From Naegleria gruberi (Eukaryota): 64,000 nucleotides of DNA. Under the pieces are notes generated by a model, which was not told the origin of the DNA, ran no database searches, and was given only the letters and a program-made list of their open reading frames with translations. This document shows positions 1-64,000 of this stretch, one piece after another. The stretch lies in NCBI GenBank assembly GCA_000004985.1, contig GG738885.1; one strand, 5' to 3'. The position numbers and the translations under genes were made by a program. How positions within the stretch are numbered: the first letter of the stretch is position 1; the number at the start of each line of letters is the position of its first letter.

Positions 1-521
1 TTGCAAGTGACACAATTTTAAACCATGATGTTATGCGAATAATGAAAGAAAAATTGTGTCATGTTGCTTTGGATTATGAATCGAGTAAGAATGATACTTC
101 AGTAGTGGAATATGAATTACCTGATGGAAGTATAATTAAAGCAGGTAATGAGCGATTCAAATGTGCAGAATTACTCTTTCAACCACACCTTATTGGATTG
201 GATATTTTGGGAATTCACGAGTCTGTCATTACTTCAATCAGAAAGTGTGATATTGATTGTAGGAAACTCATGTTTAATAATATTATTCTATCAGGTGGGT
301 CAACATTGATGAAGGGTATTGTTGAGAGATTGAGAAATGAATTGGTTGAATCGACTTCTTCATGTACTAAAATTGCTGTAAAAGATGTTCCAGAAAGAAG
401 ATTTCTACCATGGATCGGAGGTTCTATTGCTGCTTCCTTATCCACTTTTCAATCACTGGCTATCTCAGCAACAGAATTTGCCGAAGCTGGAAGTAACATC
501 TTGTACAGAAAGTACCAGTGA
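1..521 (+). CDS. C-terminal ~170 codons of an actin or actin-related protein; the gene starts upstream of the window
   Basis: Translation KEKLCHVALDYE..ELPDGSII.AGNERF.C.E.LFQP..IG.....IHE....SI.KCD.D.RK.L..N..LSGG.T...GI..R...E........K......PER....WIGGSI.ASLSTFQ aligns to actin subdomains 3/4 (LPDG, GNERF, LSGG, WIGGSILASLSTFQ motifs). Frame is open from base 3; stop TGA at 519-521. Confidence 0.7.
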   Translation, partial: ASDTILNHDVMRIMKEKLCHVALDYESSKNDTSVVEYELPDGSIIKAGNERFKCAELLFQPHLIGLDILGIHESVITSIRKCDIDCRKLMFNNIILSGGSTLMKGIVERLRNELVESTSSCTKIAVKDVPERRFLPWIGGSIAASLSTFQSLAISATEFAEAGSNILYRKYQ

Positions 522-802
522 GATTTTGACAGACAAAAGTTTCCTCCTATGCCTACAATTAAAATACCAATCATTCCATTGGTAAATTCTATTTGGATGA
601 AGTGAAAGAATGTGATATGAATCTTTTAGGCAATCAAATGGTACATTTTACAACACTTTAAGAGTTATCAAGAAGTTGGTTATAATTTTGAATCCATTCC
701 ATATTTAATTGTTGATGTTCCATCAGATTTAATTCAAATTCAATCGAATTATAATTTAAAAGCAACATTAAAAAACAAGTTAGTGATGGTTACTGTACAA
801 AC

Positions 803-3800
803 TTATTGCAAAATCTTTATTTGAAGTGTTTGAGCCAATAAAAGTCTCAATTCAGAAAGTGTTAACAGCTTTGTTTGAGTGTCGTTGCTTATATTTTCTT
901 TGAACTCAAATTCCATATATTCAACATGTTCCATTACTGAAAGTAATTCAGTGTACTGAAGTAATGTCAAATTGATGGACATTAATAATTCCATTTTAAG
1001 TTCAGAGTTGGGAATTTCGGAGAGAGTGGAAGGTAACAAGTGGGCATTAGCTTCACAATTATCGAGTATCTTAAAGAAGGAAGAGATCCATTGAATTTCT
1101 GGCATTTCAATCATGAAAGAATATTCCTCAAGACCATAATGCACATATCTCAAGTTTTGAGTTGTGCTTATCTTGTCTCTTATCACATCTTCCAGTTCAT
1201 CCATATTACCTGATTTGTAAACATGATAAATACCAGCAGCAAAATTATGTTCAGCAATATATGCCAGTCCTAATTTCAAGTGAAGTTTACCGCAAACAGT
1301 CTTAGCAAATGGTGTATCCTTAACATATCTGTAAATCTTATCAATTTGATTTTCGTTTGTAATATGAATATTCAAAATAATATTGGTAATAATATCTTGA
1401 ATTTGCTTTTGAGATTCGTCATCATAATAAGAAAGATAATCAACAGCAATCTTCCAAAGATCGTTTTCCAAGTTTTCGCATGGATTGGTATCAATCAATT
1501 TTTGATAATAAGGAAGTAACTCTTCAATAACATATAATTTGATTGCTTCGTTTTTGAAAATATGCAAACTTTCAAGATAACTATTGGCATTGGTTGCAGT
1601 ATAAATCCTTTGATAAAGGAAATTGATATGGTAGAAGAAAGTAGCAATATGTGACATGAACCAGTGGTATTTGAAAAATTCTTGGTTTTGATTTGATAAA
1701 GCCAAACCTTGATCAATATTCTTCAACGTGTCCTCCAAATTATCACCAAAAACAATCAAACCAATAGCTTCAAGAACAAGACTTGGTTCATCCTCTTTAA
1801 GATTTTTGGCATGAACAGCCAAATCAATAATTTCATTGATATCAGCAAAATGTTGATACTTATATAATGCCAAACCAATAAGAATTTCAATCCAGTTTTC
1901 AGAGACATCTGTGATGATATTTTCATTTCCAATAAGTATTTCAATGCAAGTGTTAAGGAATGCAAATTCATCAGATCCATCATCTTGACCTTGTAATTCC
2001 TTTTTAAGCTTAAGGACTAACCTCTTCCAAACTTGCATTTCATCAAGATATTCTTCGAATGTAGCTGATATCGAAGAGTAATTAACTACATTAGGACGTT
2101 TAGATAAAATTTCCAAGAATGCTGTATATAAATCATGTAATTTCCTTGGCATTGTCTTTAACTCTGCACTCTTTTGTTGCTTGATAGCTTCAACAACTTT
2201 AGATGAATGCTCACCAATAACCAAAAGTCTGTAAAGATTTTGATCTAACTCACTTTCCCTACTGAAACAGACAGAACTTCTAATGTACCATTTTACAAGT
2301 TTTTGAAGTAAACCTCCTCTGCAGAATCTGTTAAAATAAAATATATCAACAGCAGAGAATATATCAAAATAGGTACCAAATTGTTTAAGTTCCCCAATAC
2401 CTTGGTAGATGATTGATTTGAATTGGGAAATAGTTTTTTCCAAAATATTCTTATCTAGTTTGTCCTCTAGGAAAGCATCTTGCATATAAAGGAACATTTC
2501 TGCAGATTCGTGCAAAATCTTCCACCATAAATCTTCTTTAGATAAAGAGGAATTAGAGTTTGGAGTAAATTCCAAATATTCAGGATTATAAGAGTCGTTA
2601 TCTTCCTCCATAGCTGTATTATTAGAAAGGATTGATCTTTGATAAACTGATTGTGTTGGTGGTGATTTAGCGTTCAAAGGACTGTTCGAAATACTGAATA
2701 TAGTGTCGTTATGATCTGTTGTCTTTTCCAAATATTTGGCAAATGGTGATACTCCATTAGTGCTTGATTCAAAAGAGTCATTATTGAAAGGAACAGAGCC
2801 CTGGATTGGTGCTGTTCTGTTCAAGTCTACAACTTGGCTTGGTTTTGATTGAAATGCTGGCCTATTCATCGCAAACTTGTCTTCTTCTAAAACCAATGGA
2901 TCGTTATCGAGTAAATCTTCTTCATCAACCTTCTTTTTAAAATCAAACTTTGAGCCAGCTTTAACATATGACACTGTGTTTGGTGGTTTTTTGCTTCTTA
3001 CTGCCTTAGGTGTGGAGGTGATTGATGTTATTGGTTGTTCATCATCTTCCATATCTTCATAGGTTTTGGAAATTTGAGGATTCATTGGGAAGTTAATGAC
3101 TGGAGCAGTGGTTTCAGATTTGTTATTGAATCCAAATGAAGGGAAGGATTGTGGTTCGCTTGAAGTATTTCCAAACGAAAAGGAGGTTGGTGCTTTGGTT
3201 GGCACTGGTTCTGAACTACTCTCATCGCTACTGCTACTATCATCATCGTTGTTTGTTGCAAGCTTTCCAAATGAAAATGGAACAGCTCCTTTTCCCAATG
3301 ATGTATTACCTGGATTAAAGCCAGTACTAGAACTGGATGAAGAGCCACTTCCAGGATTAAATCCAAAAGATAAAACTTGACCAGTTCCAGGATTAAATCC
3401 ACCAACTGATTCTTTTGGCTTTTCAGGTTCTGAAGGTTTTGCAAAATTGAATGAACCAGTTGTAGGCTCTGTAGTTGTACTTGATCCAAAATTGAATGAA
3501 AATGGTTTTGTTGTAGATTCTTCTTGTGTAAATCCAAATGAAAGAGTGTTTCCGGTATTGGATTTAGCAGCCTCCTTTTCTGTAGTTGAACCCAAGGAAA
3601 ATGGCTTTGGTACTGATGCTGGCTCTGAGCTACTCTCATCGCTACTGCTACTATCATCATCGTTGTTTGTTGCAAGTTTTCCAAATGAAAATGGAACAGC
3701 ACCTTTTCCTAATGAAGTATTACCTGGATTAAAGCCAGTATTAGAACTGGAAGATCCGCTTCCAGGGTTGAACCCAAAAGATAAAACTTGACTAGCTCCA

Positions 3801-4381
3801 GGATTAAATCCTCCAATTGATTCCTTTGGTTTTTCTTGTTCCTTTGTTTGTCCAAATGAAAATGGTTTTGGTTCAGTATTGCCAGTAGTTGTTGTTCCAA
3901 AAGTAAATCCTTTTGATGAATCAAATGTATCTTTTGGTTGTTCTGTTGATGTATTAGTAGTTTCACTAGTTTTAGTACTCGCCAATGCTCCGAATGAAAA
4001 AGGTACAGAACCAGTTCCAAGTGATGTTTGTCCTGGGTTAAAACCCGAAGATGAAGAACTTCCACTACCAGGATTAAATGCAAAACCTCCACTGCTACTA
4101 GTTCCACCAAAATTGGGTTTTGTTGTGACTGGTGTAGTGAAAGAAAAGCCTCCTTTTGTTTCCTTTACACTAGAGGTTCCTTCCAAAGCAGATGATCCTT
4201 CACTTGAATCCTTTTCCACTAAATTATCCTCGCTCTTTTCAGGTTCATCGGTAGGCTTATTAAAGACAAAATTAACTGGTTTTGAAGGCATATCCACAAG
4301 GATTGGTGGTGTTGTTGTTGTAGGTGTATCATTTTGTGTTTCCTTTGTTGCACGAACTTGAAAAGTCGAAAGAAAACCCAT
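803..4381 (-). CDS. FG-repeat nucleoporin: N-terminal FSFG/GFNPG/SFGF repeat region plus a ~700-aa C-terminal alpha-helical domain
   Basis: Long minus-strand ORF. The track start at 4417 is a TTG; the first ATG is at 4381-4379 (MGFLSTFQ). Dozens of FSFG, GFNPG, FGFN and SFGF motifs separated by Ser/Thr/Asn-rich spacers are typical of FG nucleoporins. The C-terminal half is non-repetitive and helical. Confidence 0.7.
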   Translation of the reverse strand: MGFLSTFQVRATKETQNDTPTTTTPPILVDMPSKPVNFVFNKPTDEPEKSEDNLVEKDSSEGSSALEGTSSVKETKGGFSFTTPVTTKPNFGGTSSSGGFAFNPGSGSSSSSGFNPGQTSLGTGSVPFSFGALASTKTSETTNTSTEQPKDTFDSSKGFTFGTTTTGNTEPKPFSFGQTKEQEKPKESIGGFNPGASQVLSFGFNPGSGSSSSNTGFNPGNTSLGKGAVPFSFGKLATNNDDDSSSSDESSSEPASVPKPFSLGSTTEKEAAKSNTGNTLSFGFTQEESTTKPFSFNFGSSTTTEPTTGSFNFAKPSEPEKPKESVGGFNPGTGQVLSFGFNPGSGSSSSSSTGFNPGNTSLGKGAVPFSFGKLATNNDDDSSSSDESSSEPVPTKAPTSFSFGNTSSEPQSFPSFGFNNKSETTAPVINFPMNPQISKTYEDMEDDEQPITSITSTPKAVRSKKPPNTVSYVKAGSKFDFKKKVDEEDLLDNDPLVLEEDKFAMNRPAFQSKPSQVVDLNRTAPIQGSVPFNNDSFESSTNGVSPFAKYLEKTTDHNDTIFSISNSPLNAKSPPTQSVYQRSILSNNTAMEEDNDSYNPEYLEFTPNSNSSLSKEDLWWKILHESAEMFLYMQDAFLEDKLDKNILEKTISQFKSIIYQGIGELKQFGTYFDIFSAVDIFYFNRFCRGGLLQKLVKWYIRSSVCFSRESELDQNLYRLLVIGEHSSKVVEAIKQQKSAELKTMPRKLHDLYTAFLEILSKRPNVVNYSSISATFEEYLDEMQVWKRLVLKLKKELQGQDDGSDEFAFLNTCIEILIGNENIITDVSENWIEILIGLALYKYQHFADINEIIDLAVHAKNLKEDEPSLVLEAIGLIVFGDNLEDTLKNIDQGLALSNQNQEFFKYHWFMSHIATFFYHINFLYQRIYTATNANSYLESLHIFKNEAIKLYVIEELLPYYQKLIDTNPCENLENDLWKIAVDYLSYYDDESQKQIQDIITNIILNIHITNENQIDKIYRYVKDTPFAKTVCGKLHLKLGLAYIAEHNFAAGIYHVYKSGNMDELEDVIRDKISTTQNLRYVHYGLEEYSFMIEMPEIQWISSFFKILDNCEANAHLLPSTLSEIPNSELKMELLMSINLTLLQYTELLSVMEHVEYMEFEFKENISNDTQTKLLTLSELRLLLAQTLQIKILQ
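3196..3855. repeat. Internal tandem duplication (~410-bp period, about 90% identity over ~230 bp) inside the FG-nucleoporin gene
   Basis: 3196-3440 and 3613-3855 are near-identical. Plus-strand ORFs 3096-3380 and 3447-3791 both end ...SELLSSLLLLSSSLFVASFPNENGTAPFPN.VLPGLKPVLEL..PLPGLNPKDKT. On the coding strand this duplicates a ~137-aa FG unit (KPKES.GGFNPG..QVLSFGFNPGSGSSSS..TGFNPGNTSLGKGAVPFSFGKLATNNDDDSSSSDESSSEP). Confidence 0.7.
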
Positions 4382-4671
4382 AATGTCATTGGCTCCCTCC
4401 TTTCTGTTATTGTTCAAAATTGTTCAATAATAAATTATCATCATGATTGTGATGGAAATTGTTGTGGTGAATAAATTTTATTATTAAAATCACCTACCCG
4501 AAAAGTCCTGACATTTTTTTCTTTAAATTCTTGAAGTTTATTCAAATATTAATAACAATACAACACTATGTAATATGTTTCATCACAACACTGTAATAAT
4601 TAAATCCTTGTTTTCCACATGGAAAAACAACTTTTCTTATTAATTGAAGAAGCAAATAATTGAAAGAAAAA

Positions 4672-5001
4672 ATGAGTGAACAATCAAGTAGTAATTCATC
4701 ATCAAATCAACAAGTGGCAGCCACTTCATCATCGGCCGATTTATTATTTGTTGATCCTCTACAATTAAAAATTAAAACATTCTTGGAGAAGGCTAAAACT
4801 GTAACATTATTGGAAAATTTGAAATCACAAAGACAATTCCATAATCCAGAAATTTTAAATAAAATTATGAAAGAATTTTCTCTTCATGATGAATATGGAA
4901 CCAATACACCATCAGAGATTTATACACCAATTAGTGCTGAAGAATATAAGGAAATGAGTAAGAAGAGACAATTGGATCAAGAAAAACAGAATTTCATGTA
5001 A
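4672..5001 (+). CDS. HCNGP-like (SAP30-binding-protein-like) small protein; a short 3' exon ending at 5070 is possible
   Basis: The track start at 4660 is TTG; ATG is at 4672. The HNPEILNKIMKEFSLHDEYGTNTPSEIYTP region matches the HCNGP motif RNPSIYEKLIQFCAIDELGTNYPKDMFDP. The stop TAA at 4999-5001 sits inside a GTAAGT donor. A 42-nt intron (4999-5040) to acceptor CCAG would add ...IQMQKQKYRR and end at 5070. Confidence 0.55.
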   Translation: MSEQSSSNSSSNQQVAATSSSADLLFVDPLQLKIKTFLEKAKTVTLLENLKSQRQFHNPEILNKIMKEFSLHDEYGTNTPSEIYTPISAEEYKEMSKKRQLDQEKQNFM

Positions 5002-5114
5002 GTTTCATTATTTTACAAAATCCAAATTGACCAATCCAGCCAAATGCAAAAGCAGAAATACAGAAGATAACAGAATTTACAAATTTAGATGTATTATTAA
5101 CAATTAGAAAGAGC

Positions 5115-5738
5115 TTATTCTTTCTTTTGACCTATGAAGGACATAACAAATGGTAAAAGATTTTGTTGTAATCCAAGTAACAATCCAGCTCCAGCTTCCT
5201 TACTTCCCTCAAAGTACTTTCCAACGTATGTGTATAACTTTCCTCTGGCGAAACTGAGAACCTTATCAATATCTTGTTCCAAATTTTCCCACTTCATTAA
5301 CTTATAAACACAATTATCAAAGAACCATATGCAAATACTCTTTGAGGTAATGACATAAATAACAAAAGCAAGTTTGAAAATGTAATAAATTGGGAGGGTA
5401 TTGTAGAAGAAATCTTCCAAAATAAATTCAATAGCATAGAGAATAGTATAGATCATCCAATAAGCAAGCCATTTCTTGTGATTTCCTTCCAACATTTCAA
5501 CTTGTTCTTCCTTCCAAAGTTGTTCTTGTCTTTCGGGAGTATTAAATTCAAATCCTGTATTCACAATTCCCTCTCTCTTCTTCTTTTCTTGAAGTTTTTG
5601 AAATTTAATAACAATTTCATATTCCTCTTGTTTTTGAATGAACTGTTTGGCAGTATGATACGATGCAATTAATGGGTATACAAGTCCAACCAGTACACAC
5701 GACAAATTAGAAAAGTAAAATAATGTTGCTCCGATCAT
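5115..5738 (-). CDS. TB2/DP1/HVA22 (REEP/Yop1) family ER-shaping membrane protein
   Basis: 207 aa with ATG at 5738. VGLVYPLIASYHTAKQ and WLAYWMIYTILYAIEFILEDFF..LPIYYIFKLAFVIYV match the REEP/Yop1 conserved hairpin-TM region (GxxYPxYxSxKA; YWxVYxxF). Confidence 0.7.
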   Translation of the reverse strand: MIGATLFYFSNLSCVLVGLVYPLIASYHTAKQFIQKQEEYEIVIKFQKLQEKKKREGIVNTGFEFNTPERQEQLWKEEQVEMLEGNHKKWLAYWMIYTILYAIEFILEDFFYNTLPIYYIFKLAFVIYVITSKSICIWFFDNCVYKLMKWENLEQDIDKVLSFARGKLYTYVGKYFEGSKEAGAGLLLGLQQNLLPFVMSFIGQKKE

Positions 5739-6118
5739 TTCAAATTATTCCAAAAAATGTTTTTAAAAACAATTAATAATAGCGTAATTCTTATACCACG
5801 CTAAAATGACACAATTCTAATTCCAATCTATTAACGATGGTGATGAGAATAAATCACATACAATTTAGATGAAAATTCAAACGCTCCGAGATCAGCGATT
5901 CTGCACGTTTTGTCTTTGGATTTTTTTTAAATTTAATAAAAAATAGCGGGAAAGCCTCCATGCAAAGATTCCTTAATAACAACCAAGCGATAATAAGAAG
6001 CAAGAGAGCAAACTCAAAACGTTGATTTGTTAATGAAAATAATACAATGAGGTAAACTGAAAGATTATCTTCAGAACAATCAAATGTCTAAAGGTGGAGG
6101 TTTTGACAAGCAAAAAAA

Positions 6119-7485
6119 ATGGGTAAAAAGCAATCAAAGCAAAATTCATTGTCACTTGTTCTTCCTCCAAGCAAGTGTCCAGATCATATTCAAATTCCGA
6201 TAACTTTGGACGATAGTAGTAGATTTTCGTTTTTAGGAAATCATACGTTTTTGATTCCAACAGTACAATTGGATGATGTATTGAGAAGATTAGAATGTAC
6301 AAGCGAATGGATTCCAATAGAATTTGCTGTTAATAATTTGAATGCCACAAATCGTATTGTTGCTTTTGGACATTCAGAGAGTTTAGTTGTTATTGTTACT
6401 GGTAGGTAATAGTGTGGATTACCTTAGGTTGACTTGTTTGATTTAGATGATTTCAAAGTGTTTTGTGCTGGAAAATCAAGTGAGTTAAATAATACTGGAA
6501 ATAATGCCACATGGCGTGATTTCAAAAAGATTAAGAATACTTTTACTGAGGTTATTAAATCAGTATACTGTATTAAAGAAAGTATACTATTTACTACTGT
6601 AGATGGACAGGTATATGCCTACAGTAACTCAAAGACAGCTAAATTAGGACTTGGAGAAGCTATTGCAACAATGGAGCCTGTCAAAGTTGAAAAGGCTGAT
6701 ATTTTCGAAAAAGGATTAGCTGAGGAAATTCCACTACCAAAAATCAAATCAATTAGCTTTAGTGAAAACATTACAGCTTTTATTAGTGAAGAGGGTATGT
6801 AGATATCATTTGAAATCGTACTTAATGAGATAATTTAGGAAAGGTATTTGTTTGTGGTTATGGAAGCGGTGATAAATGGAAATTTCCAATCAAAGATGAA
6901 GATGAAACACCATTCAAACGTCTTGATACACCAGCTCTTGTAAAAAGTTTACTTAAGAATAAGGTTATTAAGCAGGTAGCTTGTGGTTTTTATCACATGC
7001 TCTTCCTTACAGATAATGGAGAATTATATGTTTGTGGTAATAATGAGTTTGGTCAACTTGGAAATGGAAAAAATGAAAATGTTGAAGGTTGTGTAAAAAG
7101 AGTCAAATTTGGAATTGGTGTTAAGCATATTGCTGCATCAAACAATTTTTCAGTTATTGTAACTGAAGATAATCAAATTTATAGATTTGGAGATTTGAGT
7201 TGGCAAGTGAAGAATAACCCAACTACTTTCAATTTACCAACTTTACTGACTGAATATACAGAAGTTGGAAATCCTCCTGTTAAATCAATTTATGCTGTAC
7301 AATCTGGAGTTGTAATTCAAACTGAGAGTGACGAAATTTACATGATTGGGCCACTTGAAGCAAAATTAGGATTTGAAGCCTTTAGAAAATTAAGTATTCT
7401 AAAAGGAGATGGAGAAATCTCATTATCCATTACTAGCAATTCAATTGTGTGCGACTATGATTCAAACAAGAAATATAAATTCTAA
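6119..7485 (+). CDS. RCC1-repeat (regulator of chromosome condensation-like) protein; 3 exons 6119-6401, 6447-6794, 6839-7485
   Basis: Three ORFs share one frame when joined by 45-nt and 44-nt introns (donors GTAGGT at 6402 and GTATGT at 6795; acceptors TTTAG at 6446 and TTTAG at 6838). Both junctions are phase 1. Exon 3 carries RCC1 repeat signatures (VACGFYHMLFLTDNGELYVCGNNEFGQLGNG; KVFVCGYGSGDKW). The N-terminus MGKKQSK fits an N-myristoylation motif. Confidence 0.7.
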
Positions 7486-7584
7486 GTTACAAGATGTCAC
7501 AATAATTTTATGTACATAATTTTGAATGAATTTCCAAAATTTCTAATCTATACAAGGAAAATATGATAAATTATCACCAAATAA

Positions 7585-8483
7585 TTAACATCCACATCCA
7601 CCTCCTCCACTTCCAGAATTGTTTGACTTCCCTGATGAAGGATGTGATTGAGGTTGAGATCCTAAGGTCACAGTCTTTGTTCCAGTCTCCGAAGAATTAT
7701 TCTTTCTTCTATTAAATTCACTTTCAGCATAATTACCTGCTTGATATAAACGATCCAACATATTGTCAAATGGTTCTTTTACACCAGAACCATCCTTTGC
7801 TGATGCTTCAAAATATGGAATATTAAATTTCTTTGCTAATTCTTCAGCTCTGCTACGATCAACTACTCTTCTATGAACCATATCACTCTTGTTACCTACA
7901 AGTGTAATAAGAGCATTCTCTTGAGCATTGGATTTAATTTGTTGAATCCATTTGGTTGTATTTTGGAAACTAGTTTCATTTGTCAAGTCGAAAACTACTA
8001 GAATACCATTTACACCTCTATAGTATGAAACAACAATACTATTAAAACGTTCCTATATAATGTTGTTATTGTGTTAATCATCCATTATTATTATTATCCA
8101 CGTTAGCTTCACTTATTGTTAATATTATTAAACATACTTGTCCAGCTGTTACTTGATAAGACAAAACTATTAATTTCAAGAAGAGACTTACCTGTATCCC
8201 ACAATTGCATTCTAGCAACCTTTTGATTTTGCATTAACTTGTTCTTAATTTTAAAATCAACTCCTATTGTACTTTGATATGTATCATTATATTCATTGTC
8301 TGTGTATCGTAAAATTAAACAAGTCTATTATCATCCGATTATTATTAAATTCCATTCATTAATAACAATTATTTACCTTTCCAGCGCCAGAATCACCTAT
8401 TGAAATTTAAATACTTTCAACGTTTACAAAAACATACCGACCAGCAAAATTTTAACGAACAAGTCGTAATTTTCTTCTTTCAT
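7585..8483 (-). CDS. Rab-family small GTPase; 5 exons on the minus strand: 8483-8438, 8396-8377, 8324-8192, 8145-8138 (8-nt micro-exon), 8052-7585
   Basis: The spliced product is MKEENYDLFVKILLVG|GDSGAGK|TCLILRYTDNEYNDTYQSTIGVDFKIKNK...ARMQLWDT|AGQ|ERFNSIVVSYYRGVNGILVVFDLTNETSF...GNKSDM...SAKDGSGV...GCGC. It carries the G1 P-loop, the Rab TIGVDF motif, WDTAGQE switch II, NKxD, SAK and a C-terminal CXC prenylation motif. All donors are GTATGT/GTAAAT/GTAAGT and acceptors AG, with consistent phases. Confidence 0.75.
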
Positions 8484-8900
8484 TTTATTTTGGTGGGAAA
8501 TTTGAAGGTTTTTAGCTTGTTGCTTCTTTTTTATTGTTTCTGTTTCAGAGACAGAATAATTTATCAGAGCATAAAATAGAATTGGTGATTGACATTTTCA
8601 TTCCAAAAGTACATTAGTTTGTTCTCAACGTAAACCTGAAACGTGTTGTTGTTCCTTTTACATTGCTACACAAGATTTTTGTTCTTGCTGCTAATAATAT
8701 TGTTATTGCAACAATATTCAAAAATATTCAATATTGAAAAAGGACATCTCATGCTACTAGGATCCATCTATTAAACCATTCCTCCCAATACGCCTGGATC
8801 TAGAAGGATTGCAAGGAACAATTGCTTGGACCAATAACAAATAAATATTTAATTAAATTTTTTTAAAAATTCAAAATAAATTTTCAATCGAAATAAAAAA

Positions 8901-9482
8901 ATGACTAACAGAAAGGACCTCATCTTTAAACTTGCCAAAGGTTATTTCGGCAGAAGTAAAAATTGTTGGAGAACAACAAGAAATAGAGTGGAGCATGGTC
9001 TTGAACATGCCTACCGTGGAAGAAAGGAAAAGAAAAGAACAATGAGTAGTATTTGGATACAAAATGTTAAAGCTGCTACCGAACAACATGGAGTAAAATA
9101 TAGTCAATTTATGAATGGATTTGTTCTTAGTGGATGCCAAATTAATCGTAAAGTACTTGCCGAATTGGCCCAAACAGAACCTTTAACTATGCGTGCTTTA
9201 GTAGCCTTGTCTGTGCAAGCACGTAGAGAATTTGCTGTAGAATTCGGAAACAAGGATAACTCAGCTGGTGCTCTTTCGTATGAACTTGACTTCCCAGTGG
9301 AAGCTGAATTATCTTATGAAGGAGAAGATGCTGAAGTTACTCGTATAACGGAACATTTGTCCAAAGTTTTCTCTGACCTTGTTGCCAAGGAATATGAAGA
9401 AGATAAGATTTACCAACAAAAACTTGAACAAGAAATTAAGGATAAGAAGATTAAAGTCACCGGAGACCCAATTATTGTATAA
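8901..9482 (+). CDS. Mitochondrial-type ribosomal protein bL20 (MRPL20 homolog) with an acidic C-terminal extension
   Basis: The N-terminal ~115 aa (RKDLIFKLAKGYFGRSKNCWRTTRNRVEHGLEHAYRGRKEKKR...IWIQNVKAATEQHGVKYSQFMNGF...INRKVLAELA) align with bacterial or organellar L20 (KQAKGYYGARS...YRDRRQRKR.FR.LWI.RINAA....G..YS.F...L....I..DRK.LA..A). Confidence 0.7.
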   Translation: MTNRKDLIFKLAKGYFGRSKNCWRTTRNRVEHGLEHAYRGRKEKKRTMSSIWIQNVKAATEQHGVKYSQFMNGFVLSGCQINRKVLAELAQTEPLTMRALVALSVQARREFAVEFGNKDNSAGALSYELDFPVEAELSYEGEDAEVTRITEHLSKVFSDLVAKEYEEDKIYQQKLEQEIKDKKIKVTGDPIIV

Positions 9483-9685
9483 AAACCTAAAAAAACAAAT
9501 ATTATATGGATTAAATTATATTTTCTAAATTGTTTCATCTCCTCCTTACTGAAATTGAGAAACTTTACAAATAATTATTAATATTATTTGGAGAACATGC
9601 AACCCTTTAGATAATTTAAAAAAGTCAAAAGCATTAAAACCAACAAGTTGCAAATTTTCAATAATAGAATTTTGAGATAGACAAT

Positions 9686-9803
9686 GGCTACGGCCATATC
9701 ACGATGAATGCACCTCATCCCGTCCGATTTGAGAAGTTAAGCATCGTCGAGCCACATCAGTACTGAGGTTGGAGACAACTTGGGAACCTGTGGTGCTGTA
9801 GTC
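9686..9803 (+). rRNA. 5S ribosomal RNA gene, copy 1 (118 nt)
   Basis: GGCTACGGCCATATCACGATGAATGCACCTCATCCCGTCCGATTTGAGAAGTTAAGCATCGTCGAGCCACATCAGTACTGAGGTTGGAGACAACTTGGGAACCTGTGGTGCTGTAGTC matches eukaryotic 5S along its length (GCCTACGGCCATACC...CCCGTCCGATCTCGGAAGTTAAGC...AGTACT.GG.TGGGAGAC..CTGGGAA.ACC.GGTGCTGTAG). It is followed by a TTTTT Pol III terminator. Confidence 0.85.
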
Positions 9804-9809
9804 TTTTTC
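9804..9809 (+). terminator. T-run (TTTTTC) immediately 3' of 5S copy 1; presumed RNA polymerase III terminator
   Basis: An oligo-T tract directly abuts the 5S 3' end. The same arrangement occurs at the other two copies. Confidence 0.4.
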
Positions 9810-9838
9810 AAATTAACACTTTTAATGTTTGTTCCAGA

Positions 9839-10807
9839 TTATTCAAAATGATGTTTATTTTCTTGAATGAATTGTTCCAAAGATCTTGGTTTCTTTCCAG
9901 TAACAATCTCAAAATCTGCATGTACATTAGCAGAGGTTCCATTCAATTTGTAAAATTGGAATAATCTCACCAGTCCAAATACTAAAAACTTTGGTAATTG
10001 ACCTAATTGATTAGCCAACTCAATTTCATCAATTCTTGCCCAAGTAATTTGTCTTCCAATAACTTTGGAAATAATCTCAGCTACTTGATCATAATTTAAA
10101 GATTGAGGTCCTGTAATATTGTAAACTTGTCCTCCGTGAATATTTGGATTTTCGGTGAGAATTTGAGCAGCCATATCAGCAATATCTCTAACATCGACAT
10201 GACTAATGTGATATGGAACTCCATGGTCATTTCTTGGCTTGAAGAATTGAGATGAGTTTTTGATGGAATGAATGTCATCTCTAAGGAAGTTTTGCATGAA
10301 TAGATTAGGTCTTAAAATTACGTAGGAAACATTTGGTGCCTTATTCGAAAGTAAATTACCAATTACAACTTCAGAATCGCCATGATATCTGAATAAACTA
10401 TTCGATTCAATAGTTGTTGAAGCACCCAATCCAGATAATCTTATCACTTGTTTCAAATCATACTTTGAATATTGAAGAATCTTGTCAATTAATTGCTCTT
10501 CCACTTTTGGTTGATTTGGTGCACTCAATGTTAAAACGAAAACCCTTTCAATCTTTTCAAATGTACTCGATGGAATTAATTCGAGTTGATTCAAGTCACC
10601 TTGAACATATTCTACATCAAGATTATTTACATAATTTACAAGTTCTTGTTTTGCCTTTTCAACATTTCTCACCAAAACCTTCACTGATTGACCAAATGAT
10701 TTCTGTTCTGAAAGGGCTTTCAATAAATGCTTTCCAATAGTTCCTGTTGCTCCAGTAATAAGAATACTGCTCTTACTATTGGTTGCTGTGATTTCGCTTG
10801 ACATTTT
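9839..10807 (-). CDS. NmrA-like / atypical SDR NAD(P)-binding Rossmann-fold protein
   Basis: The track start at 10858 is TTG; ATG is at 10807 (MSSEITATNSKSSILITGATGTIGKHLLKAL). A GxxGxxG dinucleotide-binding motif starts a ~320-aa NmrA/isoflavone-reductase-like fold. Confidence 0.6.
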   Translation of the reverse strand, partial: KMSSEITATNSKSSILITGATGTIGKHLLKALSEQKSFGQSVKVLVRNVEKAKQELVNYVNNLDVEYVQGDLNQLELIPSSTFEKIERVFVLTLSAPNQPKVEEQLIDKILQYSKYDLKQVIRLSGLGASTTIESNSLFRYHGDSEVVIGNLLSNKAPNVSYVILRPNLFMQNFLRDDIHSIKNSSQFFKPRNDHGVPYHISHVDVRDIADMAAQILTENPNIHGGQVYNITGPQSLNYDQVAEIISKVIGRQITWARIDEIELANQLGQLPKFLVFGLVRLFQFYKLNGTSANVHADFEIVTGKKPRSLEQFIQENKHHFE

Positions 10808-11023
10808 GCTGTTTTTTTTTGTTTGTTTTATTTGCTGCAACTGTTTCAACTTTCCCAATTAATAGCTTTGTCGCACTTGATTTGTACGTGCTGCGCAGAT
10901 CAGCAAAAATATTCTGCTTCTGAAAAATAGTGCACTTTTAAGCAGCGAGTAAGCACAAAATTCCTATTCACGTTTCGAATAAAAAAAGGGGATATTCAGT
11001 ATGCAGTAGAATAGTAAGAAAAA

Positions 11024-11506
11024 ATGTCAACAAGAGCATTCGAAACTGTTAACGTGTATGTGAGTGGAGTTATTCCAAATGTTAGTGCATCAACTGTTTG
11101 GTCACTGATTGGTTCTTTCAATGGTTTGCCAACTTGGTATGATACTGTTGCCAGCAGTGAAATGGACAATAATCAATCGGATAATACTGTGGGAGGTATT
11201 CGAAAGCTCACCATGAAAAATGGTATTATTCAACGTGAAAGATTAATTGCTATGGATTTACGGAATTCTTCTTACACTTACTCCCTAGTTGATGGTATCC
11301 CATGGGAAGGATATAATAATGATTACTTTGCAACTATTTCAGTCAAGCCAATTACAACAAATGGAACTGATAAGGTAGATAACACATTATTGGAATGGGA
11401 GGCAGAATTTACATGTCCACATGGTGAAGGAAAGAAATGGCAACAAGTTATTGAGGGAATATTTGAGTATGGAATTAAATGTTTACAAAATATTTACAAC
11501 AAGTAA
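11024..11506 (+). CDS. SRPBCC (Bet v1/START-like, polyketide-cyclase-like) superfamily small protein
   Basis: 160 aa with no introns. It has the size and hydrophobic periodicity of a Bet v1-like ligand-binding fold (W..I..F..L..W......E..........R.L). The assignment is weak and family-level only. Confidence 0.4.
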   Translation: MSTRAFETVNVYVSGVIPNVSASTVWSLIGSFNGLPTWYDTVASSEMDNNQSDNTVGGIRKLTMKNGIIQRERLIAMDLRNSSYTYSLVDGIPWEGYNNDYFATISVKPITTNGTDKVDNTLLEWEAEFTCPHGEGKKWQQVIEGIFEYGIKCLQNIYNK

Positions 11507-11607
11507 TAAGATTGAATAAAGGTCTTTCAAATGGACTCGATTTTGATTTCTGTCTTGGCTTGAAATTTTGTTTGAATTCAATACTACATTATTAAATATA
11601 AAGATAT

Positions 11608-11687
11608 GTTTACACGGTTAACTACTAGGCCTCATCCCGTCAGACGTTGAGTCACATCTGATAACTTGGTGATGTAGTTATTTTTCC
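11608..11687 (+). pseudogene. Truncated 5S rRNA-derived element (internally deleted 5S pseudogene or SINE-like fragment) with a T-run
   Basis: CCTCATCCCGTCAGACGTTGAG..ACATCTGATAACTTGG.TGATGTAGTT followed by ATTTTTCC parallels the 5S segments CCTCATCCCGTCCGATTTGAG / CACATCAGTA / ACTTGGG / GCTGTAGTC with deletions. It lies 480 bp from 5S copy 2. Confidence 0.4.
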
Positions 11688-12156
11688 ATTTCTATTAAAT
11701 GAAAATGCAATATCAATTACTGGTTGGCTAGTTAGCACTTGTTATCTACTTGCTCGTCTAAATATCAACCTAACAAAAAAAATCTCAGTTAGATTTGATA
11801 CGTTTCACTTTGTGGATAATGTAATTATTATTATCAACAACAGTAAACATATTTCTATTTAAATATTTTATGGAAATATTCATCAATTTTAGATAAATTT
11901 ATCAAAATTATTAAATTTTTTAATTCTTTGCTCATTTCCAATAAAAATTGATTTCAATAACATTATTTTCAAATAGTTGTAATCTTTCAAATCCAATGTT
12001 GTTATTATCAAAATAAGTATTTACGATAAAATTATATTTTCAGAAATATTTTCAGATAACGAAATAAATAATTAGTATTATAATTTAAATTATTACTAAA
12101 AACATCTTTAAAATCATAAATAGTTTCAATATATTCAATCAGTCTATTGGGATTAT

Positions 12157-12172
12157 TCAAAAAAGAAGAAAA
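12157..12172 (-). terminator. Oligo-T tract (CTTTTCTTCTTTTTTG on the minus strand) 3' of 5S copy 2
   Basis: Plus-strand CAAAAAAGAAGAAAAG at 12157-12172 abuts the 5S 3' end. Confidence 0.35.
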
Positions 12173-12290
12173 GACTACAGCACCACAGGTTCCCAAGTTG
12201 TCTCCAACCTCAGTACTGATGTGGCTCGACGATGCTTAACTTCTCAAATCGGACGGGATGAGGTGCATTCATCGTGATATGGCCGTAGTC
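12173..12290 (-). rRNA. 5S ribosomal RNA gene, copy 2 (118 nt, minus strand)
   Basis: Its reverse complement is identical to copy 1 except G2A at the 5' end. It is preceded on the coding strand by AATTAAGGAGATAAATG and followed by CTTTTCTTCTTTTTT. Confidence 0.85.
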
Positions 12291-12354
12291 ATTTATCTCC
12301 TTAATTCTTAGTATACAAACAATCTCATACCACTACCTAATTAAGCAATTGGAC

Positions 12355-13605
12355 CTAATATTGTAGTTTTTCAAAAACTATCTTCATGTTTTGTGGTAAA
12401 TCTAATTCAGGTTTGTTGAACCCCTTCGAATAAATTAGTTTTTCTAATTTTGGTAATTTCAATAAAGATTCCAATCCAAACTGGTCTATTTCAGCATATT
12501 TGATGGAGAGTTCCTTAATGGACTCGAATTTAGAGAAATGTTCTGCTAATTCATTGGTAATACTAAACATTTTAAAGGTTTCCAATTGTTTAAACGTTTC
12601 AGGGTTCAACCTAGCGAGATTTTCCCCATATCCACCATCCTCAAATGAAAGCTCTTTCAATTGACTATTTTTGGAAATTGAATCCATCAAATAATCAGAA
12701 AAATCAGCATATGACAAGCTTAATCTCAATGTTTTGACATTCTCGCAAAATGGTACTCCAAATCCTTCAATTCGTTCTCCATGCAAAGTAATCTTCTCTA
12801 AATGTTTCAACTTATTTATGGCTGCAAATGATTCAACAACTTGCTCACTTGTTGGATCTTCTGTAATTTCACCTCTTATTAGATAAATAACGGAATATAT
12901 CTCTTTAAGATTCTTCCAATTTTCAAATATTTCTGGCGCTGTAAAAATTGATGTTAATGACTTGTTTTTGAAATATTCTAATTGAGGAGTGTTTTTTGAT
13001 ATTTCAATAAAATGTTCAATTAATGAGCTTGAATCAATACAATCCAATGTCAATTTCTTCAAATTTCTACACTGTGCAATTAAAGAAGCCAAGCTGGAGA
13101 GACCATAATCACTATTAGAATAATAATCACATCTAATATAAATATTTTCCAAACTTGGAAATTTTTTCAATGCCCATTGAGAAACATATTCTGGAAGATA
13201 GTCACTAGATAACTGAATTGATTTAACCAAATCTGTATCCACATTTTTGAATGTTCTTTCCAAATTTTCAATTACTTTTTCTTTAGTATTATGTTTCTGG
13301 AGGTTTGGTTTCAAAATATTTGATTTTTCACCTTCTATCAAGTCAATTCTCTTTCCATCATTGGCACAAAGTTCAATATTTATCACTTGTCTTTCAAATG
13401 ATTCTTCCACCCTCGTTTGGTCCCAACACAAATTCTTGAATAAGAAGCAAATATTTCCTGTTGGAAATCTTCCAAAATAATACTTGAAAAATGTTGAAGA
13501 TTTTCTACTGCACAACTTGGCTTCAAATTCTAAATAGGACAAAATTTCCATTATGATTTCTGATGGAAGCTGGTGATAGAGTTCACCACCATCATGTGTT
13601 GACAT
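12355..13605 (-). CDS. F-box / leucine-rich-repeat protein
   Basis: 416 aa with ATG at 13605. The N-terminal LPSEIIMEILSYLEFEAKLCSRKSSTFFKYYF is an F-box. The remainder is irregular LRRs (LKKLTLDCID.., LEKITLHGERIEG.., LKELSFEDGG.., LEKLIYSKGF..). Confidence 0.5.
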   Translation of the reverse strand: MSTHDGGELYHQLPSEIIMEILSYLEFEAKLCSRKSSTFFKYYFGRFPTGNICFLFKNLCWDQTRVEESFERQVINIELCANDGKRIDLIEGEKSNILKPNLQKHNTKEKVIENLERTFKNVDTDLVKSIQLSSDYLPEYVSQWALKKFPSLENIYIRCDYYSNSDYGLSSLASLIAQCRNLKKLTLDCIDSSSLIEHFIEISKNTPQLEYFKNKSLTSIFTAPEIFENWKNLKEIYSVIYLIRGEITEDPTSEQVVESFAAINKLKHLEKITLHGERIEGFGVPFCENVKTLRLSLSYADFSDYLMDSISKNSQLKELSFEDGGYGENLARLNPETFKQLETFKMFSITNELAEHFSKFESIKELSIKYAEIDQFGLESLLKLPKLEKLIYSKGFNKPELDLPQNMKIVFEKLQY

Positions 13606-13943
13606 TTTTTTTTAAAATTGGCTATTTTTCAAAGTTCATCTAAGCGCTATCCTGAAAGATTGAAATGTAAAATTCATTTAAATTGAGAATAGAGTGATGT
13701 TGCATTTGTAACAACTTTATTCCTGATACTGTAACCATGTAGTGTTGTTTGTTACAATTGTTATTGCAAAATTCTAATGATTGTTAACAATTAGCTAATA
13801 GTTAATAAAGATGAGATGATCATAGACACAATAGTATCAATTTCATCAAGTGGAAATGTTGATAATTAAATATTCTGATGAATAGTTTACTTTCTAAAAC
13901 GTTCGGTAATCCTTTCCATGAACTTTAAGATCAACAAAAAAAA

Positions 13944-15002
13944 ATGCAAAGATCACAACAACAGCAAACCATCAAACTCACCAAAGCAAAACAAAAGAAA
14001 ACAATTTCTTCAGAAAGATTGCCAACAGAAACATTTATATCCATTGTTAGAGATTGTGTAAAATTACAACTTGATATTAGACCTTTACAATTCAAAAAGA
14101 AAATCTCTAACGGAACCAGAGACTTTCTTTGTGATAAGGTAAAGAATTCGAAGGCAGTTTGTCGAGAAATCAATAGAGGAGATAATGTCATGATGAATAT
14201 AATTTTCACATGTCAAGATTCTCAACCAATAATTCCAAATTATATTAAGGGAGTAACGAGTTATATTGAAAAGCATAAAATTTCGTACCCAGACAAGATC
14301 ATGTCAATTGACACTTTACGAATTGATATTGAATTTCCGTACCATAATTCAATAACAGAGGTTGCTAAGAAGATTAATTTACATGAGGAAGAATCATTGA
14401 TCAATTCTCTTATAACCATTATTGATAAGGATGATCATCAAGTGTATTTCAAAATGAAAACTAATTATTGCAATGAGGATAAGGAACATTTGTATAGATA
14501 CATTGTAATTGGAAAAATGGATCAAAGTGAGCATGCTTTCATCTTTGATGTGAGCGATTTTATAAATATTTGTGGTATCAATGGTGGTATTCCAAAAAAT
14601 CTCAAAAAGATTTATGATTTGTGCATGCCAAAGGATTTAGTCCAATATTTTGAAAAGAATGGATGCAGCTCAACAAATTCAGATACAAGTGTCAGAAGAG
14701 TTGGATTTGGAATGTTCTTCAGATCAGATACCAGACCACGCAGAGAGCGTTTCGGACAATACTACCGCCCATGTTGGGAATCAGATGGTTCAGTTGCAGC
14801 CTTAGTGAACTCGTACTCAAGGAATGGAGATTATGGTATTCAAATATTGGCACAGGGCGCAAGAGAATTCCATCCAACTGAGTATTCTGGTGAGATTGAT
14901 GTAGGATATTACAAATTTAAAATGGGATGGTGTAGATTCACTTCATTCCAATCAGCCCAGCACTACACTTGCAAATTAATCCAGGAAGTTAAAAATTCAT
15001 AA
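13944..15002 (+). CDS. Hypothetical protein (352 aa); no family recognised
   Basis: Uninterrupted ORF with ATG at 13944. Its codon bias resembles neighbouring genes. The N-terminus is basic and Lys-rich (KLTKAKQKKTISSERLP). Confidence 0.45.
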   Translation: MQRSQQQQTIKLTKAKQKKTISSERLPTETFISIVRDCVKLQLDIRPLQFKKKISNGTRDFLCDKVKNSKAVCREINRGDNVMMNIIFTCQDSQPIIPNYIKGVTSYIEKHKISYPDKIMSIDTLRIDIEFPYHNSITEVAKKINLHEEESLINSLITIIDKDDHQVYFKMKTNYCNEDKEHLYRYIVIGKMDQSEHAFIFDVSDFINICGINGGIPKNLKKIYDLCMPKDLVQYFEKNGCSSTNSDTSVRRVGFGMFFRSDTRPRRERFGQYYRPCWESDGSVAALVNSYSRNGDYGIQILAQGAREFHPTEYSGEIDVGYYKFKMGWCRFTSFQSAQHYTCKLIQEVKNS

Positions 15003-15060
15003 ATATTGAATTTTATTCTGCTACGATTTCTTTTTGAACTTCGATCATAAATTGGTAAAG

Positions 15061-15140
15061 GCAAAATGTGTCCAATAAATAGAAGATTGATCAACCGTTT
15101 CAAATTCTTCAACCAAACCTTGCTGAACTAAGAATCTTTA
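15061..15140. repeat. ~80-nt dispersed duplicate of 16091-16185 (the 3' coding end of the small minus-strand gene at 16086-16510)
   Basis: GCAAAATGTGTCCAATAAATAGAAGATTGATCAACCGTTTCAAATTCTTCAACCAAACCTTGCTGAAC at 15061-15130 is about 80% identical to GCAAATGTTCAATAAATACGAGGGTGATCAACCTTTTCAAATTCTTCAAACAAAACCTGAACC at 16091-16155. The minus-strand reading gives VQQGLVEEFETVDQSSIYW versus VQVLFEEFEKVDHPRIY*. Confidence 0.4.
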
Positions 15141-15195
15141 CGTTTTGTTCCAAGTATATATTGTTATTTAAATACCAGAAATTAAGGAGATAAAT

Positions 15196-15313
15196 GACTA
15201 CGGTCATATCACGATTCATGCACCTCATCCCGTCCGATTTGAGAAGTTAAGCATCGTAGAGCCACATCAGTACTGAGGTTGGAGACAACTTGGGACCCTG
15301 TGGTGCTGTAGTC
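15196..15313 (+). rRNA. 5S ribosomal RNA gene, copy 3 (118 nt)
   Basis: GACTACGGTCATATCACGATTCATGCACCTCATCCCGTCCGATTTGAGAAGTTAAGCATCGTAGAGCCACATCAGTACTGAGGTTGGAGACAACTTGGGACCCTGTGGTGCTGTAGTC differs from copy 1 at about 6 positions. It is preceded by AATTAAGGAGATAAATG and followed by TTTTTATTTT. Confidence 0.85.
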
Positions 15314-15323
15314 TTTTTATTTT
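15314..15323 (+). terminator. T-run (TTTTTATTTT) 3' of 5S copy 3
   Basis: Directly abuts the 5S 3' end. Confidence 0.4.
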
Positions 15324-16085
15324 CAACCTTTTATCATGAGAGGAAATGATTGTTGGTTCGAATCAAGTGTTCCTTTATAGAAGTCCTTTCAAAATGAAAT
15401 ATTCTTTTGCAAACCATGTTAAGAGTTTTACAACTTTTTCAAAATTCCAAAATGTTTCTATTATTTAACAGAGCGAGAAATCATACCAGATGAATACTCA
15501 CAGGACAAAATTGAGAAGGAACAACCACTTTGATTATTGACCAAATTCTAGCTACTCATCCTCTGAGTGAAAGGAGGAGAGTTTCCAGATTCACATTTCA
15601 GTCTTCATGATCTCTGAAATGTCCTTCTAGGTAAGTATGAAGAAAGCAAAGAGTGCAAATTCAAACAAATCTTAAAAACCTTTCCAGATGTATTTATTTT
15701 TGAAAATTGAATTATTGTCATTGTTTGTTTTTTTATGATTTGAATTCTTTGAAATTGTTGAACATGAAGTAAACACCGAGTTGACATAATTATATTGAAA
15801 TTTATGTAGGATGTGAATTGAATCAGAAATTCAGACAGTTCAGAAGAGAATAACGAAAATTCAACTGTGCATAATTGAATATTTTGGTTTTATTTACAAT
15901 GGTTGCCTAGGCTTACAAAATTTTATGGAGTTCACCACATTTTGAATTGTTTGTTTCTCATTTCAACAGTATTCTGTGATTGAGATTTGGAAGTTTTACT
16001 TGTTTCACTTCCAATAGAAGTAATGTTTGAAATAGATGAAGTTTCAATTTCGATTTGATTAAGAAAATATCAAACCAAAATTTGG

Positions 16086-16510
16086 ATCAAGCAACTCAAC
16101 ATGGCAAATGTTCAATAAATACGAGGGTGATCAACCTTTTCAAATTCTTCAAACAAAACCTGAACCAACAAGATTCTGTCTTCGTTGCCTTCACTGTTCA
16201 TACAGTCAAAGACTGTAGCGGGATAGTCGCCATATTCCTGGCAGGCTTCCCGTCCAAAATTACAAATGATAAACAAACAATAATTCTGAAAATTGCATCA
16301 GAACAACAGTGTGATATCATCACAGGAGGTGTACACCATGTACTACTTCATCTGGGAGTTGAGTATAACCACATCTGCTCTCGTAAAATGTTATTCCTTT
16401 GAGAACAGGAGTCAAGGCTTCCTTATTATCACCTCTCTTCAAGATGACCATATTCAATGGTCCCCCTCATGGCCGAATCATAAGCTAGGATATCTATATC
16501 TTCTTCAGTC
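16086..16510 (-). CDS. Small hypothetical protein, probably spliced; exon boundaries unresolved
   Basis: The minus strand reads ATG(16510) MTEEDIDILAYDSAMRGTIEYGHLEER then a stop. The same strand later gives ..NYCLFIICNFGREACQEYGDYPATVFDCMNSEGNEDRILLVQVLFEEFEKVDHPRIY*, ending at 16086 after a TTTTCAG acceptor. A partial paralogous copy of this 3' exon lies at 15061-15140. I could not find a phase-consistent intron. Confidence 0.25.
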
Positions 16511-16953
16511 ATTTTTTTGGTTTCTTATTATTACCTGATTTCTGCATCTTGTGTTCTTGAAGTTTCTTCACTTCTGAGGTTTAAAAGCCCAATAAATATG
16601 ATATTTAATATAATAATTAAATAAATAAGAAAATAATTTTTATTATTCAATTCATTAAGGCAATAACTGGCATATCTTTTCAGAATAGTCCTAAACATTG
16701 ACTTTTCATCATTTTCACTCGTCGTTGAGAAATGAATCAGCTGTACTCGCAACAGTTTACTCAAGATTCAAATTGAATTAAACATGAACCGAGTTTGTGT
16801 CCAGAAACAAAAATCGGTTCATTGACAGAATTTCTTTGCATAAGAACTACTTTCTAAAAATATACATCTCAAACAAGTATAAAAAACAAGGAAGTGCATG
16901 GTGTTTTGAATTCAAAAAAACAACAAAACAAGAAAAACATAACAACAAACATA

Positions 16954-17412
16954 ATGCAATTATTTGTCAAGACACTCACTGGAAGAACCATCACTTTGGA
17001 GGTTGAATCTAATGATTCGATTGAAAATGTGAAAAGAAAAGTGCAAGATAAGGAAGGAATTTCACCAGATCAACAAAGACTCATCTTTGCAGGAAAACAA
17101 TTGGAAGATGGCAGAACTATTAATGATTACAACATTCAAAAAGATTCAACTCTTCATTTGGTGTTGAGATTAAGAGGAGGAATGCAACTTTTTGTAAAAA
17201 CCTTAACTGGAAAGACAATTACAATTGAAATGGAATCGATTGATACTGTTGAGAATATGAAACAAAAGATATTTGATAAGGAAGGTATTCCATCAGATCA
17301 ACAACGATTGATTTATGCCGGTAAGCAATTGGAAGATGGAAGAACTATAAGTGATTACAATCTTCAAAAGGATTCAACTGTGCATTTAGTATTGAGATTG
17401 AGAGGAGGTTAA
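16954..17412 (+). CDS. Tandem di-ubiquitin (two 76-aa ubiquitin-fold units, each ending RLRGG); both units are unusually divergent from canonical ubiquitin
   Basis: The track start at 16894 is upstream of the true ATG at 16954. The product is [76 protein letters not shown] + [76 protein letters not shown], then a stop. Unit 1 and unit 2 differ from canonical ubiquitin at 11 and 15 positions respectively, including K11R in unit 1. Confidence 0.85.
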
Positions 17413-17597
17413 GTTAGCAAAATATCATAGATTCTCTCAATTATTGCCAATAAATTACACTGTAACTTTTTTTGGCTGTGTGTTCGATTCCATTCAACCT
17501 TTTAGCTTTAGAATAAGTAGATTTGCTAGTCTTCATTTTCAGGTGGAACCAATTGAAAGTTCAAACTGTTAACTGGAAGAAACAATTTTACAAAAAA

Positions 17598-18992
17598 ATG
17601 CCTCTAACAGATTTAAACTTTTTTAAACGCAGAAAGATGAATGCTAGTAAAGAAACTAGTAGCATTCAACTCTCCGAAGGCTTTAAACAATTATTTTCTA
17701 TTAAAGATATATTTCAATCAATTGTAATGGGAGGATTTATTTCTCTCCCTGATGCTATTCGAATGTCGCTAGTTTGTAAAGATTGGTTTCAAATGATCGA
17801 AAGTACGGAATCGTATAACATGTTTTTGAAATGTTTTATTCAATCATCCACTAAACATCTCTCCAAATTGACTATCCAAAATTCTACCAATGGTACTGAC
17901 ATTAGTTTAACAAAAGATCATGCCAAAATAATATATGAAATGATCAGAGGATGGAGTTGTGTTAGATCATGCCAAAGTAATCGATCATTCTATTTCACAG
18001 AGAATAATAATTATCCCTATATTGGTGATCAACATGTGGTGTCAGCTCAGCAATTTTTCACTCCTCATCTAATTAACACTAATTTAACAATTGTACCAGA
18101 TAACATCCCATCCAGAAAAAAAGAAATCTTTGGATTATTTTACAATATCGGAAATGAGAACGAGGAGTTTAATTTTGAGAAAATCTATTGGGCACAGAAA
18201 GAGATAGTGTATAATTATGAAGAGTATTTTTTCCTACCCATGATTAAATTAACTAGAAAGAAAGGAAGCAATATTAATTGGAAAGATATTTATTTTGGCT
18301 CCTGTGCTGAATGGAGGGATGAGCATAAAGAGCTCATCAGAAATATAACCAAGGATGGCAAAACATTTGTTGTGGATTCGAATTTGTCGTATGTTTTTGG
18401 ATCATGTTTCGATGGTGAGGTGGAGCATAAAATTCTGAAAAACATTAGAAAGTGCTCAAGATTTACTCTTCGTCACCTACCATACGAATTTTTGCATGGA
18501 AATTTCAACGATGACGATGATGATACCAAGCCAAATAGTCATAAAGGAGGATTGAATGACTTCTTCAATCTTACTTTGAAGAAGATGCTCTACCGATACT
18601 TGAAAATGAATTTGCTAAATATTCCAATATGTAGAGAGTATATTTTTACCTTTTTGATTTATCTTTCTAAGAAACTTCACTATGCTCACAGATTTTCGTT
18701 TTATCACGATTCTCAATTGGAGGGAAGTTCACTTATTCAATTAGGTGCAGATGAACAGGTAATGGATTGGCTGAATGAATATAAGAAATGTGAATGTAAA
18801 AACTATGATGAGATCTTTCACACCATTGTGAGAGTTGAGTTGGATTATTATGGATCTATTCAGGGAGAGGAGGTAAAATCTCATTTATATGTTCTCTCCT
18901 TAAAGAAAGATGATGAAAATGAAATATGCAATTTTGAGTTTGTGGACTATCATTATTATAATTACAAAATTGTTGGAGAAATTCTGAGTTAA
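17598..18992 (+). CDS. Hypothetical protein with a possible N-terminal F-box-like motif
   Basis: The track start at 17523 is TTG; the first ATG is at 17598 (MPLTDLNFF). IFQSIVMGGFISLPDAIRMSLVCKDWFQMI resembles an F-box. The remaining ~430 aa match no family I recognise. Confidence 0.4.
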   Translation: MPLTDLNFFKRRKMNASKETSSIQLSEGFKQLFSIKDIFQSIVMGGFISLPDAIRMSLVCKDWFQMIESTESYNMFLKCFIQSSTKHLSKLTIQNSTNGTDISLTKDHAKIIYEMIRGWSCVRSCQSNRSFYFTENNNYPYIGDQHVVSAQQFFTPHLINTNLTIVPDNIPSRKKEIFGLFYNIGNENEEFNFEKIYWAQKEIVYNYEEYFFLPMIKLTRKKGSNINWKDIYFGSCAEWRDEHKELIRNITKDGKTFVVDSNLSYVFGSCFDGEVEHKILKNIRKCSRFTLRHLPYEFLHGNFNDDDDDTKPNSHKGGLNDFFNLTLKKMLYRYLKMNLLNIPICREYIFTFLIYLSKKLHYAHRFSFYHDSQLEGSSLIQLGADEQVMDWLNEYKKCECKNYDEIFHTIVRVELDYYGSIQGEEVKSHLYVLSLKKDDENEICNFEFVDYHYYNYKIVGEILS

Positions 18993-19212
18993 TAAACCTT
19001 TCAATTATTATTTGGAAGATGTGACAATAAAGAATTATTTAATGTTTGGTTATATATCTATTGTTTTATCTCCTTAATGAAATTAATTGTTAATTACAAA
19101 TAATTATTGGTTAGTATTTTTCACATTTCTCCACAATCACCAAATAGTAAAAAATCATCACTATTGAATCGTCCTCCGAATTTAAAACCACACAGACAGA
19201 CAACAGAAAAAA

Positions 19213-21028
19213 ATGGAAGAAGCAACATCATCACCAATGGTAGATTTATTCTCCTCTCAAAATTATTTCACTGTCGGATTGAGTGTGATCATTGTTTTGA
19301 TTACTATTCTCTATATTAAATTAATACCAAAGAAACCAGCAAAATCTCCGCCAATGGAAGGTAGATTTTTGTGGCCATTCATGGGAGTAGGAAAGAGATT
19401 CGGAACAGAGCCAGTTAAATTATTGAATGAATGCAAGAAAAAGTATGGTGATGTATTTACTCTTCATGTTGCTGGTAAATGTTTCACATTCTTGACAGAT
19501 GCTGAATTGTTTCAATATTTTTTTAATCCTGCAAAGGGTAATTCGATTCGTGTTAAAAATAAGAAACCAAGTGGTGAAGAACATAAATTGGCTATTAGTT
19601 TCGATCATGCTGTATTGGAATTTATTAGTAGAGTATTTGGAATTCCAGTTAATGATTTCATGTCTCAACACATTACCATGGTTAATACTATGAGAGCTAA
19701 ATTGAGTCCAAGCACAACTCTTCCATTCTATACCAAAGAAATTGCATCAAATTTAATGGATGTTTTTGAAAAGACAACTGAAAATAATACAAATGTCATG
19801 GGTTATGTTTGGGATCCAAAGGGAACTGATGATCTTTTCAAAGCCATTACTGAAACACTTTTTTGGAGTACTGTTAAGTCATTGTATGATAAGAAGGCAT
19901 TCATTTCAAATGAACAAGATGCTTGTAAATCATTTCAAACCATTGATTCACAATTTGAAATTAGAGCCAGTGGTTATGTTCCAGAATCATGGATGAAGAC
20001 ATTCAAGGGATCTAAGGACTTTTTATTGAAGATGATTTCATCACTATCAACCAATATGGATGATACCACTCCTGATAATGAAAAGAGAATGTTCCAATTG
20101 CTTAGGGAAGCTCTCAAGGATGTTGTTGAGGATCAATCAACCATTGACCACTTTGGTTTGGCTATGCTTTGGGCCTCCCAAGCCAATTCTCTTCCATCAT
20201 CTTTGTGGACTATTTGTTACGTTTGTAAGGAACCTGCAATTTATGAAAACCTTCAAAAGGAAGTTGATGAAGTTTTTGCCAATCATTTGGAAAATCCACG
20301 TGATTTAACATTTGAAAAGTTGAATTTATTCCCATATGTTAAAGCTTGTATTTATGAAGGTAAGAATATGATTGAATATTTCCATTCTAATATTTAAACA
20401 ATTATTATGATAATTATAATAATTACTATTCAATTAATTATTTAAATGAAACTTCAAATAGCTATTAGAATTATTCCACCAGGAATGTTAATTAGAAAGG
20501 TCATGCATCCAATTAAACTTCCAGATAGAGACATTATCATTCCAGAAGGACACAATCTCTGTATTTCTCCATTCATTACTCATTTGGATGATTGTTATTA
20601 TGATGAACCTCTCAAATATAGACCTGAAAGATGGTTAGAAAGTGGTGAAAATAGTTTGAGTGATAGAAGTAAGCAATTTATTGCTTGGGGAAGAGGTCCA
20701 CATGGTAAGTACCTTCTTTACAATTTACCAATATTTTCACACATTACAAAAAAAAATACCTCAAACCGTTTTAAATACTGAATCCTCCTAATAATTATAA
20801 ATTATTTATCAACCCAATCAAATATCATGATAATTCCTCAACTTTATAATAGAATGCCCAGGTAAAGCCTTCAGTATTGTAGAAATGGTTACATTCATTG
20901 CTCTATTCTTCTACAAATTTAGAAATGTAAAAATCAATGGTGAAATTCCATCTCCTGCTCTTCACCGTTTAATTGGTGTTCCTCATCCAAGTCAACCAAT
21001 TTCAATTTCATTTGAGAAGAGAAATTAA
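19213..21028 (+). CDS. Cytochrome P450 (CYP7/CYP8-clan-like); 3 exons 19213-20359, 20462-20704, 20853-21028
   Basis: An N-terminal TM anchor (VGLSVIIVLITILYIKLIP) is followed by the P450 fold. After splicing, the K-helix reads YEAIRIIPPG (ExxR), the PERW motif reads RPERWLE, and the heme loop FIAWGRGPH|ECPGKAFS (FxxGxxxCxG) is completed across intron 2. Introns are 102 nt (GTAAGA...AATAG) and 148 nt (GTAAGT...ATAATAG); both junctions are phase 1. Confidence 0.7.
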
Positions 21029-21600
21029 ATTATGTAATACTAAATAATTCGAATATAATTTTGATTGTTTTTTGTAATGAAGAAATGTTAATCAATTTTA
21101 ATATTAGAAATGTTCATTGGTGTGTACATTGGTATTGTTGACTTTCGTTTACTTTAGTTTAATTGATTGAATGACAAGAGTGGATCTTCATCAGCACTTT
21201 TTTATCTCAACTATTGAACAGTTTTCTCTCGCGCTAATTTTAACGTTGAAAGTGTTGAACTTTTTGTAAACGCCCCACGTTTTTGTTTCGTCCAACTTCC
21301 CTTCAACTTCGATATTCAACCTGAAAATGCATGTATCATTCAATATTATTATCCAATTTTTCATCGCACCAAACAATTTACTTTCAATCTTCCATGTAAC
21401 CAGCCAGGTTCAACATTATCAAGAAGGATTCAAAAAATTCTCTTTACAACTTTCTCTTTCGTCGACTTTCGACCAGTTATTTCTGGAAAGGCAAACAAGT
21501 TCCTGCATATTCGTTCTAAAAAGCCAAGCAACCTAACCACCAATACGTGATTGTGGCATACTCTTTCCTGACAGTTGTCATTAAAAAAAAATCCCTAAAT

Positions 21601-23781
21601 ATGGAGCGTTTAAAATCCCTCTTTAAAAGCACACGAGAAGTAACTGATCTTCAATCAAAACCAATAGAAGAATGGAGTGTAAAAGACTTTCAAGAATGGT
21701 TGAGAGAACATCAATATCAAAAGAAGGTTACACAGAGTAAGTGATTTTTAAAGTTTAATTATTCGAATATATAATGTTGTATGAAAGTTTTAAAAAAGGA
21801 AGAATGGAACGGAAAGTGTTTAATCGATTTTACAGAAGAAGATTTAAAAAAGCTAGGAATTCCAAGGTTTGTAATTTTATATAGCCTCCTTTCGAATAAT
21901 TTTAATTTTTACTTTCTAATAACAATTTATTGATGTAATTTCTATTATTATCAAAATTCGAATTGTACAATTATTATTATTATTAATATTATTTGGTGAT
22001 GATGATTTTAATTTTGATGATTCTTTATTTCACATGTCAAAATTTCTTTTTAACACTAAACACTTTTTACCAATTAATTGACAACATATATTAACACTTT
22101 TAATTGGTCTTTAAAACAGTGGTTCAGCTAAAGGTATAACCAATTCCATCAATCAACTCAAACAAGAACAAATCAAAGCAGGACTTTTCCAACCATCAAG
22201 AGCATCCAATGCTTCACAACGTTTAGATAATAATTCCACATCAACTACAACCTCAACAACAACAAACAATACTGATGATCCAAATAGTGCTGTTTCGAAT
22301 AATCGTCAATCATCAGAATCGAATACTAGTACTGGTACAGCAACAACAGATTCAACACAAAATGGTCATCAAGTGGTTCAATTGTTGGACAAATCAGAGG
22401 AGGAAGACAATTGTGAATCATCATCGGCAACAACAACTCAACAACGATCAAAGGGAGGTACTCTTTTTAATACATCATCTGGATCTGAAATGAATAGTAC
22501 TTCTGGAGGATTAGCTAACGGAAGTGAAAGATATGTTGCTGCACCTCCATTTCTTGTTTCCTCTCTGACAGGTGAAGAAAAGAAGGATTATGACAAGTGT
22601 TTAAAGAAGGTTGAATTGGCTTGTCAAGATTATCCACCTTCTGTTCAAGCTACTATTTGTCAAGATTGTATTTTCCCAGATAGATTTCAATATAGATATT
22701 TTAATCCACTGAGATTGTCAGATAAAGATAGACAAGTTAACAAAATGATGGAACCTTTCATTAAAGTTAAATTGGTCATTACTGAAATGGATACTGGTAT
22801 GGCTCATAGATTATTGAGATTAATTGGTACAAGAATTCACAAAACTATCAAATCTATGGATTACGGAATGTTTCACACTGCTCTCATTGTCGGTGTGTAT
22901 TATGTTGAGGTATGTTGTTATTGTTTTTATTTTTATGGAACGTATTTGAATTTACTTTCTAATTGAATGATAATATTATAATATCATCGTTACATAATAT
23001 TTAATAATAATAATAATTATCTATCATCAATATGTTTGTGATGTGAATTCACATTTTGAAAAAGTGGGTCGATTCTTCACTGGTGACAGTTAGAAAGAAG
23101 AGTAGTAGCAAGGCAGTTTTTGCAACAGACATTGCAACAATTTCAGGACAAGAAAATGTCGATAATGCTTTTAAAAATTTATCGGAATTGATTTGTACAT
23201 GGAACAGAACACGTGACTATGATAACAAGTCATCAAATTGTCAACATTTTTGTACTGAGGCAATTGAAAAACTTGGTTTAGCGTCAGCTTTTGATAAAAT
23301 TGCAAATCAAGGACCACTGAAGGAATATCTCACAAGACTCAAAACCACAGGAGCATGTGACATGTCATACAGAGTTAACGATGATGTTAAAGAAACATTA
23401 TTGAATTCTGATAGTATAACTCCTGAATTGACTGAATTCTTGAAATCTTCTGGAAATGCATTAACATTCCCTTCACACAAAATTCTCGATCAGTTCGTTC
23501 ACATTTTACAAGAAGAAGATCCACTCTATTTTGAGAATGAACCATTCGATTATGTTTTACTGAAAGCTTACGACAGAGCTTTCTGGTTAAGAAGTCAATC
23601 AAAGGGAACCGGTGGCGTTGATACTTCACATTATTGGACAAATCCAAACACTGGTGCTTGCATGTGTCCATTCAACAAGAATGCAACCAATGTTGAAAAT
23701 GAGGAAATTGTCAATTCAATCATTGGCAAAGATTTTGAACTTGGTTCTTATAGACCTACTTATCCTGTGAGATTGGATTAA
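21601..23781 (+). CDS. SAM-domain protein with a C-terminal PPPDE/LRAT-like (NlpC/P60 superfamily) putative thiol peptidase or acyltransferase domain; 4 exons 21601-21736, 21788-21866, 22120-22909, 23065-23781
   Basis: ATG is at 21601 (MERLKSL). Exons 1-2 encode a SAM-like motif (WSVKDFQEWLREHQYQKKVTQ|ILKKEEWNGKCLIDFTEEDLKKLGIP). Then comes an S/T/N-rich linker. The catalytic-type motifs are GMFHTALIVGVYYVE|WVDSSLV (His) and, ~100 aa later, SSNCQHFCTEAIEKLG (Cys in NCxHF). Introns are 51, 253 and 155 nt with GTAAGT/GTTTGT/GTATGT donors and consistent phases. Confidence 0.55.
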
Positions 23782-23953
23782 TATTTTGTTTCTTTCTAAC
23801 TCTCTACATGTACAAAATAAATTTAAAAGCATTGTGTTCATAAATTTATTTATTTCTCTTCAATATTGACCAATACACATTCCAATACTTAATGTTCATA
23901 GTTCTTAAAGTTCTTAATATATTCCAGGAATATTGATTGTTAGATTGAAAAAA

Positions 23954-24187
23954 ATGTCCAACACTGATGATACTGATCATCATTACAAGCTTTTGATTGA
24001 TAATATTCTTCATGATCGGAAGAAGTATCCATTCCTTGGTCATAATTTTGTTCGATCTGCTCCGATTACAGAAGATGGAAGTGCCACTCATCATGATGAT
24101 AAAAAGGATTTATCAATTCCTATTGGAGCATATGCTTTTCTATTGGATGAATTGGGTTCTTGGGAAGCAATTTATAAGAAATTGTAA
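23954..24187 (+). CDS. Small hypothetical protein (77 aa)
   Basis: ATG is at 23954 (MSNTDDTDHHYKLLIDNIL...). The ORF is short and conserved-looking but unrecognised. Confidence 0.3.
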   Translation: MSNTDDTDHHYKLLIDNILHDRKKYPFLGHNFVRSAPITEDGSATHHDDKKDLSIPIGAYAFLLDELGSWEAIYKKL

Positions 24188-24275
24188 ATATTTTAATATT
24201 TATTTAAATATTTATTTAATTAATCTTTAATTTAATTGATCAAGATTTTCAAATATATTTGAAGATGTTTCAAAT

Positions 24276-27200
24276 ATGAATGAAGATGTTTGTCTTTTAA
24301 AGATTATTCCAACAGCAGAAGAAGTACAAAATGAAGATTGCATTGAAATTGGAGCTTCCAAATTTGGTGGTTGTCCTGATTTACCAGATTCTATCAATTG
24401 GCCACAAGGAATTGACTCAAATCCTGCCAAATTCATTGCTCAAATCAATTTGCATGATTTGAGATTTTATCACAGTCCAAAAGGTGTTTTACCTCAAAAG
24501 GGATGGTTATTCTTTTTTGTTGGAGTGGACAATGCAAATCATTCACAAGATATGAAACAAGTATTTAGTTTTTATTGGAATGGATCAAGGGATGAAATGA
24601 AAAGAAGATTATCATCCACATTTGAAACTCCAACTCGATTGATTTTTGATGAAAATTCTGAACAAGTGGAGAATGATTATCCAGATAGCTTTTCTTTTTA
24701 TTCGAATCCAATTCAATTGTTTGGACATTCACTCTTTGTGACCTATCCAATCACTACAATGCTATTGTATGCATCTGGTTATGTATTCTTTTTGGAAAGT
24801 GAAATTGAGGTAAGAAAGAGAAAGGGAATTCAATCCCTAATTAACAGATATGAAAGAAGGGGAACAACTGATTATATTTCACCAACGAATATTTCAATTC
24901 TATCACAAGAAGCATATGATAACAGTGGTCAAAGTAACACCTTCTTAACATTTGATTCAACTGCGTTGATTTTTAAGAGATATAGCTCTGTATATCAGAG
25001 TAGAGTTACTGATTGGGATACAAATTCATTTCTGCCACCATTTGTTAAGAGGCACGAACCAAGTAGAGAAAATGAACAGGAAACTGTTAAGTTTTGGAGA
25101 AGAAGTGAAATACTGACTCCTGGTCAAGTGATTTCACCTCCTAAAAAATTGATTACTGCTAATTTTATAACAGAGGATCCGATCAAAACTTCAGTAGACG
25201 AATCTCTTCCTGATACAATTTTAAATAAGGACAAGTGTTTTAGAATTAGTTCTATACTAGCACCAGAAGAATGTGCAGCATTAAGAGTTGCATCTTTACC
25301 TTTCTATACTAATATCCAATCTGAATATCCGAAAGAATATAGAAATTGTGAGAGAGCTCTTTTAAAAAGTCAAAAGTTAGCCGACTTGTTGTGGGAACGA
25401 ATTAAGCCATACCTCAATGAGAATGATTTTAAGAATGTGCTACCCTATGGTTTTGATAATAATGGAGTGTGGAAACCAATGGAAATTAATCCGTGCTTTC
25501 GTTTTTCAGCTTACAAACCAGACACTTATTTCAAACCTCATAAGGATGCACAATTTGTTAGAAATGATAATGAAAAGAGCATTTTCACACTTCTTATTTA
25601 TTTGAATGGAGTAAATCAAGGTGGTTCCACAACGTTCCTTCAAAAGATAAGAGATCAAGAAGCTGAGGATGGATCTGGAATGACCTTTAGAGTTTTACAT
25701 GATGAAAACCCTGAGGAAGGTTCTGTCATACTATTCAATCATGATCTCTATCATCAAGGTTCTGTTGTACGATATGAAAAGATTGTATTGAGAACTGAGA
25801 TTATATTTAAGAGAGTTGATGCATTGAGTGTTCCTCGTTCTGACTATAGAAATACAGAGGAATATGTCAAAGTTAGACAATTAATTGAGGAATCGAATGA
25901 ACTGGAAAAGCAAGGAGATACCAAGCAATCTCTGTTGAAATACCTTCATGCATTGGATTTACAAACTAACATGTCTCCATCTCTTCAATGGTCAGATTTG
26001 AGTAAGAAGAGCAATGTAGAAAGATTACCTGAGGAAATTATTGGAATAATTTGCTCCTTCTTAACAAGTAGAGAAATTGCTAGACAAATGATTCCTCTCT
26101 CTATTTTATTGAACTCTTATTCTAGAAGTCCAATCATTTGGAAGGAGAAATATTATCAAGAGTGGCATCATTCTTCGAATCCTGAAATTGAATACGAAGA
26201 CAATAGTAATCTTGATGATTTGGTTGTTTACTTTAGTGATAATGGAATGCCAGTGGAATGTAATCGAAATGAAATAATTTACAATGAAAATTCTAAGGAA
26301 TACAAGGATTGGTATGCAATGTTCATTTCAAGAAAGTATATGGATTTGTTCTGGTCTCCTGTTCTACTTGATCCAGGAACTTCTTCCTATCGTTATTCTC
26401 TACAAAATTCAGAGACTGCAGATAAGGATATTATGGTATGTGGTAAACCACATCATCCACAGTAAGTTATTGAAATATTTTCCTAACTAAATTAATTAAC
26501 AACTTTTCAGTTTCAATTTACCAGGATTTGGTATGTACGACATTCTTGCAGGGAGTAGAGCAGCAAACATTAGGAATTCACATTTGATATCTCGTCTTCC
26601 TCTTGTTGATGCTTGTGGAAGAATTGAAGATTATTTAAATTTCAAGACTTTCCTATTTCAATTATATGAAAATGACTTGAACGTCAAATTTCAAACACAT
26701 CCACTTGTGTTAGCTGTCCCATTTTCTTGGACAGAGAAAGATATTTTGATGGTTAAAAGAATAATTAATGAGCTTGGAATTCAGCTATCATGTCTAATAG
26801 ACTCTTCCAAATTGATTGCTTACAATTATTCGAAACCTAATTGTATTTTATTGAATATTTCAGCAAGTGGTACTGCTTGTGTACCAATCAGAAACTATGA
26901 GCCACTGAATGAAATGAAAATATTTGAGCCATTCAATGTTTCTTCCATTCCTCATTCTATGAATTTTTGGGATAATATTTATGGAGCTCTCAGAGTAGTA
27001 CTGATGGTGCCTCCAACCCCACTGGAACAATACGAAACAATGAAGGAAAAGTGGGAAGGTATCACTTATGGAACTAATTATGGAGTGGAGGTGAATTATA
27101 ATCAACATGTATTTGAGGCAGAAACTTTACTTACTATTGGAAACCAATTGTTTGTTAATGCATTCAAAGTATTGAGAAAAACAATTAAATCTCTACAGAT

Positions 27201-27435
27201 TAACAGTGATAGTATTGAGGATGTTTTAATTTGTGGCGGGTTTTCCTCAATACACGGCATGAAAGATAGATTAACACGTGAAATTAGAGAAATCTATCCT
27301 AATCTCAATTTGGAATTCAAATCTGATGAAATGGAAGTTATTGGCGGTGCTAAAATAATTTGTAACTTAGCAAAATTTAAACAACAACTTGAAGCGTTCC
27401 AATTAGACAACAATAAATTGCTTAATTTAAGTTGA
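24276..27435 (+). CDS. Single spliced gene encoding a multidomain fusion of DUF1963 (YwqG-like), a 2OG-Fe(II) oxygenase (prolyl-4-hydroxylase-like), an F-box-like motif and a complete actin-fold (actin-related protein) domain; exons 24276-26461 and 26511-27435
   Basis: ORFs 24276-26465 and 26533-27435 join in frame through a 49-nt intron (26462-26510) with donor CA|GTAAGT, whose TAA is the apparent stop, branch-like CTAAC at 26483 and acceptor TTTTCAG. The actin fold spans the junction. SPVLLDPGTSSYRYSL...IMVCGKPHHP|HFNLPGFG aligns to actin LVVDNGSGMCKAGFAG...SIVGRPRHQGVMVGMG. Downstream, HPLVLAVP (actin HPVLLTEAP), ILLNISASGTACVPI (IVLDSGDGVTH.VPI), VLICGGFSSIHGMKDRL (LSGGTTMYPGIADRM) and EVIGGAKII (WIGGSILASL) also match. 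Upstream domains are ASKFGGCPDLPDSINWP...FIAQINLHDL...LPQKGWLFFF (DUF1963), HKD...H oxygenase core (KPHKDAQFV...ILFNHDLYHQG) and LPEEIIGIICSFLTSREIARQM (F-box-like). Confidence 0.6.
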
Positions 27436-27511
27436 AAGTTTGTTCCAAAAGTGTAAATTACAGTAATTCACGATAGAATTAAACGAAAGAATAGTTTACA
27501 ATAAAATCCGT

Positions 27512-29626
27512 TTAAGGGTTTACATCTGTTATGTGTTTCGTGTAGGATTGAACTGATTCCCATTTTTTGTAAGTAGAGGTTTCTTGTAATCTCTTAAATG
27601 TATCAGATAGGTTTAGCAATAAATCAGGTCCTAAACAATCCCACAGTCTTTCGTATCCTATTTGCCCATCTTTATCACAATCTTTCATCAAAGCATAAAA
27701 CTCCTTCTTACAAACTGATGGAATATTCACTTCAAACTTGGAATAAGGTTGTATAAACTGACTTTCAATATCTTTCATGTCTGTTAACCTTACAACATTA
27801 CTCTCCTTCAATGATTTCAAAATAATATATAATTCATAATTCTCTGAGCTAAACTCCTTCTGACAATATTCCTTAAAAATCTTCAATATTTCAGAATTTT
27901 CCAATTCAATTTCTAAACTTTCATTCTTTTTCACATTTCTATTGGCTATCATTTTGTATATCTCAATAATTAGAACATTCCCACCACTCAATAACGTAAA
28001 ACTAAAACAAGCCAGAGTGTTGAATATTCCTGCCAAAATTTGAACAATATACGTATTTGATGAATCTACTAACAAATTTTCTAAACCTGATGTAATAGCA
28101 ATGATGACAGGAAGGATTAAAGTGAGAAGATCGACTCTAAGATAAAAAGGATCGTCATAGAAAAAGAATTTTCTCAAACCATCTCGAATAATAGATTTTC
28201 TTTGAGTAATGACATCATATATTACGCTCACTAATCCAATAATCCAGAGCAGGATAAGTAAAACCAATATTACAACTGGTCTATAAATATCAGCCAATGA
28301 CTTATCTTCATTAATGAAGAAAAATGTACTGACACAATTTACAATAATGGACAAGAAAAAAGTCATGACGACTGTCATTAGGAAACCACCTTTCTTAGAA
28401 GCCATCATTTTCAATAATTTCTCTCTTTTTGGGAATCTAACTATCAGAGAATATAGATTCCTCAAAAAATAAAATTGTGCAATTGTTGTAATATATATAA
28501 AAAACCACCAGATCATTACCAATAAGGAAACACTATACCAGAATCCAACACATGTCCTAGATAAACCCGTGAATGTTATCATTAGAGAAAATCCTAATAG
28601 TGAACAGTATGGCAATCCAATTCTTCTGATCATTGCAGGCTTTTTGTAAAGTTTCAATCCAAAGAACAAAACAAAGTAAGAAAATACAATCAAGAATTGA
28701 GGTATAATCCAATAATCTAGAACTGGAGAGAAATCCTCACCAAAGCAGCCACTTGTCTCACACATATAGCATGTTGAAGGCAAAAGTAAAGAGGAAATTG
28801 AATAGTACGAAAGATCTGTAAAATTTGAAGAGAATTTTCCAACTTGTTGAGAAATTATAGAATAATTAGCACTTATTTGAGTTCTTCCTGTAACCCCTTG
28901 TATTATTAGAAGATCTGTTTGTGAAAAGTTTGAATATCCAGAAAGCCATCTAAAATTTTGAGCATCTGATACGTCTGGACCATCTAAACATGAAGTTTGT
29001 TCATAATCAAATAAAGAACTGTCAAGTGTTAATGATTTGATTGTAGAAAATGAATAAACTTCGTATGGAATCAGTGGAAAGGCCACAAAATCACTAGTTT
29101 CCATAAATTTACCATCTGTCATTTGTACATCCCTGTAAAATCTCACATAGAAGGAGAAAATATAAGGATCCAGTAAAATAGAATCATACTTTCGCATGTA
29201 ATTTCTTCTCTGGCACATGTCTACGTGTAAATAAATGTTCGAGAAGGTTGATGTTGTAGATGAATCTCCTTTTGTAATAGGTATTTGATAAATACCAAAG
29301 AATTTGGTTAGGTACTTGGTAAATTCAGGTCTTGTGCCAACTGTCAGTTTGTTGTTTTTCAACCAATTCATAATAAAATTTCGTGTTTCATCGTGATTAT
29401 TCATAGATGCAATAACAGTCTGTTCATTGGATGTGAATTTGTTTTTCCACACAAAGAGTATTAGAAAAGTTCTTACACCAACAATTGTATCTCCATTCTT
29501 GATAGAAGAAAGCAGTGAAGAAGTTTGAGCGTGGGTCACACCATTCTTTCTTTCACATTGAACTATTGAACAAAACGTGATTAGAAGTATGATGAAATAC
29601 ACTAGTGTTTGTGTTGTTTTTTTCAT
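27512..29626 (-). CDS. Seven-transmembrane receptor-like protein with a C-terminal RGS domain (7TM-RGS hybrid), preceded by a signal peptide and a ~270-aa ectodomain
   Basis: 704 aa with ATG at 29626. The N-terminal MKKTTQTLVYFIILLITFCSIVQC is a signal-peptide-like segment. Seven hydrophobic helices lie between residues ~300 and ~560. The C-terminus YCQKEFSSENYELYIILKSL...KKEFYALMKDCD matches the RGS-box core (F..EFSEENL.FW). Confidence 0.65.
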   Translation of the reverse strand: MKKTTQTLVYFIILLITFCSIVQCERKNGVTHAQTSSLLSSIKNGDTIVGVRTFLILFVWKNKFTSNEQTVIASMNNHDETRNFIMNWLKNNKLTVGTRPEFTKYLTKFFGIYQIPITKGDSSTTSTFSNIYLHVDMCQRRNYMRKYDSILLDPYIFSFYVRFYRDVQMTDGKFMETSDFVAFPLIPYEVYSFSTIKSLTLDSSLFDYEQTSCLDGPDVSDAQNFRWLSGYSNFSQTDLLIIQGVTGRTQISANYSIISQQVGKFSSNFTDLSYYSISSLLLPSTCYMCETSGCFGEDFSPVLDYWIIPQFLIVFSYFVLFFGLKLYKKPAMIRRIGLPYCSLLGFSLMITFTGLSRTCVGFWYSVSLLVMIWWFFIYITTIAQFYFLRNLYSLIVRFPKREKLLKMMASKKGGFLMTVVMTFFLSIIVNCVSTFFFINEDKSLADIYRPVVILVLLILLWIIGLVSVIYDVITQRKSIIRDGLRKFFFYDDPFYLRVDLLTLILPVIIAITSGLENLLVDSSNTYIVQILAGIFNTLACFSFTLLSGGNVLIIEIYKMIANRNVKKNESLEIELENSEILKIFKEYCQKEFSSENYELYIILKSLKESNVVRLTDMKDIESQFIQPYSKFEVNIPSVCKKEFYALMKDCDKDGQIGYERLWDCLGPDLLLNLSDTFKRLQETSTYKKWESVQSYTKHITDVNP

Positions 29627-29788
29627 ATTTACCCTTGTCTAGAATGTGACTGTTCGAACAACGTTAAGATATCAAATTTCACATTTAATTTAATTGTTGC
29701 ACTTTAGGATATCACTACTAAAAAAACTTTGAACTTCTCCTTTTGAAATTGCTGTACTAATTAAGCATTGTATTAAGACCTATTTTTC

Positions 29789-31268
29789 TTATTGATATTT
29801 AGCAAAAAGTAAACTCGAGTTTGTTCCGCCAAATCCAAACGAATTACATAAGGCAGCTCTCACATTAGTGTTGCATGATTGACCTTTAACAATTTGAATA
29901 TTTGATTTTTCTATACCTGTCAAATCATCATCCAGAGTTTCAAAATTAAGAGTTGGTGGAATAGAGTTATTGTAAATTGAAAGAACAGTTCCCACAGATT
30001 CTACTGCACCTGCTGCTCCAAGCATGTGTCCAAGAGATCCTTTCATGCTATTCACATATACAGTTTGTCCACTTTCTGCGAACAGGGATTGGATAGCTTG
30101 CAACTCTACTTTATCACCTGCTGGGGTGCTTGTTGCATGACAATTTACATGGTCAATATCATTCAAATTAATATCTACAATTGAATCATTCAAAGCATTC
30201 TTCATAGCTGTTATGGCTGCTCTACCATCTGGTGAAGGTGTAGTAGGGTGATAAGCATCAGCTGCTGTTCCATACCCAACAATTTCTGCGTAGATTCTTG
30301 CTCCTCTCTCTAAGGCGTGGTCCAATTCTTCCAAGACCAAACAACCTGCTCCTTCTGACATTACAAAACCATCTCTACTTTTATCAAATGGTCTACTCGA
30401 TGTTTGTGGATCTGTAATACCAGACAATGCTCTTGCTCTTGCAAATCCAACATAGAATATTGGATAGTAAGAATTTTCACATCCTCCAGCAAGCATAATT
30501 TTACCTTGACCATATTTGATAAATTGGAATGCCTCTCCAATGCTATGAGCTCCTGTAGCACATGCAGTTGAGCAACTAACCATTGGACCTTGTAAATCGT
30601 GTTGCATAGCAATATAACCAGCTGCCATATTGTTCAAAATACGTGGATAAAATACTGGGCTAACCTTTGTATGTTTCTGAATGATTTGCTTTCTAATGTT
30701 TTATATTACATTGGAAACTTACCAAGCTTTCAACCATTGTAAATGCTTCTCCAATTTCAGCTGCAGCTCCAAGAGAAGAGCCCACAGAAACACCAATACT
30801 ACTTCTATCTTTAATTGACTTGATATCCAATCCAGAATCGATAATAGCTTGATAAGCAGAAACCATACCAAATTGAATAAATTTTGATAATCTAGATTTT
30901 GTAATACTCTTATCTCTATTTGTTGATTCTGTAAATGCAAGACATTTTTCAATTGATTGATCCAACTCTGATTGATCGATAAATCCACCAATACGATTTG
31001 AAATCTTACTCCAAATATTTTGTTCATTCTCAGTCATATTTTCGATTGGTACTGTTCTAATACCACACTTTAAAGAATTTAATTCACTCCACATCTTTTC
31101 AACAGAATTTCCGAGTGGAGAAACAACACCCAAGCCTGTAACAACAACTCTTTTAGGCTTTGGAATTTCCTTCTTTACATTAAATGAATACTTTCTATAG
31201 TGTGTATTATGAGCATTGATAAGTTTAAATGATATTGATTTTCTATTCATCATTTTACTATTGAACAT
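29789..31268 (-). CDS. Mitochondrial-type 3-oxoacyl-[acyl-carrier-protein] synthase (KAS II / FabF-like, OXSM/CEM1 homolog); exons 31268-30723 and 30664-29789
   Basis: The N-terminus MFNSKMMNRKSISFKLINAHNTHYRKYSF has no acidic residues and looks like a presequence. The KAS N-domain follows (VVTGLGVVSPLG). After a 58-nt intron (GTAAGT...CAAAG), exon 2 continues VSPVFYPRILNNMAAGYIAMQHDLQGPMVSCSTACATGAHSIGEA (active-site Cys), ...HATSTPAGD..E (His), ...GHMLGAAG...NSFGFGGTN. Confidence 0.8.
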
Positions 31269-31379
31269 GTTCCGGATTTAATTTGATCAAATTAAATATT
31301 ATTAAAAATTCTGTGGTGTAAGCTTGATTATTCAAATTTTTTTTAAAATCTAAAAATACAAAAATCAAATATTAAAAAA

Positions 31380-31769
31380 ATGAGTTATTATGGCAACTAT
31401 CCAGCTCATCACGGCTATGGCGGATATCAACCAAACATGATGCAACCTCCACAACAGCAACAACAACAATATGAAGATGAAGAGGATCATGGAAATAATG
31501 TTGCTGACGAATCCGATGTTATTCCAACTCATTTTAGACAATTGAGAGCTTGTTTGACTTGTGGTCTTGTTAAAACTACTGATCAATTTAAACAAAATGG
31601 ATGCGAAAATTGTCCAAAGGATAATGATACGCTTTCTAATACAACAACATCATTTGAAGGATTAATTACATTGATGAATCCACAAAAGAGTTGGGTCGCT
31701 AGGTATCAAAACTTGCAAGACAAAGTTGAAGGAGTTTATGCAATCACTGTTCACGGACAACAAAATTAA
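31380..31769 (+). CDS. SPT4: Transcription elongation factor Spt4 (DSIF small subunit) with an N-terminal Q-rich extension
   Basis: LRACLTCGLVKTTDQFKQNGCENCPKDN...SFEGLITLMNPQKSWVARYQNL...GVYAITVHG aligns to Spt4 (RACLLC.LVKT.DQF...GFENC.......TS.F.G.....P..SWVAKW......G.YA..V.G). A four-Cys zinc finger is present. Confidence 0.75.
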   Translation: MSYYGNYPAHHGYGGYQPNMMQPPQQQQQQYEDEEDHGNNVADESDVIPTHFRQLRACLTCGLVKTTDQFKQNGCENCPKDNDTLSNTTTSFEGLITLMNPQKSWVARYQNLQDKVEGVYAITVHGQQN

Positions 31770-31949
31770 TACTAGGAAAAAATTTCATCAATTTGTAAAT
31801 AAATCGTCATAATCATCATTTCCGAATCAATTATTATCATGGTGTAATCTTCAATAATAATTAAATAATTAATGTTGAAGAACCGCCCAATTTATTGTTA
31901 TTTAAAAATTTAAAATAATAAAATTTGGCTTTAAAAAATATTTGAAAGG

Positions 31950-32420
31950 CTCCCGTTGATTGTTGCCAAGGAAATAATTCATCATGTTGGTGGTTATTTC
32001 CTTTCTTCTTGTATGATTTGGCTTTCATACACATGTTGATGTGGAATAAATATTCTTATTCATTGCTCCCACGCTCGGTAGTTTTAGCTACCACCCAACC
32101 CTAAGGTGTTTTTGGCGTGTCGATTTTCATGTCGATACTGCTGATGAACAACAATGTTTTCGAAGGTCATTAGAGTGGATTTTGCAGAACCTTCTACTCT
32201 AATTATGTGTTAGGTTCTGCTTGGTAATGGGTTGGAATATTTATTTCACTGATGTGATGTTTGCTGGTTTTTATCATTGATACAGCGACTCGTACGTATC
32301 TTCTCTATGGAGGATATGAAGGGTTAGCCCTGTTATTGTCACTTATCGGTAGTAGGACCTGTCAAGCATAGAAGGCAGTCGACAACACTTGAATATTTAA
32401 GAGAAAATTCACACACTTTA
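31950..32420. ncRNA. Candidate structured non-coding RNA locus: an ORF-free, GC-elevated island between convergent genes. Identity unknown.
   Basis: No ORF of 60 aa or more lies on either strand across 31770-32442. GC is about 40%, against roughly 20% in other intergenic DNA here. It contains box-C-like GCTGATGA, an Sm-site-like GTGTTTTTGG, and short hairpins (GGTAG-TTTTA-CTACC; TGTCAAGCATAGAAGGCAGTCGACA). Strand and ends are undetermined. Confidence 0.2.
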
Positions 32421-32442
32421 CACAAGACACCTTATACACTAA

Positions 32443-33453
32443 TCACATTAATGACCTTTTAGAACTAGTAGTACTTTTGGAAGATGGTGGTCTAACAAAA
32501 TCAAAATCACTACCAATGTCTCTTCTATTCCTTGTTGAACTGGGAAGAGAATGATTTTGTCTAAGTGGAGATTTTAATGAATCATGTAAAGCACTCCTCC
32601 ATCCACTAAATGAGCTTCTCGTATCAATTCTTCTACTTGCTGCTGAATTGGAACTTTCCTCAGTTTTAGGCCTTCCTTGAGGACCTGCAGAGCTTGCTCT
32701 CTTCTGTTTTGAATAGAATAATTGAGGTCTCGAAATATTTACAGATCTAGTCATACTTCCAAAAGTTGAAACATCGTGTAAGTTTTCATACACTTGGTCT
32801 CTATGTACACCCTTATCAAATTTTTGTTGTGGTCTTATTCTTGGAGTTGAAGGTGGATGCTGAATATTTACAACACTTTTTGGTCTCCTCAATTGAGCAG
32901 ATTGTGATCTTTTTGTTGAAGGAATTCCTATTGAAGGAAGTGGAGGGACTGGTGGAGCTTGATCGAACTCATCTATTATTTTATAATCTTCCAAAACTGC
33001 ATCCGGAATATTAATAGTGTCACCATCCTCTAATAAACTATCGTCATGTTCCTCATGAGCTCTAATTCTTTCCTCCATCGACCTTAGTTGCTCTCTGACA
33101 AATTGATATTCTGCCTTATATCTATTCATGTTTACTTCATATCTAGGATTAATTTTCTGTTTTGGGAAAGCAAAACTTTCCTTCTTTTTCTTAAACTTTT
33201 TTTTATCATCATACATTATTTGGTCCGATTCCATATTTACAGTTTTTGAAAGGCTTGTCGATGTTATTGTTGTTGTATCTTGTCTTTTCAAATTTTGATG
33301 TTGGTCTGATCCTGTTGGTCTCCAAATAACTGATTCCAAAACTCTTCCTTTTTTCCTACTATATGCATGTTGTTCATTCTCTTCATCATTTCCTGTTGTG
33401 GTCGGAATAGTTCTCGGTTGTTTTACTTCCACTGACAAGTACAGAGGAGGCAT
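32443..33453 (-). CDS. Hypothetical basic Ser/Arg/Pro-rich protein (336 aa)
   Basis: Continuous ORF with ATG at 33453. The composition is low-complexity basic (RRPKSVVNIQHPPSTPRIRPQQK; SSKSTTSSKRS). No recognisable domain. Confidence 0.4.
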   Translation of the reverse strand: MPPLYLSVEVKQPRTIPTTTGNDEENEQHAYSRKKGRVLESVIWRPTGSDQHQNLKRQDTTTITSTSLSKTVNMESDQIMYDDKKKFKKKKESFAFPKQKINPRYEVNMNRYKAEYQFVREQLRSMEERIRAHEEHDDSLLEDGDTINIPDAVLEDYKIIDEFDQAPPVPPLPSIGIPSTKRSQSAQLRRPKSVVNIQHPPSTPRIRPQQKFDKGVHRDQVYENLHDVSTFGSMTRSVNISRPQLFYSKQKRASSAGPQGRPKTEESSNSAASRRIDTRSSFSGWRSALHDSLKSPLRQNHSLPSSTRNRRDIGSDFDFVRPPSSKSTTSSKRSLM

Positions 33454-33830
33454 TTTTAAAGTAAGGTAAATTAAGAAGTTATTTTTCTAAAATGTTGGTT
33501 GATGACTGAGAACATTCAGTTAACGTTCAATCAAAGGGTTCTCGAGATAATCCAAATAAGGATTTAGTATTGTCTCATTGAGGTTTGGATTTAAAAAGAT
33601 AAATTAACCTGTCATTACTTTCATTCAATTTTGAATAATTCAATTTGCAATTTTGATAATGGAGAACAATGCTATTAATTTCTAATACCAACAAATAAAA
33701 GATTATTTGAAATAAAGAATGATGAAGTTAGTGAATTTCTTTTTAATTCAGCTTGGATTCAATTTAGCGAACGACATTATTGATCATTCAACTCTCCACA
33801 AGAATAATTAATTTTATTCTCACAAAAAAA

Positions 33831-36264
33831 ATGTTGTATGTATTCATCAATCATCATCACGAATTTTTTTTAACGCAAAATTAGATTTAAACTTGATGGC
33901 TTGGAGGTCTTCTTTCCATATGACAAAATATATCCTGAACAATATGATTATATGCGAGATCTTTATAGTTCTATCAGAAAGGGAGGTCATTGTCTTCTAG
34001 AAATGCCTTCGGGTACTGGTAAAACAATTTCTCTCTTATCTTTGATTACATCTTATCAATTAACAGAGGAAGGAAAGAGTAGAAAATTAATTTATTGCAC
34101 AAGAACTGTACCGGAAATGGAAAAAGTATTGGAGGAATTAGGTTCATTGATTGAATACAGAAAAAAGTATACTGACAGTCCCATTATTGGGGTTGGCTTG
34201 AGCAGTAGAAAAAATCTTTGTATTCACCCAAAAAGTCAAAGTTTTCTTCATGATGGTGCCCAAGTTGACAGTGTTTGTAGAGGTTTAACAGCCAGTTGGC
34301 TTAGAGCTGAAGCTAAAGAAAAGGTAGAATCTAGTAATGGTACTATTCAACCAGTGATTTCAAATAATAATGCTACAGCAACAGTGGATGACATTGAATT
34401 ATGTAATTATTTTGAAAGATTTATTGAAGCCAATCCTACTGACACAATATTACCAAATGGTGTTTATACTATGAGAGATTTGAAAGTTTTCGGAAAAAAG
34501 AAGGGGTGGTGTCCTTACTTTCTTTCAAGAAGAGCCATTGAATATGCAAATGTTGTTGTCTACAGTTATTCATACCTTTTGGATCCAAAAATTTCTTCAA
34601 TTATTTCAAAGAATTTACCAGCTAACTCTATCGTAGTATTTGACGAAGCTCACAACATTGATAACGTCTGTATTGAAGCATTATCAATTAATATCGACAG
34701 AGATATACTTGGTGTAGCTAAATCCAATCTTACAAAACTAGAAGAAAATATTGCTAACATGGAAAAAGTAAATAGTCAAAGATTACAGGAGGAATATAGA
34801 AGACTTGTGGATGGACTAGGTGCTGTTGGAGTTGGAAGAAGTTCTGATGTGATAAGATCTGATGATGAATTACTTTCTAATCCAGTATTGCCAGGTGATA
34901 TTATGACAGAGGCTGTACCTGGTAATATCAGAAAAGCTCACCACTTTGTAAAATTTATGAAGAGATTTGCAACCCATGTAAACAAAAGATTACAAACACA
35001 AAAGTCTGTCAATGAGACACCTGAACAATTTTTGAACCATGTTCTTGAAAATATAGATATTGATTCAAGGTCTCTAAGATTTTGCTCTGAACGTTTATTA
35101 TCACTTATGAATACTCTAGAAATCAAGAATATATACGAGTTTAATGGAATTAAGATTATAATGGATTTTGCCACATTGATTGGTACTTATCAGGAAGGAT
35201 TTGTAATTATTATAGAACCACACGATCCAAGAACACCAACAAATCCTGATCCAGTTCTCCAATTCAGTTGTATGGATGCATCTTTAGCTATTAGCAAACC
35301 TATTTTCGGTAGATTCAAAACTGTAGTATTAACAAGTGGTACACTCTCACCTTTGGATATGTATCCAAAATTATTGAAATTCAAACCAATCATTTCTAAA
35401 TCTCTTGAAATGACTTTAACCAGAGAATGTATTTGCCCACTTGTATTGACCAGAGGTAGTGATCAAGTGGCAGTCACAACAAAATATAGATTCAGAAATG
35501 ATGCCTCTGTTCAAAGAAACTATGGAAGCTTACTTTTGGAATTATCCAAATACATCCCTGATGGCATCGTCTGCTTTTTCACATCATATCAATATATGGA
35601 GGATATTGTTTCCTTTTGGAACAGTGTTGGTTTATTGAGTTCTATCACCAACCACAAACTTGTATTTATTGAAACTCCAAATACTGCTGAAACTGCAATT
35701 GCCTTGGAAAATTATAGAAAGGCATGTGATTGTGGTAGAGGAGCTATTTTCTTTAGTATTGCAAGAGGAAAGGTTGCAGAAGGTATTGACTTTGACGGTC
35801 ATTACGGTAGATGTGTTGTAATGATTGGAGTTCCATTTCAAAATACTGAAAGTAAGATTCTTAAAGCCAGATTGAATTATTTGAGACAAAACTTTGCAAT
35901 CAAAGAAGAAACATTCCTTACATTTGATGCTCTTAGACATGCTTCACAATGTATTGGGCGTGTTATCAGAAATAAGGCCGATTATGGTATCATGGTTTTG
36001 GCAGATAAAAGATATAATCAACCAGATAAGAGAAATAAGCTTCCAAAATGGATTGCTAAACAAATCAAGGATACCTATCTCAATTTATCAACTGATATGA
36101 TTATTGGTATTGCCAGGAAATATTTGAAGGAAATGGCTCAACCATACACTGCTACTAATCAATTATTGGGACCTGAGGAGATCGAACAACGATCAAAGAA
36201 GAGAAATTTCGAAGATGTTACAGATTTACCAACAGAAGATTCTCAACCTCCTCAAAAGAAATAA
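33831..36264 (+). CDS. ERCC2: TFIIH / nucleotide-excision-repair helicase XPD (Rad3/ERCC2); a 5-nt first exon (ATGTT, 33831-33835) plus a main exon 33885-36264
   Basis: The main exon aligns along its length with XPD. ...LDGLEVFFPYDKIYPEQYDYMRDL...[18 protein letters not shown]...YCTRTVPEMEKV... matches human [46 protein letters not shown]. The DEAH box is VFDEAHNIDNVCIE, and the Fe-S cysteines and C-terminal HD2 motifs are present. There is no in-frame ATG upstream of the main exon (TAA at 33871). ATG TT|GTATGT...AATTAG|A TTT AAA gives MLFKLDGL, against human MKLNVDGL. Confidence 0.8.
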
Positions 36265-36966
36265 AGCTAACATTCATAACTTCCATTTCTGTTATTATCT
36301 CAAACTGTTAAGGGACCTTTTAAGTTTATTGAACATACTGCAGACTGTAGTTCATGTAGTTCAATGTATTAACAGCATTGTAATAGACTTGTCAGTGCCC
36401 AACAGCTAATGCCCTTTTTCAAAAAGAAAGTATTTTACATAAAAGGTTATTGTGAATCAAAATCTTTTGTTTCGTCGGTGATAACATATCCTGGTTGAAT
36501 CAATCTACTTGTCATTGTCTTCCCTTTCAAAATCAACTTCTTGTTAACTCTTACTCATAGTATTATTGATTGAAACTTATTTGTACATTTTTGTATTTGG
36601 TTTTTTTTGTATTAGAGTTTTACAGCTGGTTGAAGTCGCTCACAATAATATGTTGAGAGAAAAATCTCCACCTATCCTTACTAAGCGCATGAAGCAAATA
36701 TTTGTTCGTTAACCTTGTTATCCATTAGAAGGTTTAATATGAGTAACAATGGATCATTTCATTGAACACTAGAAGCAACAAGACTTGAGTGCACTCACGT
36801 GTTCTTGCAATGATGATGAAATTGTCTGTAGTGAGAAGAAAAAAGTTTTGGCGGAAAACAACCACCGTCCTGAAACATCTAATCACCAATAAAATTAAAA
36901 AAAAATAATTGTTGTTGTATTCAACATTTATCTCTAATCAGACCACTTCTTTTCTCCAAAAACAAA

Positions 36967-38706
36967 ATGTCTGATACCACTATTACAACATCAACCGTTC
37001 CTTCTAGGAAAGTCTTTATGGATGATGATATCAGAGGTATTAACTTTCAAGAAAGAGTGATGAAGGATGTTCCAGCTCCTGTATGGAATTATATTCCTGC
37101 AAATGACCTTTTCGATAATGATGGACTTCCAAACATACAAAATTTAAAGAAACATTTACTCAGAGAAGGCAGAATAAATCCAAAAGATGCCATCAGACTC
37201 ATAAACAAGGCTGCAGAAATTTTGAGAGATGAACCAAACTTGTTGCAATTACAAGATCCAATTACAGGTAGGTTTCTATTGTACAATAGAAAATAACAAT
37301 AATTGATCCTCCCTATCTAACTATATAACAATTTTAAATTTTATACAACATTTTGTATCAAACACAATAGTATGCGGAGATGTTCACGGACAATACTATG
37401 ACTTGGTTAAATTGTTTGAAATTGGTGGTGATCCTTCTGGAGATGTTAAATATCTTTTCTTGGGAGATTACGTTGATAGAGGTTATTTTGGTACAGAAGT
37501 TTGTTTCTTGTTATTGTCCTACAAAATCAGATATCCAAATTCCTTCTTCATGTTGAGAGGTAATCACGGTATGTATTTAATATTAATATTATTATTAATT
37601 ATTTCTTTATAGAATGTCGCCACTTGTCTGCCTATTTCAACTTTAAACAAGAATGTCTTTTCAAATATAGTGATGAGATCTATGATTGTTTCATGAATTG
37701 TTTTGATTGCTTACCATTGGGAGCTTTATTGAACGGTAGATTTTTGTGTGTTCATGGTGGTCTTTCACCTGATATTAAGACATTGGATGATATTAATGAT
37801 ATTGATAGATACCGAGAACCTCCAAGCAATGGTCCAATGTGTGATTTATTGTGGTCTGATCCTATGGATGATGAAGAAGAAGAGATTAATCCCGACAGTG
37901 AATACGTAAATAACGAATTAAGAGGATGTTCCTACGTTTTCAGCTTTGAGGCCGTTAATAGCTTCTTGAAGGAAAATAACTTGCTCTCTGTTATCAGAGC
38001 TCACGAAGCTCAAGATGAGGGCTATCGTTTATATAAGAAGGGTCCATCTACAGGTTTTCCAACTGTTATTTGCATTTTCTCTGCTCCAAACTATTGTGAT
38101 GTTTATAATAACAAGGGTGCTATCATTAGATTCCAAAATAACTTGATGAACATTAGACAATTTAACTGTTCTGCTCACCCATACTTCTTACCTAACTTTA
38201 TGAACACATTTAACTGGTCCTTACCATTTGTTGTTGAAAAGGTCATGGACATGTTCAATGTTATTTTGAACTTGTGTGATGAACAAGAAGATGCTGACTC
38301 TGATACTGAAGAACCAACTTTGGGTCAAACAAGTATTACTCCAGAAAGAGCTGATCTTATTAAGACTAAGATTCGTAGTGTTGGTCGTCTTTGCAGAATG
38401 TATACCACTTTGAGAGAAGAACATGAATCGATAGTTATGCTTAAGGGTTTGGCTGGTGGTGTTTTACCAAGAGGATTACTGTCACAAGGTCCAAACGCTA
38501 TTCGAAATGCTATTATTGATTTTGAAACAGCTAGAAAACTTGATGAAGTTAACGAAAAGATGCCAATGCAATACAAGAAGGAAAGAGAAACAAATCCACC
38601 AAGAAAGCTCAAGAGAACTGAATCAGAAATTGTCAGAGATTTATCTAACCCTTTTAAGAAGCCTGAAATTAAGGTTGAAAATGACAATATGGATTGCAAA
38701 AACTAA
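36967..38706 (+). CDS. Serine/threonine protein phosphatase 2B (calcineurin A) catalytic subunit; exons 36967-37267, 37371-37568, 37613-38706
   Basis: The spliced product carries PP2B hallmarks: ...DPITG|[20 protein letters not shown]...[16 protein letters not shown]...LRGNH|[20 protein letters not shown]...[15 protein letters not shown]...WSDP...[22 protein letters not shown]. The C-terminus has calcineurin-B-binding and calmodulin-binding segments. Introns are 103 nt (GTAGGT...CAATAG) and 44 nt (GTATGT...TTATAG). Confidence 0.85.
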
Positions 38707-38899
38707 ACCAACACTCACTTGTAACAATTATTAATTGTTGTTGCATTACAAAATTGTACTCAATAAATTTGTTAAATAGACTATTATCAATACCAAAGTT
38801 TTCGTGCTCAATTTGTTTTTAATGAAGAAAGTTTTTACAAACAAGAGATTAATAATTCCAAGTTTATTCAACAAATTACATCAGATTGTTTTGTGACAT

Positions 38900-39403
38900 T
38901 TAGACATTTTCGAGTTCGACCAGCACACCTCCACAGTCCTTTGGATGTAAAAAGATAACAGGCTTTCCGTGAGCTCCAATTTTTGGTTTCTTATCAAGAG
39001 ATCTAATTCCTTTTTGTGTTACAACTTCCAATGCCTTATTGATATCTTCAACTTCAATACAAACATGATGAATACCACCAGATGGATTCTTTGTCAAAAA
39101 GTTTTCAATTGGTGACTTGTCTCCGAATGGATATAATAATTCAAATTTTGTATTTTCCAATTCAACAAAAACAACTGTAACACCATGTTCTGGCAATGTT
39201 TGTGGCTGACTGACGAGTTTAGCCTTTAAAATATCTCTGTAGAATGATGAAGCTTTTTCAAGATCCGGAACAGCAATTGCAACGTGGTTAAGTCTTCCTA
39301 ATTTTAATTCGTCGACAATTGAAGTAGAATATTGTCTACGAGTAACGGAAGTCATATTACGTCCGAATGATTTGAGAAGGTTGGATGCTGATTGTCTGAA
39401 CAT
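38900..39403 (-). CDS. MCEE: Methylmalonyl-CoA epimerase (glyoxalase/VOC fold), mitochondrial-type with presequence
   Basis: LGRLNHVAIAVPDLEKASSFYRDILKAKLVSQPQTLPEHGVTVVFVELENTKFELLYPFGDKSPIENFLTKNPSGGIHHVCIEVEDINKA...GAHGKPVIFLHPKDCGGVLVELE is near-collinear with human MCEE (LGRLNHVAIAVPDLEKAAAFYKNILGA..PLPEHGVSVVFVNLGNTKMELLHPLG..SPIAGFLQKNKAGGMHHICIEVDNI...GAHGKPVIFLHPKDCGGVLVELE). The N-terminal 30 aa are basic and hydroxylated with no acidic residues. Confidence 0.85.
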   Translation of the reverse strand: MFRQSASNLLKSFGRNMTSVTRRQYSTSIVDELKLGRLNHVAIAVPDLEKASSFYRDILKAKLVSQPQTLPEHGVTVVFVELENTKFELLYPFGDKSPIENFLTKNPSGGIHHVCIEVEDINKALEVVTQKGIRSLDKKPKIGAHGKPVIFLHPKDCGGVLVELENV

Positions 39404-39534
39404 TTTTTTGAGAGTTGTTTATTTGGTTCTTTCTGCAATAGAATTAAAAATGGATAATACGTACTGCTTTGTGGTATTATGCAAATGGAATAGTTTACAA
39501 TAAAAATAAATTCATTTAAATATTATTTACATTT

Positions 39535-40656
39535 TTAATAATACAAATTAGAATTATATCTTCCGTAATACCTTGGACTTTCTGACCCAACATTAAAATT
39601 ACTGGAGCTACCATTTCTAGAAAAGGAAGGTGAAGATTTTGAATCATTATCAGAACTGCTTCCACTAGTATAGGATGATGAAGATGTTTGCTTTAGAGAT
39701 TTAACTTCTGATTGTAATCTTCGATTTTCCATTTCCAATATTTGAAATTTTTGCTTATATTCATGTTGAAGGAAAGATAATTGTTTTTCAGAATCTTCAA
39801 ACTTAGATTTGTATGTACTGGTTTTTTCTTGTTCTCGTTTGATCATTTGTTTTAATTGTTTAATTTCTTCAAGATGATCATTTTCAATATTCTTAATTTC
39901 TTCTCTATTTTCTGCCAAAATCTTTTCCTTTTCCTTTCTTGTTTGTACAAGTAATTGTTGATATTTTTCACTATTCTGATGAATTGCCTTTTCTAGAGTT
40001 TGAATTTGCTTTTCTAATAATGTTTTTTCCTTTTCAATATTTTTAGTATTTCTCAAATGTTGTGCATTAGATGATTGTAATTTTTCAACATTCTTTTCTA
40101 AATCTTTAATTTGTATTGCTAGTTGTGTCTTTTCCTTTTCTAATCTTGATCTATTTAATTGTTCTTGATGTAATTCCATAGATTTCTTAACTGTAGTATA
40201 GACTGTTATATCAGATCCGCTAGAATTACGATCCGATGATGATGAAGGTGATGAATAATTATTATTGGAAATTGATTGTTGTTGTTGCTGCTGTTGTTGT
40301 TGTTGAATTTTAGCTAATTTACTTTCATAGCCTTCAATAATATTAAATATTTTACTTCGTGATTCTAGTATTTCATTCTGTAACTTTTCAATTAGTGGAA
40401 CAAAATGACTATTAATTTGTAATTCTACTGATTCTACTAAATTTACAATTGGTGTTTCCGTCATCATTAATTGTTGTTGTTCCGATAAAAGAGAATTTGA
40501 TGGTGTTGTGGGTGATGAAAGATATAGTCCTCCTCCTCCGCCTCCATTATTAATAACTTGATCATCTCTACCACCACTATTATTTCTCTGATTAAGTGTA
40601 GATAATGATGAAGATAGAGGAGTGGAAGGTAAAGTTGAAAAAAGTTTTGATGACAT
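39535..40656 (-). CDS. Coiled-coil protein with a poly-Q tract and Ser/Asn-rich termini
   Basis: The track start at 40686 is TTG; ATG is at 40656 (MSSKLFSTL). The central ~200 aa have heptad-like K/E/L/Q periodicity (LEKEKTQLAIQIKDLEKNVEKLQS...). A Q(11) tract is encoded by the (CAA/CAG)n at about 40285-40315. Confidence 0.45.
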   Translation of the reverse strand: MSSKLFSTLPSTPLSSSLSTLNQRNNSGGRDDQVINNGGGGGGLYLSSPTTPSNSLLSEQQQLMMTETPIVNLVESVELQINSHFVPLIEKLQNEILESRSKIFNIIEGYESKLAKIQQQQQQQQQQSISNNNYSSPSSSSDRNSSGSDITVYTTVKKSMELHQEQLNRSRLEKEKTQLAIQIKDLEKNVEKLQSSNAQHLRNTKNIEKEKTLLEKQIQTLEKAIHQNSEKYQQLLVQTRKEKEKILAENREEIKNIENDHLEEIKQLKQMIKREQEKTSTYKSKFEDSEKQLSFLQHEYKQKFQILEMENRRLQSEVKSLKQTSSSSYTSGSSSDNDSKSSPSFSRNGSSSNFNVGSESPRYYGRYNSNLYY

Positions 40657-40946
40657 TTTTTTTGAATTTCCAATAAGGTTGCTCAAGTTGTTGTGTGTTA
40701 TCTATTTTTTGTTGATTTGTTAGTATTTTATGATCATCTAGTGAGGATGTTGATCAAGAGTTTGTTGTAATTGTTTTTTTTGAAAATCACATGACATGTT
40801 TGGGTATTTCTATATTAGGAGTGATTTGATATTATTAATGACCAAAAATAAAAAAATCTTCAAACGTGATCGAGCATTCCAAATATAAACCAGTTTATTT
40901 AACAAAGCCAGGATAGAGTTTTATTTAATAATTATAAATAAAAAAA

Positions 40947-41933
40947 ATGAGTCAAGATATAGAGCCTTCTGCCAATGATCTTTCTGTTTCGAATAGATTT
41001 GAAATAGTCTTTTCTGACGATGCACTTTTTGAAATTCTTTCTTTCCATGATGATTTTAAATTTATTGTAATGAATTGTGCACTTGTTTCAACACAGTGGA
41101 TGAATGTCATTAGGGAAAGAGTAAAACTACTTTCACTAACATGTTCTAATGCAAAATTGTGGAATTTCCAAACAAGGAAACTTGAATTTTTACCAAATAT
41201 TACAACTCTAACCGTTAAGAGGACAGTAAAATATAGTTTTTATTATGAACCTCTCAAAACAATGAACCAATTAACTAGTCTCAATATTAATGGACATTTT
41301 TTTTGTAAACATGGAATTCCACAACTTTGGAGAATTATTGATGAATTTAAACAATTAACTAATTTGAATATTGGAAACAATATTATTGGAGATATAGGAG
41401 TTGCTCGTATTAGTGAAATGAAACAATTGACTAGTCTGAATGTTTGTAATAATGATTTTAGTCAAGAAGGTGTTAAATCTATTAGTGGATTGAACCAATT
41501 AACACAACTAAATATAGTAAACAATAGAATTGGCTCAGAAGGAGTCAACCTTATTTGTGGGATGGTTCAATTGACCTCCCTTAATATTGCAACCAATTAT
41601 ATTGGTTTTGAGGGAGCTAAATTAATTAGTACTAGAATGAAACAATTGACAATTCTCGATATTTACAATAATAATATTGGACAAGAAGGAGCAGAATTCA
41701 TTAGTAAAATGAATCAATTAACAAAACTAAATATTGGAAAGAATAATATAGGTCAGCAGGGAGCCAAGTATATAAGTGAAATGAAACAATTAACCACTCT
41801 CAACATTAGTCGTAGTCATATTGGTAGAAAGGGAGAAAAATACATTAGAGAAATGAGACATTTAACTTTTCTTGATTTGGGAATTCCCAAAAAGATTTCA
41901 TCCAAATCAAAAAACTACCAAACCATGTTGTGA
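40947..41933 (+). CDS. F-box-like plus ribonuclease-inhibitor-type leucine-rich-repeat protein
   Basis: N-terminal FEIVFSDDALFEILSFHDDFKFIVMNCALVSTQWMNVI resembles an F-box. About ten 24-25-aa repeats follow, of the form MKQLT.LNI.NN.IG.EGAK.IS. Confidence 0.55.
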   Translation: MSQDIEPSANDLSVSNRFEIVFSDDALFEILSFHDDFKFIVMNCALVSTQWMNVIRERVKLLSLTCSNAKLWNFQTRKLEFLPNITTLTVKRTVKYSFYYEPLKTMNQLTSLNINGHFFCKHGIPQLWRIIDEFKQLTNLNIGNNIIGDIGVARISEMKQLTSLNVCNNDFSQEGVKSISGLNQLTQLNIVNNRIGSEGVNLICGMVQLTSLNIATNYIGFEGAKLISTRMKQLTILDIYNNNIGQEGAEFISKMNQLTKLNIGKNNIGQQGAKYISEMKQLTTLNISRSHIGRKGEKYIREMRHLTFLDLGIPKKISSKSKNYQTML

Positions 41934-42071
41934 ACTTTTTTCCGTTCAGCTTCAAGACCTTAGCTGGGATACAAATCAAAGCCACAGGTGTGAGAAAAAA
42001 CAATTATTCTTTTTTGATTTGTCTTTATATAAATATTTCAATGTTAGGATTGAATTTGTTTTTTATAAAAA

Positions 42072-45000
42072 ATGTTTTCTTGTTTCTTTCATGATATTTG
42101 CATCAAACTAGTTGTTGATCAACAAGATAATAGTTTGACTGAAGAAACATCATCTTCAATAATGGTTGTTGATTGTTTCTCTCTATTACAAGATCATTAT
42201 CGGAATGTTATTTCAAAACTACTAGAAAGAAATGAATATATTCATGTTCATCATTTAAATCAATTATTCGCTTTTGAACGATACAGTGTTAGAAAAATTA
42301 ATTCCTTCCTCTCTCCAACTGAACATCCATTCCTCGATAATGATTCAACTCTTGTTTTTATAAAGGTTTTGAAATTTAGGGGAGATTTATTGACATTTGC
42401 ATCGGAAAGAATTAAAAGTGATGAAACAATGGTTATGATGGCAATAAAGAATAGATTGTCATCATTGGAATGTATTGGTGAAAAATTGAAACAAGATAGA
42501 AAATTTGTAAAGAAGGCAATTAAATTGGCAAAACGTGTTGTCAATCCTTTACAATATTTTAAAGATTTTCAAGATGATGAAGAAATTTGCAAAATGGCAG
42601 TCAAGTGTAAAGGAAGTTCTTATGAGAGTGTATCTGATAGATTAAAGAATGATGAAACTATTATACAAGATGCACTTTCATCTGCTGGATCTAGTATTCA
42701 ACATGTTCCACATCATTTAATTAATAGAGAGCTAGTTTTGTTGGCACTTAAATCAGCTCCATTTTGTTTCCAATTCATTCCACCAGAATATAAGAATGAT
42801 AATGAATTGATATTAATTACTGCTAAAAATAATCCATATATATTGAAACAATTACCAAATCTGTTGAATGAAAGATCATTTGTATTGGAGTTGGTTAAAT
42901 TAAATGGAGTTTGTATTCAATTTTTATCAGAGGAATTAAAGAATGACAGAGAAATTGCTATAGAGGCCACAAAAGAAAAATTCAACTCAGGATTTAGGTT
43001 TTTAAGTGATGAATTTAGAAAAGAAAGAGAGTTGGCTTTGATGGCTGTAAAATCAGATTTTTATAATCTGAAGCACGTTTCCAATGAATTGCAACAAGAT
43101 AAGGAATTTGTGAGAATTTGTATTAAATCCAAGACAGATTTAACAAGTTACATGGCTAATGATACTTATGATTCAATTAGAATTAATGATAGGGAATTTT
43201 TATTTGAAATTATAGAAAAATTTTATAATTATTCAGAATATAAGTTGTATTTGAGTAGCGGTAAGGAGATTGTTGAGAGATTTTTAAAAGTGGATCCAAA
43301 TTGCTTTCAGTGTTTTGATTTACTTCATAATGAAAGAAGTATTGTAATGGAGCTGATACCACACAGTATTGATATTTTGAAACTTTCATCAGTGGAATTA
43401 AGGAATGATAGAGAAATTATTAGAAAGGCCATTTGTTTTCATGATGGAGCTTTGGAATTTGCATCAAATGTTTTGCAAAACGAAAGAGAAATTGTATTAG
43501 AGGCAATTTATTACAATTCAACAAATTACAAATATGCTTCCGAAGAATTGAGGAATGATAGAGAAATATTAGAATACGTTCTTGTAAGAAACGGTAATTT
43601 GATTGCCTATGCATCCGAAACTTTACGAAACGATAAGAATTTGGTAATGCTAGCCCTTAAAAATTCCACGCAAAATATCTCAAAATATATCGGATACAAA
43701 CTAAAGCGAGATAGAGAAGTAGTTTTAGAATGTGCTAAGAGATATCCATGCCTTGATGTAATTTCCTTAGATTTCAGATTTGATAGAGAAATAGTTTCAC
43801 AAGTTATTCAAAAATATGGAGAGGAATTTAAATTTGCTTGCGAATCTATTCGCAATGACAAGAATTTGGAATTAATTGCCCTTACTAATGGATTATCTCT
43901 GAAATATATCAAATCTCAACAAGATAGAGAACTAGTAATGTACTCTGTAAAATATTCTGGAGAAAATCTTCAATATGTAAATGAAGAATTCAAAAATGAT
44001 GAAGATATTACTTTAATAGCTATGGAAACATCCAATGGAAATGCGTTAGAATTTGCGAGTGAAAGATTTAAATCTGATAAGGATTTAATTAGGAAATACA
44101 TCAAAACAAATGAACATGTACTCAAATATGTTTCACAGAATTTACTTTCTGGTAGGAAGTTTATTAAGGAAATGTTATCAATTAATGGACTTGCATTACA
44201 ATTTCTTCCCAATAGGATGAGAAGAGACAGAGAGATTGTGTTGCACGCCATTAAATCAAATGGAGATGCCCTTCCATTTGCACTTGGGGGTTTAACTAAG
44301 GATTGCGAATTACGCACAATTGCATTTTCAAATGGATTGAAATTTAAAGCACGTTTTGGCTTCGATGATCTAAACAAGGAATTGATATTGGATATTGTAA
44401 AAACAAATCCAAAAATGCTGAATATAATTTTAGCTATGAAAAAAGAATTTAGGAACGATCCAGATATTATTCAAAGTGCTGTAAAAATAGATTTGGAATA
44501 TTTGGACTATTGTGCAACTTATGGAAAATTGAAAACGGATCGAAATTTTATTTTACAACTCGAAACAAATGAATTTAATTTGATGAAAATTCCATACAAA
44601 TTTAGAAGTGATAGAGAAATTGTTTTAAAGTCATTGAAAAGTTATGGAAAATCAATCATGTACATTTCTAGTGATGAATTGAAAAAGGAAATTTCACAAG
44701 ATCGAAATATTTTATTGGAATCCATTCAAAGTTGTGATGGTTTCATATTTTTATTTGCAAGTAATGAATTACAACAAGATGAAACATTTATTGAAGAATG
44801 TATTTCCAAAAATGGAATGGTTTTAAGATTTTTATCTGAAAAATATAGAAATAATATATCACTACTCATGAAAGCAGTTGAAAATAATGAAAATTCGTTG
44901 AAATTTGCTTCCAATAATTTATTAACAAATAAGGAATTGATATTACATGCTGTGAAACATTTTCCAAATTCTTTAAAATATGCCAGTTATGAATTGAGGG

Positions 45001-45089
45001 ACGATAAAGATATAGTGATGGAAGCTATTCGAATAGATCCTAAATCAATCAAGCATGCTTCTATTGAATTACAACAGACTTTACAATAA
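42072..45089 (+). CDS. Large tandem-repeat protein: about 25 copies of a ~36-aa alpha-helical repeat (L.FAS..L.ND.E.V..A.K.NG.AL.YAS), DUF4116-like
   Basis: 1005 aa with ATG at 42072. The unit recurs through the whole protein (..LKNDREIAIEATKEK / LRNDREIVLEAIYYNSTNYKYASEELRNDREILEYVLVRNGNLIAYASETLRNDKNLVMLALKNS ...). The DUF4116 assignment comes from memory of that family and needs an HMM check. Confidence 0.5.
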   Translation: MFSCFFHDICIKLVVDQQDNSLTEETSSSIMVVDCFSLLQDHYRNVISKLLERNEYIHVHHLNQLFAFERYSVRKINSFLSPTEHPFLDNDSTLVFIKVLKFRGDLLTFASERIKSDETMVMMAIKNRLSSLECIGEKLKQDRKFVKKAIKLAKRVVNPLQYFKDFQDDEEICKMAVKCKGSSYESVSDRLKNDETIIQDALSSAGSSIQHVPHHLINRELVLLALKSAPFCFQFIPPEYKNDNELILITAKNNPYILKQLPNLLNERSFVLELVKLNGVCIQFLSEELKNDREIAIEATKEKFNSGFRFLSDEFRKERELALMAVKSDFYNLKHVSNELQQDKEFVRICIKSKTDLTSYMANDTYDSIRINDREFLFEIIEKFYNYSEYKLYLSSGKEIVERFLKVDPNCFQCFDLLHNERSIVMELIPHSIDILKLSSVELRNDREIIRKAICFHDGALEFASNVLQNEREIVLEAIYYNSTNYKYASEELRNDREILEYVLVRNGNLIAYASETLRNDKNLVMLALKNSTQNISKYIGYKLKRDREVVLECAKRYPCLDVISLDFRFDREIVSQVIQKYGEEFKFACESIRNDKNLELIALTNGLSLKYIKSQQDRELVMYSVKYSGENLQYVNEEFKNDEDITLIAMETSNGNALEFASERFKSDKDLIRKYIKTNEHVLKYVSQNLLSGRKFIKEMLSINGLALQFLPNRMRRDREIVLHAIKSNGDALPFALGGLTKDCELRTIAFSNGLKFKARFGFDDLNKELILDIVKTNPKMLNIILAMKKEFRNDPDIIQSAVKIDLEYLDYCATYGKLKTDRNFILQLETNEFNLMKIPYKFRSDREIVLKSLKSYGKSIMYISSDELKKEISQDRNILLESIQSCDGFIFLFASNELQQDETFIEECISKNGMVLRFLSEKYRNNISLLMKAVENNENSLKFASNNLLTNKELILHAVKHFPNSLKYASYELRDDKDIVMEAIRIDPKSIKHASIELQQTLQ

Positions 45090-45562
45090 AATTGGCGCCA
45101 AAAATACCACAACAAAATAAACAATGAAAGTGAATGCATACACACAACTTAAAAAGAAGATCAAGCCTTCTTCTCAAGATGGATTAAATCTTCCGAATGA
45201 AATGATTAGTATTTCTGATGAATTCAATGCAAGAAAATACAAAAATAACTTGGAAATCGACTATTTTAGAATAAACAAGACTAAACTTTTCAACTGAGTT
45301 CATACAAGAAAACAAGATGTTACCCATTCAAATTTGTAATCTTTATTCCAAACTTCATTCGAATCTTTCAAGTCAACCCACTTAAACAGTTCAAAAAATA
45401 AACCACATTTTAAATAATTCCATTTTTAGACCTTAATCTCAGCACCTAAACAGATCGATCCAAAACAGTTAAAAAAAAAGCGAAGCAATTTTGTCGCTAT
45501 CTAGTTTTTCAAGCGAAAACAAAAACAACAACAACAACAATTTAAAATCAACACTCAATACA

Positions 45563-47964
45563 ATGAAGTTACCTCTGAGATTGGCTAATAAGAGCAAGAC
45601 TGCGCTCAAGAAGAGTTTCATTCCTAATAGCTTTGTGAATACAATGAAGAGAAATTATGCTTGTGGAGGAGGTGTTTGTGATGGAAGTGGAGGATGTGGA
45701 GGAAAAGGAGGACACCACCATCATAACCATCCTGAAGAAATTGCTACTTTAAATTCTAATCAACCAACCCATTCCCATGCTTTTGGTCAATATACATCAA
45801 ATGTTAACGATCCAAAGAATAGTGGTAGGTTTTATTCCGAAGTTGTTTTTTAATTATCATCATGATTGTAATCTATTAATCCCTTTCATTATCTCGTTTC
45901 ATTATCTTCATCATCTTGAAAATTATACAACATTACTTGATAATCATCTTATAATAATAACTCATAGATACTGTAAATATTTTCCTCAATGGTCTTCCTA
46001 TTCGTGTTCCAAAGAATTTGACAATCTTGGAAGCACAATTGTTTTACAACAAGTTTGTTGCTAAGAATATGGATATTATGGGAGAGAAATCCCAAGTTGA
46101 TATTCCAACATTGTGTTATCATCCACGTTTGAAGGAACACTCACCTGCTAACTGTAGAATTTGCCTCGTTGAAGAGGAAATTAACCCACTCGATGTAGAA
46201 CAACAAATGAGTTATGCCATTCGTCGTCCATATCCAAAACCAGAAGAACGTCTTACTAAACTTGTGCCATCATGCACTAATCATGTTAAGGAAGGAGGAT
46301 GTTATTGGACTCGTACTCAAACCACCCACGAAAATACCAGATCCATTCTTAAATTCCTTCTCTCTCACCACAATTTGGATTGTCCATCATGTTCTGCAAA
46401 CGGAATGTGTGAACTTCAAGATTTATTGGAAAAGTATCACATCTCAAAGAAGGATCTCCCACCTTCATTGCGTGACAACTTTACTAACACTTCATCAGAA
46501 GAAGTTTTAGTTTCCAACATTGGAACACCAGAGTATATGACAATTGGTGATATTCAAATTGATCCAGACAAATGTATTAGATGTACTCGTTGTATCAGAA
46601 CTTGTACTTTTATTCAAGAACGTGATGCCCTCTCCATGTCAGGACGTGGTCACAATGAATCAGTTCAACAATTGAACCTCGTTTTGAGTGAAGTCAGTAA
46701 TGGAACTGAAGAAAGATCTCCATGTATTTCATGTGGTCAATGCAGTCAAATTTGTCCAGTTGGTGCCATCTCCATTAAGGCTCAACTTGATGAAGTTTCC
46801 GAACTTTTATTACAAAAGAGTGTAATGAACGCTTTTGATAATAAGGAAAAGGATTATATTATGGTTGCATCAACTGCTCCAGCTGTTCGTGTTGCCATTT
46901 CTGAAGAATTTGGTAAGGAACCAGGTCACTATACTGCCTCTCAAATGGTTCAAGGTTTGAGAAAGCTTGGTTTTGACTATGTTTTCGATACTCTCTTCTC
47001 TGCTGACTTGACCATTATGGAAGAAGGTACTGAACTTATCAAGAGACTTACAAGTGAAACTCCAGGCCCATTCCCTATGTACACTTCATGCTGTCCTGGT
47101 TGGGTTAACTTGGTTGAAAGTGATTTCCCTGAAATTATTCCAAACGTCAGTTCTTGTAAATCACCACAACAAATGTTGGGATCTGTTATTAGAAATTACT
47201 GGACACCAAAGATGCAACAACACATTAAGGGTAAGAAGGTTATTCACGTTTCTATCATGCCTTGTACAGCTAAGAAGGGTGAAGCTCAAAGACCAGAAAT
47301 GGGTGTTCCAGATAAGGATGGTAACATTGTTCCAGATATTGACTATGTTTTGACCACTCGTGAATTGGGTAAACTTTTCAAGATGCATCAAGTCCATGAT
47401 TTGGAAACCAAGAGTGTTGGCAATGAAGTTGGAGATTATGACTCTCCAATTGCTGAAGGTACTGGTGCTGCTGTCATTTTCGGTGTTACTGGTGGTGTCA
47501 TGGAAGCTGCTTTGAGAACTGCTTATGAAATTCTTGAAAAGAAGCCATTGGAAAGATTAAACTTGCAAGAAGTTAGAGGTTTGGATGGTATTCGTTCTGC
47601 CACTATCAACATTGCAGGTGTGGATGTTAAGGTTGGTGTTGCTCACGGTTCTGGTAACTTGAAGAGGTTGGTAAATTATACCAAGACTTTGGATCCAAAG
47701 GATCAATTCCACTTTATTGAAATGATGGCCTGCCCAAGTGGTTGTGTAGGTGGTGGTGGTGAACCAAAGATTGTTGAAAAATTGGAACACCAAGATAGAG
47801 TCAAGAGAAGATTACAAGCCATCTACAAGTTGGACGAAGCTGCAATCACAAGAAAGAGTCACGACAATAGAGAAATCCAACAATTATACAACGAATATTA
47901 TAAGGAACCATGCGGTCATAAGGCTCACCACGAATTACACACTCACTACACCAACAAGAAATAA
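45563..47964 (+). CDS. Long-form (CpI-like, M3-type) [FeFe]-hydrogenase with an ~87-aa N-terminal extension (targeting-like presequence plus a Cys/Gly/His-rich segment); exons 45563-45824 and 45968-47964
   Basis: A 143-nt intron (donor GTAGGT at 45825, acceptor CTCATAG ending 45967) joins the two exons in frame; both are phase 1. Exon 2 begins with the 2Fe-2S ferredoxin-like domain (DTVNIFLNGLPIRVPKNLTILEA...VDIPTLCYH...CRIC), then the FS4C-like CPSCSANGMCELQ. Two 4Fe-4S motifs follow (CIRCTRCIRTC; CISCGQCSQICPVGAI). The H-cluster motifs are L1 TSCCPGW, L2 MPCTAKKGEAQRPEM and L3 MACPSGCVGGGGEP. Exon 1 reads MKLPLRLANKSKTALKKSFIPNSFVNTMKRNYA (no acidic residues), then CGGGVCDGSGGCGGKGGHHHHNH. 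The track ORF 46018 starts at a TTG inside exon 2. Confidence 0.85.
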
Positions 47965-48050
47965 AATTGCCATTTTTGAGGATTTTGCTCCAAATATTAA
48001 TTTCTCGAAGGAGAATTTCAATCTTACTGAGGAAACAAGTAATAAAATTT

Positions 48051-50543
48051 TTATTGATTTGAAGCCTGGCTTCTTGTTATTGTAATTGTTGTCTCTGGTT
48101 GATCCGTCGACTGTGCTTCCACTTTTCTTGCAGAAGACAGTGAAGATTGTTGATTGTGAGCTGTGTTTCTCAAGAAATTCTTGATATCATTTTCATTAGC
48201 TCTTACCGACATTGTACTAAATCTTGAGGAGACATTGTCGTTTTTCAGACCAACAAATCCATGAGCACTTGTATGCTTTCTTAGATCCGCTGAATGAGTT
48301 CTTGTCTTTCTGACTTCTGTTTGAGCAGATTCTGGCTCGTCGTCTTGTTTCCAAACTTCTATTGATTCAGTTGCCTCACTTAATACACTTTCATTTGGTG
48401 GTGAAATTGAAATATCAATTGGAGCTCCAGAAATCTTTGGAGGAGCAAGTCTATCATCACGGAATTTACCATATATTGAACCATCTTTGGTAGATCTTGT
48501 AGAATAATTTGTGTGTGAAGATGTAGGTCTCGAACTTAATTGTCTTAATGATCGCTTTGTACTCAATGTACGATAAATTGGATTATTACTGTATAAATCC
48601 TCATCGTCAGAATCATCTGAAAAGTACTTATTTGGATAATCATCAAAAGTAAATCCATCATCTTCAAAATATTCTTCCTCTTCATCATCACCTTTTTTAC
48701 TTCTTGTTGTATATTCGTGAGGTGTTCTCGGTGTAATATTAACAGATACTTGTGAGAATGTACTCAAAGCTTCTACTAAATCTATTGTAATAAATGGATG
48801 TTGTAAAAGTTGTTTAGCAGTTGGACGTTTTGATGGATCACGTTGTAAACAGCTTCTAATAAAGTCTTTTGCTACTTGTGAAGAATTTGATGGAATTTCA
48901 ACAGAATCATCTTCTGTTGTCATGATATAGTGCATTAATTGAATGGGATGTACTGGTTGTTCAAATTTAGATAAAACATGAGACCAAGGAGGATTTTGAG
49001 AAAACATTTCACAAATTGTACAACCAAACGACCAAATATCAGCAGCTTGTGTATATGATCTATCTCTAATAACTTCAGGAGCAATATAATTTGGTGTACC
49101 TCTAATAATATTTGAATTAATAGTTTGAGTTGTTTCATCTCCCAGTGCTAAAGAGCTCAACTTTTTAGAGCATCCAAAATCTGTCAAGTAAACATTACTC
49201 CTTTCATCAACAAGAATATTACCACTCTTGATATCACAATGAACAATTCCATTTTCATGTAAATAGCTCAACCCTTCTAGAATTTGTTTTGAATACTTTC
49301 TAATTAAATTTTCAGGCAATGAAAATTCTAGTAATAAAGTTTCCATAGATCCACCTGGAATATAATCCAAAAATATATTCAAATGGTTATTAGCAACAAA
49401 ACTTCCCAAGTATCGTACAATGTGTGGATGATCAAATTGAGACATGAGTTCAACTTCTTCCATGATTTTCTTTACTTCTTCTCTATTTGTCTTTCCTTTG
49501 ATTTCAATTTCTTTAATTGCCATCATTTGTCCAGTTTCAGAATTTATACCTAAATAAACTTTACCATTTGCACCTGCACCAATCATATTACCTTTTATCC
49601 AAGTTTTAATTTTAGATACTCTCCTAGATGGGAATTTTTTAGTAGTTGTAAGTGGACTAGAAGGTAGACCATCATTTCTAAGTTTGTTTGCAGAATCTTC
49701 AATAATAAGTTTAGGTTTTTTATAAACATTTGCTGAAACAGAATTTTGAAAATTTAGAAATTTTTCAACAGAACTTTCAACAAAATGATCCAAATCTGTT
49801 TGAGTTCTTATTGATATTAATTCATTTTTATCCTCATCATCCGCATATTTAATATTAATTTTATCATGTAAATTATCACAAGCTAAAAAGTTATTATAAT
49901 GACTAGAAATAATTTCAAATAAACCATCCATAGACATTCCTAAAAATACAGATACAATAGTTGTTTCCTCTTTGTAAGAGAGTTTTACCTTTATCCTTTT
50001 TCCAGATAAAGAATTTGATGAATTTGATTTTGTTATACTTGATGTATTACTCTTTTTTGATGATCCTGATGATGAAGTTCTCTTCATTGTAGAAATAGAA
50101 GTATCAAAACTCCTAACAAGATTTTCTTGTGCTGAATGAATTTGATCATCACCACATTTTACAAGTTGAAATTTGTAGGCTGGCTTTTGCCAAAACCTAG
50201 CACGATTAATAAGTCTTAATTCTACATTTGAATTACCATTCTCCTCCGATATTGAAAATGTATTATTAAATTCTCCTTTTTGACCTCTCCCATATAGAAT
50301 TCCATCAGCTAGGAATATTTCTTGTCCTTGAGAAGATGTTACTTTAAATATAAATTGAAATTTTGAATTTCCTGCTGATTCTATTATTATACTATATTCA
50401 CCTGGTGATAACTGTTTGGGAATTTAATTAAAATCTTATTATGTTTTTTGCTTGAAGACACTTACCTCGTTTTGAATAATTCTTTCCTTCTCCGGGAGTG
50501 TATCTTCTTCTTGTAATTCAAATCGTGAAGATCCCTTTACCAT
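48051..50543 (-). CDS. STE-group MAP3K-like serine/threonine protein kinase with a PB1 domain and an N-terminal beta-rich domain; exons 50543-50466 and 50411-48051
   Basis: ATG is at 50543 (MVKGSSRFELQEEDTLPEKERIIQNE). A 54-nt intron (GTAAGT...AAACAG) follows. A ~120-aa domain comes next (..SIIIESAGNSKFQFIFKVTS..VELRLINRARFWQKPAYKFQLVKCGD). The PB1-like region is KRIKVKLSYKEETTIVSVFLGMSMDGLFEII...INIKYADDEDKNELISIRTQTDLD. A Ser-rich linker follows. The kinase has GAGANGKVYLG, AIKEI, HPHIVRYLGSF, HENGIVHCDIKSGNILV, DFGCSK and GTPNYIAPE. The C-terminal tail is low-complexity. Confidence 0.75.
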
Positions 50544-52437
50544 TGCTGTTATGATGCAATATTAATAATAATAAACAACAATAGAAAAACAATAAACCGA
50601 AATTTTAAAGTTTGGTTATATATATTGTTGTGATATTAATCACACTACAATAAACTCACTTTTAAAAGAGGCAATATCTTCAATAGCACTCTCAGCAAAA
50701 CTAGTAATAAAAGGATTACTATTCCTTTTTCCTTGTCCGTTTGATGAGAACATTTTTTTTAATGTCATAAGGAAAACAATTTCAAATTTCTCTTCGTTGC
50801 TTGTTGAGATACTATTGAGAGAACTCGACTGGATGAACTCATTGACTTTTGATTGGTTAATTCTTCCAAAGAAGACAATTTAATCAAATATTTTTATTTG
50901 AGCATTTTGTCTTTATTGAACCAGTTTGAAATTTAATTTACATTCCTCAGATATGAGTATAATTTGCGTGAAAAGTGTTTGTGAAATTCACAATGTAAAA
51001 ACAGTGTGAGTTCTAGTTCATAGTGAAAACAAGCAGTGAGCACAAATCTCGATAATATAGAATTGCTGAATAAATATTAGTGTCTAAAAACCAGCAAGCT
51101 ATAAACTAATCAAAATTTTAGAACAAAAATGAAACGAAAACTAGAAAACAGCACAGAAGCCTCAAACAAATTAAGCAAACAAAACACAACTGATACCGCA
51201 ACGTATGGATCATTGATACCAACAATAGAACAACTTCCCACAGGGAACCACAGTGAGGTTATTGCTCTATTAAAAGAAGATGCTTGTTGATAGAACCAAC
51301 TGGATTGACTTTTTTAAAATAATTCCCAAGATTTATGTTACAAACCAAGATTTCTAACATCACCACCAAGAGAAAAGAGTGCATCGGAACAGTATATTTC
51401 AGAAATGGATTTATAAAACATTGAATTTGCCAAATAATAAAATTTGCCAATAAATCATTTGAATTCTTTGGTAGAGTTCAGTAATTTTCAAAATTATTCT
51501 CAAATAATTCTCAAATAATCAATGCGAAGTGTACATCCTCAATATCATTTCCAAATAGGTGTAAATTGGGATCCCAATTTCTTTTCTAACATTTTTTGTT
51601 GTTTTTTGGAATATCTCATAATTGTTGGTAATTTGGCAGTGAATTCTTTAACCATTTGTAAACTATCAACAAAATTACAGTTTGTAAATTGATTCATACT
51701 ATATACTTTTACAACAATTACACGTGATACTACTGATTTCACAATAGTTGCATAATCAGCTCCTCTCAAAGCTTAATAAATCTATCCTCTTTGATTAGAT
51801 TGTAAAGTTCGCATAGTCTCCATTGAAAAGTAAATTGGTTTTTTGCTTTCCTCCACAGTATTTAAGCCCATTTCATATACTATTGGATCGTGATCTGATG
51901 ATTTATAAGCATTTCTTATTATGTTGTTGATAAATTTGTAGAAGAAGTGGTTGATGCTTTGATTCTTGATTCTTTTTCAGCAAAGTTCTTTCACAACTTT
52001 CGTAATTTAAACAATTTTGCACATGAAGAACAGATTTGGAATGTGTCTTCAAGTGATCATTATTTTCTTTCCAATTAGATTGCCAATTTCACGTCCTATT
52101 TTGTTTAAATTAATTCCGAGACAAACATCACAATGTTCTGAAGCATCACTTATAAAACTATTATCTTTTGTGGTGTTTTGACATTTTTTAATTCCATCAA
52201 ACAATCACGAAGAGAATTACTAGTAATTTTCTTGTTGTGTGGCACAACTTTATCTTCCCATCAAGTAAAACGTTTCCGATTCTGAAGCAGATTGAATGAT
52301 TTATGACTTTCAAAGTAGTTGTTCAATTAACAATCAAACCATGTTACATAGAATAGAACCAAAGAAAAAAAGAAACCTTTATTAGCTTAAGAAGAATATT
52401 CAACGTTCTTGTTCGTAAAGTTGTCTTTTTAAACAAA

Positions 52438-53952
52438 ATGCCTTCCCTAACGAATATAATATCACCCCCAGCAAGTCCTTTGCTTTCTCTGATAGGTTTT
52501 TCTAAAAAGCCTTCATCTTCAACAACCACTATCAACAACTCTAATCATCAACCAACGAATAATAATACACCTACGAATAATACCAACAACAACAACAACA
52601 CTAACAATACAACATCATCATGTACTAAATTAGCACCAAACCTAGAGTTGTCTGATATTGCTGATCATGATGGATTTGTATCAATATCACCAACTTCAGT
52701 CGAGTCAATACCTTCATCATCGGATTCACCATCATCAATATTAAGTTCTAATTCTTCTCTGATAGGATCAGGATGGTTATCGAGTGGAGGATCTAATCTA
52801 ATGACTCCCCTTACAAATTGGTTTCAATTAAGTAATATAACAACTCCTCTTACTGACAATATTAAAAATGTTAGTGATAATATTAAAACATCAACATCTA
52901 ATATCCGAACATTTGTAACATCTACTTTGAAAGGTGCTTTGTCACTTACAAGTTCTAGTGGATCCATGAAAGGAAAAGAAGGATTAGGTGATTTTGTTTT
53001 TGTGGAACATGATGATACAATTACTCAAAAACCAACAACACAAGAAAGCTTAATTCAAATTTCATTGAATCTTTATAATCTAACTGAATATTCGAGTACT
53101 TTATCACCATTATTTTATAATGATGAACTATTGCCTATTGACGAATATAAGCAATTTTTAATTGACTATTCCGAGAAAATTAATACTTTCTTATTAAAAT
53201 ACTTTAAAATGGAGCCAAATATTGGCATTAATTCAAAGAATTTATTAGAATTATATGACCTTTGTTCTCTAATAACAAAAGATCAACAATCTAAATATTC
53301 ACAAAATATTGAAAAGTGTATTCAAAAACTGATATTTGAAATAATAGCTGTTGATGGTACATTTAATGTTCATTATGAAAAAGATACAAAATTATACAAA
53401 AAGCTTAAACTATTCCAAAATGTGCTGGAACCAAAACATATTAGTTTACCAAATGATTTCTATAAAAATGAAGAAGCAGCTTGGAATGAGTGTATTCACT
53501 TGTTAAGAAAACTCAATCAGTACAAGACACCATATGGTAAAATTTATATTGTAGAAAAGGTTTTTAAACGAGTATCTGAAATTTGTACACAAGTAGATCG
53601 AGCATTCTCATCAGATCATTTATTAAGTTGTTTAATTTATCTAGTTTTGAAAGCTTGTCCTCATAATCTTAATAGTGATATGTGGTTTCTAGTTACTTTC
53701 TGTTTGGATGGAATTTATAGAAATGAAGGAAGTGAATTGGACTTTTTATTAACAACCATGTATTGTGCCTTAGAGTTTTGGGAAAATGTTCCAGCTTTTG
53801 ACCAAACTGAACAATCAGACGAAAAGATATTTAAATCTTTTATTGTTGATGAACAAGAAAAGACCAAATTCAGGAAGGCATTCAAATTAGCGAGAAGGAA
53901 AACACAAACACTCGAAAAGATTATTATTGAGAATTTCACGAGTAAAAATTAA
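52438..53952 (+). CDS. VPS9-domain protein (putative Rab5-family GEF) with an N-terminal Asn/Thr/Ser-rich region
   Basis: The C-terminal part matches the VPS9 domain. SSDHLLSCLIYLVLKACPHNLNSDMWFLVTFCLDGIYRNEGSELDFLLTTMYCALEFWENV aligns to Rabex-5 [33 protein letters not shown]...GEDGYYFTNLCCAVAFIEKL. The N-terminus carries poly-N/T tracts (TNNNTPTNNTNNNNNTNNTT). Confidence 0.65.
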   Translation: MPSLTNIISPPASPLLSLIGFSKKPSSSTTTINNSNHQPTNNNTPTNNTNNNNNTNNTTSSCTKLAPNLELSDIADHDGFVSISPTSVESIPSSSDSPSSILSSNSSLIGSGWLSSGGSNLMTPLTNWFQLSNITTPLTDNIKNVSDNIKTSTSNIRTFVTSTLKGALSLTSSSGSMKGKEGLGDFVFVEHDDTITQKPTTQESLIQISLNLYNLTEYSSTLSPLFYNDELLPIDEYKQFLIDYSEKINTFLLKYFKMEPNIGINSKNLLELYDLCSLITKDQQSKYSQNIEKCIQKLIFEIIAVDGTFNVHYEKDTKLYKKLKLFQNVLEPKHISLPNDFYKNEEAAWNECIHLLRKLNQYKTPYGKIYIVEKVFKRVSEICTQVDRAFSSDHLLSCLIYLVLKACPHNLNSDMWFLVTFCLDGIYRNEGSELDFLLTTMYCALEFWENVPAFDQTEQSDEKIFKSFIVDEQEKTKFRKAFKLARRKTQTLEKIIIENFTSKN

Positions 53953-54042
53953 GTATGTTGTTTTTCAATAGCTATTGTACTAATTTCTTTTGAAGATTTC
54001 AATCTGAAATTGCTTTAGACAATATCATACTGTAGGTTTTGT

Positions 54043-57000
54043 ATGGTAAAATGTTGGCGCCAAAATTTTGCAGACTTGGTAAAACTAAACTACAAAAAAA
54101 TGTTCCAACAACCAAATCACCTACAAGAGGATAATAGACATTTGTTGGCGGACCAACAGAGTATTACTTGGATGAAAGGAGTCATTCAAGACAAATTAAC
54201 AAAACACAAAGACACATCAGTACAATGGCCACCCGAAGCACAAAGGGTTGTTGCAGAATTTCTGATTCATGATGAAAATCTCTTGTTGTTCGCTTTCATT
54301 AATAATAATCAATACATAGTATCTGGCACTTATGAGCTTGCTAAGAAGAATGTTTGGGATCGTTTGCTCTTTATACTTAAGGATAAGCCTAGTGAAGAAG
54401 TGATATCATTGGATAATATTTCGACAATCATGTCATATGGTATCCTCACTCACGAATTACTCGGAGATTTCTTAAACTTGATGAAAAATTACTTTACACC
54501 AGATCTTATGGAAGCAAAATCTAATTGGCCAGAAAGTAGGTTCTTTTAATAATAATTAACTAACATTTCTTAAGGTCTTCAAAAGGATTTCCTATCTCAA
54601 CTTCACAAATTTATGGCATATTTAACAGAAACATATTATAGATCAAAAGGATCAACAGTACTTTACGTACCAAATGAGGATATTGATTTAGAAAATGCTA
54701 AAAACCAAAAGGATTTAATTCAAAGATTAGAAATCGCTTTGATGCACTGGACTTCCCAAATTAGAGAAGTTGTTAGCGAAAAGGATTCATATGGAGAACA
54801 TGGTGATAATGCTAGACCATTGTCGGAAATTGAATATTGGAGATCCAGAGCAGATGACCTTATTAACATTAAAAAGCAAATCCAAAGAGAAGATGTACAG
54901 AAGATAGTTACAGTTCTATCTAATTCGATATATTTAAGTACTTTTGAGAAATTATCGACTGATATTCAAAAAGGTTCAGATGAAGCCTTGGATAATCTTA
55001 AATACTTGAAAACTTTGCAAGAACCTTGCGAAAAACTTGCGCAAGCAAGTCCACAAATGATTTCAGACATTTTACCAGAAATATTATTCATGGTTCAATT
55101 AATTAATTCTAATTCTAACAGCTATAATACATCTGAAAGAATATCTGGATTGCTTAAAAAGATCAGTAATGAAATTATTCACATTTGTACAGCCAAGATT
55201 TCTTTGACAGATATTTTCAATGGAAATGTTGAGCAATGCATGGAAATTTTAAACCAAAGTATCAAGGCTGGTGACTACTGGAAAAATTTATCATTAGAAG
55301 AGAACGAAAGTGATGCATTTAATTATGATAAGAGTAGTGTTTTCTCTGAAATTGATGCTTTTGTAGTAAGATGTGGAGAATTACTTGAGGTTTGTGAAGC
55401 CCAGTTACAATTTGGAAGTTTCACAGCATCAATAGATAATACAAAGAATGGTTTACCAAAGTTTGGAGGTACTAAAGGACCTGAGGTGACAAAGAGTTTT
55501 GTTGATATCAGAATATCTTTCCAAAAATTAATTAACGACTTGAGTAATCTCAAATATCCAATTTTGGATGTTAAATCAACTAATTGGAATGATGACTACA
55601 AGAAATTCAAGAATGGAATTAAGGATTTGGAGACTATGATGCAAACGGTTATTACTAACGCTTTTGAAACTGTAACTGACTTGCAAAATGGTATTGAATT
55701 GTTGGAAGCTTTTTCTTATTTAGCAAAACGAGAATCAATTAAGAGAAGTATTGAAACCAAGACTCAATTCATATGTTTGAAATTTATCAAAGAGCTGGAG
55801 GATGTTCAAAAATCTTTTGAATTACATAGAAAAAACCCTCCTGTTCCATTTATTTATCCAACCTATTCTGGTTCGGCTTTATGGGCTAAAAGACTTCAAG
55901 ACAGAATTAAAAGAGATAAGGATTACTTGAATAAGGCTCACTTTTTACCAAGAACAAAGGAACATCAGGAAGTTGAAAAGAAATATCAACAAGTATATTC
56001 AAATTTAGAGAAACATGTGTTGTCTATGTTTGAATCTTGGAACCACTCTTTTTCAGGGCCAGAGCTTCATTATAAGTTAGAAATTCCTTTGCTTGTTAAA
56101 TTTGAAAAGATGTTGAAACTCAACTTTGACACAAGCTTGTTAAACATTTTTGAAGAAGTTAAATATTGGCAAAGATTTTCTAATTTTGATATTAATGAAC
56201 AGGCTTTAGAAATGTATTGCTATGCCGAGCAAATGCGTTTGTACAGAGAAAATGTTGCATTAGTCGCTAGGGATTATAATAGTATTATTACCAGTTTATC
56301 CGAGCAAGAATCTAGGTTGTTTGTCAAATATATCAAAGAAATTGATAAGCAAATTCTTCCAGGGTTACATACTCTGGGTTGGACATTGAAAATGCATAAC
56401 GAGCATTATCTTACTGAATCAAGGAAGAAGTGCAAAGATGTTAAGGAAATTATTTGCGATTTTAAGCACAATGTTACACAAATTTTTTTGAATTGTAAGA
56501 AAATGGCAGATACATTACTGATTAAAATTGAAAATAAGAAAGTATATGATGGTGAAACAAATGAGTTTGAAAGAGAACAAGAATCATACAGAAAGCTGGT
56601 AAAGGATGAACTTGTTAAGTGTCATGAAAATATTGTAAATATGATGGTTAAGCTTTATGGATATTTTGCAAATGGAGGTCCAGAGATATTCGAGGAATGG
56701 TGGGCCTTTGTTGACAATGTTGAACTTAAGATTGATCAGTCCTTGAGAATGACAGTCAAAAAATCCCTCCAAAAGCTTCTTAACTCTATTAATGGAGTTG
56801 ATTCTGAAAAAAATAATGAAGGAGGTGGAATCAATAGAAATCCATTGTTCCTTGTTAGAGTTGATTTGAAAGAAGAAAATGAAGATGAAATCAATCCTGG
56901 TTTAAATCCAAATATCAAGGAAATGATGACAATGGTAACAAACGTAAACGGTGAAACAACCAAGATTGTTACTGTCGTGCCTCGTTTGAAGAGGGTTCTT

Positions 57001-60000
57001 AAGGAGAAAATCCTAGTACATATAAGAGAGGACAAACCAGAGATAGAAGAGGATAAAATTGATCCTAACTTGTTTATTCCTGAGGAAGGATCTACAAATT
57101 ACTATGAAAAGAATATTGAACTTGATCCTGATATTATCAAATCAATTGTTTCTATTATGGAAGGAATGGATGCTATCACCACAAGAGTTTCAGAAAATCT
57201 TAATGAATGGAAAGAATCATTCAAATCTATTTGGAGTGTGGATAAGGACAATTTTATCAGAAGATTTGGTATTCCTCATAACCGTAATGCAGGCTCTTTC
57301 GAGAAAGAAATCAACAAATATAGAGATGCTCACCAAGAAATTCAAAATAAGGATCCAACAATGTACATTGGTTATTTGCAACTTGATTTTGCTCCACTTA
57401 AACAAACACTTTTCATGGAATGTAATCAATGGCAATCTAAACTTCTTGATCTCTTGCATAGTAACACCAAGAAAGAGCTTGATAAGAATTATGAACTTTT
57501 CGAAAAGAATGGAAAGGGATTACGAGAGGAACCAAGAAATCTTGAAGCTTTGGAAAAGAAAATCGAACTTGTTGCAAGAATGGACGCTGATTATCCAAAG
57601 AAGAAGGCTGGTTTCACTCCTCTATATGAGCAATATGAGTTGTTGAGAAATTACGATGTCAAAATTGATGACCGTGAACAAGACAATCTCGATAATTTGG
57701 CTGATAACAGCGCCAAGTTTGAAGAACTAATTGAAAAGGCAAGAGGTGAATTAGAAAATCAAAAAGAAACTTTCCGTATGAAGTTGAGGGCAAATATCGA
57801 CATTTTTGCAAATTCACTTATTCAACTCAAAGGAGAGTTCGAAAATACAGCACCTTTCTCTTCTCAATACAGCTTTAAAGAAGCAAAAGCAGTTCTTGAT
57901 TCTTTCCGTGATAAAGTTGAAGCTAAGAAGAAAGAAGAAGAAAAGCTTAAGAATGGTTTGAAGATATTCAACATGCAACCACAACAATACAAAGAAATCA
58001 AAGATGTTGCTAAGAGCATTGAATCACTTGAAAAAGTTTGGGTGCTCAAGAGTGAATGGGACAAAACTTATGATGAATGGAAGTATACGCTCTTTGGAAA
58101 GCTAAACATTGAGGAAATGGAAGGAACTTCCACAAGAATATCATCAAAGCTCACAGCAATGGGAAGAGAGGTCAGAGATTGGGGAGTTTTCAATGGGTTA
58201 ATTGACAAACTTAATCTTGTAGCTAAAGTTTTGCCATTAATTCAACAGCTTAAGAATCAAGCCATGAGAAAGAGACACTGGTCTGAACTCAAGGATATTA
58301 TAAAACAAGACTTTGAGGAGAATTCTAAAGAGTTTAACTTGGAAAAGATTTTCAAGCTCAACTTGGAAAATTATGTAGATGATATTACAAACATTTCTAA
58401 TAGAGCAAGTCAAGAATTAATTTTAGAAAAAGAAATTAAGAAGATTAGTGATATTTGGTCTAATACTTTCTTAGACATTGTCCCATATAAGGATAATTAT
58501 TTCAAATTACAATCCACAGAACCTATTTACATTAATTTGGATGATAATGTTGCTTCACTTGGTGGTATGAAGTTAAATCCATTTATAACATCATTCCAAA
58601 GTGATGTCAAGTTCTGGGAAGAAACTTTGGCAAAAATTAACGAAGTTATCGATTTGCTATTGCTTGTTCAAAGACAGTGGATCTATTTACTTAACATTTT
58701 TGATGTTGAAGATATTCAAAAACAATTACATAATGAATTTGGTGTATTTAAATCCGTAAACTCTAGTTGGAAGAATTTAATGAAATCTTTGAGTGATAAT
58801 AGAGGAATACTCGCTATTGCTAAGAGAGATAACATTAATATCTTACTTTCTGAAATGAATTCCAAACTTGAGTTAATCCAAAAGCAGTTAGATGGCTATC
58901 TAGAATTGAAGAGACAAGAATTCCCAAGATTCTATTTCTTGTCTGATGATGATTTGCTTCAAATTTTGGGTCAAAGCAAAGATCCTAATGCCATGCAACG
59001 TCACTTATCTAACTTATTTGAAGGAATTAAGATGTTGAAGATTGAAAAGTCCAGTGATTCTCGTCAATTTGGATTCTTTGCCAAGAGTTTTATTAGTAAA
59101 GAGGGAGAACAAATGGAATTCAATCACCCAGTCCCACTTGAAGGAAATGTTGAAAAATGGCTTTCACAAGTTGAATTATCTATGAAAGCATCTATTAAGA
59201 GAGGTATTTTGAAATGTTTTTCAGCTCTTAAGAATTACTCACAAGAGTCCTCAAGAGAGTCTTGGATCAAGGAATGGCCTGGTCAATTAGTGCTTTTGTC
59301 TTCCCAATTATATTGGACTAAGAAGATTGTTAACGTCCTTTCAAAGCAAAAAGAACCATCAAAGATTTTGAAGGAACTCAAACTTAGACTGAAACCAGAA
59401 TGGATGGACTATCTTACAAGTTATAGTTCTATGGGTAAGGATATGAAGTCACTTGACAGACTCAAAGTTATTGCTCTTATTACTCTCGAAGTTCATGCAA
59501 GAGATGTTATTGATAGATTGATCAAATGTAAGGTAACATCTTGTGATGACTTTGAATGGCAAAAACAAATGAGACTTGAGTGGGATGAAGAAAAGGATGG
59601 ATGCATTGTCAAGCAAGGAACTAATGAAATTGATTATGGTTATGAGTACATTGGTAACTGTAGTAGACTTGTTGTTACACCATTAACAGAAAAATGTTTC
59701 CTGGCTCTTACAACAGCTTTACAACTGAAGAAAGGTGGTTGCACACAAGGTCCAGCAGGTACTGGTAAAAGTGAAACTGTCAAAGACCTTGCCAAGGCTG
59801 TAGGTAAACATACCTTAATCCTCAACTGCTCTGACAGATTTGATTATCAATCAATTGCAAAAACATTCTCAGGTATTGTTCAAACAGGTTCTTGGTCATG
59901 TTTTGATGAATTTAACAGACTTGAACTCGATGTTCTTTCAATTGTTGCACAACAAATTCTTCAAATTTTGAACGCTGTTTCAATTGGTGTTGAGAGCTTC

Positions 60001-63000
60001 ATTTTTGAAGGGAATGATATCAAGATCAATCCTACCTGTGGTATTTTCGTTACCATGAATCCTAACTATGTCGGAAGAACAGATTTACCAGATAATTTGA
60101 AGGTTCTTCTCAGACCAGTTGCAATGATGGTTCCAGATTCTTCTTTGATTTGTGAAATCAAACTTTACTCACAAGGATTTAAGGATACTCAAACATTATC
60201 AAAGAAAATTACAACTATTTATGGTCTTCTTAATGACCAACTCTCCAAACAACCTCACTATGATTTTGGTCTTAGAAACATATGTTCTTTATTAAGTACT
60301 GCCGGTGAATATAGAAAGAATCAATTAACAGAGGATGAAGATTTAATTATTATGATGGCTTGTAGAAGTATGAATCTTCCAAAATTGAAACCAGAAGACA
60401 TTCCAATCTTCAACTCCATCATGAGAGATATGTTCCCTAACAAAGAGTTTATTGACAATGTTAATCAAGCATTATCAGATGCCATTACTCAGGTCTTAGT
60501 TGAGCAAAATTATCAAGTTTCAAATTATATCATTTCAAAATGTGTTCAACTTGAAGAAATTTTGGCTGAAAGACATGGTGTCATGTTGATTGGTGATACA
60601 ATGTCTGGTAAATCAACTACTTGGAAGATTCTACAACACTCTATTAGTAAGGCTTTCAGAACTGATATCAAGGAATATGTTATCAATCCAAAATCTTTGA
60701 ATCATGATGAACTTTATGGTAATTATGATAAGAGTAGAGATTGGAAAGATGGTGTATTCTCATCTATCCTTAGAGAAGCTGTTAAAGACTCAAAAGAAAA
60801 CAAACATCATTGGATTGTTTTTGATGGTCCAATAGATACACTTTGGGTTGAATCAATGAATACTCTGTTGGATGATACCAAAATGTTAACTTTAATTAGT
60901 GGTGATAGAATTCCATTAACACCAAATATTAATCTCTTATTTGAAGTATCAGATGTGAAATCTGCTTCCCCTGGTACAATCAGTAGATGTGGTATGGTTT
61001 ACTTTAACTCTAATGAGTTGGGATGGAAACCAATATTGAAGAGTTGGTTTAATCAAAGAAGGAAGTACGAAGAAAAGATTGGTTATCCTACACCTGATAC
61101 TATCATTGAATTCTTGAGCCAACTTCTCTTGGAAAAGAACTATATCCAAAGAGTTCTTGATGAAAAGAATCAACAACACGAATTAGTTCATTTAGTTGAT
61201 GCACATGCTGTAAAGTCTTTCTGTGCTATGTTTGATGCTTTGGCAACAGTTGAAAATGGACTTGATCCTTCTGATTTGGAAGTTTACCAAGATTTAATTA
61301 AGAAGTATCTTGTTTTCTGTTTAATTTGGACTATTGGTGCATCTGTTGATGAAGAGGGAAGAAAGAAGATGGATATTTTATTCAGAGAATATGATCCTCA
61401 ATTCCCAAGTTCTGATACTGTTTATGAGTACTATATTGATTCAAAGAGCAAATTGTGGAGACCTTGGAATGAAAGGGTTAACACATCTTGGAAGATGCAA
61501 AATGGCGCTCCATTCCACAAACAAATCGTACCAACAATTGATACAGTTAGATCTTCTTTCATTATCCAAGCTTTACTTAAATCTAATCAACAAGTTTTGC
61601 TTACTGGTAATTATGGTGTCGGTAAAACAGCAATCATTCACTCCACATTATCACAATTTGATGAAAGACATTACACCACATGTGCTATGTCTTTATGTGC
61701 TAAGACTGAATCTGCTGCTGTGCAAAAGTTAGTTGAATCAAAGGTTGAAAAGTCATTAGACACATACACACCATATGCAGGAAAACAAATGATTATATTT
61801 GCTGATGACTTTAATATGCCTGAAAAGGATGAATTTGGTTCTCAAGCACCTCTTGAATTGATTAGACAATACATTGACTATGGACTTTGGTATGATAGAA
61901 ACAAATGTACAGTCAAAAAGTTAAAGAAAGTTCAATTACTTGCTGCTATGGGTCCAGAAGGACAAGTTTCTAACCGTTTAATTACTAGATTTAACGTTAT
62001 TAACATTACCGCACCAACAGACGCTCAAATCAGTAGAATTTATGGTACTTTAATCAGTCAAAGATTGGAGAAATTAGAAGAAGCCAAATCCATTACTGAA
62101 GAATTAACAAGTGCAACATTAAGATTATTCAAATCTGTTGTTTCTTACCTTTTACCAACACCAAAGAAGAGTCACTATACATTCAACTTGAAAGATTTAT
62201 CAAGAGTTTTCCAAGGAATTGTTTTTGCTGACCATGAATCTCTTGACAGCAAGGATCAAACCTTGAGATTATGGGTTCATGAATGTTATAGAGTATTCCA
62301 CGACAGACTTTCGAATGAAGAAGATAGAAAGTGGTTTAGAGATAAGATTGGAGAACATTTATCAGATGTTTTTGGATATAAGTGGAGACGTTTGTATAGT
62401 GCTGTTTATGATGAAGTCCAAAACACAGCCCCATCCCAATCACCTTCACCAGGTGCCGAAGCTCCGACTGTCTCAACCACTGATTTTATGGATTCAGATG
62501 GTATTTACAAACCAACTCTTTTTGGTGATTTAATAATGTTCCATGACAAGAGAAGTTATGTAGAAATGCCATCAGTTGAAATGGTAAGACAAGAATTAGA
62601 TACCAGAATTAGAGAATATAATGATAAGTCTGGAAAACCTCCTCTTAAAATTGTTCTCTTCCATGAAGCTATTGAACACATTTGTAGAATTTATAGAATT
62701 CTCAAACAAAGTAGAGGTAATGCACTTTTAATTGGTGTAGGTGGAAGTGGTCGTCAAAGTCTCTCAAGATTGGTTACACACATGATTGGATACAAACTTG
62801 TTGAGTTCCAAATTTCTTCAACATTCTCTCTTAAAGAATTCCAAGAAACAATCAAGGAGATATATTGGGATGCTGGATTTAAGGGTAAAGAAATTGCTTT
62901 AATGTTTTCTGACTCTTCAGTTACTGAGGACATTATGTTTGAAAATGTTAACAGCTTATTAAGTACTGGAGAAATTCCAAATCTATTCAGTGGTGAAGAA

Positions 63001-64000
63001 ATACAAACAATTTATGACACTTGTAAGAGAGAAGCTATCATTAGTGGTTGTAATGATTTGGTGGAAGAAGTCTATCAATACTTTATTGAAAAAGTCAGAA
63101 ACAATATTCATGTCATCACTTGTCTCAATCCTACTGGTAAATTATTCAAGATGAGAATGAGAATGTTCCCAGCAATTGCCAAATATTCAACCATTGATTG
63201 GTTTAATGAATGGCCAGAACCAGCTCTTAGAGAGGTTTCTGGATCTTTCTTGACTGATATCAGTAATGTAGAATACTTCCTCCAAAAGGATGAAGCATCT
63301 GAAAAATCCAGACCAACTTCTCCTTCTTCAAATAAGCCTCATGAACAACAAAAGGCATTTAGAGACACAATTTCTGATGTTTTTGTCAAAGTACATAAGC
63401 ACGTCAAACAAATGTCTGAGAAGATGAAAGCAGAGACTCAAAGAGTCAATTTTATTACTCCATCAAATTACTTGAACTTGGTTAAAGACTTTGTATTCTT
63501 GTTGGAAAAGAAGAAATCAGAGTTTACTAAGGCTGTTGAAGACAATGAATTGGGTGTTAGGACACTTGAAAACACCAATATTGCTATAAAGAAGATGACT
63601 GTCCAATTAGATAAACAACATAAAGAAGTTGATGAAAAGAAGAAGAAATGCGACAACTTGATGGATCACATTGTAGGAAGACAAACTGAAAGTAACAATA
63701 TTAGAGGTCAAATTAGTGTTGAAAAATCTCAAATTGAAAGTGAAAAAGAAAAGGCAAACAAGTTACAAGAACAAAGTAGAAAACAACTTAGTGAGGTTGA
63801 ACCACTGCTTGAAGCAGCAGAAGAACAAATCAAGAATATTGATCCAAATGATATTTATGAAATCAAAAAGTATACCAACCCATCCCAAGAAGTTATCAAT
63901 GTTTTCAACGTAATTTTGATTATCCTTAAGAAGGCAGAAACAAATTGGGAAGGTATTAAGAATCAAATGTCAAATCCAATGAAATTCTTGAACTCATTGA
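54043..64000 (+). CDS. Dynein heavy chain, 5' ~3100 codons; the gene continues beyond the window. Exon 1 is 54043-54535; exon 2 runs from 54575 to past the window end.
   Basis: A single 39-nt intron (GTAGGT at 54536 ... CTTAAG ending 54574) joins ORF 54043-54549 to a frame that is uninterrupted to position 64000. AAA1 has the P-loop GPAGTGKSETVKDLAKAVG at about 59750 and Walker B CFDEFNRLELDVLSIVAQQI. AAA2 has GDTMSGKSTTWKIL. AAA3 has LLTGNYGVGKTAII. AAA4 has LIGVGGSGRQSLSRL. The coiled-coil stalk begins near 63500. The ~1890 residues before the AAA1 P-loop are consistent with cytoplasmic dynein-1 or an outer-arm axonemal heavy chain; the class is undetermined. Confidence 0.9.

Follow-up and report, generated by a model that had tools for sequence, protein, structure and literature searches.

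A predicted 8-nt coding exon within switch II of the Naegleria RabX3 gene

Constitutive coding micro-exons are a known kind of feature. The alternative micro-exons of animal neurons that are regulated by SRRM3/4 are mostly frame-preserving. In land plants, the introns flanking micro-exons of ≤15 nt are removed consecutively, that on the upstream side generally being the later of the two (Yu et al. 2022, Nat Commun; PMC8831610), and a micro-exon of only 4 bp is present in human MPC1 (PMC9929638). The DNA of the RabX3 gene of the heterolobosean amoeba Naegleria gruberi almost certainly holds, as read here from its coding frame and its relatives, a constitutive coding exon of 8 nt in the part of the gene that specifies switch II.

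This exon resembles the plant micro-exons in being a tiny coding exon within a conserved domain that is kept together with its gene structure, and its length is likewise not a multiple of three, as is often the case in plants, where such exons are hard to annotate (PMC8831610). It differs from them in belonging to an amoeba, in the very short introns that flank it (44-124 nt) and in having been annotated rather than missed; the terms Ras and Rab are absent from the main text of the plant paper. The MPC1 exon is reported (PMC9929638) to be likewise not a multiple of three, to be always included and to destroy the frame when skipped, but its setting is a vertebrate gene with long introns and exon definition, and its inclusion is reported to rely on strong exon-defining regions, nothing comparable to which is conserved in Naegleria. 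With the SRRM3/4 micro-exons, only small size (3-27 nt) and strong conservation are shared: those exons are alternative and tissue-specific, whereas the Naegleria exon is predicted to be obligatory and would shift the frame if skipped, and it encodes part of the catalytic core and not of the protein surface.

The closest described objects are the RabX3 models of N. gruberi, N. fowleri and N. lovaniensis, which are the same object and from which the exon treated here does not differ. The 8-nt exon is thus already present in the public annotations of three Naegleria species and is not a discovery. A literature search combining Naegleria and microexon returned only papers with off-topic titles and none that comments on it, and a search combining micro-exon, Rab and intron position returned no Rab micro-exon paper among its top matches.

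Gene structure and the source of the switch II residues

The Rab gene lies on the minus strand of the 64-kb window, which is the whole stretch of N. gruberi DNA analysed. Splicing by script gave five exons of 46, 20, 133, 8 and 468 nt separated by introns of 41, 52, 46 and 85 nt. All four introns are of the GT..AG type, and their donors are, in order, GTATGT, GTAAAT, GTAAGT and GTATGT. The features of the gene are the following.

8483-8438, minus strand: exon 1, 46 nt, with the ATG at 8483, encoding MKEENYDLFVKILLV plus the first base of G16; donor GTATGT from 8437
8437-8397, minus strand: intron 1, 41 nt, GTATGT..ATAG, phase 1
8396-8377, minus strand: exon 2, 20 nt, GTGATTCTGGCGCTGGAAAG, encoding the P-loop (G)DSGAGK, the G1 motif
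8376-8325, minus strand: intron 2, 52 nt, GTAAAT..ATAG, phase 0
8324-8192, minus strand: exon 3, 133 nt, encoding TCLILRY...ARMQLWDT plus the first base (G) of the Ala67 codon, and including switch I
8191-8146, minus strand: intron 3, 46 nt, GTAAGT..AACAG, phase 1 (within the Ala codon), acceptor aacAG at 8150-8146
8145-8138, minus strand: exon 4, predicted 8-nt micro-exon, CTGGACAA, encoding the last two bases of Ala67, Gly68 and Gln69 of WDTAGQE (G3/switch II)
8137-8053, minus strand: intron 4, 85 nt, GTATGT..ATATAG, phase 0 (between Gln and Glu), donor GTATGT at 8137-8132
8052-7585, minus strand: exon 5, 465 nt plus the TAA stop (468 nt), starting GAACGTTTT and encoding ERFNSIVVSYYRG to ...GGGGCGC

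The five-exon coding sequence of 675 nt translates into 224 amino acids with no internal stop, the product being MKEENYDLFVKILLV/GDSGAGK/TCLILRY...MQLWDT/AGQ/ERFNSIVVSYYRG...GGGGCGC (slashes mark exon joins). Exon 3 ends at 8192 with CAA TTG TGG GAT ACA G and is followed by the donor GTAAGT at 8191-8186 (minus strand); the predicted joins of exons 3, 4 and 5 in the mRNA are ...TGGGATACAG/CTGGACAA/GAACGTTTT. As an internal exon of 8 nt, preceded by acAG and followed by GTATGT, exon 4 falls within the micro-exon size range (≤30 nt) and within its smallest class (≤15 nt). The motifs CTAAC and TTAAC, read by eye in intron 4, could be branch sites. The coordinates and splice-site sequences given in the earlier note proved exact when read on the minus strand and spliced by script, as did its phases for introns 3 (phase 1) and 4 (phase 0), and the 20-nt GDSGAGK exon that it reported was recovered as GTGATTCTGGCGCTGGAAAG at 8396-8377. 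Through this second small exon (8377-8396, minus strand), the G1 motif is carried on a tiny exon of its own, as the G3 motif in part is on exon 4.

The spliced product matches Pfam PF00071 (Ras) with 194.8 bits (E = 9.3e-58) over profile positions 1-160 of 162, and all the nucleotide-binding motifs are present: G1 GDSGAGKT (residues 16-23), G2 T41 within STIGVDF, G3 DTAGQ (residues 65-69, present only if the micro-exon is included), and G4 (GNKSD) and G5 (SAK) on exon 5. In Ras-like GTPases, the gamma-phosphate is contacted by the DxxG glycine, and the glutamine of switch II is catalytic. Exon 5 also encodes the C-terminus ...GGGGCGC, whose CGC is a prenylation motif of the CXC type, conserved in the N. 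fowleri, N. lovaniensis and Willaertia orthologues. The best PDB matches were Rab1B, Rab10 and Rab1A (E ~1e-51), with an alignment that runs unbroken across WDTAGQERF and, in the case of Rab1B, retains all five G motifs. Identity to Rab1, Rab8, Rab10 and Rab35 was about 50%, and the best protein matches were a 224-aa protein of Naegleria fowleri, at 88% identity, and one from Willaertia magna. RabX3 is probably a lineage-specific Rab GTPase of a Rab1/8-like kind.

The genes on either side of the Rab gene were also identified. An intronless ORF at 8901-9482 (plus strand) encodes a mitochondrial-type ribosomal protein L20 and is divergent from the Rab gene, with about 417 nt between their start codons; its counterpart on environmental contig L005 matches PF00453. 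Nup85 takes this place upstream of the Rab gene in N. fowleri and N. lovaniensis, and synteny is broken on that side. On the other side, an RCC1 / WD40_RLD-repeat gene at about 7000-7470 (plus strand) is convergent with the Rab gene, facing its 3' end, and is kept in L005, L006, N. fowleri and N. lovaniensis. Prokaryote-style calls on the environmental contigs split this gene into several ORFs, which suggests that it also has introns.

The pattern AG-CNGGNCAR-GT, which describes the 8-nt exon with its splice-site dinucleotides, was found once when both strands of the window were scanned (8136-8147, minus strand), against 0.06 expected, and coincidence is excluded for the exon on this count. 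The match falls within the 139-nt gap between exons 3 and 5, where the expectation on one strand is about 7e-5 by the present authors' own arithmetic.

The earlier note held that AGQ can come only from 8138-8145 and named an overlooked in-frame source of these residues as a possible objection. No other source of the uninterrupted motif appeared among the 21 in-frame, stop-free single-intron models, 0 of which restored DTAGQE, or among the other 34 candidates in a scan of the gap for AG..GT/GC internal exons. That scan yielded 35 candidates, 15 of which left the frame open, and an uninterrupted WDTAGQERF arose only from 8145-8138. The Ras score was 194.8 bits with the micro-exon, against 169.2 and 162.7 for the two alternative models tested. 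Exhaustive threading of the annotated protein on the DNA, in which GT/GC/AT-AG/AC introns of 10-600 nt were allowed, returned exactly one canonical solution, the five-exon model. The claim of a single source was borne out by all four lines: the single-intron models, the candidate scan, the Pfam scores and the unique threading.

Use of a different acceptor, the AG at 8153-8152, would produce a 14-nt exon (8151-8138) reading WDT-VT-AGQERF. The frame remains open in this arrangement, but two residues are placed inside the invariant DxxG, the product differs from the annotated protein, and no equivalent in-frame upstream AG was seen by eye in intron 3 of the orthologues, all of which makes this acceptor extremely improbable. 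Variants of 14 nt and 29 nt that use upstream acceptors were both rejected for inserting residues into DxxG.

Annotation and conservation within Naegleria

The 224-aa product is residue for residue the protein XP_002674321.1 (EFC41577.1, 2010; UniProt D2VNZ8), described as 'rab family small GTPase', and two neighbouring ORFs of the window correspond exactly to XP_002674323.1 and XP_002674255.1 of N. gruberi NEG-M. Since the protein is identical to XP_002674321.1 and threads in one way only, the public annotation must include the 8-nt exon, and the GenBank model can be deduced to share these exons. The Ras-superfamily gene models of Naegleria were manually inspected by Herman et al. 2021 (PMC8296547), who list XP_002674321.1 as RabX3 with no model correction flagged (supplementary file 10) and give its N. 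fowleri V212 orthologue as g3724.t1 with no corrected sequence. The N. fowleri protein XP_044563260.1 and the N. lovaniensis protein XP_044554221.1 thread onto their genomes as 46, 20, 133, 8 and 465 nt of coding sequence. The N. lovaniensis models were predicted by BRAKER1 with RNA-seq hints (PMC6125883), and this RNA-seq-guided annotation amounts to indirect transcript support for exon 4.

The orthologous loci compared were those of N. fowleri (L001 and, from a Logan assembly, L009), N. lovaniensis (L007) and environmental contigs (L003, L004/L008 and L005), the sources of the environmental contigs L003, L004/L008 and L005/L006 being ENA ERZ4903137, ERZ27315067 and ERZ929261 and JGI 3300002220. 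The same architecture was found in all of them: exon 1 of 46 nt, which also has the N. gruberi phase in N. fowleri and N. lovaniensis, the P-loop exon of 20 nt, an exon of 133 nt ending TGGGAYACNG/GTRAGT, the 8-nt exon and, last, a long exon. The earlier note had suggested comparison with orthologous Rab genes of related species, and the 8-nt exon was recovered in five further Naegleria-lineage sequences; with both flanking introns it is present in 8 loci from at least five Naegleria lineages. Intron lengths in the orthologues range from 44 to 88 nt for intron 3 and from 44 to 124 nt for intron 4, and intron 3 cannot be aligned between species. The 20-nt P-loop exon was also kept in 8/8 Naegleria-lineage loci, the differences among them all preserving (G)DSGAGK; Willaertia is without it.

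The 8-mer itself varies between lineages, being CTGGACAA in N. gruberi and L005, CTGGACAG in L003, CCGGACAG in L004 and L008, and CTGGTCAG in N. fowleri and N. lovaniensis. All versions encode (A)GQ, and the only variable positions are 2, 5 and 8, the third codon positions of Ala, Gly and Gln. Across five taxa, identity was 85% in exon 3, 83% in exon 5 and 82% in the micro-exon, and variable sites at codon positions 1/2/3 numbered 5/4/28 of 37 in exon 3 and 18/6/81 of 105 in exon 5. Introns 3 and 4 were 54% and 46% identical in the same taxa, no better than their shuffled controls (49% and 43%). As judged from these alignments, third-position change in the exons combined with introns at shuffled level is the pattern of a translated exon amid freely drifting introns, and the comparison demonstrates conservation of the predicted 8-nt exon under coding constraint across the genus Naegleria. 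L005 and the NEG-M window differ in this region by their introns alone, at 96% identity for intron 3 and 91% for intron 4, with 100% identity in exon 3, in the micro-exon and over the first 330 nt of exon 5.

These data bear on the proposal that the gene is a decaying pseudogene, in which the AGQ 8-mer between splice-like dinucleotides would be a relic or a coincidence and the mRNA would lack AGQ. Consistent with that proposal, no full-length spliced ORF of the orthologue was present among Logan or transcriptome-derived proteins. Against it, six distinct sequences, which represent at least five lineages, all retain an intact five-exon frame, most substitutions fall at third positions, the 8-mer and both splice-site dinucleotides have been kept while the introns diverged to shuffled level, and the chance expectation is that of about 7e-5 given above; decay or coincidence therefore has a vanishingly small probability. 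Searches of metagenome/metatranscriptome contigs for the spliced (cDNA-like) junction and for the gapped WDT-donor...acceptor-AGQ-donor pattern gave 0 matches each and are uninformative, the gapped scan having missed its positive control L008 (JGI 3300002220|MLSBCLC_10213921) despite a perfect match, so that its null result carries little weight.

Environmental metagenome assemblies hold Naegleria-lineage nuclear contigs in which the Rab gene was called as ORF fragments (exon 3 and/or the last exon). The warning in the earlier note that ORF-based finders miss such exons agrees with this, prokaryote-style calls on these contigs having given only the exon-3 and/or last-exon ORF. Eukaryotic annotation did not miss exon 4, its 224-aa protein being the same as that of XP_002674321.1.

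Intron positions outside Naegleria

In the sister genus, the orthologue of Willaertia magna (KAL9 record ABK040_004471, locus L002, JBEGDK010000141.1; 78% identity) also has a tiny exon in switch II, but the motif is cut differently. Introns at A[phase 1]G and S[phase 1]I delimit a 21-nt exon, GCCAAGAACGTTTTAATTCAA, encoding (G)QERFNS(I) at 3267-3287 of L002, and the orthologue shares neither of the intron positions that flank AGQ in Naegleria; the P-loop introns are also absent. Relative to Naegleria intron 3, the first Willaertia switch II intron is placed further downstream by exactly one codon (3 nt) and is in the same phase. The closest N. lovaniensis paralogue is intronless, a Willaertia paralogue has one intron, before LWDT, and Rab1 of the intron-rich outgroup Basidiobolus has one intron before WDT. 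The AGQ-flanking positions were thus found in none of these genes (Willaertia orthologue, paralogues and Basidiobolus), a sample too small to date the gains, and the 8-nt arrangement has so far been seen only in Naegleria.

Both AGQ-flanking positions follow CAG (ACAG/C and CAG/G in most species), which makes the sites proto-splice-like. The difference between Naegleria and Willaertia could be a one-codon intron slide or parallel gain at adjacent CAG/ sites. An origin of introns 3 and 4 as tandem duplicates of each other was rejected, their mutual similarity being at shuffle level in five taxa (z ≤ 1.5).

A broader proposal joins intron origin to function: introns 3 and 4 would be recent, Naegleria-specific gains at adjacent CAG/ proto-splice sites inside the best conserved motif of a GTPase, and the exon between them would act as a regulated on/off switch of RabX3 during differentiation. 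This combination is unlikely. If its recent-gain component were true, the position of the Willaertia intron one codon away would make this a clear example either of sliding introns or of introns gained in parallel.

Splicing of the 8-nt exon and its meaning

In the preferred reading, that of a constitutive exon, introns 3 (46 nt, phase 1) and 4 (85 nt, phase 0), which lie 8 nt apart within the DNA for WDTAGQE, would both be excised, and ligation of CTGGACAA to exons 3 and 5 would give Ala67-Gly68-Gln69. Inclusion of the exon in the mature mRNA is inferred from the identical annotated products of three species, the RNA-seq-guided annotation of N. lovaniensis and the coding type of conservation. 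Each flanking intron has a consensus-like donor (GTRNGT) and a YAG acceptor in every lineage, and a CTAAY- or TTAAC-like putative branch motif was seen by eye in most of them. From what is known in other organisms, each of these introns may be recognised separately by intron definition. Introns in N. gruberi have a mean length of 203 bp, with 1.7 exons per gene, and the median intron of N. lovaniensis is 80 bp (PMC6125883). An exon of 8 nt is too short for a 3' splice-site complex and a U1 snRNP to be bound at once, so introns 3 and 4 are probably removed consecutively, one after another, an order suggested by other organisms and not by Naegleria itself.

Skipping of exon 4 would shift the frame and end the protein at MQLWDTGTF-stop. 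As 8 is not a multiple of three, any skipping would be unproductive, and inclusion is predicted to be obligatory for a functional protein. No conserved intronic element was found around exon 4, introns 3 and 4 being at shuffled-level identity in five taxa, and no unusual RNA structure that might present the exon was found in four orthologues, in which fold energies were ordinary (z -1.0 to +0.8).

The same property of the exon permits a different proposal, in which a genuine exon is included under regulation, with skipping or flanking-intron retention serving as unproductive splicing that tunes RabX3, for example in amoeba-to-flagellate or cyst transitions. A length that is not a multiple of three would make skipping an on/off switch, and the introns flanking plant micro-exons are detained more often than those of other exons (PMC8831610). 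Nothing in the sequence points in this direction, however: intronic elements are not conserved, RNA structure is ordinary (z between -1.0 and +0.8) and the splice sites are consensus-like in all lineages, which leaves regulated inclusion very unlikely.

Constitutive inclusion is accordingly retained as the reading of exon 4, and its practical use is as a benchmark for gene finders, the gene offering a well-supported 8-nt exon together with a 20-nt exon. ORF-based and prokaryote-style callers miss the 8-nt exon, whereas three independent eukaryotic annotations have it correct. The locus raises no new biological question beyond the small case of intron gain or sliding between Naegleria and Willaertia, and is unsurprising to a specialist. 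For the organism, it means that a spliceosome working on introns of 44-124 nt can keep an 8-nt exon across a whole genus, even though an error would cost RabX3 its catalytic glutamine.

What the first reader, a model, noticed from the sequence alone, without database searches (positions are those of the whole stretch)
9600..15330. Three dispersed, alternately oriented 5S rRNA genes interleaved with protein-coding genes, sharing an upstream GAGATA(A)AATG element
Identical-length (118 nt) 5S genes lie at 9686-9803 (+), 12173-12290 (-) and 15196-15313 (+). They are spaced about 2.5-3 kb apart and each sits in a short intergenic gap between Pol II genes. They are not in a tandem array and not on an rDNA unit. 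Copies 2 and 3 share 20 nt immediately upstream (A[GA]A[AT]TTAAGGAGATAAATG). Copy 1 has the related GAGATAGACAATG. All three are followed by oligo-T. The shared upstream box suggests a gene-external promoter element for Pol III in addition to the internal control region. Copy 1 and copy 2 are identical in the mature region, while copy 3 differs at about 6 positions.
Basis: seen in the sequence. Interest (0 to 1): 0.5.

Follow-up and report, generated by a model that had tools for sequence, protein, structure and literature searches.

The report
Dispersed 5S rRNA genes of Naegleria
These are three ordinary chromosomal 5S ribosomal RNA genes of the amoeba Naegleria gruberi, already listed in a published table of its 279 scattered 5S genes. 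The shared upstream "GAGATA" box mostly reflects two copies being local duplicates, although a weaker upstream promoter-like block does seem to be conserved.

Summary
Rfam finds three full-length 5S rRNA genes at 9686-9804 (+), 12172-12290 (-) and 15196-15314 (+), at 95-106 bits against a threshold of 38. Each lies in a short gap between protein-coding genes and each ends in an oligo-T run.

The window is Naegleria gruberi. The three genes match rows on scaffold_41 in Table S1 of PMC3369914 (2012), which lists 279 putative 5S genes on 117 scaffolds. That paper also reported an internal control region and a TATA box. Dispersal is therefore known; this is one of only four triplets in that table.

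The 16-nt identical upstream stretch (21 of 25) is specific to copies 2 and 3, which form an inverted pair of 154 nt. An independent N. gruberi-type gene from a metagenome (L009) lacks GAGATA. All independent copies do share AGAATT at -18 to -20, just 3' of a TATA-like stretch, and T(-1)/G(+1) (P about 0.002). Similarity is upstream only, never downstream.

This fits a conventional Pol III 5S unit with a gene-external element in the region where TFIIIB binds. No transposon, tRNA fusion or larger repeat carries the genes. Orthologous loci in N. lovaniensis and Willaertia have no 5S. Low novelty.

The parts
9686..9804 (+). 5S rRNA gene, copy 1 (canonical; GGCUAC... 5' end)
   Evidence: RF00001, 105.4 bits, full length. 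Corresponds to scaffold_41:297689 in Table S1 of PMC3369914.
12172..12290 (-). 5S rRNA gene, copy 2 (canonical; 1 nt different from copy 1)
   Evidence: RF00001, 106.2 bits. Differences. Table S1 scaffold_41:300171.
15196..15314 (+). 5S rRNA gene, copy 3 (variant: 5 substitutions relative to copy 2, two broken base pairs; possibly a young pseudogene)
   Evidence: RF00001, 94.9 bits with four 'v' columns. Differences. Table S1 scaffold_41:303199, lower similarity of 0.708.
9660..9685 (+). Upstream block of copy 1: AATAAT-AGAATT-TT-GAGATA-GACAAT (TATA-like at -26..-20, AGAATT at -20..-15, GAGATA at -12..-7)
   Evidence: Sequence. AGAATT shared with copy 2 and L009 within +-3 nt, P about 0.002.
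12291..12322 (-). Upstream block of copy 2: TATACTA-AGAATT-AAG-GAGATA-AAT. It lies in the 64 nt between the stop codon of the 416-aa (weak F-box/LRR) gene and the 5S start.
   Evidence: Sequence. Inverted-repeat arm I1 with copy 3. Upstream similarity to L009, P = 0.006.
15164..15195 (+). Upstream block of copy 3: TTTAAATACC-AGAAATT-AAG-GAGATA-AAT
   Evidence: Sequence. Arm of I1. 16 nt identical and 21 of 25 with copy 2.
9805..9808 (+). Oligo-T Pol III terminator of copy 1 (T5 including the last gene base)
   Evidence: Sequence
12168..12171 (-). Oligo-T terminator of copy 2 (T4 including the last gene base, with a T6 run 7 nt further on)
   Evidence: Sequence
15315..15318 (+). Oligo-T terminator of copy 3 (T5 including the last gene base)
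   Evidence: Sequence

Best explanation
Three members of the roughly 279-copy dispersed chromosomal 5S rRNA gene family of Naegleria gruberi. Each is an autonomous RNA polymerase III unit.

Shown here:
- Full-length 5S sequence and structure.
- A start at G(+1) preceded by T(-1).
- An oligo-T run directly after the gene.
- No linkage to rDNA, tRNAs or any larger repeat.

Inferred:
- Transcription is driven by the usual internal control region. A box A-like AGTTAAGCATCGTCG and a box C-like GAGGTTGGAGACAACTTGG are present.
- It is assisted by a gene-external block in the -30..-10 region, where TFIIIB (TBP/Brf/Bdp) sits on Pol III genes. This block is a TATA-like stretch followed by AGAATT at -18..-20.
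- Copies 2 and 3 arose by a local inverted duplication of a unit of about 165 nt (5S plus about 45 nt of 5' flank). That explains their 16-nt identity, including GAGATA.
- Copy 3 is drifting and may be a weakly functional variant or a pseudogene.
- The insertions at this locus are specific to the N. gruberi lineage.
For: 5S identity.

Organism and published listing:
- The L20 protein is 100% identical to N. gruberi L20 on a 362,555-bp contig.
- The start-to-start spacing of copies 1 and 3 is 5510 nt both here and on scaffold_41 of Table S1 of PMC3369914.
- That table has 279 genes on 117 scaffolds: 207 singletons, 30 pairs and 4 triplets. The minimum gap is 462 nt. 26% have a neighbour within 6 kb, against 7.8% expected at random.
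- The paper reports an ICR and a TATA box for N. gruberi 5S genes.

rDNA location: Naegleria 18S/5.8S/28S genes are on an extrachromosomal circle (abstracts of PMC11075319 and PMC10586121).

No larger repeat and no tRNA.

Upstream block:
- AGAATT is shared by copy 1, copy 2 and the independent locus L009, P about 0.002.
- Upstream-only similarity: c2-c3 P = 0.0004, c2-L009 P = 0.006, c3-L009 P = 0.011. Downstream is not significant.
- L009's upstream region is a divergent promoter region shared with a hydrolase gene, not a 3' UTR. The block is therefore not simply a poly(A) signal.

Comparator set of nine 5S genes from an unidentified eukaryote:
- T-A-T-A anchored at -26..-23, P = 0.006.
- AGA within -21..-12 in 5 of 9, P = 0.002.
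- A strongly conserved -9..-1 block, matched by none of 5000 rotations (P < 0.0002).

Lineage-specific position: the L20 loci of N. lovaniensis and Willaertia carry no 5S gene.
Against: - Only three effectively independent N. gruberi-type upstream regions could be examined; the other 276 loci were not retrievable.
- Copy 1's upstream similarity is marginal (P 0.05-0.11).
- TATA-like strings are common in a 32% GC genome.
- Residual common ancestry of the flanks could mimic constraint.
- No expression or binding data are available.
- PMC3369914 reports that no TFIIIA was found in N. gruberi. If that is true, the ICR/TFIIIA part of the inferred mechanism would need revising.
Confidence: 0.75

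Rival explanations
1. The upstream similarity has no function. It is only decaying homology left from DNA-level duplications whose unit happened to include 30-45 nt of 5' flank. Transcription relies entirely on the internal control region.
For: The long identity is confined to copies 2 and 3, which also share their gene-body lineage. Copy 1's similarity is marginal. GAGATA is absent from L009. The sample is very small.
Against: Similarity is strictly asymmetric: significant upstream and absent downstream beyond the T-run in every pair. L009 at an unrelated locus still shares AGAATTAA at the same distance. The comparator set also shows position-anchored upstream signals. Upstream elements are required for 5S transcription in several other eukaryotes (own knowledge: Neurospora, S. 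pombe, Arabidopsis, Drosophila).
Confidence: 0.3
2. The 5S copies were spread by a mobile element or by retroposition (a 5S-derived SINE-like element or a transposon cargo), and the box belongs to that element.
For: The positions are lineage-specific: they are absent from the orthologous loci in N. lovaniensis and Willaertia. Copy 1 versus copy 2 similarity begins at about -3 and ends at the terminator, as a transcript-sized unit would. 5S genes cluster locally more than random placement predicts.
Against: There is no larger shared unit, no terminal repeats, no A-tail and no evident target-site duplication. Retroposed transcripts would not carry the upstream block that copies 2, 3 and L009 share. 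The genes score as intact 5S rRNA.
Confidence: 0.1
3. GAGATA(A)AAT itself is the functional proximal promoter or initiator element of N. gruberi 5S genes.
For: It is present upstream of all three genes in the window, and copies 1 and 2 share the hexamer within +-3 nt. The proximal 16 nt are better conserved between copies 2 and 3 than the distal flank.
Against: The hexamer is offset by 3 nt in copy 1. It is absent from L009, whose 5S differs by one base from the window copies. The single further near-match in the window (19063-19077) is not followed by any RNA gene and is within chance expectation.
Confidence: 0.12

Closest known systems
N. gruberi 5S rRNA gene set described in PMC3369914 (PLoS One 2012), Table S1
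   Same: These are the same genes. Scaffold_41 entries 297689, 300171 and 303199 map to window 9686, about 12172 and 15196, with an identical 5510-nt span. The third copy has lower similarity, as seen here. The paper reports an ICR, a TATA box and separation from the rDNA.
   Different: The paper's Table 1 scores N. gruberi as 'tandem arrangement: yes', whereas its own coordinates show dispersal. It does not describe the AGAATT block, the inverted local duplicate, or the triplet.
Dispersed 5S genes of Schizosaccharomyces pombe (about 30) and Yarrowia lipolytica (108), per PMC2566860; also Neurospora crassa (own knowledge)
   Same: 5S genes lie outside the rDNA and are scattered singly among protein-coding genes as autonomous Pol III units. 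In S. pombe and Neurospora an upstream TATA element contributes to transcription (own knowledge).
   Different: There is no tRNA-5S fusion as in Yarrowia. The copy number is higher and loose local clusters occur. The candidate upstream block (AGAATT at about -20) is not a canonical TATA box at -30.
Type 1 Pol III promoter (Xenopus or yeast 5S: box A, intermediate element, box C bound by TFIIIA)
   Same: A box A-like AGTTAAGCATCGTCG and a box C-like GGTTGGAGACAACTTGG sit at the expected internal positions, and the gene ends in an oligo-T terminator.
   Different: Box C deviates at 2 positions from the consensus quoted in PMC3369914. That paper found no TFIIIA homologue in N. gruberi, so dependence on TFIIIA is unproven.

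Membership tests
5S rRNA (Rfam RF00001) | Covariance-model score above the gathering threshold over the full model | tested here: met
   106.2, 105.4 and 94.9 bits against 38, model positions 1-120.
5S rRNA (Rfam RF00001) | Five-helix consensus structure maintained | tested here: met
   Copies 1 and 2 have no non-canonical pairs. Copy 3 has two broken pairs (four 'v' columns) but still scores well above threshold.
Autonomous Pol III 5S transcription unit (type 1) | Oligo-T terminator directly after the gene | tested here: met
   T4-T5 runs after all three genes.
Autonomous Pol III 5S transcription unit (type 1) | Internal control region (box A / IE / box C) | tested here: inconclusive
   Box A fits the consensus quoted in PMC3369914. 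Box C fits with 2 mismatches, by reading the sequence. These positions are also constrained by RNA structure, so the sequence alone cannot show promoter function.
Autonomous Pol III 5S transcription unit (type 1) | TFIIIA-dependent transcription | not testable with these tools
   PMC3369914 reports that no TFIIIA was found in N. gruberi. This was not re-examined here.
Dispersed (non-tandem, rDNA-unlinked) 5S organisation | No head-to-tail array; protein-coding genes lie between copies | tested here: met
   Gene starts are about 2.5 and 3.0 kb apart in alternating orientation, with Pfam-supported genes between them.
Dispersed (non-tandem, rDNA-unlinked) 5S organisation | Not on an 18S-5.8S-28S unit | tested here: met
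   There are no other rRNA hits in the 64 kb. Naegleria rDNA is on an extrachromosomal circle (PMC11075319, PMC10586121).
Dispersed (non-tandem, rDNA-unlinked) 5S organisation | Copies spread genome-wide | tested here: met
   Published coordinates give 279 genes on 117 scaffolds, of which 207 are singletons.
TATA-dependent upstream promoter of 5S genes (S. pombe / Neurospora type) | A TATA element at a fixed distance (about -25 to -30) in all copies | tested here: inconclusive
   TATA-like strings lie between -29 and -19 in all four N. gruberi-type genes, but not at one fixed position and in an AT-rich background. In the nine-gene comparator set T-A-T-A is anchored at -26..-23, P = 0.006.
tRNA-5S dicistronic genes (Yarrowia type) | A tRNA gene immediately 5' of the 5S gene | tested here: not met
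   No tRNA in the window.
Transposon-borne or SINE-like 5S | A larger shared unit, terminal repeats, target-site duplications or an A-tail | tested here: not met
   Repeats are limited to the gene plus at most about 45 nt upstream, and none of these features appears in the flanks.

The most novel reading that the evidence does not exclude
N. gruberi 5S genes may depend mainly on a lineage-specific gene-external promoter block: a TATA-like stretch plus AGAATT at about -20, with a purine-rich proximal segment. Together with the reported absence of TFIIIA, this would mean 5S transcription here is TFIIIA-independent and driven from upstream. That would be a hybrid Pol III promoter type in a deep-branching eukaryote. 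These roughly 279 chromosomal genes would also have to match the output of thousands of extrachromosomal rDNA circles.
Probability: 0.15. Interest if true: 0.5.

Novelty: already known. Interest (0 to 1): 0.17.

Why it matters
It matters little beyond annotation. The genes and their dispersal are already in the literature, and dispersed 5S genes with upstream elements are known in fungi, plants and protists.

Two modest points of value:
- The published summary that N. gruberi 5S genes are 'tandem' is contradicted by that paper's own coordinates.
- A testable candidate upstream element (AGAATT at about -20) exists for Pol III promoters in Heterolobosea, where Pol III promoters appear essentially unstudied: a search of the held library found only PMC3369914 on the subject.

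Because Naegleria keeps its large rRNA genes on about 4000 episomes, how about 279 chromosomal 5S genes are coordinated with them is a reasonable follow-up question.

Tried and rejected
1. Retrieving more N. gruberi 5S loci.
- Exact-protein look-ups for two window proteins and for P0001 found nothing.
- The L20 look-up returned only a 3.4-kb ENA contig. It is 98.8% identical to the window and stops 180 nt before copy 1.
- The viral-contig scan gave 0 hits.
- The single metagenome scan gave 14 contigs, of which only one (L009) is N. gruberi-type.

2. Synteny footprinting. The N. lovaniensis and Willaertia loci for L20 and for NmrA have no 5S genes, so no orthologous upstream regions exist to compare.

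3. A fourth, degenerate 5S relic at about 11607-11690. It has a 14 of 15 match to loop C, complementary ends and a T-run. However, Rfam does not detect it, its fold z-score is -1.07, and spurious gappy alignments elsewhere in the window score almost as high (42 against 45). I left it as inconclusive.

4. The third box match at 19063-19077 (-). No RNA gene follows it and it is within chance expectation.

5. Identifying the organism behind the second 5S type. The best named hits are only 38-40% identical and include insects and the heterolobosean Acrasis kona. The taxon is undetermined, so I used the set only as an outgroup comparator.

6. The bacterial promoter/terminator scan is irrelevant for a eukaryote and was uninformative.
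Full report
OBSERVATION

Rfam's 5S model (RF00001) finds exactly three matches in the 64-kb window, all full-length:
- 9686-9804 (+), 105.4 bits
- 12172-12290 (-), 106.2 bits
- 15196-15314 (+), 94.9 bits

The gathering score is 38. There are no other rRNA genes and no tRNAs.

Copies 1 and 2 differ only at position 2. Copy 3 differs from copy 2 at positions 9, 21, 22, 63 and 101, and two of these changes break consensus base pairs. Each gene is followed by T4-T5.

The genes sit in short gaps between real protein-coding genes:
- Copy 1 lies between mito-L20 (stop at 9482) and an NmrA-like gene (stop at 9839).
- Copy 2 starts 64 nt after the stop codon of a 416-aa gene that has only weak, sub-threshold F-box and LRR matches.
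- Copy 3 starts 194 nt after the stop codon of a 352-aa gene with no Pfam match.

WHAT THE REPEATS SHOW

Similarity between copy 1 and the other two is limited to the gene, 3 nt upstream and the T-run (125-126 nt). Copies 2 and 3 form an inverted pair of 154 nt at 93%, which extends about 32 nt upstream.

Immediately upstream, copies 2 and 3 share 16 identical bases (AATTAAGGAGATAAAT) and 21 of 25. With gaps the similarity reaches about -45.

There is no downstream similarity beyond the T-run and no larger repeated unit, so there is no sign of a transposon or SINE-like carrier.

ORGANISM AND PRIOR KNOWLEDGE

The L20 protein beside copy 1 is 100% identical to N. gruberi L20 on a 362,555-bp contig. 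The NmrA-like neighbour's best hits are N. gruberi (93%, representative of a 90% cluster, on another contig) and Willaertia magna (63%).

PMC3369914 (PLoS One 2012) reports 279 putative 5S genes in N. gruberi. Its Table S1 lists scaffold_41 entries at 297689, 300171 and 303199. The 5510-nt span between the first and third entries equals the window's 9686 to 15196. The third entry has a lower similarity score, as copy 3 does here. The finding's genes are therefore already catalogued.

Re-analysing those published coordinates gives the following:
- 279 genes on 117 scaffolds
- 207 singletons, 30 pairs and 4 triplets (gaps of 6 kb or less)
- a smallest gap of 462 nt, so no tandem arrays
- 26% of genes with a neighbour within 6 kb, against 7.8% expected at random

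This window holds one of the four triplets. The paper's Table 1 nevertheless scores N. gruberi as 'tandem', which its own data contradict.

The paper also reports an ICR, a TATA box and no detectable TFIIIA in N. gruberi. Naegleria's 18S/5.8S/28S genes are on an extrachromosomal circle present in thousands of copies (abstracts of PMC11075319, PMC10586121 and PMC13398248). Chromosomal 5S genes unlinked to rDNA are therefore expected.

IS THE UPSTREAM BOX GENERAL?

Only limited extra data could be obtained. One metagenome scan with a 26-nt 5S core returned 14 contigs.

One contig, L009, carries an N. gruberi-type 5S gene (1 nt different) at an unrelated locus, divergent from a hydrolase gene. 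Its upstream sequence is ...AAATTATAGAATTAACATAAGTAGAT|G. There is no GAGATA, but AGAATTAA sits at the same distance as in copy 2.

AGAATT lies at -20 (copy 1), -18 (copy 2) and -19 (L009); copy 3 has AGAAATT at -19. A 6-mer shared within +-3 nt by three random AT-matched 60-mers occurs with P about 0.002.

Each AGAATT follows a TATA-like stretch directly: AATAAT, TATACTA, TTTAAATACC and AATTAT. All four genes have T at -1 and G at +1.

Global alignment of the 40 nt upstream gives these P values:
- copies 2 and 3: 0.0004
- copy 2 and L009: 0.006
- copy 3 and L009: 0.011
- copy 1 and the others: 0.05-0.11

The downstream flanks are not similar.

Nine further contigs carry a second 5S type from an unidentified eukaryote; its best named protein hits are only 38-40% identical. 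These genes are also solitary. Anchored on +1 they show the following:
- T-A-T-A at -26..-23, P = 0.006
- AGA within -21..-12 in 5 of 9, P = 0.002
- a strongly conserved T-rich -9..-1 block, matched by none of 5000 rotations (P < 0.0002)
- no GAGATA

INTERPRETATION

What generalises is a looser block in the -30..-13 region, where TFIIIB binds on Pol III genes, plus a pyrimidine/purine start. The upstream-only asymmetry argues for constraint rather than neutral decay.

With only three independent N. gruberi-type sequences, I put this at about 50-60% likely. That these are ordinary, autonomous 5S Pol III units is near certain.

EVOLUTION

In N. lovaniensis and Willaertia magna the L20 gene is followed by p450 and SAM-domain genes, and there is no 5S gene within 10 kb. 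The Willaertia NmrA locus also lacks 5S. The insertions are therefore lineage-specific, consistent with birth-and-death turnover of dispersed copies. Copy 3 looks like a copy on its way out.

COMPARISON WITH KNOWN SYSTEMS

This organisation works like the dispersed 5S genes of S. pombe (about 30) and Y. lipolytica (108) (PMC2566860) and of Neurospora (own knowledge).

It lacks Yarrowia's tRNA fusions. Membership in RF00001 and in the 'dispersed, rDNA-unlinked' organisation is met on every tested feature. A TATA-dependent promoter is inconclusive, and transposon carriage is not met.

VERDICT

This is a correct observation of already-catalogued genes. The promoter-box interpretation is only partly right. 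Novelty and interest are low. There is one small testable lead (AGAATT at about -20, in light of the reported lack of TFIIIA) and one literature inconsistency worth noting.

Noticed in passing
window 15474-15638 (-): A full-length but sub-threshold U1 snRNA candidate (38.5 bits against a gathering score of 69.5; E = 1.7e-8 locally). It has the canonical AUACUUACCU 5' end, a GAUCAUGAAG loop I and an AAUUUUGU Sm site. It lies 160 nt downstream of 5S copy 3 and converges on it. It is probably the genuine, divergent Naegleria U1. Its upstream region shares nothing obvious with the 5S upstream block.
   Followed up: partly
window 11607-11690 (+): A short 5S-like stretch between copies 1 and 2: AACTAC...CCTCATCCCGTCAGA...GATGTAGTTATTTTT. 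It has a 14 of 15 match to loop C, complementary ends and a T-run, so it may be an internally deleted 5S relic. Rfam does not detect it, its fold is not significant, and its alignment score is not clearly above window background.
   Followed up: yes
window 19063-19077 (-): A third near-copy of the box (TTAAGGAGATAAAAC, 13 of 15) with no RNA gene after it. It is within chance expectation (0.48 expected).
   Followed up: yes
window 15069-15137 and 16109-16177 (+): A 69-nt direct repeat at 77% identity (D2). One copy lies 59-127 nt upstream of 5S copy 3 and the other is not next to any 5S gene. On the minus strand it reads as coding-like sequence, so it may be a fragment of a duplicated gene.
   Followed up: no
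PMC3369914, Table 1 versus Table S1: The paper scores N. gruberi 5S genes as tandemly arranged. Its own coordinates show 207 singletons, a minimum spacing of 462 nt and 117 scaffolds. The Table S1 interval for copy 2 is also shifted by 4-6 nt relative to the Rfam boundaries.
   Followed up: yes
window 8901-9482 compared with L002 and L003: Synteny breaks directly after the mito-L20 gene. N. lovaniensis and Willaertia both have p450 and SAM-domain genes there, whereas N. gruberi has the segment of 5S genes, NmrA, SRPBCC and the 416-aa gene.
   Followed up: partly
P0001: The 90%-identity cluster representative of the NmrA-like neighbour is 93% identical, is named N. gruberi, and lies on a different contig of 290,827 bp. 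This suggests a paralogous or divergent-haplotype copy of this region. Whether that copy also carries 5S genes could not be checked.
   Followed up: no
L005-L017 (VFQM/VFQO metagenome contigs): An unidentified eukaryote has solitary 5S genes (GGGTACGGTCATCTTG... type) among protein-coding genes. They have a strikingly conserved T-rich -9..-1 block (T at -6 in 9 of 9, a pyrimidine at -1 in 9 of 9) and an anchored TATA at -26..-23.
   Followed up: partly
window 16894-17412 (+): The ORF encodes two divergent ubiquitin-like repeats ([10 protein letters not shown]...LRLRGG twice), a di-ubiquitin-like gene downstream of the 5S/U1 cluster.
   Followed up: no

What the first reader, a model, noticed from the sequence alone, without database searches (positions are those of the whole stretch)
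24276..27435. One spliced gene fuses DUF1963, a 2OG-Fe(II) oxygenase, an F-box and a complete actin-related domain
A 49-nt intron fuses the two ORF-track entries 24276-26465 and 26533-27435. It has a CA|GTAAGT donor overlapping the apparent TAA stop, a CTAAC branch-like motif and a TTTTCAG acceptor. The actin fold itself straddles the splice junction. The phosphate-1 loop (VLLDPGTSS versus actin LVVDNGSG) and ..CGKPHHP (..VGRPRHQ) lie in exon 1. HFNLPGFG (GVMVGMG), HPLVLAVP, the phosphate-2 loop and the adenosine loop lie in exon 2. The split domain therefore proves the junction. Upstream in the same 729-aa exon are a DUF1963/YwqG-like domain, which is otherwise mainly bacterial, a prolyl-hydroxylase-like HxD...H oxygenase and an F-box-like segment. 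I know of no described protein that combines an actin-fold ATPase with a 2OG oxygenase and an F-box.
Basis: partly seen in the sequence, partly recalled or inferred. Interest (0 to 1): 0.7.

Follow-up and report, generated by a model that had tools for sequence, protein, structure and literature searches.

The report
Hydroxylase–F-box–actin-like fusion gene in Naegleria
The two reading frames are one spliced Naegleria gruberi gene, already annotated as an uncharacterised 'predicted protein', that joins a prolyl-hydroxylase-like enzyme, an F-box and a degenerate actin-like domain; this three-part core recurs in many protists and some fungi, but I found no paper on it.

Summary
A 49-nt GT-AG intron (26462-26510) joins ORFs 24276-26465 and 26533-27435 in frame. 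The 1036-aa product is 100% identical to the annotated Naegleria gruberi protein XP_002674260.1 / D2VP08 (NAEGRDRAFT_51124, 'predicted protein').

Pfam finds DUF1963 (only the first half of the model), 2OG-FeII_Oxy_3 and Actin, and the Actin match spans the junction. The F-box is below threshold in this protein alone but clear at family level.

The fusion is not unique. The oxygenase–F-box–Arp core is a multi-copy family in Naegleria and Willaertia. It also occurs in Amoebozoa (Physarum, Tieghemostelium, Arcella), chytrid fungi and a centrohelid. Only the DUF1963 (TYPP) N-terminus is specific to this paralogue.

The oxygenase keeps an invariant HxD...H+K site, and its model is closest to protein prolyl 4-hydroxylases. 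The Arp domain has a complete actin fold (TM about 0.73) but has lost the phosphate-2 and catalytic residues, so it is probably a binding module, not an ATPase.

Best reading: an O2/2-oxoglutarate-dependent protein hydroxylase carried on an SCF-type F-box receptor. Partial precedents are Arabidopsis ARP8 (F-box+Arp) and JcdI/KDM2 (F-box+JmjC). The function is untested, and I found no paper on the family.

The parts
24276..26461 (+). Exon 1 (728 codons + 2 nt; Met1 to the first two bases of His729)
   Evidence: ORF; coding-like codon usage throughout, including aa 117-268; identical to the annotated protein
26462..26510 (+). 49-nt spliceosomal intron, phase 2: GTAAGT donor, CTAAC at 26483-26487, TTTTCAG acceptor
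   Evidence: homologues are continuous across it; related ORF calls break here; present in the annotated model
26511..27435 (+). Exon 2 (third base of His729 to Ser1036, plus the TGA stop at 27433-27435)
24357..24623 (+). DUF1963/YwqG-type TYPP repeat 1 (aa 28-116; GGxP motif SKFGGCPDLP and the Q of AQINL)
   Evidence: Pfam PF09234, 52-56 bits against a cut-off of 23, profile positions 1-94 of 216 only; absent from all other family members examined
24624..25085 (+). aa 117-270: open, coding-like region with no detectable homology (a possible degenerate second TYPP repeat or a linker)
   Evidence: No Pfam or PDB match; codon score 0.34 bits/codon in frame; pLDDT below 50
25233..25820 (+). Prolyl-4-hydroxylase-like 2OG/Fe(II) oxygenase domain (aa about 320-515). 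H422 = 25539-25541, D424 = 25545-25547, H493 = 25752-25754, K502 = 25779-25781
   Evidence: Pfam PF13640, 30 bits against 27; H/D/H/K invariant in 161-164 family rows; pLDDT 90-98; nearest PDB folds are protein P4Hs
25857..25973 (+). Conserved two-helix linker (aa 528-566) between the oxygenase and the F-box
   Evidence: Helices 528-545 and 549-566 in both models; conserved motif SNELEKQG; my own 'link' HMM matched about a third of the top 152 hits
26019..26177 (+). F-box (aa 582-634; LPEEIIGIICSFLT...IIW)
   Evidence: Pfam sub-threshold on this protein; significant in 3 of 5 close homologues and 56 of 98 family representatives; HMM built from 89 non-heterolobosean members hits it at E=8.8e-12; three helices at 586-630
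26352..27399 (+). Actin-related (Arp) domain, aa about 693-1025, interrupted by the intron
   Evidence: Pfam Actin, 38 bits against 27, match 695-857; the family profile aligns with actin residues 1-331; Foldseek TM 0.72-0.75 to whole actin; nucleotide-site residues degenerate
23954..24244 (+). UNCERTAIN: candidate unannotated 5' exon (23954-24183) plus a 61-nt candidate intron (24184-24244, GTAAAT...CAAG) that would add 87 aa in frame
   Evidence: Coding-like codon usage, 0.49 bits/codon; in-frame join; not in the annotated model; no homology support

Best explanation
The locus is the Naegleria gruberi gene NAEGRDRAFT_51124. It has two exons and one 49-nt intron and encodes a 1036-aa protein. 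The protein belongs to a conserved but uncharacterised eukaryotic family whose core is a prolyl-4-hydroxylase-type Fe(II)/2-oxoglutarate oxygenase, a helical linker, an F-box and a divergent actin-related domain.

Most likely mechanism (inferred): the F-box docks the protein on Skp1 of an SCF ubiquitin ligase. The Arp domain has lost its ATPase residues and serves as the partner- or substrate-binding module, as other degenerate Arps do. The oxygenase is catalytically competent and hydroxylates a protein held in the complex, using O2 and 2-oxoglutarate. That protein could be a recruited substrate, Skp1, or the family's own invariant HPHF loop. Target recognition or stability would then depend on oxygen and metabolite levels.

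This N. gruberi-specific paralogue has additionally gained an N-terminal half TYPP (DUF1963/YwqG) module. That module is predicted in the literature to bind extended peptides, so it may act as an extra recruitment or chaperone-like adaptor.

Shown here: the gene structure, the domain identities, conservation of the architecture, conservation of the catalytic residues, and loss of the Arp nucleotide-site residues. Inferred only: Skp1 binding, hydroxylase activity, and the identity of the substrates.
For: Splice and gene model.

Domains: Pfam DUF1963, 2OG-FeII_Oxy_3 and Actin are all above the gathering score. The F-box is supported through the family.

Architecture conserved: in Naegleria lovaniensis, N. 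fowleri, N. gruberi paralogues and Willaertia; in Physarum, Tieghemostelium, Arcella, Dracoamoeba, two chytrids and Pterocystis. The exhaustive profile search gave 263 proteins at E<=1e-30. Of 98 near-full-length representatives, 98 have the oxygenase, 56 an F-box and 37 a Pfam Actin hit.

Catalytic site: H422, D424, H493 and K502 are invariant across 161-164 rows. The oxygenase model has pLDDT 90-98. Its nearest solved folds are protein prolyl hydroxylases, including the Dictyostelium Skp1 hydroxylase PhyA and human PHD2.

Arp domain: the fold is complete but the phosphate-2 and catalytic residues are replaced.

Precedent: Dictyostelium JcdI carries a dioxygenase and a functional F-box, binds Skp1 through it and is O2-limited (PMC9485057). 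The TYPP domain is predicted to mediate peptide binding or a chaperone-like role (PMC4275035).
Against: There is no biochemical, transcript or interaction data for any family member. In this particular protein the F-box is below the Pfam threshold. The DUF1963 part is only half a domain and does not fold confidently, so it may be a decaying remnant. No substrate is known. The F-box could regulate the enzyme's own level rather than make it a substrate receptor. Only 37 of 98 relatives have a Pfam-detectable Actin domain, so the Arp module is not universal in the family.
Confidence: 0.6

Rival explanations
1. The F-box is mainly autoregulatory. The protein is a free-standing O2-dependent hydroxylase, and Skp1/SCF association controls its abundance or solubility, as proposed for Dictyostelium JcdI. 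It does not act as a substrate receptor. The Arp domain then targets the enzyme to actin or Arp-containing structures.
For: For JcdI, the F-box was not needed for the O2-sensitising phenotype but may mediate its reduced levels, and Skp1 was needed for solubility (PMC9485057). The domain order here (enzyme N-terminal, F-box internal) differs from typical receptors with an N-terminal F-box.
Against: An F-box followed by a C-terminal interaction domain (here the Arp) is the canonical receptor layout. That layout is what the family conserves.
Confidence: 0.2
2. The DUF1963 N-terminus is not a functional part of the protein. It would be a remnant of an adjacent or captured gene, and translation effectively starts further downstream. 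In that case this paralogue is simply another oxygenase-F-box-Arp protein.
For: Only the first 94 of 216 profile positions match. The N-terminal 270 aa found no homologue. pLDDT is below 50. No other family member has the domain. The gene has no 1:1 orthologue in N. fowleri or N. lovaniensis.
Against: The frame stays open for 268 codons in DNA of 32% GC, with in-frame coding-like codon usage (0.34-0.38 bits/codon; off-frame -0.4 to -1.2). The GGxP and Q hallmarks are intact. The annotated model includes the region. A coding-like ORF lies even further upstream.
Confidence: 0.12
3. The Arp domain is a working actin-like ATPase that polymerises or hydrolyses ATP. This would make the protein a nucleotide-driven machine, as the reader's phrase 'actin-fold ATPase' implies.
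For: The four-subdomain fold is complete. D11 and G13 of phosphate-1 and G301-G302 of the adenosine loop are retained.
Against: Q137S, D154N, G156S, D157A, G158S, H161A, K213V, E214L and K336E in the window protein. These positions vary freely among paralogues. Identity to beta-actin is about 17%. The profile's best PDB matches include Arp7 and Arp9.
Confidence: 0.08

Closest known systems
[quoted passage not shown]
   Same: An F-box placed N-terminal to a divergent actin-related domain in one polypeptide.
   Different: By my recollection ARP8 has no oxygenase or TYPP domain; the paper itself was not held. Whether the two F-box-Arp units share ancestry was not tested, because no ARP8 sequence was available.
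Dictyostelium JcdI/Fbxo13 and JcdH (PMC9485057); by my recollection human KDM2A/B (FBXL11/10) also combine JmjC and F-box
   Same: A non-haem Fe(II)/2OG dioxygenase and an F-box in one protein. JcdI binds Skp1 through its F-box and is limited by physiological O2. It is conserved across protists.
   Different: The JmjC-type catalytic domain lies C-terminal to the F-box. Here a P4H-type domain lies N-terminal to it. JcdI has no actin-fold domain.
Protein prolyl 4-hydroxylases: P. putida PPHD (4j25, 4iw3), Chlamydomonas P4H-1 (3gze, 2jij), B. anthracis P4H (3itq, 5hv0), Dictyostelium PhyA (6t8m), human PHD2
   Same: Best structural matches of the oxygenase model and best PDB sequence matches. HxD...H plus a basic residue after the distal His.
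   Different: Only 12-19% identity. Those enzymes are stand-alone, or carry other accessory domains, and have defined substrates (EF-Tu, Skp1, HIF-alpha, Pro-rich peptides). Here the substrate is unknown and the domain is fused to an F-box and an Arp.
Structural Arps, for example yeast Arp7/Arp9 and Arp4/BAF53
   Same: Among the best PDB sequence matches of the Arp profile and also found by Foldseek. By my recollection these are divergent actin folds used as structural or binding modules.
   Different: Those are stand-alone subunits of chromatin remodellers. No specific orthology was detected here, so this is an orphan Arp.
YwqG/DUF1963 family of the TYPP superfamily (Burroughs & Aravind 2014, PMC4275035)
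   Same: Pfam match with the GGxP motif and the conserved Q. That paper notes the family is mostly bacterial with a small group of eukaryotes, and predicts peptide-binding or chaperone-like roles.
   Different: Only the first of the two repeats is detectable. A fusion to an oxygenase-F-box-Arp protein is not among the fusions quoted in the passages I read.
Dictyostelium filactin (PMC2441452)
   Same: An actin-fold domain at the C-terminus of a long multi-domain N-terminal extension in an amoeboid protist.
   Different: [quoted passage not shown] The actin-fold domain here is highly divergent and its nucleotide site is degenerate.

Membership tests
Actin / actin-related protein superfamily (Pfam PF00022) | Sequence match above the Pfam gathering score | tested here: met
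   38 bits against a cut-off of 27, residues 695-857 plus a C-terminal stretch. All 5 close homologues match. The family profile aligns with actin residues 1-331.
Actin / actin-related protein superfamily (Pfam PF00022) | Complete four-subdomain actin fold | tested here: met
   AF2 model with pLDDT 70-94 over 690-1025. Foldseek against whole actins gave TM (target) 0.72-0.75 over about 370 columns, E about 1e-16.
Actin / actin-related protein superfamily (Pfam PF00022) | Intact nucleotide-binding and hydrolysis residues (phosphate-1, phosphate-2, Q137, H161, adenosine loop) | tested here: not met
   D11, G13, G301 and G302 are kept. Replaced: Q137S, D154N, G156S, D157A, G158S, H161A, K213V, E214L, K336E. 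So it has the Arp fold but is probably not an ATPase.
2OG/Fe(II) oxygenase, prolyl-4-hydroxylase type (PF13640) | Pfam match above the gathering score | tested here: met
   30 bits against 27, residues 409-503. 98 of 98 family representatives match.
2OG/Fe(II) oxygenase, prolyl-4-hydroxylase type (PF13640) | HxD...H iron triad plus a basic 2OG-binding residue | tested here: met
   H422 163/163, D424 164/164, H493 164/164, K502 161/161, R506 152/161.
2OG/Fe(II) oxygenase, prolyl-4-hydroxylase type (PF13640) | Double-stranded beta-helix fold closest to protein P4Hs | tested here: met
   Model pLDDT 90-98. The top Foldseek PDB hits are PPHD, CrP4H, BaP4H, DdPhyA and PHD2.
2OG/Fe(II) oxygenase, prolyl-4-hydroxylase type (PF13640) | Prolyl hydroxylase activity on a defined substrate | not testable with these tools
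   Needs a recombinant enzyme assay and mass spectrometry.
F-box proteins (PF00646 / PF12937) | F-box sequence match | tested here: inconclusive
   This protein alone scores 13.1 bits against 24.3. The homologous segment is significant in 3 of 5 close homologues and 56 of 98 representatives. An HMM of that segment from 89 non-heterolobosean members hits 582-634 at E=8.8e-12, with the LPxxI...W consensus. A three-helix prediction covers the segment.
F-box proteins (PF00646 / PF12937) | Binding to Skp1 and assembly into SCF | not testable with these tools
   Needs co-IP or co-expression with N. gruberi Skp1.
DUF1963 / YwqG family of the TYPP superfamily (PF09234) | Pfam match above the gathering score, with the GGxP motif and the conserved Q | tested here: met
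   52-56 bits against 23. SKFGGCPDLP and AQINL are read directly from the sequence. The motifs are as defined in PMC4275035.
DUF1963 / YwqG family of the TYPP superfamily (PF09234) | Both repeats of the duplicated beta unit present | tested here: not met
   Only profile positions 1-94 of 216 align. Nothing was detected for aa 117-270. pLDDT is below 50.
Spliceosomal intron | GT-AG boundaries, frame restored, coding continuity supported by homologues | tested here: met
Spliceosomal intron | Removal seen in transcripts | not testable with these tools
   No RNA data were available. The annotated model agrees but may itself be a prediction.

The most novel reading that the evidence does not exclude
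The P4H-type oxygenase–F-box–Arp proteins would form an undescribed, anciently distributed module (Discoba, Amoebozoa, chytrid fungi, centrohelids). The module would couple O2/2-oxoglutarate sensing directly to SCF ubiquitination of actin or of partners of actin-fold proteins. The Arp domain would dock on actin or another Arp. The tethered hydroxylase would modify the docked protein, Skp1, or the family's own invariant HPHF loop, which lies at the actin D-loop position. In Naegleria the family has expanded to at least five paralogues with swapped accessory domains (TYPP here, START in another). That would give an amoeba, which lives by actin-based motility, a set of oxygen-gated cytoskeletal or nuclear regulators.
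Probability: 0.15. Interest if true: 0.75.

Novelty: new variant of a known kind. Interest (0 to 1): 0.45.

Why it matters
F-box proteins in protists are poorly charted. One dioxygenase-bearing F-box protein, JcdI, has already been tied to oxygen sensing in Dictyostelium. A second family would extend the hydroxylation–ubiquitination link known from PHD/HIF and PhyA/Skp1 to actin-fold proteins. This family is structurally different: it has a P4H-type enzyme and an actin-fold domain where a substrate-binding domain would normally sit. It is found in several eukaryotic supergroups and is expanded in Naegleria, the genus that includes the pathogen N. fowleri.

For this window the practical result is more modest. 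The gene is real, correctly spliced and already annotated. Its unique feature is a half TYPP/DUF1963 domain added at the N-terminus.

Tried and rejected
- Splice motifs as statistical evidence: rejected. GTAAGT is depleted in the window, and the donor-branch-acceptor pattern is at chance level.
- Word-indexed homologue search with the N-terminal 270 aa: no hit at E<=1e-3.
- phmmer of the N-terminus (with the candidate 5' exon) against PDB: no YwqG (1PV5) hit, only noise.
- Full-length phmmer against PDB: only marginal Arp4/BAF53 and BaP4H hits (E 0.2-1). Family profiles were needed.
- The look-up of encoding contigs for P0002, the ORF2 product and P0156: nothing on record. Annotated neighbours in the N. 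gruberi scaffold could therefore not be read.
It was rerun with the exon products as separate rows.
- The afdb50 fold library was unavailable.
- The Kandasamy 2008 ARP8 paper was not held, so only its title, seen in another paper's reference list, is cited. No ARP8 sequence was available for a homology test.
- Accession-number and keyword literature searches found no paper on this protein or family.
- Intron position in the N. lovaniensis relative: there is an intron 7 codons downstream, not at the same site, so it is not used as support.
- A bacterial or contaminant origin was considered and dropped. The window is 32% GC throughout, contains introns, and the product matches an N. gruberi nuclear gene.
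- No tRNA genes in the window.
Full report
**What is there**

The window is AT-rich eukaryotic DNA (about 32% GC throughout). Between them lies a 49-nt segment, 26462-26510: GTAAGTTATTGAAATATTTTCCTAACTAAATTAATTAACAACTTTTCAG. Removing it restores the frame. The split codon CA|T gives His729, followed by FNLPGFG and then the Met that starts the second ORF. The product is 1036 aa.

**Is the splice more than chance?**

The motifs alone are not. GTAAGT is depleted in the window (8 and 7 copies per strand against about 23 in shuffles). The donor-branch-acceptor pattern occurs once per strand against 1.9 expected. Independent evidence is strong:

- The joined protein is 1036/1036 identical to the annotated Naegleria gruberi protein XP_002674260.1 / EFC41516.1 / UniProt D2VP08, NAEGRDRAFT_51124, 'predicted protein'.
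- In an alignment with four heterolobosean homologues, P725, H727, P728, H729 and F730 straddle the junction and are invariant. The HPHF/HPHY motif also persists in the two Physarum homologues.
- The Pfam Actin match (695-857) crosses residue 729.
- ORF calls on related environmental contigs break at the same place. P0027 (69% identical) loses similarity right after ...HPQ, that is on reading into an intron. P0015 (98%) and P0029 (43%) begin at the Met just after it.

A relative in N. lovaniensis has four introns of 54-69 nt. One lies 7 codons downstream of this site, not at it, so I do not count it as support.

**Domains**

- *DUF1963.* Pfam on the joined product gives DUF1963 at 28-116 (52 bits, cut-off 23), but only profile positions 1-94 of 216 align. 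DUF1963/YwqG is a family of the two-repeat TYPP superfamily, marked by a GGxP motif and a conserved Q and predicted to bind peptides (PMC4275035). Here only repeat 1 is detectable (SKFGGCPDLP, AQINL).
- *Residues 117-270.* These have no detectable homology and fold with pLDDT below 50. The frame is nevertheless open with coding-like codon usage (0.34 bits/codon in frame against -0.5 and -1.2 out of frame).
- *Oxygenase.* 2OG-FeII_Oxy_3 matches at 409-503 (30 bits, cut-off 27).
- *Actin.* Actin matches at 695-857 plus a C-terminal stretch (38 bits, cut-off 27).
- *F-box.* The F-box is below threshold in this protein alone (13.1 bits against 24.3). The aligned segment is a significant F-box-like hit in 3 of 5 close homologues and in 56 of 98 family representatives. 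An HMM built only from 89 non-heterolobosean members hits residues 582-634 at E=8.8e-12, with a canonical LPxxI...L...W consensus. AF2 predicts three helices there.

**The fusion is a family, not a one-off**

The word-indexed search found only four Naegleria and Willaertia proteins, and these lack the DUF1963 part. The exhaustive profile search found 5166 proteins at E<=1e-3 and 263 at E<=1e-30.

Members named by their sources:

- at least five N. lovaniensis paralogues;
- N. fowleri proteins;
- further N. gruberi paralogues of 868, 1406, 662 and 659 aa, one of them annotated 'prolyl 4-hydroxylase alpha subunit family';
- Willaertia magna;
- Physarum polycephalum (two);
- the dictyostelid Tieghemostelium lacteum;
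- Arcella, Pyxidicula and Dracoamoeba;
- the chytrids Rhizophlyctis rosea and Nowakowskiella;
- the centrohelid Pterocystis.

Pfam shows 2OG-FeII_Oxy_3 + F-box + Actin in Physarum, Tieghemostelium, Pterocystis and several metagenomic members. Of 98 representatives 550-1300 aa long, 98 have the oxygenase, 56 an F-box and 37 a Pfam Actin hit.

Accessory domains vary: NADAR, Macro, WWE, WW, ankyrin, rhodanese, FYVE and START. DUF1963 occurs only in the window's protein.

A neighbour-joining tree puts the heterolobosean genes in one clade (100% bootstrap). Within it there is an orthologous trio and an expanded subfamily with lineage-specific duplications. The window's gene is an N. gruberi-specific branch with no 1:1 orthologue in N. 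fowleri or N. lovaniensis.

**Oxygenase**

H422, D424, H493 and K502 are invariant in all 161-164 aligned family rows, and R506 in 152 of 161. With a 103-sequence alignment, AF2 models residues 320-570 at pLDDT 90-98.

The nearest solved structures are protein prolyl 4-hydroxylases:

- Pseudomonas putida PPHD, alone and with EF-Tu;
- Chlamydomonas P4H-1;
- Bacillus anthracis P4H;
- Dictyostelium PhyA, the Skp1 hydroxylase;
- human PHD2.

Profile-to-PDB sequence search agrees, giving BaP4H at E=0.004.

**Arp domain**

The family profile aligns with actin over essentially its whole length (profile 2-325 against actin 1-331). The best PDB matches are an 'HC1 actin', yeast Arp7, actins and Arp9. 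The AF2 model (pLDDT 70-94) superposes on whole actins with TM 0.72-0.75 over about 370 columns. The fold is complete.

The nucleotide machinery is not. D11, G13 and G301-G302 are kept. Q137S, D154N, G156S, D157A, G158S, H161A, K213V, E214L and K336E are replaced, and these positions vary among paralogues. Identity to beta-actin is about 17%. This is an orphan, probably non-catalytic Arp used as a binding module.

Its 'phosphate-2 loop' is only positionally present.

**Mechanism (inferred)**

The conserved order is enzyme, helical linker, F-box, C-terminal interaction domain. This fits an SCF substrate receptor that carries its own O2/2OG-dependent protein hydroxylase.

The closest experimental precedent is Dictyostelium JcdI/Fbxo13. 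It is a JmjC dioxygenase with a functional F-box that binds Skp1, has a Km(O2) of about 22%, and is conserved across protists (PMC9485057). An autoregulatory role for the F-box, as discussed for JcdI, is the main rival.

The half TYPP domain would add a peptide-binding adaptor in this paralogue, or it may be a decaying remnant. An active actin-like ATPase is unlikely.

**Comparison with known proteins and novelty**

- F-box + Arp is known from Arabidopsis ARP8 (the title of PMID 18385164, cited in PMC8066076).
- F-box + dioxygenase is known from JcdI (PMC9485057) and, from my own knowledge, from KDM2A/B.

I found no paper that mentions this protein, its accessions, or a P4H-F-box-Arp family. 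The gene model and its domain hits are in public databases.

I therefore rate the family as a new (undescribed) variant of known kinds. The window's gene is a member with a unique added TYPP half-domain. Interest is moderate: the gene is real, conserved and suggestive for oxygen sensing and actin biology, but it is already annotated, it is built from familiar domains, and there are no functional data.

**Seen in passing**

A 77-codon ORF just upstream (23954-24187) has coding-like codon usage (0.49 bits/codon). A 61-nt GTAAAT...CAAG candidate intron (24184-24244) would join it in frame to the open frame preceding Met1, adding 87 aa. This is not in the annotated model and has no homology support.

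Noticed in passing
window 23954-24244 (+): A 77-codon ORF (ATG at 23954, stop at 24185-24187) has coding-like codon usage: 0.49 bits/codon, against an in-frame gene mean of 0.38±0.15 and an off-frame mean of -0.83. A 61-nt candidate intron (24184-24244, GTAAAT...GATCAAG) would splice it in frame (TT|A = Leu) to the open frame upstream of the annotated Met at 24276, adding 87 aa. It is not in the annotated model and has no Pfam or PDB match. It could be an unannotated 5' exon or a separate small gene.
   Followed up: partly
window protein residues 725-730 (nt 26448-26461 and 26511-26514): The motif P-x-H-P-H-F at the actin D-loop position is invariant in the heterolobosean homologues, and HPHF/HPHY is kept in the Physarum members. 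The intron splits the codon of the second His. A conserved, exposed proline next to a tethered prolyl-hydroxylase-like domain suggests a possible self-substrate. This is speculation only.
   Followed up: partly
family members P0020, P0158 and others in alignments A6/A7 (not in the window): Relatives carry varied accessory domains on the same oxygenase–F-box core. Several are ADP-ribose-related (NADAR, Macro, WWE). Others are WW, ankyrin, rhodanese, FYVE and, in an N. gruberi paralogue of 1406 aa, START.
   Followed up: no
window 27512-29626 (-) and L001 1-279: The convergent neighbour is a 704-aa multi-pass membrane protein with a C-terminal RGS domain (Pfam E=3e-6). An RGS-domain gene also lies about 7 kb upstream of the N. 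lovaniensis relative. This may be coincidence or remnant synteny.
   Followed up: no
window 22373-23781 (+): Two ORFs (22373-22966 and 23056-23781) look like one gene split by an intron with a GAG|GTATGT donor near 22910. Neither part has a Pfam match.
   Followed up: no
whole window: The hexamer GTAAGT is about three-fold under-represented on both strands relative to composition-matched shuffles (8 and 7 copies against about 23).
   Followed up: partly
window 29789-30637 (-): This ORF encodes the C-terminal two-thirds of a beta-ketoacyl synthase (Ketoacyl-synt_C E=2e-34; the N-terminal domain matches from profile position 149). The gene probably continues upstream through an intron.
   Followed up: no
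P0004 (N. fowleri FDP41_008733), not in the window: The annotated N. fowleri model lacks the segment that holds the F-box in its N. lovaniensis orthologue (76% identical elsewhere). This is probably a gene-model error rather than a real loss.
   Followed up: no

What the first reader, a model, noticed from the sequence alone, without database searches (positions are those of the whole stretch)
45491..47964. Long-form [FeFe]-hydrogenase with an organelle-presequence-like N-terminus and an inserted Cys/Gly/His-rich motif, split by an intron
All three H-cluster motifs are present (TSCCPGW, MPCTAKKGEAQRPEM, MACPSGCVGGGGEP). So is the full CpI-type accessory cluster set (2Fe-2S domain, FS4C and two 4Fe-4S). 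Exon 1 adds MKLPLRLANKSKTALKKSFIPNSFVNTMKRNYA, which is basic, hydroxylated, has no acidic residues and looks like a cleavable mitochondrial or hydrogenosomal presequence. This is followed by CGGGVCDGSGGCGGKGGHHHHNH, which looks like a metal-binding segment and is not part of any hydrogenase I know. The same window encodes presequence-bearing mitochondrial KAS and methylmalonyl-CoA epimerase, and a bacterial-type bL20. This suggests an organism with a translating mitochondrion that also makes H2. Where this hydrogenase is localised, and what the Cys/His-rich insert does, are open questions.
Basis: partly seen in the sequence, partly recalled or inferred. Interest (0 to 1): 0.65.

Follow-up and report, generated by a model that had tools for sequence, protein, structure and literature searches.

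The report
Known Naegleria gruberi [FeFe]-hydrogenase gene
This is the already annotated and experimentally studied iron-only hydrogenase gene of the amoeba Naegleria gruberi; its mitochondrion-like N-terminus was tested in 2014 and the enzyme was found in the cytosol, so only the small conserved Cys/His motif in that N-terminus is still unexplained.

Summary
The gene has two exons (45563-45824 and 45968-47964) and a 143-nt GT..AG phase-1 intron. It encodes a 752-aa CpI-type [FeFe]-hydrogenase with all H-cluster and accessory-cluster ligands. The product is 100% identical over its full length to XP_002674266.1, "iron hydrogenase [Naegleria gruberi strain NEG-M]".

That accession was studied by Tsaousis et al. 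2014 (PMC4007538). They confirmed the long N-terminus by 5'-RACE and detected an 83.8-kDa protein, which is the full-length size. Protein and activity were found only in the cytosol. The N-terminal region did not import GFP into yeast mitochondria. HydE was also cytosolic, and the cells made H2 aerobically. HydE/F/G genes are present in the genome.

I add three things. The extension is conserved in N. fowleri, N. lovaniensis, Willaertia magna and two uncultured relatives. Its invariant core is R-x-Y-A-C, three Cys in a Gly-rich stretch, and (Q/K)P(T/I)H..F..YT.N. The His run is not conserved. I found no homologue outside this gene, and AlphaFold2 models the extension as disordered, so its function remains unknown.

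Novelty: already known. Interest: low.

The parts
45491..45562 (+). Leader upstream of the ATG.
   Evidence: The annotated protein XP_002674266.1 starts at MKLPL.
45563..45824 (+). Exon 1. It encodes the 87-aa N-terminal extension plus the first base of codon 88.
   Evidence: 262 nt. The spliced product is 100% identical to XP_002674266.1. 5'-RACE confirmation is reported in PMC4007538.
45563..45658 (+). Residues 1-32, the presequence-like segment (8 K+R, 0 D+E), ending in R-N-Y|A, an R-3-type motif.
   Evidence: Chance of no acidic residue in 32 positions is about 0.014 at the window's background of 12.5%. The composition is conserved in 5 orthologues. Not imported into yeast mitochondria (PMC4007538).
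45662..45730 (+). Residues 34-56, CGGGVCDGSGGCGGKGGHHHHNH. C34, C39, C45 and H56 are invariant in the 5-sequence alignment. The HHHH run is specific to N. gruberi.
45761..45802 (+). Residues 67-80, QPTHSHAFGQYTSN. This second conserved block of the extension has P68, T69, H70, F74, Y77, T78 and N80 invariant in alignment A2.
   Evidence: Also present, with Ile in place of T69 (QPIHDHAFGQYTSN), in P0127.
45825..45967 (+). Intron: 143 nt, GT..AG, phase 1, 24% GC.
   Evidence: The uncultured relative L001 has an intron at the same position and phase. Read-through ORFs P0125 and P0127 imply the same for N. fowleri and another Naegleria.
45968..47964 (+). Exon 2. It encodes residues 88 (last two bases) to 752 plus the TAA stop.
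45970..46320 (+). Residues 89-205, the plant-type [2Fe-2S] domain (C137, C150, C153, C190), with lineage-specific insertions at 115-129 and 158-180.
   Evidence: Pfam Fer2_4 is weak. The four Cys are invariant in the 50-sequence alignment.
46339..46449 (+). Residues 212-248, the His-ligated [4Fe-4S] (FS4C) domain, H222-x3-C226-x2-C229-x5-C235.
   Evidence: Pfam NADH-G_4Fe-4S_3, 1e-13..
46552..46773 (+). Residues 283-356, the 2x[4Fe-4S] ferredoxin-like domain (CIRCTRCIRTC and CISCGQCSQIC).
   Evidence: Pfam Fer4 families..
46861..47757 (+). Residues 386-684, the H-cluster catalytic domain with motifs L1 (460), L2 (518) and L3 (672).
   Evidence: Pfam Fe_hyd_lg_C, 1e-83. TIGR02512 scores 446.9 against a cut-off of 405.95. 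E = 4e-98 to CpI. AlphaFold2 pLDDT is mostly above 90.
47794..47958 (+). Residues 697-751, the fused small-subunit-like C-terminal domain.
   Evidence: Pfam Fe_hyd_SSU, 4e-20.

Best explanation
This is the nuclear HydA gene of Naegleria gruberi NEG-M (XP_002674266.1/EFC41522.1). It encodes a monomeric group-A, M3 (CpI-like) [FeFe]-hydrogenase.

Mechanism, inferred from homology to CpI: electrons enter through the N-terminal [2Fe-2S]/FS4C clusters. They pass through two [4Fe-4S] clusters to the H-cluster, where protons are reduced to H2.

Shown in the literature: the enzyme is active, the cells evolve H2 under air, and the protein, its activity and the maturase HydE are cytosolic. The 87-aa extension appears to stay on the mature protein (83.8-kDa band) and does not act as a mitochondrial import signal in yeast.

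Inferred here: the extension is not junk. Its acid-free basic head, an R-x-Y-A-C junction, three Cys in a Gly-rich stretch and a PTH..F..YT.N block have been kept across Naegleria and Willaertia. My best guess is that the Cys3/His part is a lineage-specific metal- or cluster-binding or partner-docking appendage next to the electron-entry end of the enzyme. The physiological electron donor is unknown, because no PFO gene has been found in the genome.
For: Identity: 100% identity and 100% coverage to XP_002674266.1.

Enzyme class: Pfam and NCBIfam group-A models pass their cut-offs. All cluster ligands are present and invariant in a 50-sequence alignment. E = 1e-98 to 1e-123 to solved CpI and HydA1 structures. 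The AlphaFold2 core is modelled confidently.

Function and location: PMC4007538 reports RACE confirmation, the 83.8-kDa band, immunofluorescence, fractionation, activity only in the cytosol, the yeast GFP assay, and about 6 nmol H2/min/10^7 cells. PMC9540462 reuses HydE as a cytosolic marker. In N. fowleri the hydrogenase, HydE and HydG fall together under iron starvation (PMC7326272). My MW calculation is 83.85 kDa for the full length.

Conservation of the extension.
Against: Localisation rests on one laboratory's work. It used heterologous antibodies, sonicated cells and a yeast import assay, and only aerobic trophozoites were examined. A 2026 paper states that localisation in Naegleria has "not yet been rigorously defined" (PMC13632651).

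The acid-free basic N-terminus and the R-x-Y|A junction are conserved in every orthologue. They resemble the R-x-Y|S ends of the KAS and epimerase presequences in this same window. That is what a working presequence would look like.

A 3.7-kDa cleavage would be hard to see on a blot.

There is no direct evidence for metal binding by the extension. AlphaFold2 gives pLDDT below 50 for residues 1-83.
Confidence: 0.8

Rival explanations
1. The N-terminus is a real mitochondrial presequence that works in Naegleria. Import could be conditional (hypoxia, another life stage) or involve a minor pool, with MPP cleavage after R-N-Y. The organism would then have, at least sometimes, an H2-producing aerobic mitochondrion, as the genome paper predicted.
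For: Residues 1-32 have 8 K+R and no D/E (p about 0.014). The same composition is kept in N. fowleri, N. lovaniensis, W. magna and the uncultured relative, although the length varies from 32 to 52 aa. The R-x-Y|A junction is conserved. It matches the R-x-Y|S junction in the KAS and epimerase N-termini of this window. The genome paper and the W. magna study both predicted transit peptides. A 2026 paper calls the localisation not rigorously defined.
Against: No hydrogenase protein or activity was found in the mitochondrial fraction, while the matrix marker GDH stayed there. Immunofluorescence did not overlap MitoTracker. The N-terminal 417 aa fused to GFP stayed in the yeast cytosol, while NgSdhB-GFP was imported. 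HydE was also cytosolic. The band is at full-length size (PMC4007538). The iron-starvation response groups the enzyme with cytosolic Fe proteins.
Confidence: 0.15
2. The extension is an evolutionary relic of a former presequence, or a disordered linker, with no present function. The Cys/Gly/His segment would be low-complexity sequence that binds nothing specific.
For: AlphaFold2 pLDDT is below 50 for residues 1-83. There is no Pfam or PDB match. The His run is not conserved. The length is variable. Tsaousis et al. themselves suggest a lost MTS as one scenario.
Against: Fourteen positions, including three Cys and two His, are invariant in the 5-sequence alignment of the extension (N. gruberi, N. 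fowleri, N. lovaniensis, W. magna and the uncultured relative L001). The catalytic part of the N. gruberi enzyme is only 67-79% identical to the other four. The intron that separates the extension from the enzyme is also kept. A relic under no selection should have picked up acidic residues and lost the cysteines.
Confidence: 0.25
3. The gene encodes a Narf/Nar1-like hydrogenase homologue (a cytosolic Fe-S assembly factor) rather than a true H2-evolving enzyme.
For: Cytosolic location. No PFO in the genome.
Against: All three H-cluster motifs, the small-subunit domain and the full accessory-cluster set are present. The protein passes the TIGR02512 group-A cut-off. Hydrogenase activity and H2 evolution have been measured, and the maturases are present.
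Confidence: 0.01

Closest known systems
Naegleria gruberi NEG-M [FeFe]-hydrogenase XP_002674266.1 (Fritz-Laylin et al. 2010; Tsaousis et al. 2014, PMC4007538)
   Same: The same gene: 752 of 752 residues identical, and the same exon structure.
   Different: Nothing.
Clostridium pasteurianum CpI (PDB 1FEH/3C8Y/4XDC), the M3-type monomeric ferredoxin hydrogenase
   Same: Same domain order ([2Fe-2S], FS4C, 2x[4Fe-4S], H-domain, fused small-subunit tail) and the same ligands. E = 4e-98 over residues 183-749.
   Different: CpI has no N-terminal extension and lacks the insertions at 115-129, 158-180, 261-272, 321-327 and 373-382. The Naegleria protein is below the NCBIfam clostridial model cut-off (437 against 900).
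HydA subunit of electron-bifurcating / NADH-dependent HydABC (PDB 8A6T, 7Q4V; NCBIfam NF040763 'group A6')
   Same: Best-scoring solved structures and best NCBIfam model (613.6 bits). The nearest bacterial homologues are Thermosipho and other Thermotogota 'A6' enzymes at 42-43% identity.
   Different: The score is below the family cut-off (765). No HydB/HydC partner is known for Naegleria. The eukaryotic enzyme has the extra extension.
Hydrogenosomal/mitochondrial HydA of Neocallimastix, Piromyces, Anaeramoeba and Acanthamoeba
   Same: M3-type eukaryotic enzymes, 40-42% identical for the first three. They carry short N-terminal targeting peptides, 24-33 aa in the Neocallimastix/Piromyces-type (P0041, P0055, P0093) and Anaeramoeba (P0026, P0042, P0060) sequences.
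   Different: In that alignment these enzymes go straight from presequence to the 2Fe-2S domain. In the literature they are organellar. The Naegleria/Willaertia enzymes carry an additional roughly 55-aa Cys/His-bearing segment, and the N. gruberi enzyme is reported to be cytosolic.

Membership tests
[FeFe]-hydrogenase, group A (TIGR02512; Pfam PF02906 + PF02256) | H-cluster motifs L1 (TSCCPxW), L2 (MPCxxKxxE) and L3 (ExMACxxGCxxGGGxP) | tested here: met
   Residues 460, 518 and 672. The Cys are invariant in alignment A3.
[FeFe]-hydrogenase, group A (TIGR02512; Pfam PF02906 + PF02256) | Profile scores above the curated cut-offs | tested here: met
   PF02906 scores 281 bits against 22.1, and PF02256 scores 72 against 24. 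TIGR02512 scores 446.9 against 405.95.
[FeFe]-hydrogenase, group A (TIGR02512; Pfam PF02906 + PF02256) | H2-evolving or H2-oxidising activity | not testable with these tools
   The literature reports methyl-viologen-linked activity and H2 production by N. gruberi cells (PMC4007538).
[FeFe]-hydrogenase, group A (TIGR02512; Pfam PF02906 + PF02256) | HydE/HydF/HydG maturases encoded in the same genome | not testable with these tools
   I recognised none among the window's long ORFs, but I did not scan them all systematically. The literature reports all three in the N. gruberi genome, with HydE = XP_002671091.1.
M3 / CpI-type accessory-cluster architecture | Four-Cys [2Fe-2S] site, H-x3-C-x2-C-x5-C FS4C site, and two CxxCxxCxxxC [4Fe-4S] sites | tested here: met
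   C137/C150/C153/C190, H222/C226/C229/C235, and motifs at 290 and 340. Pfam NADH-G_4Fe-4S_3 and Fer4 domains.
NADH-dependent [FeFe]-hydrogenase 'group A6' (NF040763) | Score above the family cut-off | tested here: not met
   613.6 bits, below the cut-off of 765. It is the closest model, but the protein is not a member by NCBI's criterion.
Cleavable mitochondrial matrix presequence | Basic, hydroxylated, acid-free N-terminus with amphipathic potential and an R-2/R-3 cleavage motif | tested here: met
   8 K+R, 0 D/E and 5 S/T in 32 aa, with maximum muH(11) = 0.62. The R-N-Y|A junction is conserved in the orthologues. TargetP and MitoFates were not available.
Cleavable mitochondrial matrix presequence | Directs import into mitochondria and is removed | not testable with these tools
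   The literature reports the opposite: no import in yeast, cytosolic location in Naegleria, and a band at the uncleaved size (PMC4007538).
Known metal-binding or Fe-S domain, for the Cys/Gly/His segment | A match to any Pfam family or solved structure | tested here: not met
   Pfam gave nothing for the extension at E <= 10, apart from one spurious hit at 0.017. The best PDB profile hit had E = 1.4. AlphaFold2 pLDDT is below 50.

The most novel reading that the evidence does not exclude
The conserved part of the extension (Y-A-C-x4-5-C-x2-5-C, then NH, then (Q/K)P(T/I)HxHxF(G/S)xYT(S/T)N) may be a functional module restricted to the Naegleria/Willaertia lineage. It could be an extra 3Cys+His metal or Fe-S site, or a docking or O2-protective element, at the electron-entry end of a hydrogenase that works in an aerobic cytosol. 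Alternatively, the conserved basic head plus the R-x-Y|A site could mediate conditional mitochondrial import that was missed in aerobic trophozoites. As far as I could find in the searchable literature, neither idea has been described.
Probability: 0.25. Interest if true: 0.5.

Novelty: already known. Interest (0 to 1): 0.15.

Why it matters
The gene was once important because it seemed to show a mitochondrion combining aerobic respiration with H2 production, in support of the hydrogen hypothesis. That question was tested in 2014 and answered with a cytosolic location. Acanthamoeba now fills the role of an aerobic mitochondrion with HydA (PMC13632651).

Two narrower problems remain. First, why do aerobic heteroloboseans keep an active, maturase-dependent hydrogenase with no known electron donor? 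Second, why has its N-terminal extension, including a Cys3/His motif and a presequence-like head, been conserved if it is not used for import? An answer would be of moderate interest to specialists in protist metabolism and hydrogenases.

Tried and rejected
- The look-up of encoding contigs for the N. gruberi protein returned nothing. I therefore established identity through the exact-sequence cluster look-up instead.
- The supplementary figures of PMC4007538 (N-terminal alignments) are not held.
- Profile search of the extension against 5.8 billion proteins returned only exon-1 read-through fragments of the same gene from N. fowleri, the uncultured relative and another Naegleria.
- Exhaustive phmmer of the 87 aa against 1.84 billion representatives returned only P0127. 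My calibration shows that even the N. fowleri orthologue reaches only E of about 1e-3 at that database size. This negative result therefore excludes close relatives only.
- Pfam and PDB searches with the extension gave nothing.
- AlphaFold2 with a 50-sequence alignment left the extension unmodelled, with pLDDT below 50, so I did not run a fold search.
- I considered a PTS2 peroxisomal signal and a Mia40-type twin-Cys motif by eye and rejected both, because the spacing does not fit.
- I considered an alternative start at Met28 and rejected it, because that Met is absent in N. fowleri, N. lovaniensis and W. magna.
- I considered and rejected a Narf-like identity.
Full report
OBSERVATION. The region reads as the first-stage reader described. 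The ATG is at 45563. Exon 1 (45563-45824, 262 nt) joins exon 2 (45968-47964) across a 143-nt GT..AG intron. The intron is in phase 1 and has 24% GC, against 39% for the coding sequence. The junction codon is G|AT (Asp88). The spliced ORF is 752 aa. Pfam finds Fe_hyd_lg_C (1e-83), Fe_hyd_SSU (4e-20), NADH-G_4Fe-4S_3 (1e-13), several Fer4 models and a weak Fer2_4. All ligand motifs are present and invariant in a 50-sequence alignment:
- L1 TSCCPGW at residue 460, L2 MPCTAKKGE at 518, L3 EMMACPSGCVGGGGEP at 672
- [2Fe-2S] ligands C137, C150, C153 and C190
- FS4C ligands H222, C226, C229 and C235
- two CxxCxxCxxxC motifs, at 290 and 340

IDENTITY. The spliced product is 100% identical over 100% of its length to a 752-aa protein named "iron hydrogenase [Naegleria gruberi]". 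The exact-sequence look-up gives EFC41522.1 / XP_002674266.1, strain NEG-M, on a 362,555-bp contig. The window is therefore N. gruberi nuclear DNA, and the gene model, intron included, is the public annotation.
- bL20 at 8901-9482 (+)
- a glyoxalase-fold protein at 38900-39403 (-), compatible with methylmalonyl-CoA epimerase
- a two-exon beta-ketoacyl synthase at 29789-31268 (-)
The immediate flanks are an 18-repeat DUF4116 protein (42072-45089 +) and a PB1-domain protein kinase (48051-50087 -).

WHAT IS ALREADY KNOWN. Tsaousis et al. 2014 (PMC4007538) worked on this same accession. [quoted passage not shown] Their results were:
- 5'-RACE clones matched the predicted coding region 100%.
- The antibody detected a protein of the expected 83.8 kDa.
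- Immunofluorescence, cell fractionation and enzyme assays placed both protein and activity exclusively in the cytosol. Activity was 0.000 in the mitochondrial fraction, while the matrix marker GDH stayed there.
- HydE was also cytosolic.
- The 5' 1,251 bp fused to GFP stayed in the yeast cytosol, while NgSdhB-GFP was imported.
- Aerobically grown cells produced about 6 nmol H2/min/10^7 cells.
- The genome encodes HydE, HydF and HydG but no PFO.

Later papers treat the cytosolic location as established (PMC9540462; PMC7326272). In N. fowleri the hydrogenase, HydE and HydG fall together under iron starvation, and the enzyme's function is stated to be unknown. So is a direct test of the main interpretation, and it came out against it.

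WHAT I COULD ADD: THE EXTENSION.

(a) Size. The calculated mass is 83.85 kDa for the full-length protein and 80.1 kDa if cut after R-N-Y. The published 83.8-kDa figure is the uncleaved size. A 3.7-kDa difference is hard to resolve on a blot.

(b) Conservation. Orthologues with the extension are N. fowleri (P0002), N. lovaniensis (P0121) and Willaertia magna (P0004). There is also an uncultured relative on metagenome contig L001, whose exon 1 I found upstream of the called gene, and a further Naegleria fragment, P0127. In the five-sequence alignment of full extensions (P0127 was not included) the invariant positions are A33, C34, G36, G37, C39, G43, C45, H56, P68, T69, H70, F74, Y77, T78 and N80. 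These form a Y-A-C...C...C block in a Gly-rich context and a (Q/K)PTHxHxF(G/S)xYT(S/T)N block. P0127 keeps both blocks but has Ile at the T69 position. The HHHHNH run is specific to N. gruberi. P0127 has a different His-rich stretch, and the others have none.

(c) The presequence-like head. It varies in length (32-52 aa) but keeps its composition everywhere: 8-9 K+R and 0-1 D+E. The chance of that is about 0.01 per sequence at the window's 12.5% acidic background. It always ends R-x-Y (R-R-Y in Willaertia) just before the first conserved Cys. The KAS and epimerase N-termini in this window end R-K-Y|S and R-Q-Y|S.

(d) The intron. In L001 an intron separates the extension from the enzyme at the same codon and in the same phase (44 nt, G|AA). 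Read-through ORFs imply the same in N. fowleri and in P0127.

(e) Distribution. None of 46 other group-A hydrogenases in the alignment has this segment. The recognisable organellar enzymes (Neocallimastix- and Piromyces-type, Anaeramoeba) go straight from a 24-33-aa presequence to the 2Fe-2S domain. A profile search of 5.8 billion proteins and an exhaustive phmmer of 1.84 billion representatives found only fragments of the same gene. Calibration shows that sensitivity for this short, low-complexity query is poor.

(f) Structure and families. There is no Pfam or PDB relative. AlphaFold2 leaves residues 1-83 at pLDDT below 50, while the core is mostly above 90.

CLASSIFICATION. The protein passes the NCBIfam group-A subfamily cut-off (TIGR02512). 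It is closest to the "group A6 NADH-dependent" model, but below that model's cut-off and below the clostridial ferredoxin-hydrogenase model's cut-off. The best solved relatives are HydA1 of bifurcating HydABC complexes and CpI. Relative to these, the heterolobosean enzymes carry insertions at 115-129, 158-180 (inside the 2Fe-2S domain), 261-272, 321-327 and 373-382.

INTERPRETATION. Identity and enzyme class are certain. The mechanism is electron entry at the N-terminal clusters, relay to the H-cluster, and proton reduction. It is inferred from homology and supported by measured activity.

On location, the experimental evidence for the cytosol outweighs the in-silico signal, and I follow it. 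I do note a real tension. The composition and the R-x-Y|A junction are conserved in every orthologue, including Willaertia at 67% overall identity. That is more than a decaying relic should show. I therefore keep conditional or minor import as a rival at about 0.15.

For the Cys3/His block, the conservation argues for function. Its position next to the electron-entry domain suggests a metal or cluster site or a partner-docking site. There is no direct evidence for this, and a non-functional reading stays at about 0.25.

VERDICT. The finding is already known. The only new item is the cross-species definition of the conserved core of the extension, which is a modest lead.

Noticed in passing
P0002 (N. 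fowleri XP_044563630, 1012 aa) compared with P0121, P0123 and P0124: The N. fowleri gene model looks like a merge of the hydrogenase (which ends ...HTHYHSRK) with a separate 256-aa downstream ORF. The N. lovaniensis orthologue is 763 aa, and ORF calls on a Logan contig keep the two pieces apart.
   Followed up: partly
L001:42-366 (ENA metagenome contig ERZ27315067 k141_791943): An uncultured heterolobosean relative (79% identical enzyme) has the same exon-1 extension and a 44-nt intron at the same codon and phase. The prokaryote-style gene caller missed both.
   Followed up: yes
window 46048-46092, 46177-46245, 46486-46521, 46666-46686, 46822-46851: Heterolobosean-specific insertions in the enzyme, relative to 46 other group-A hydrogenases, lie at residues 115-129, 158-180, 261-272, 321-327 and 373-382. 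The 23-aa one sits inside the [2Fe-2S] domain, between the CxxC pair and the fourth Cys. Two of them (261-272 and 321-327) overlap the low-confidence AlphaFold2 segments at 260-274 and 325-335.
   Followed up: partly
window 42072-45089 (+): A 1005-aa intronless ORF made of 18 DUF4116 repeats lies directly upstream of the hydrogenase (Pfam E = 2e-186).
   Followed up: no
window 48051-50087 (-): A PB1-domain Ser/Thr protein kinase converges on the hydrogenase 3' end, with only 86 nt between the two stop codons.
   Followed up: no
window 29789-31268 (-) and 38900-39403 (-): The KAS (two exons) and the glyoxalase-fold epimerase-like protein both have basic, acid-free N-termini ending R-x-Y|S. This is the same junction motif as R-N-Y|A in the hydrogenase.
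   Followed up: partly
window 45644-45646 (Met28): A second in-frame ATG lies just before the conserved R-N-Y-A-C. Starting there would skip the presequence-like head. This Met is absent in N. fowleri, N. lovaniensis and W. magna, so a conserved dual-start mechanism is unlikely.
   Followed up: partly
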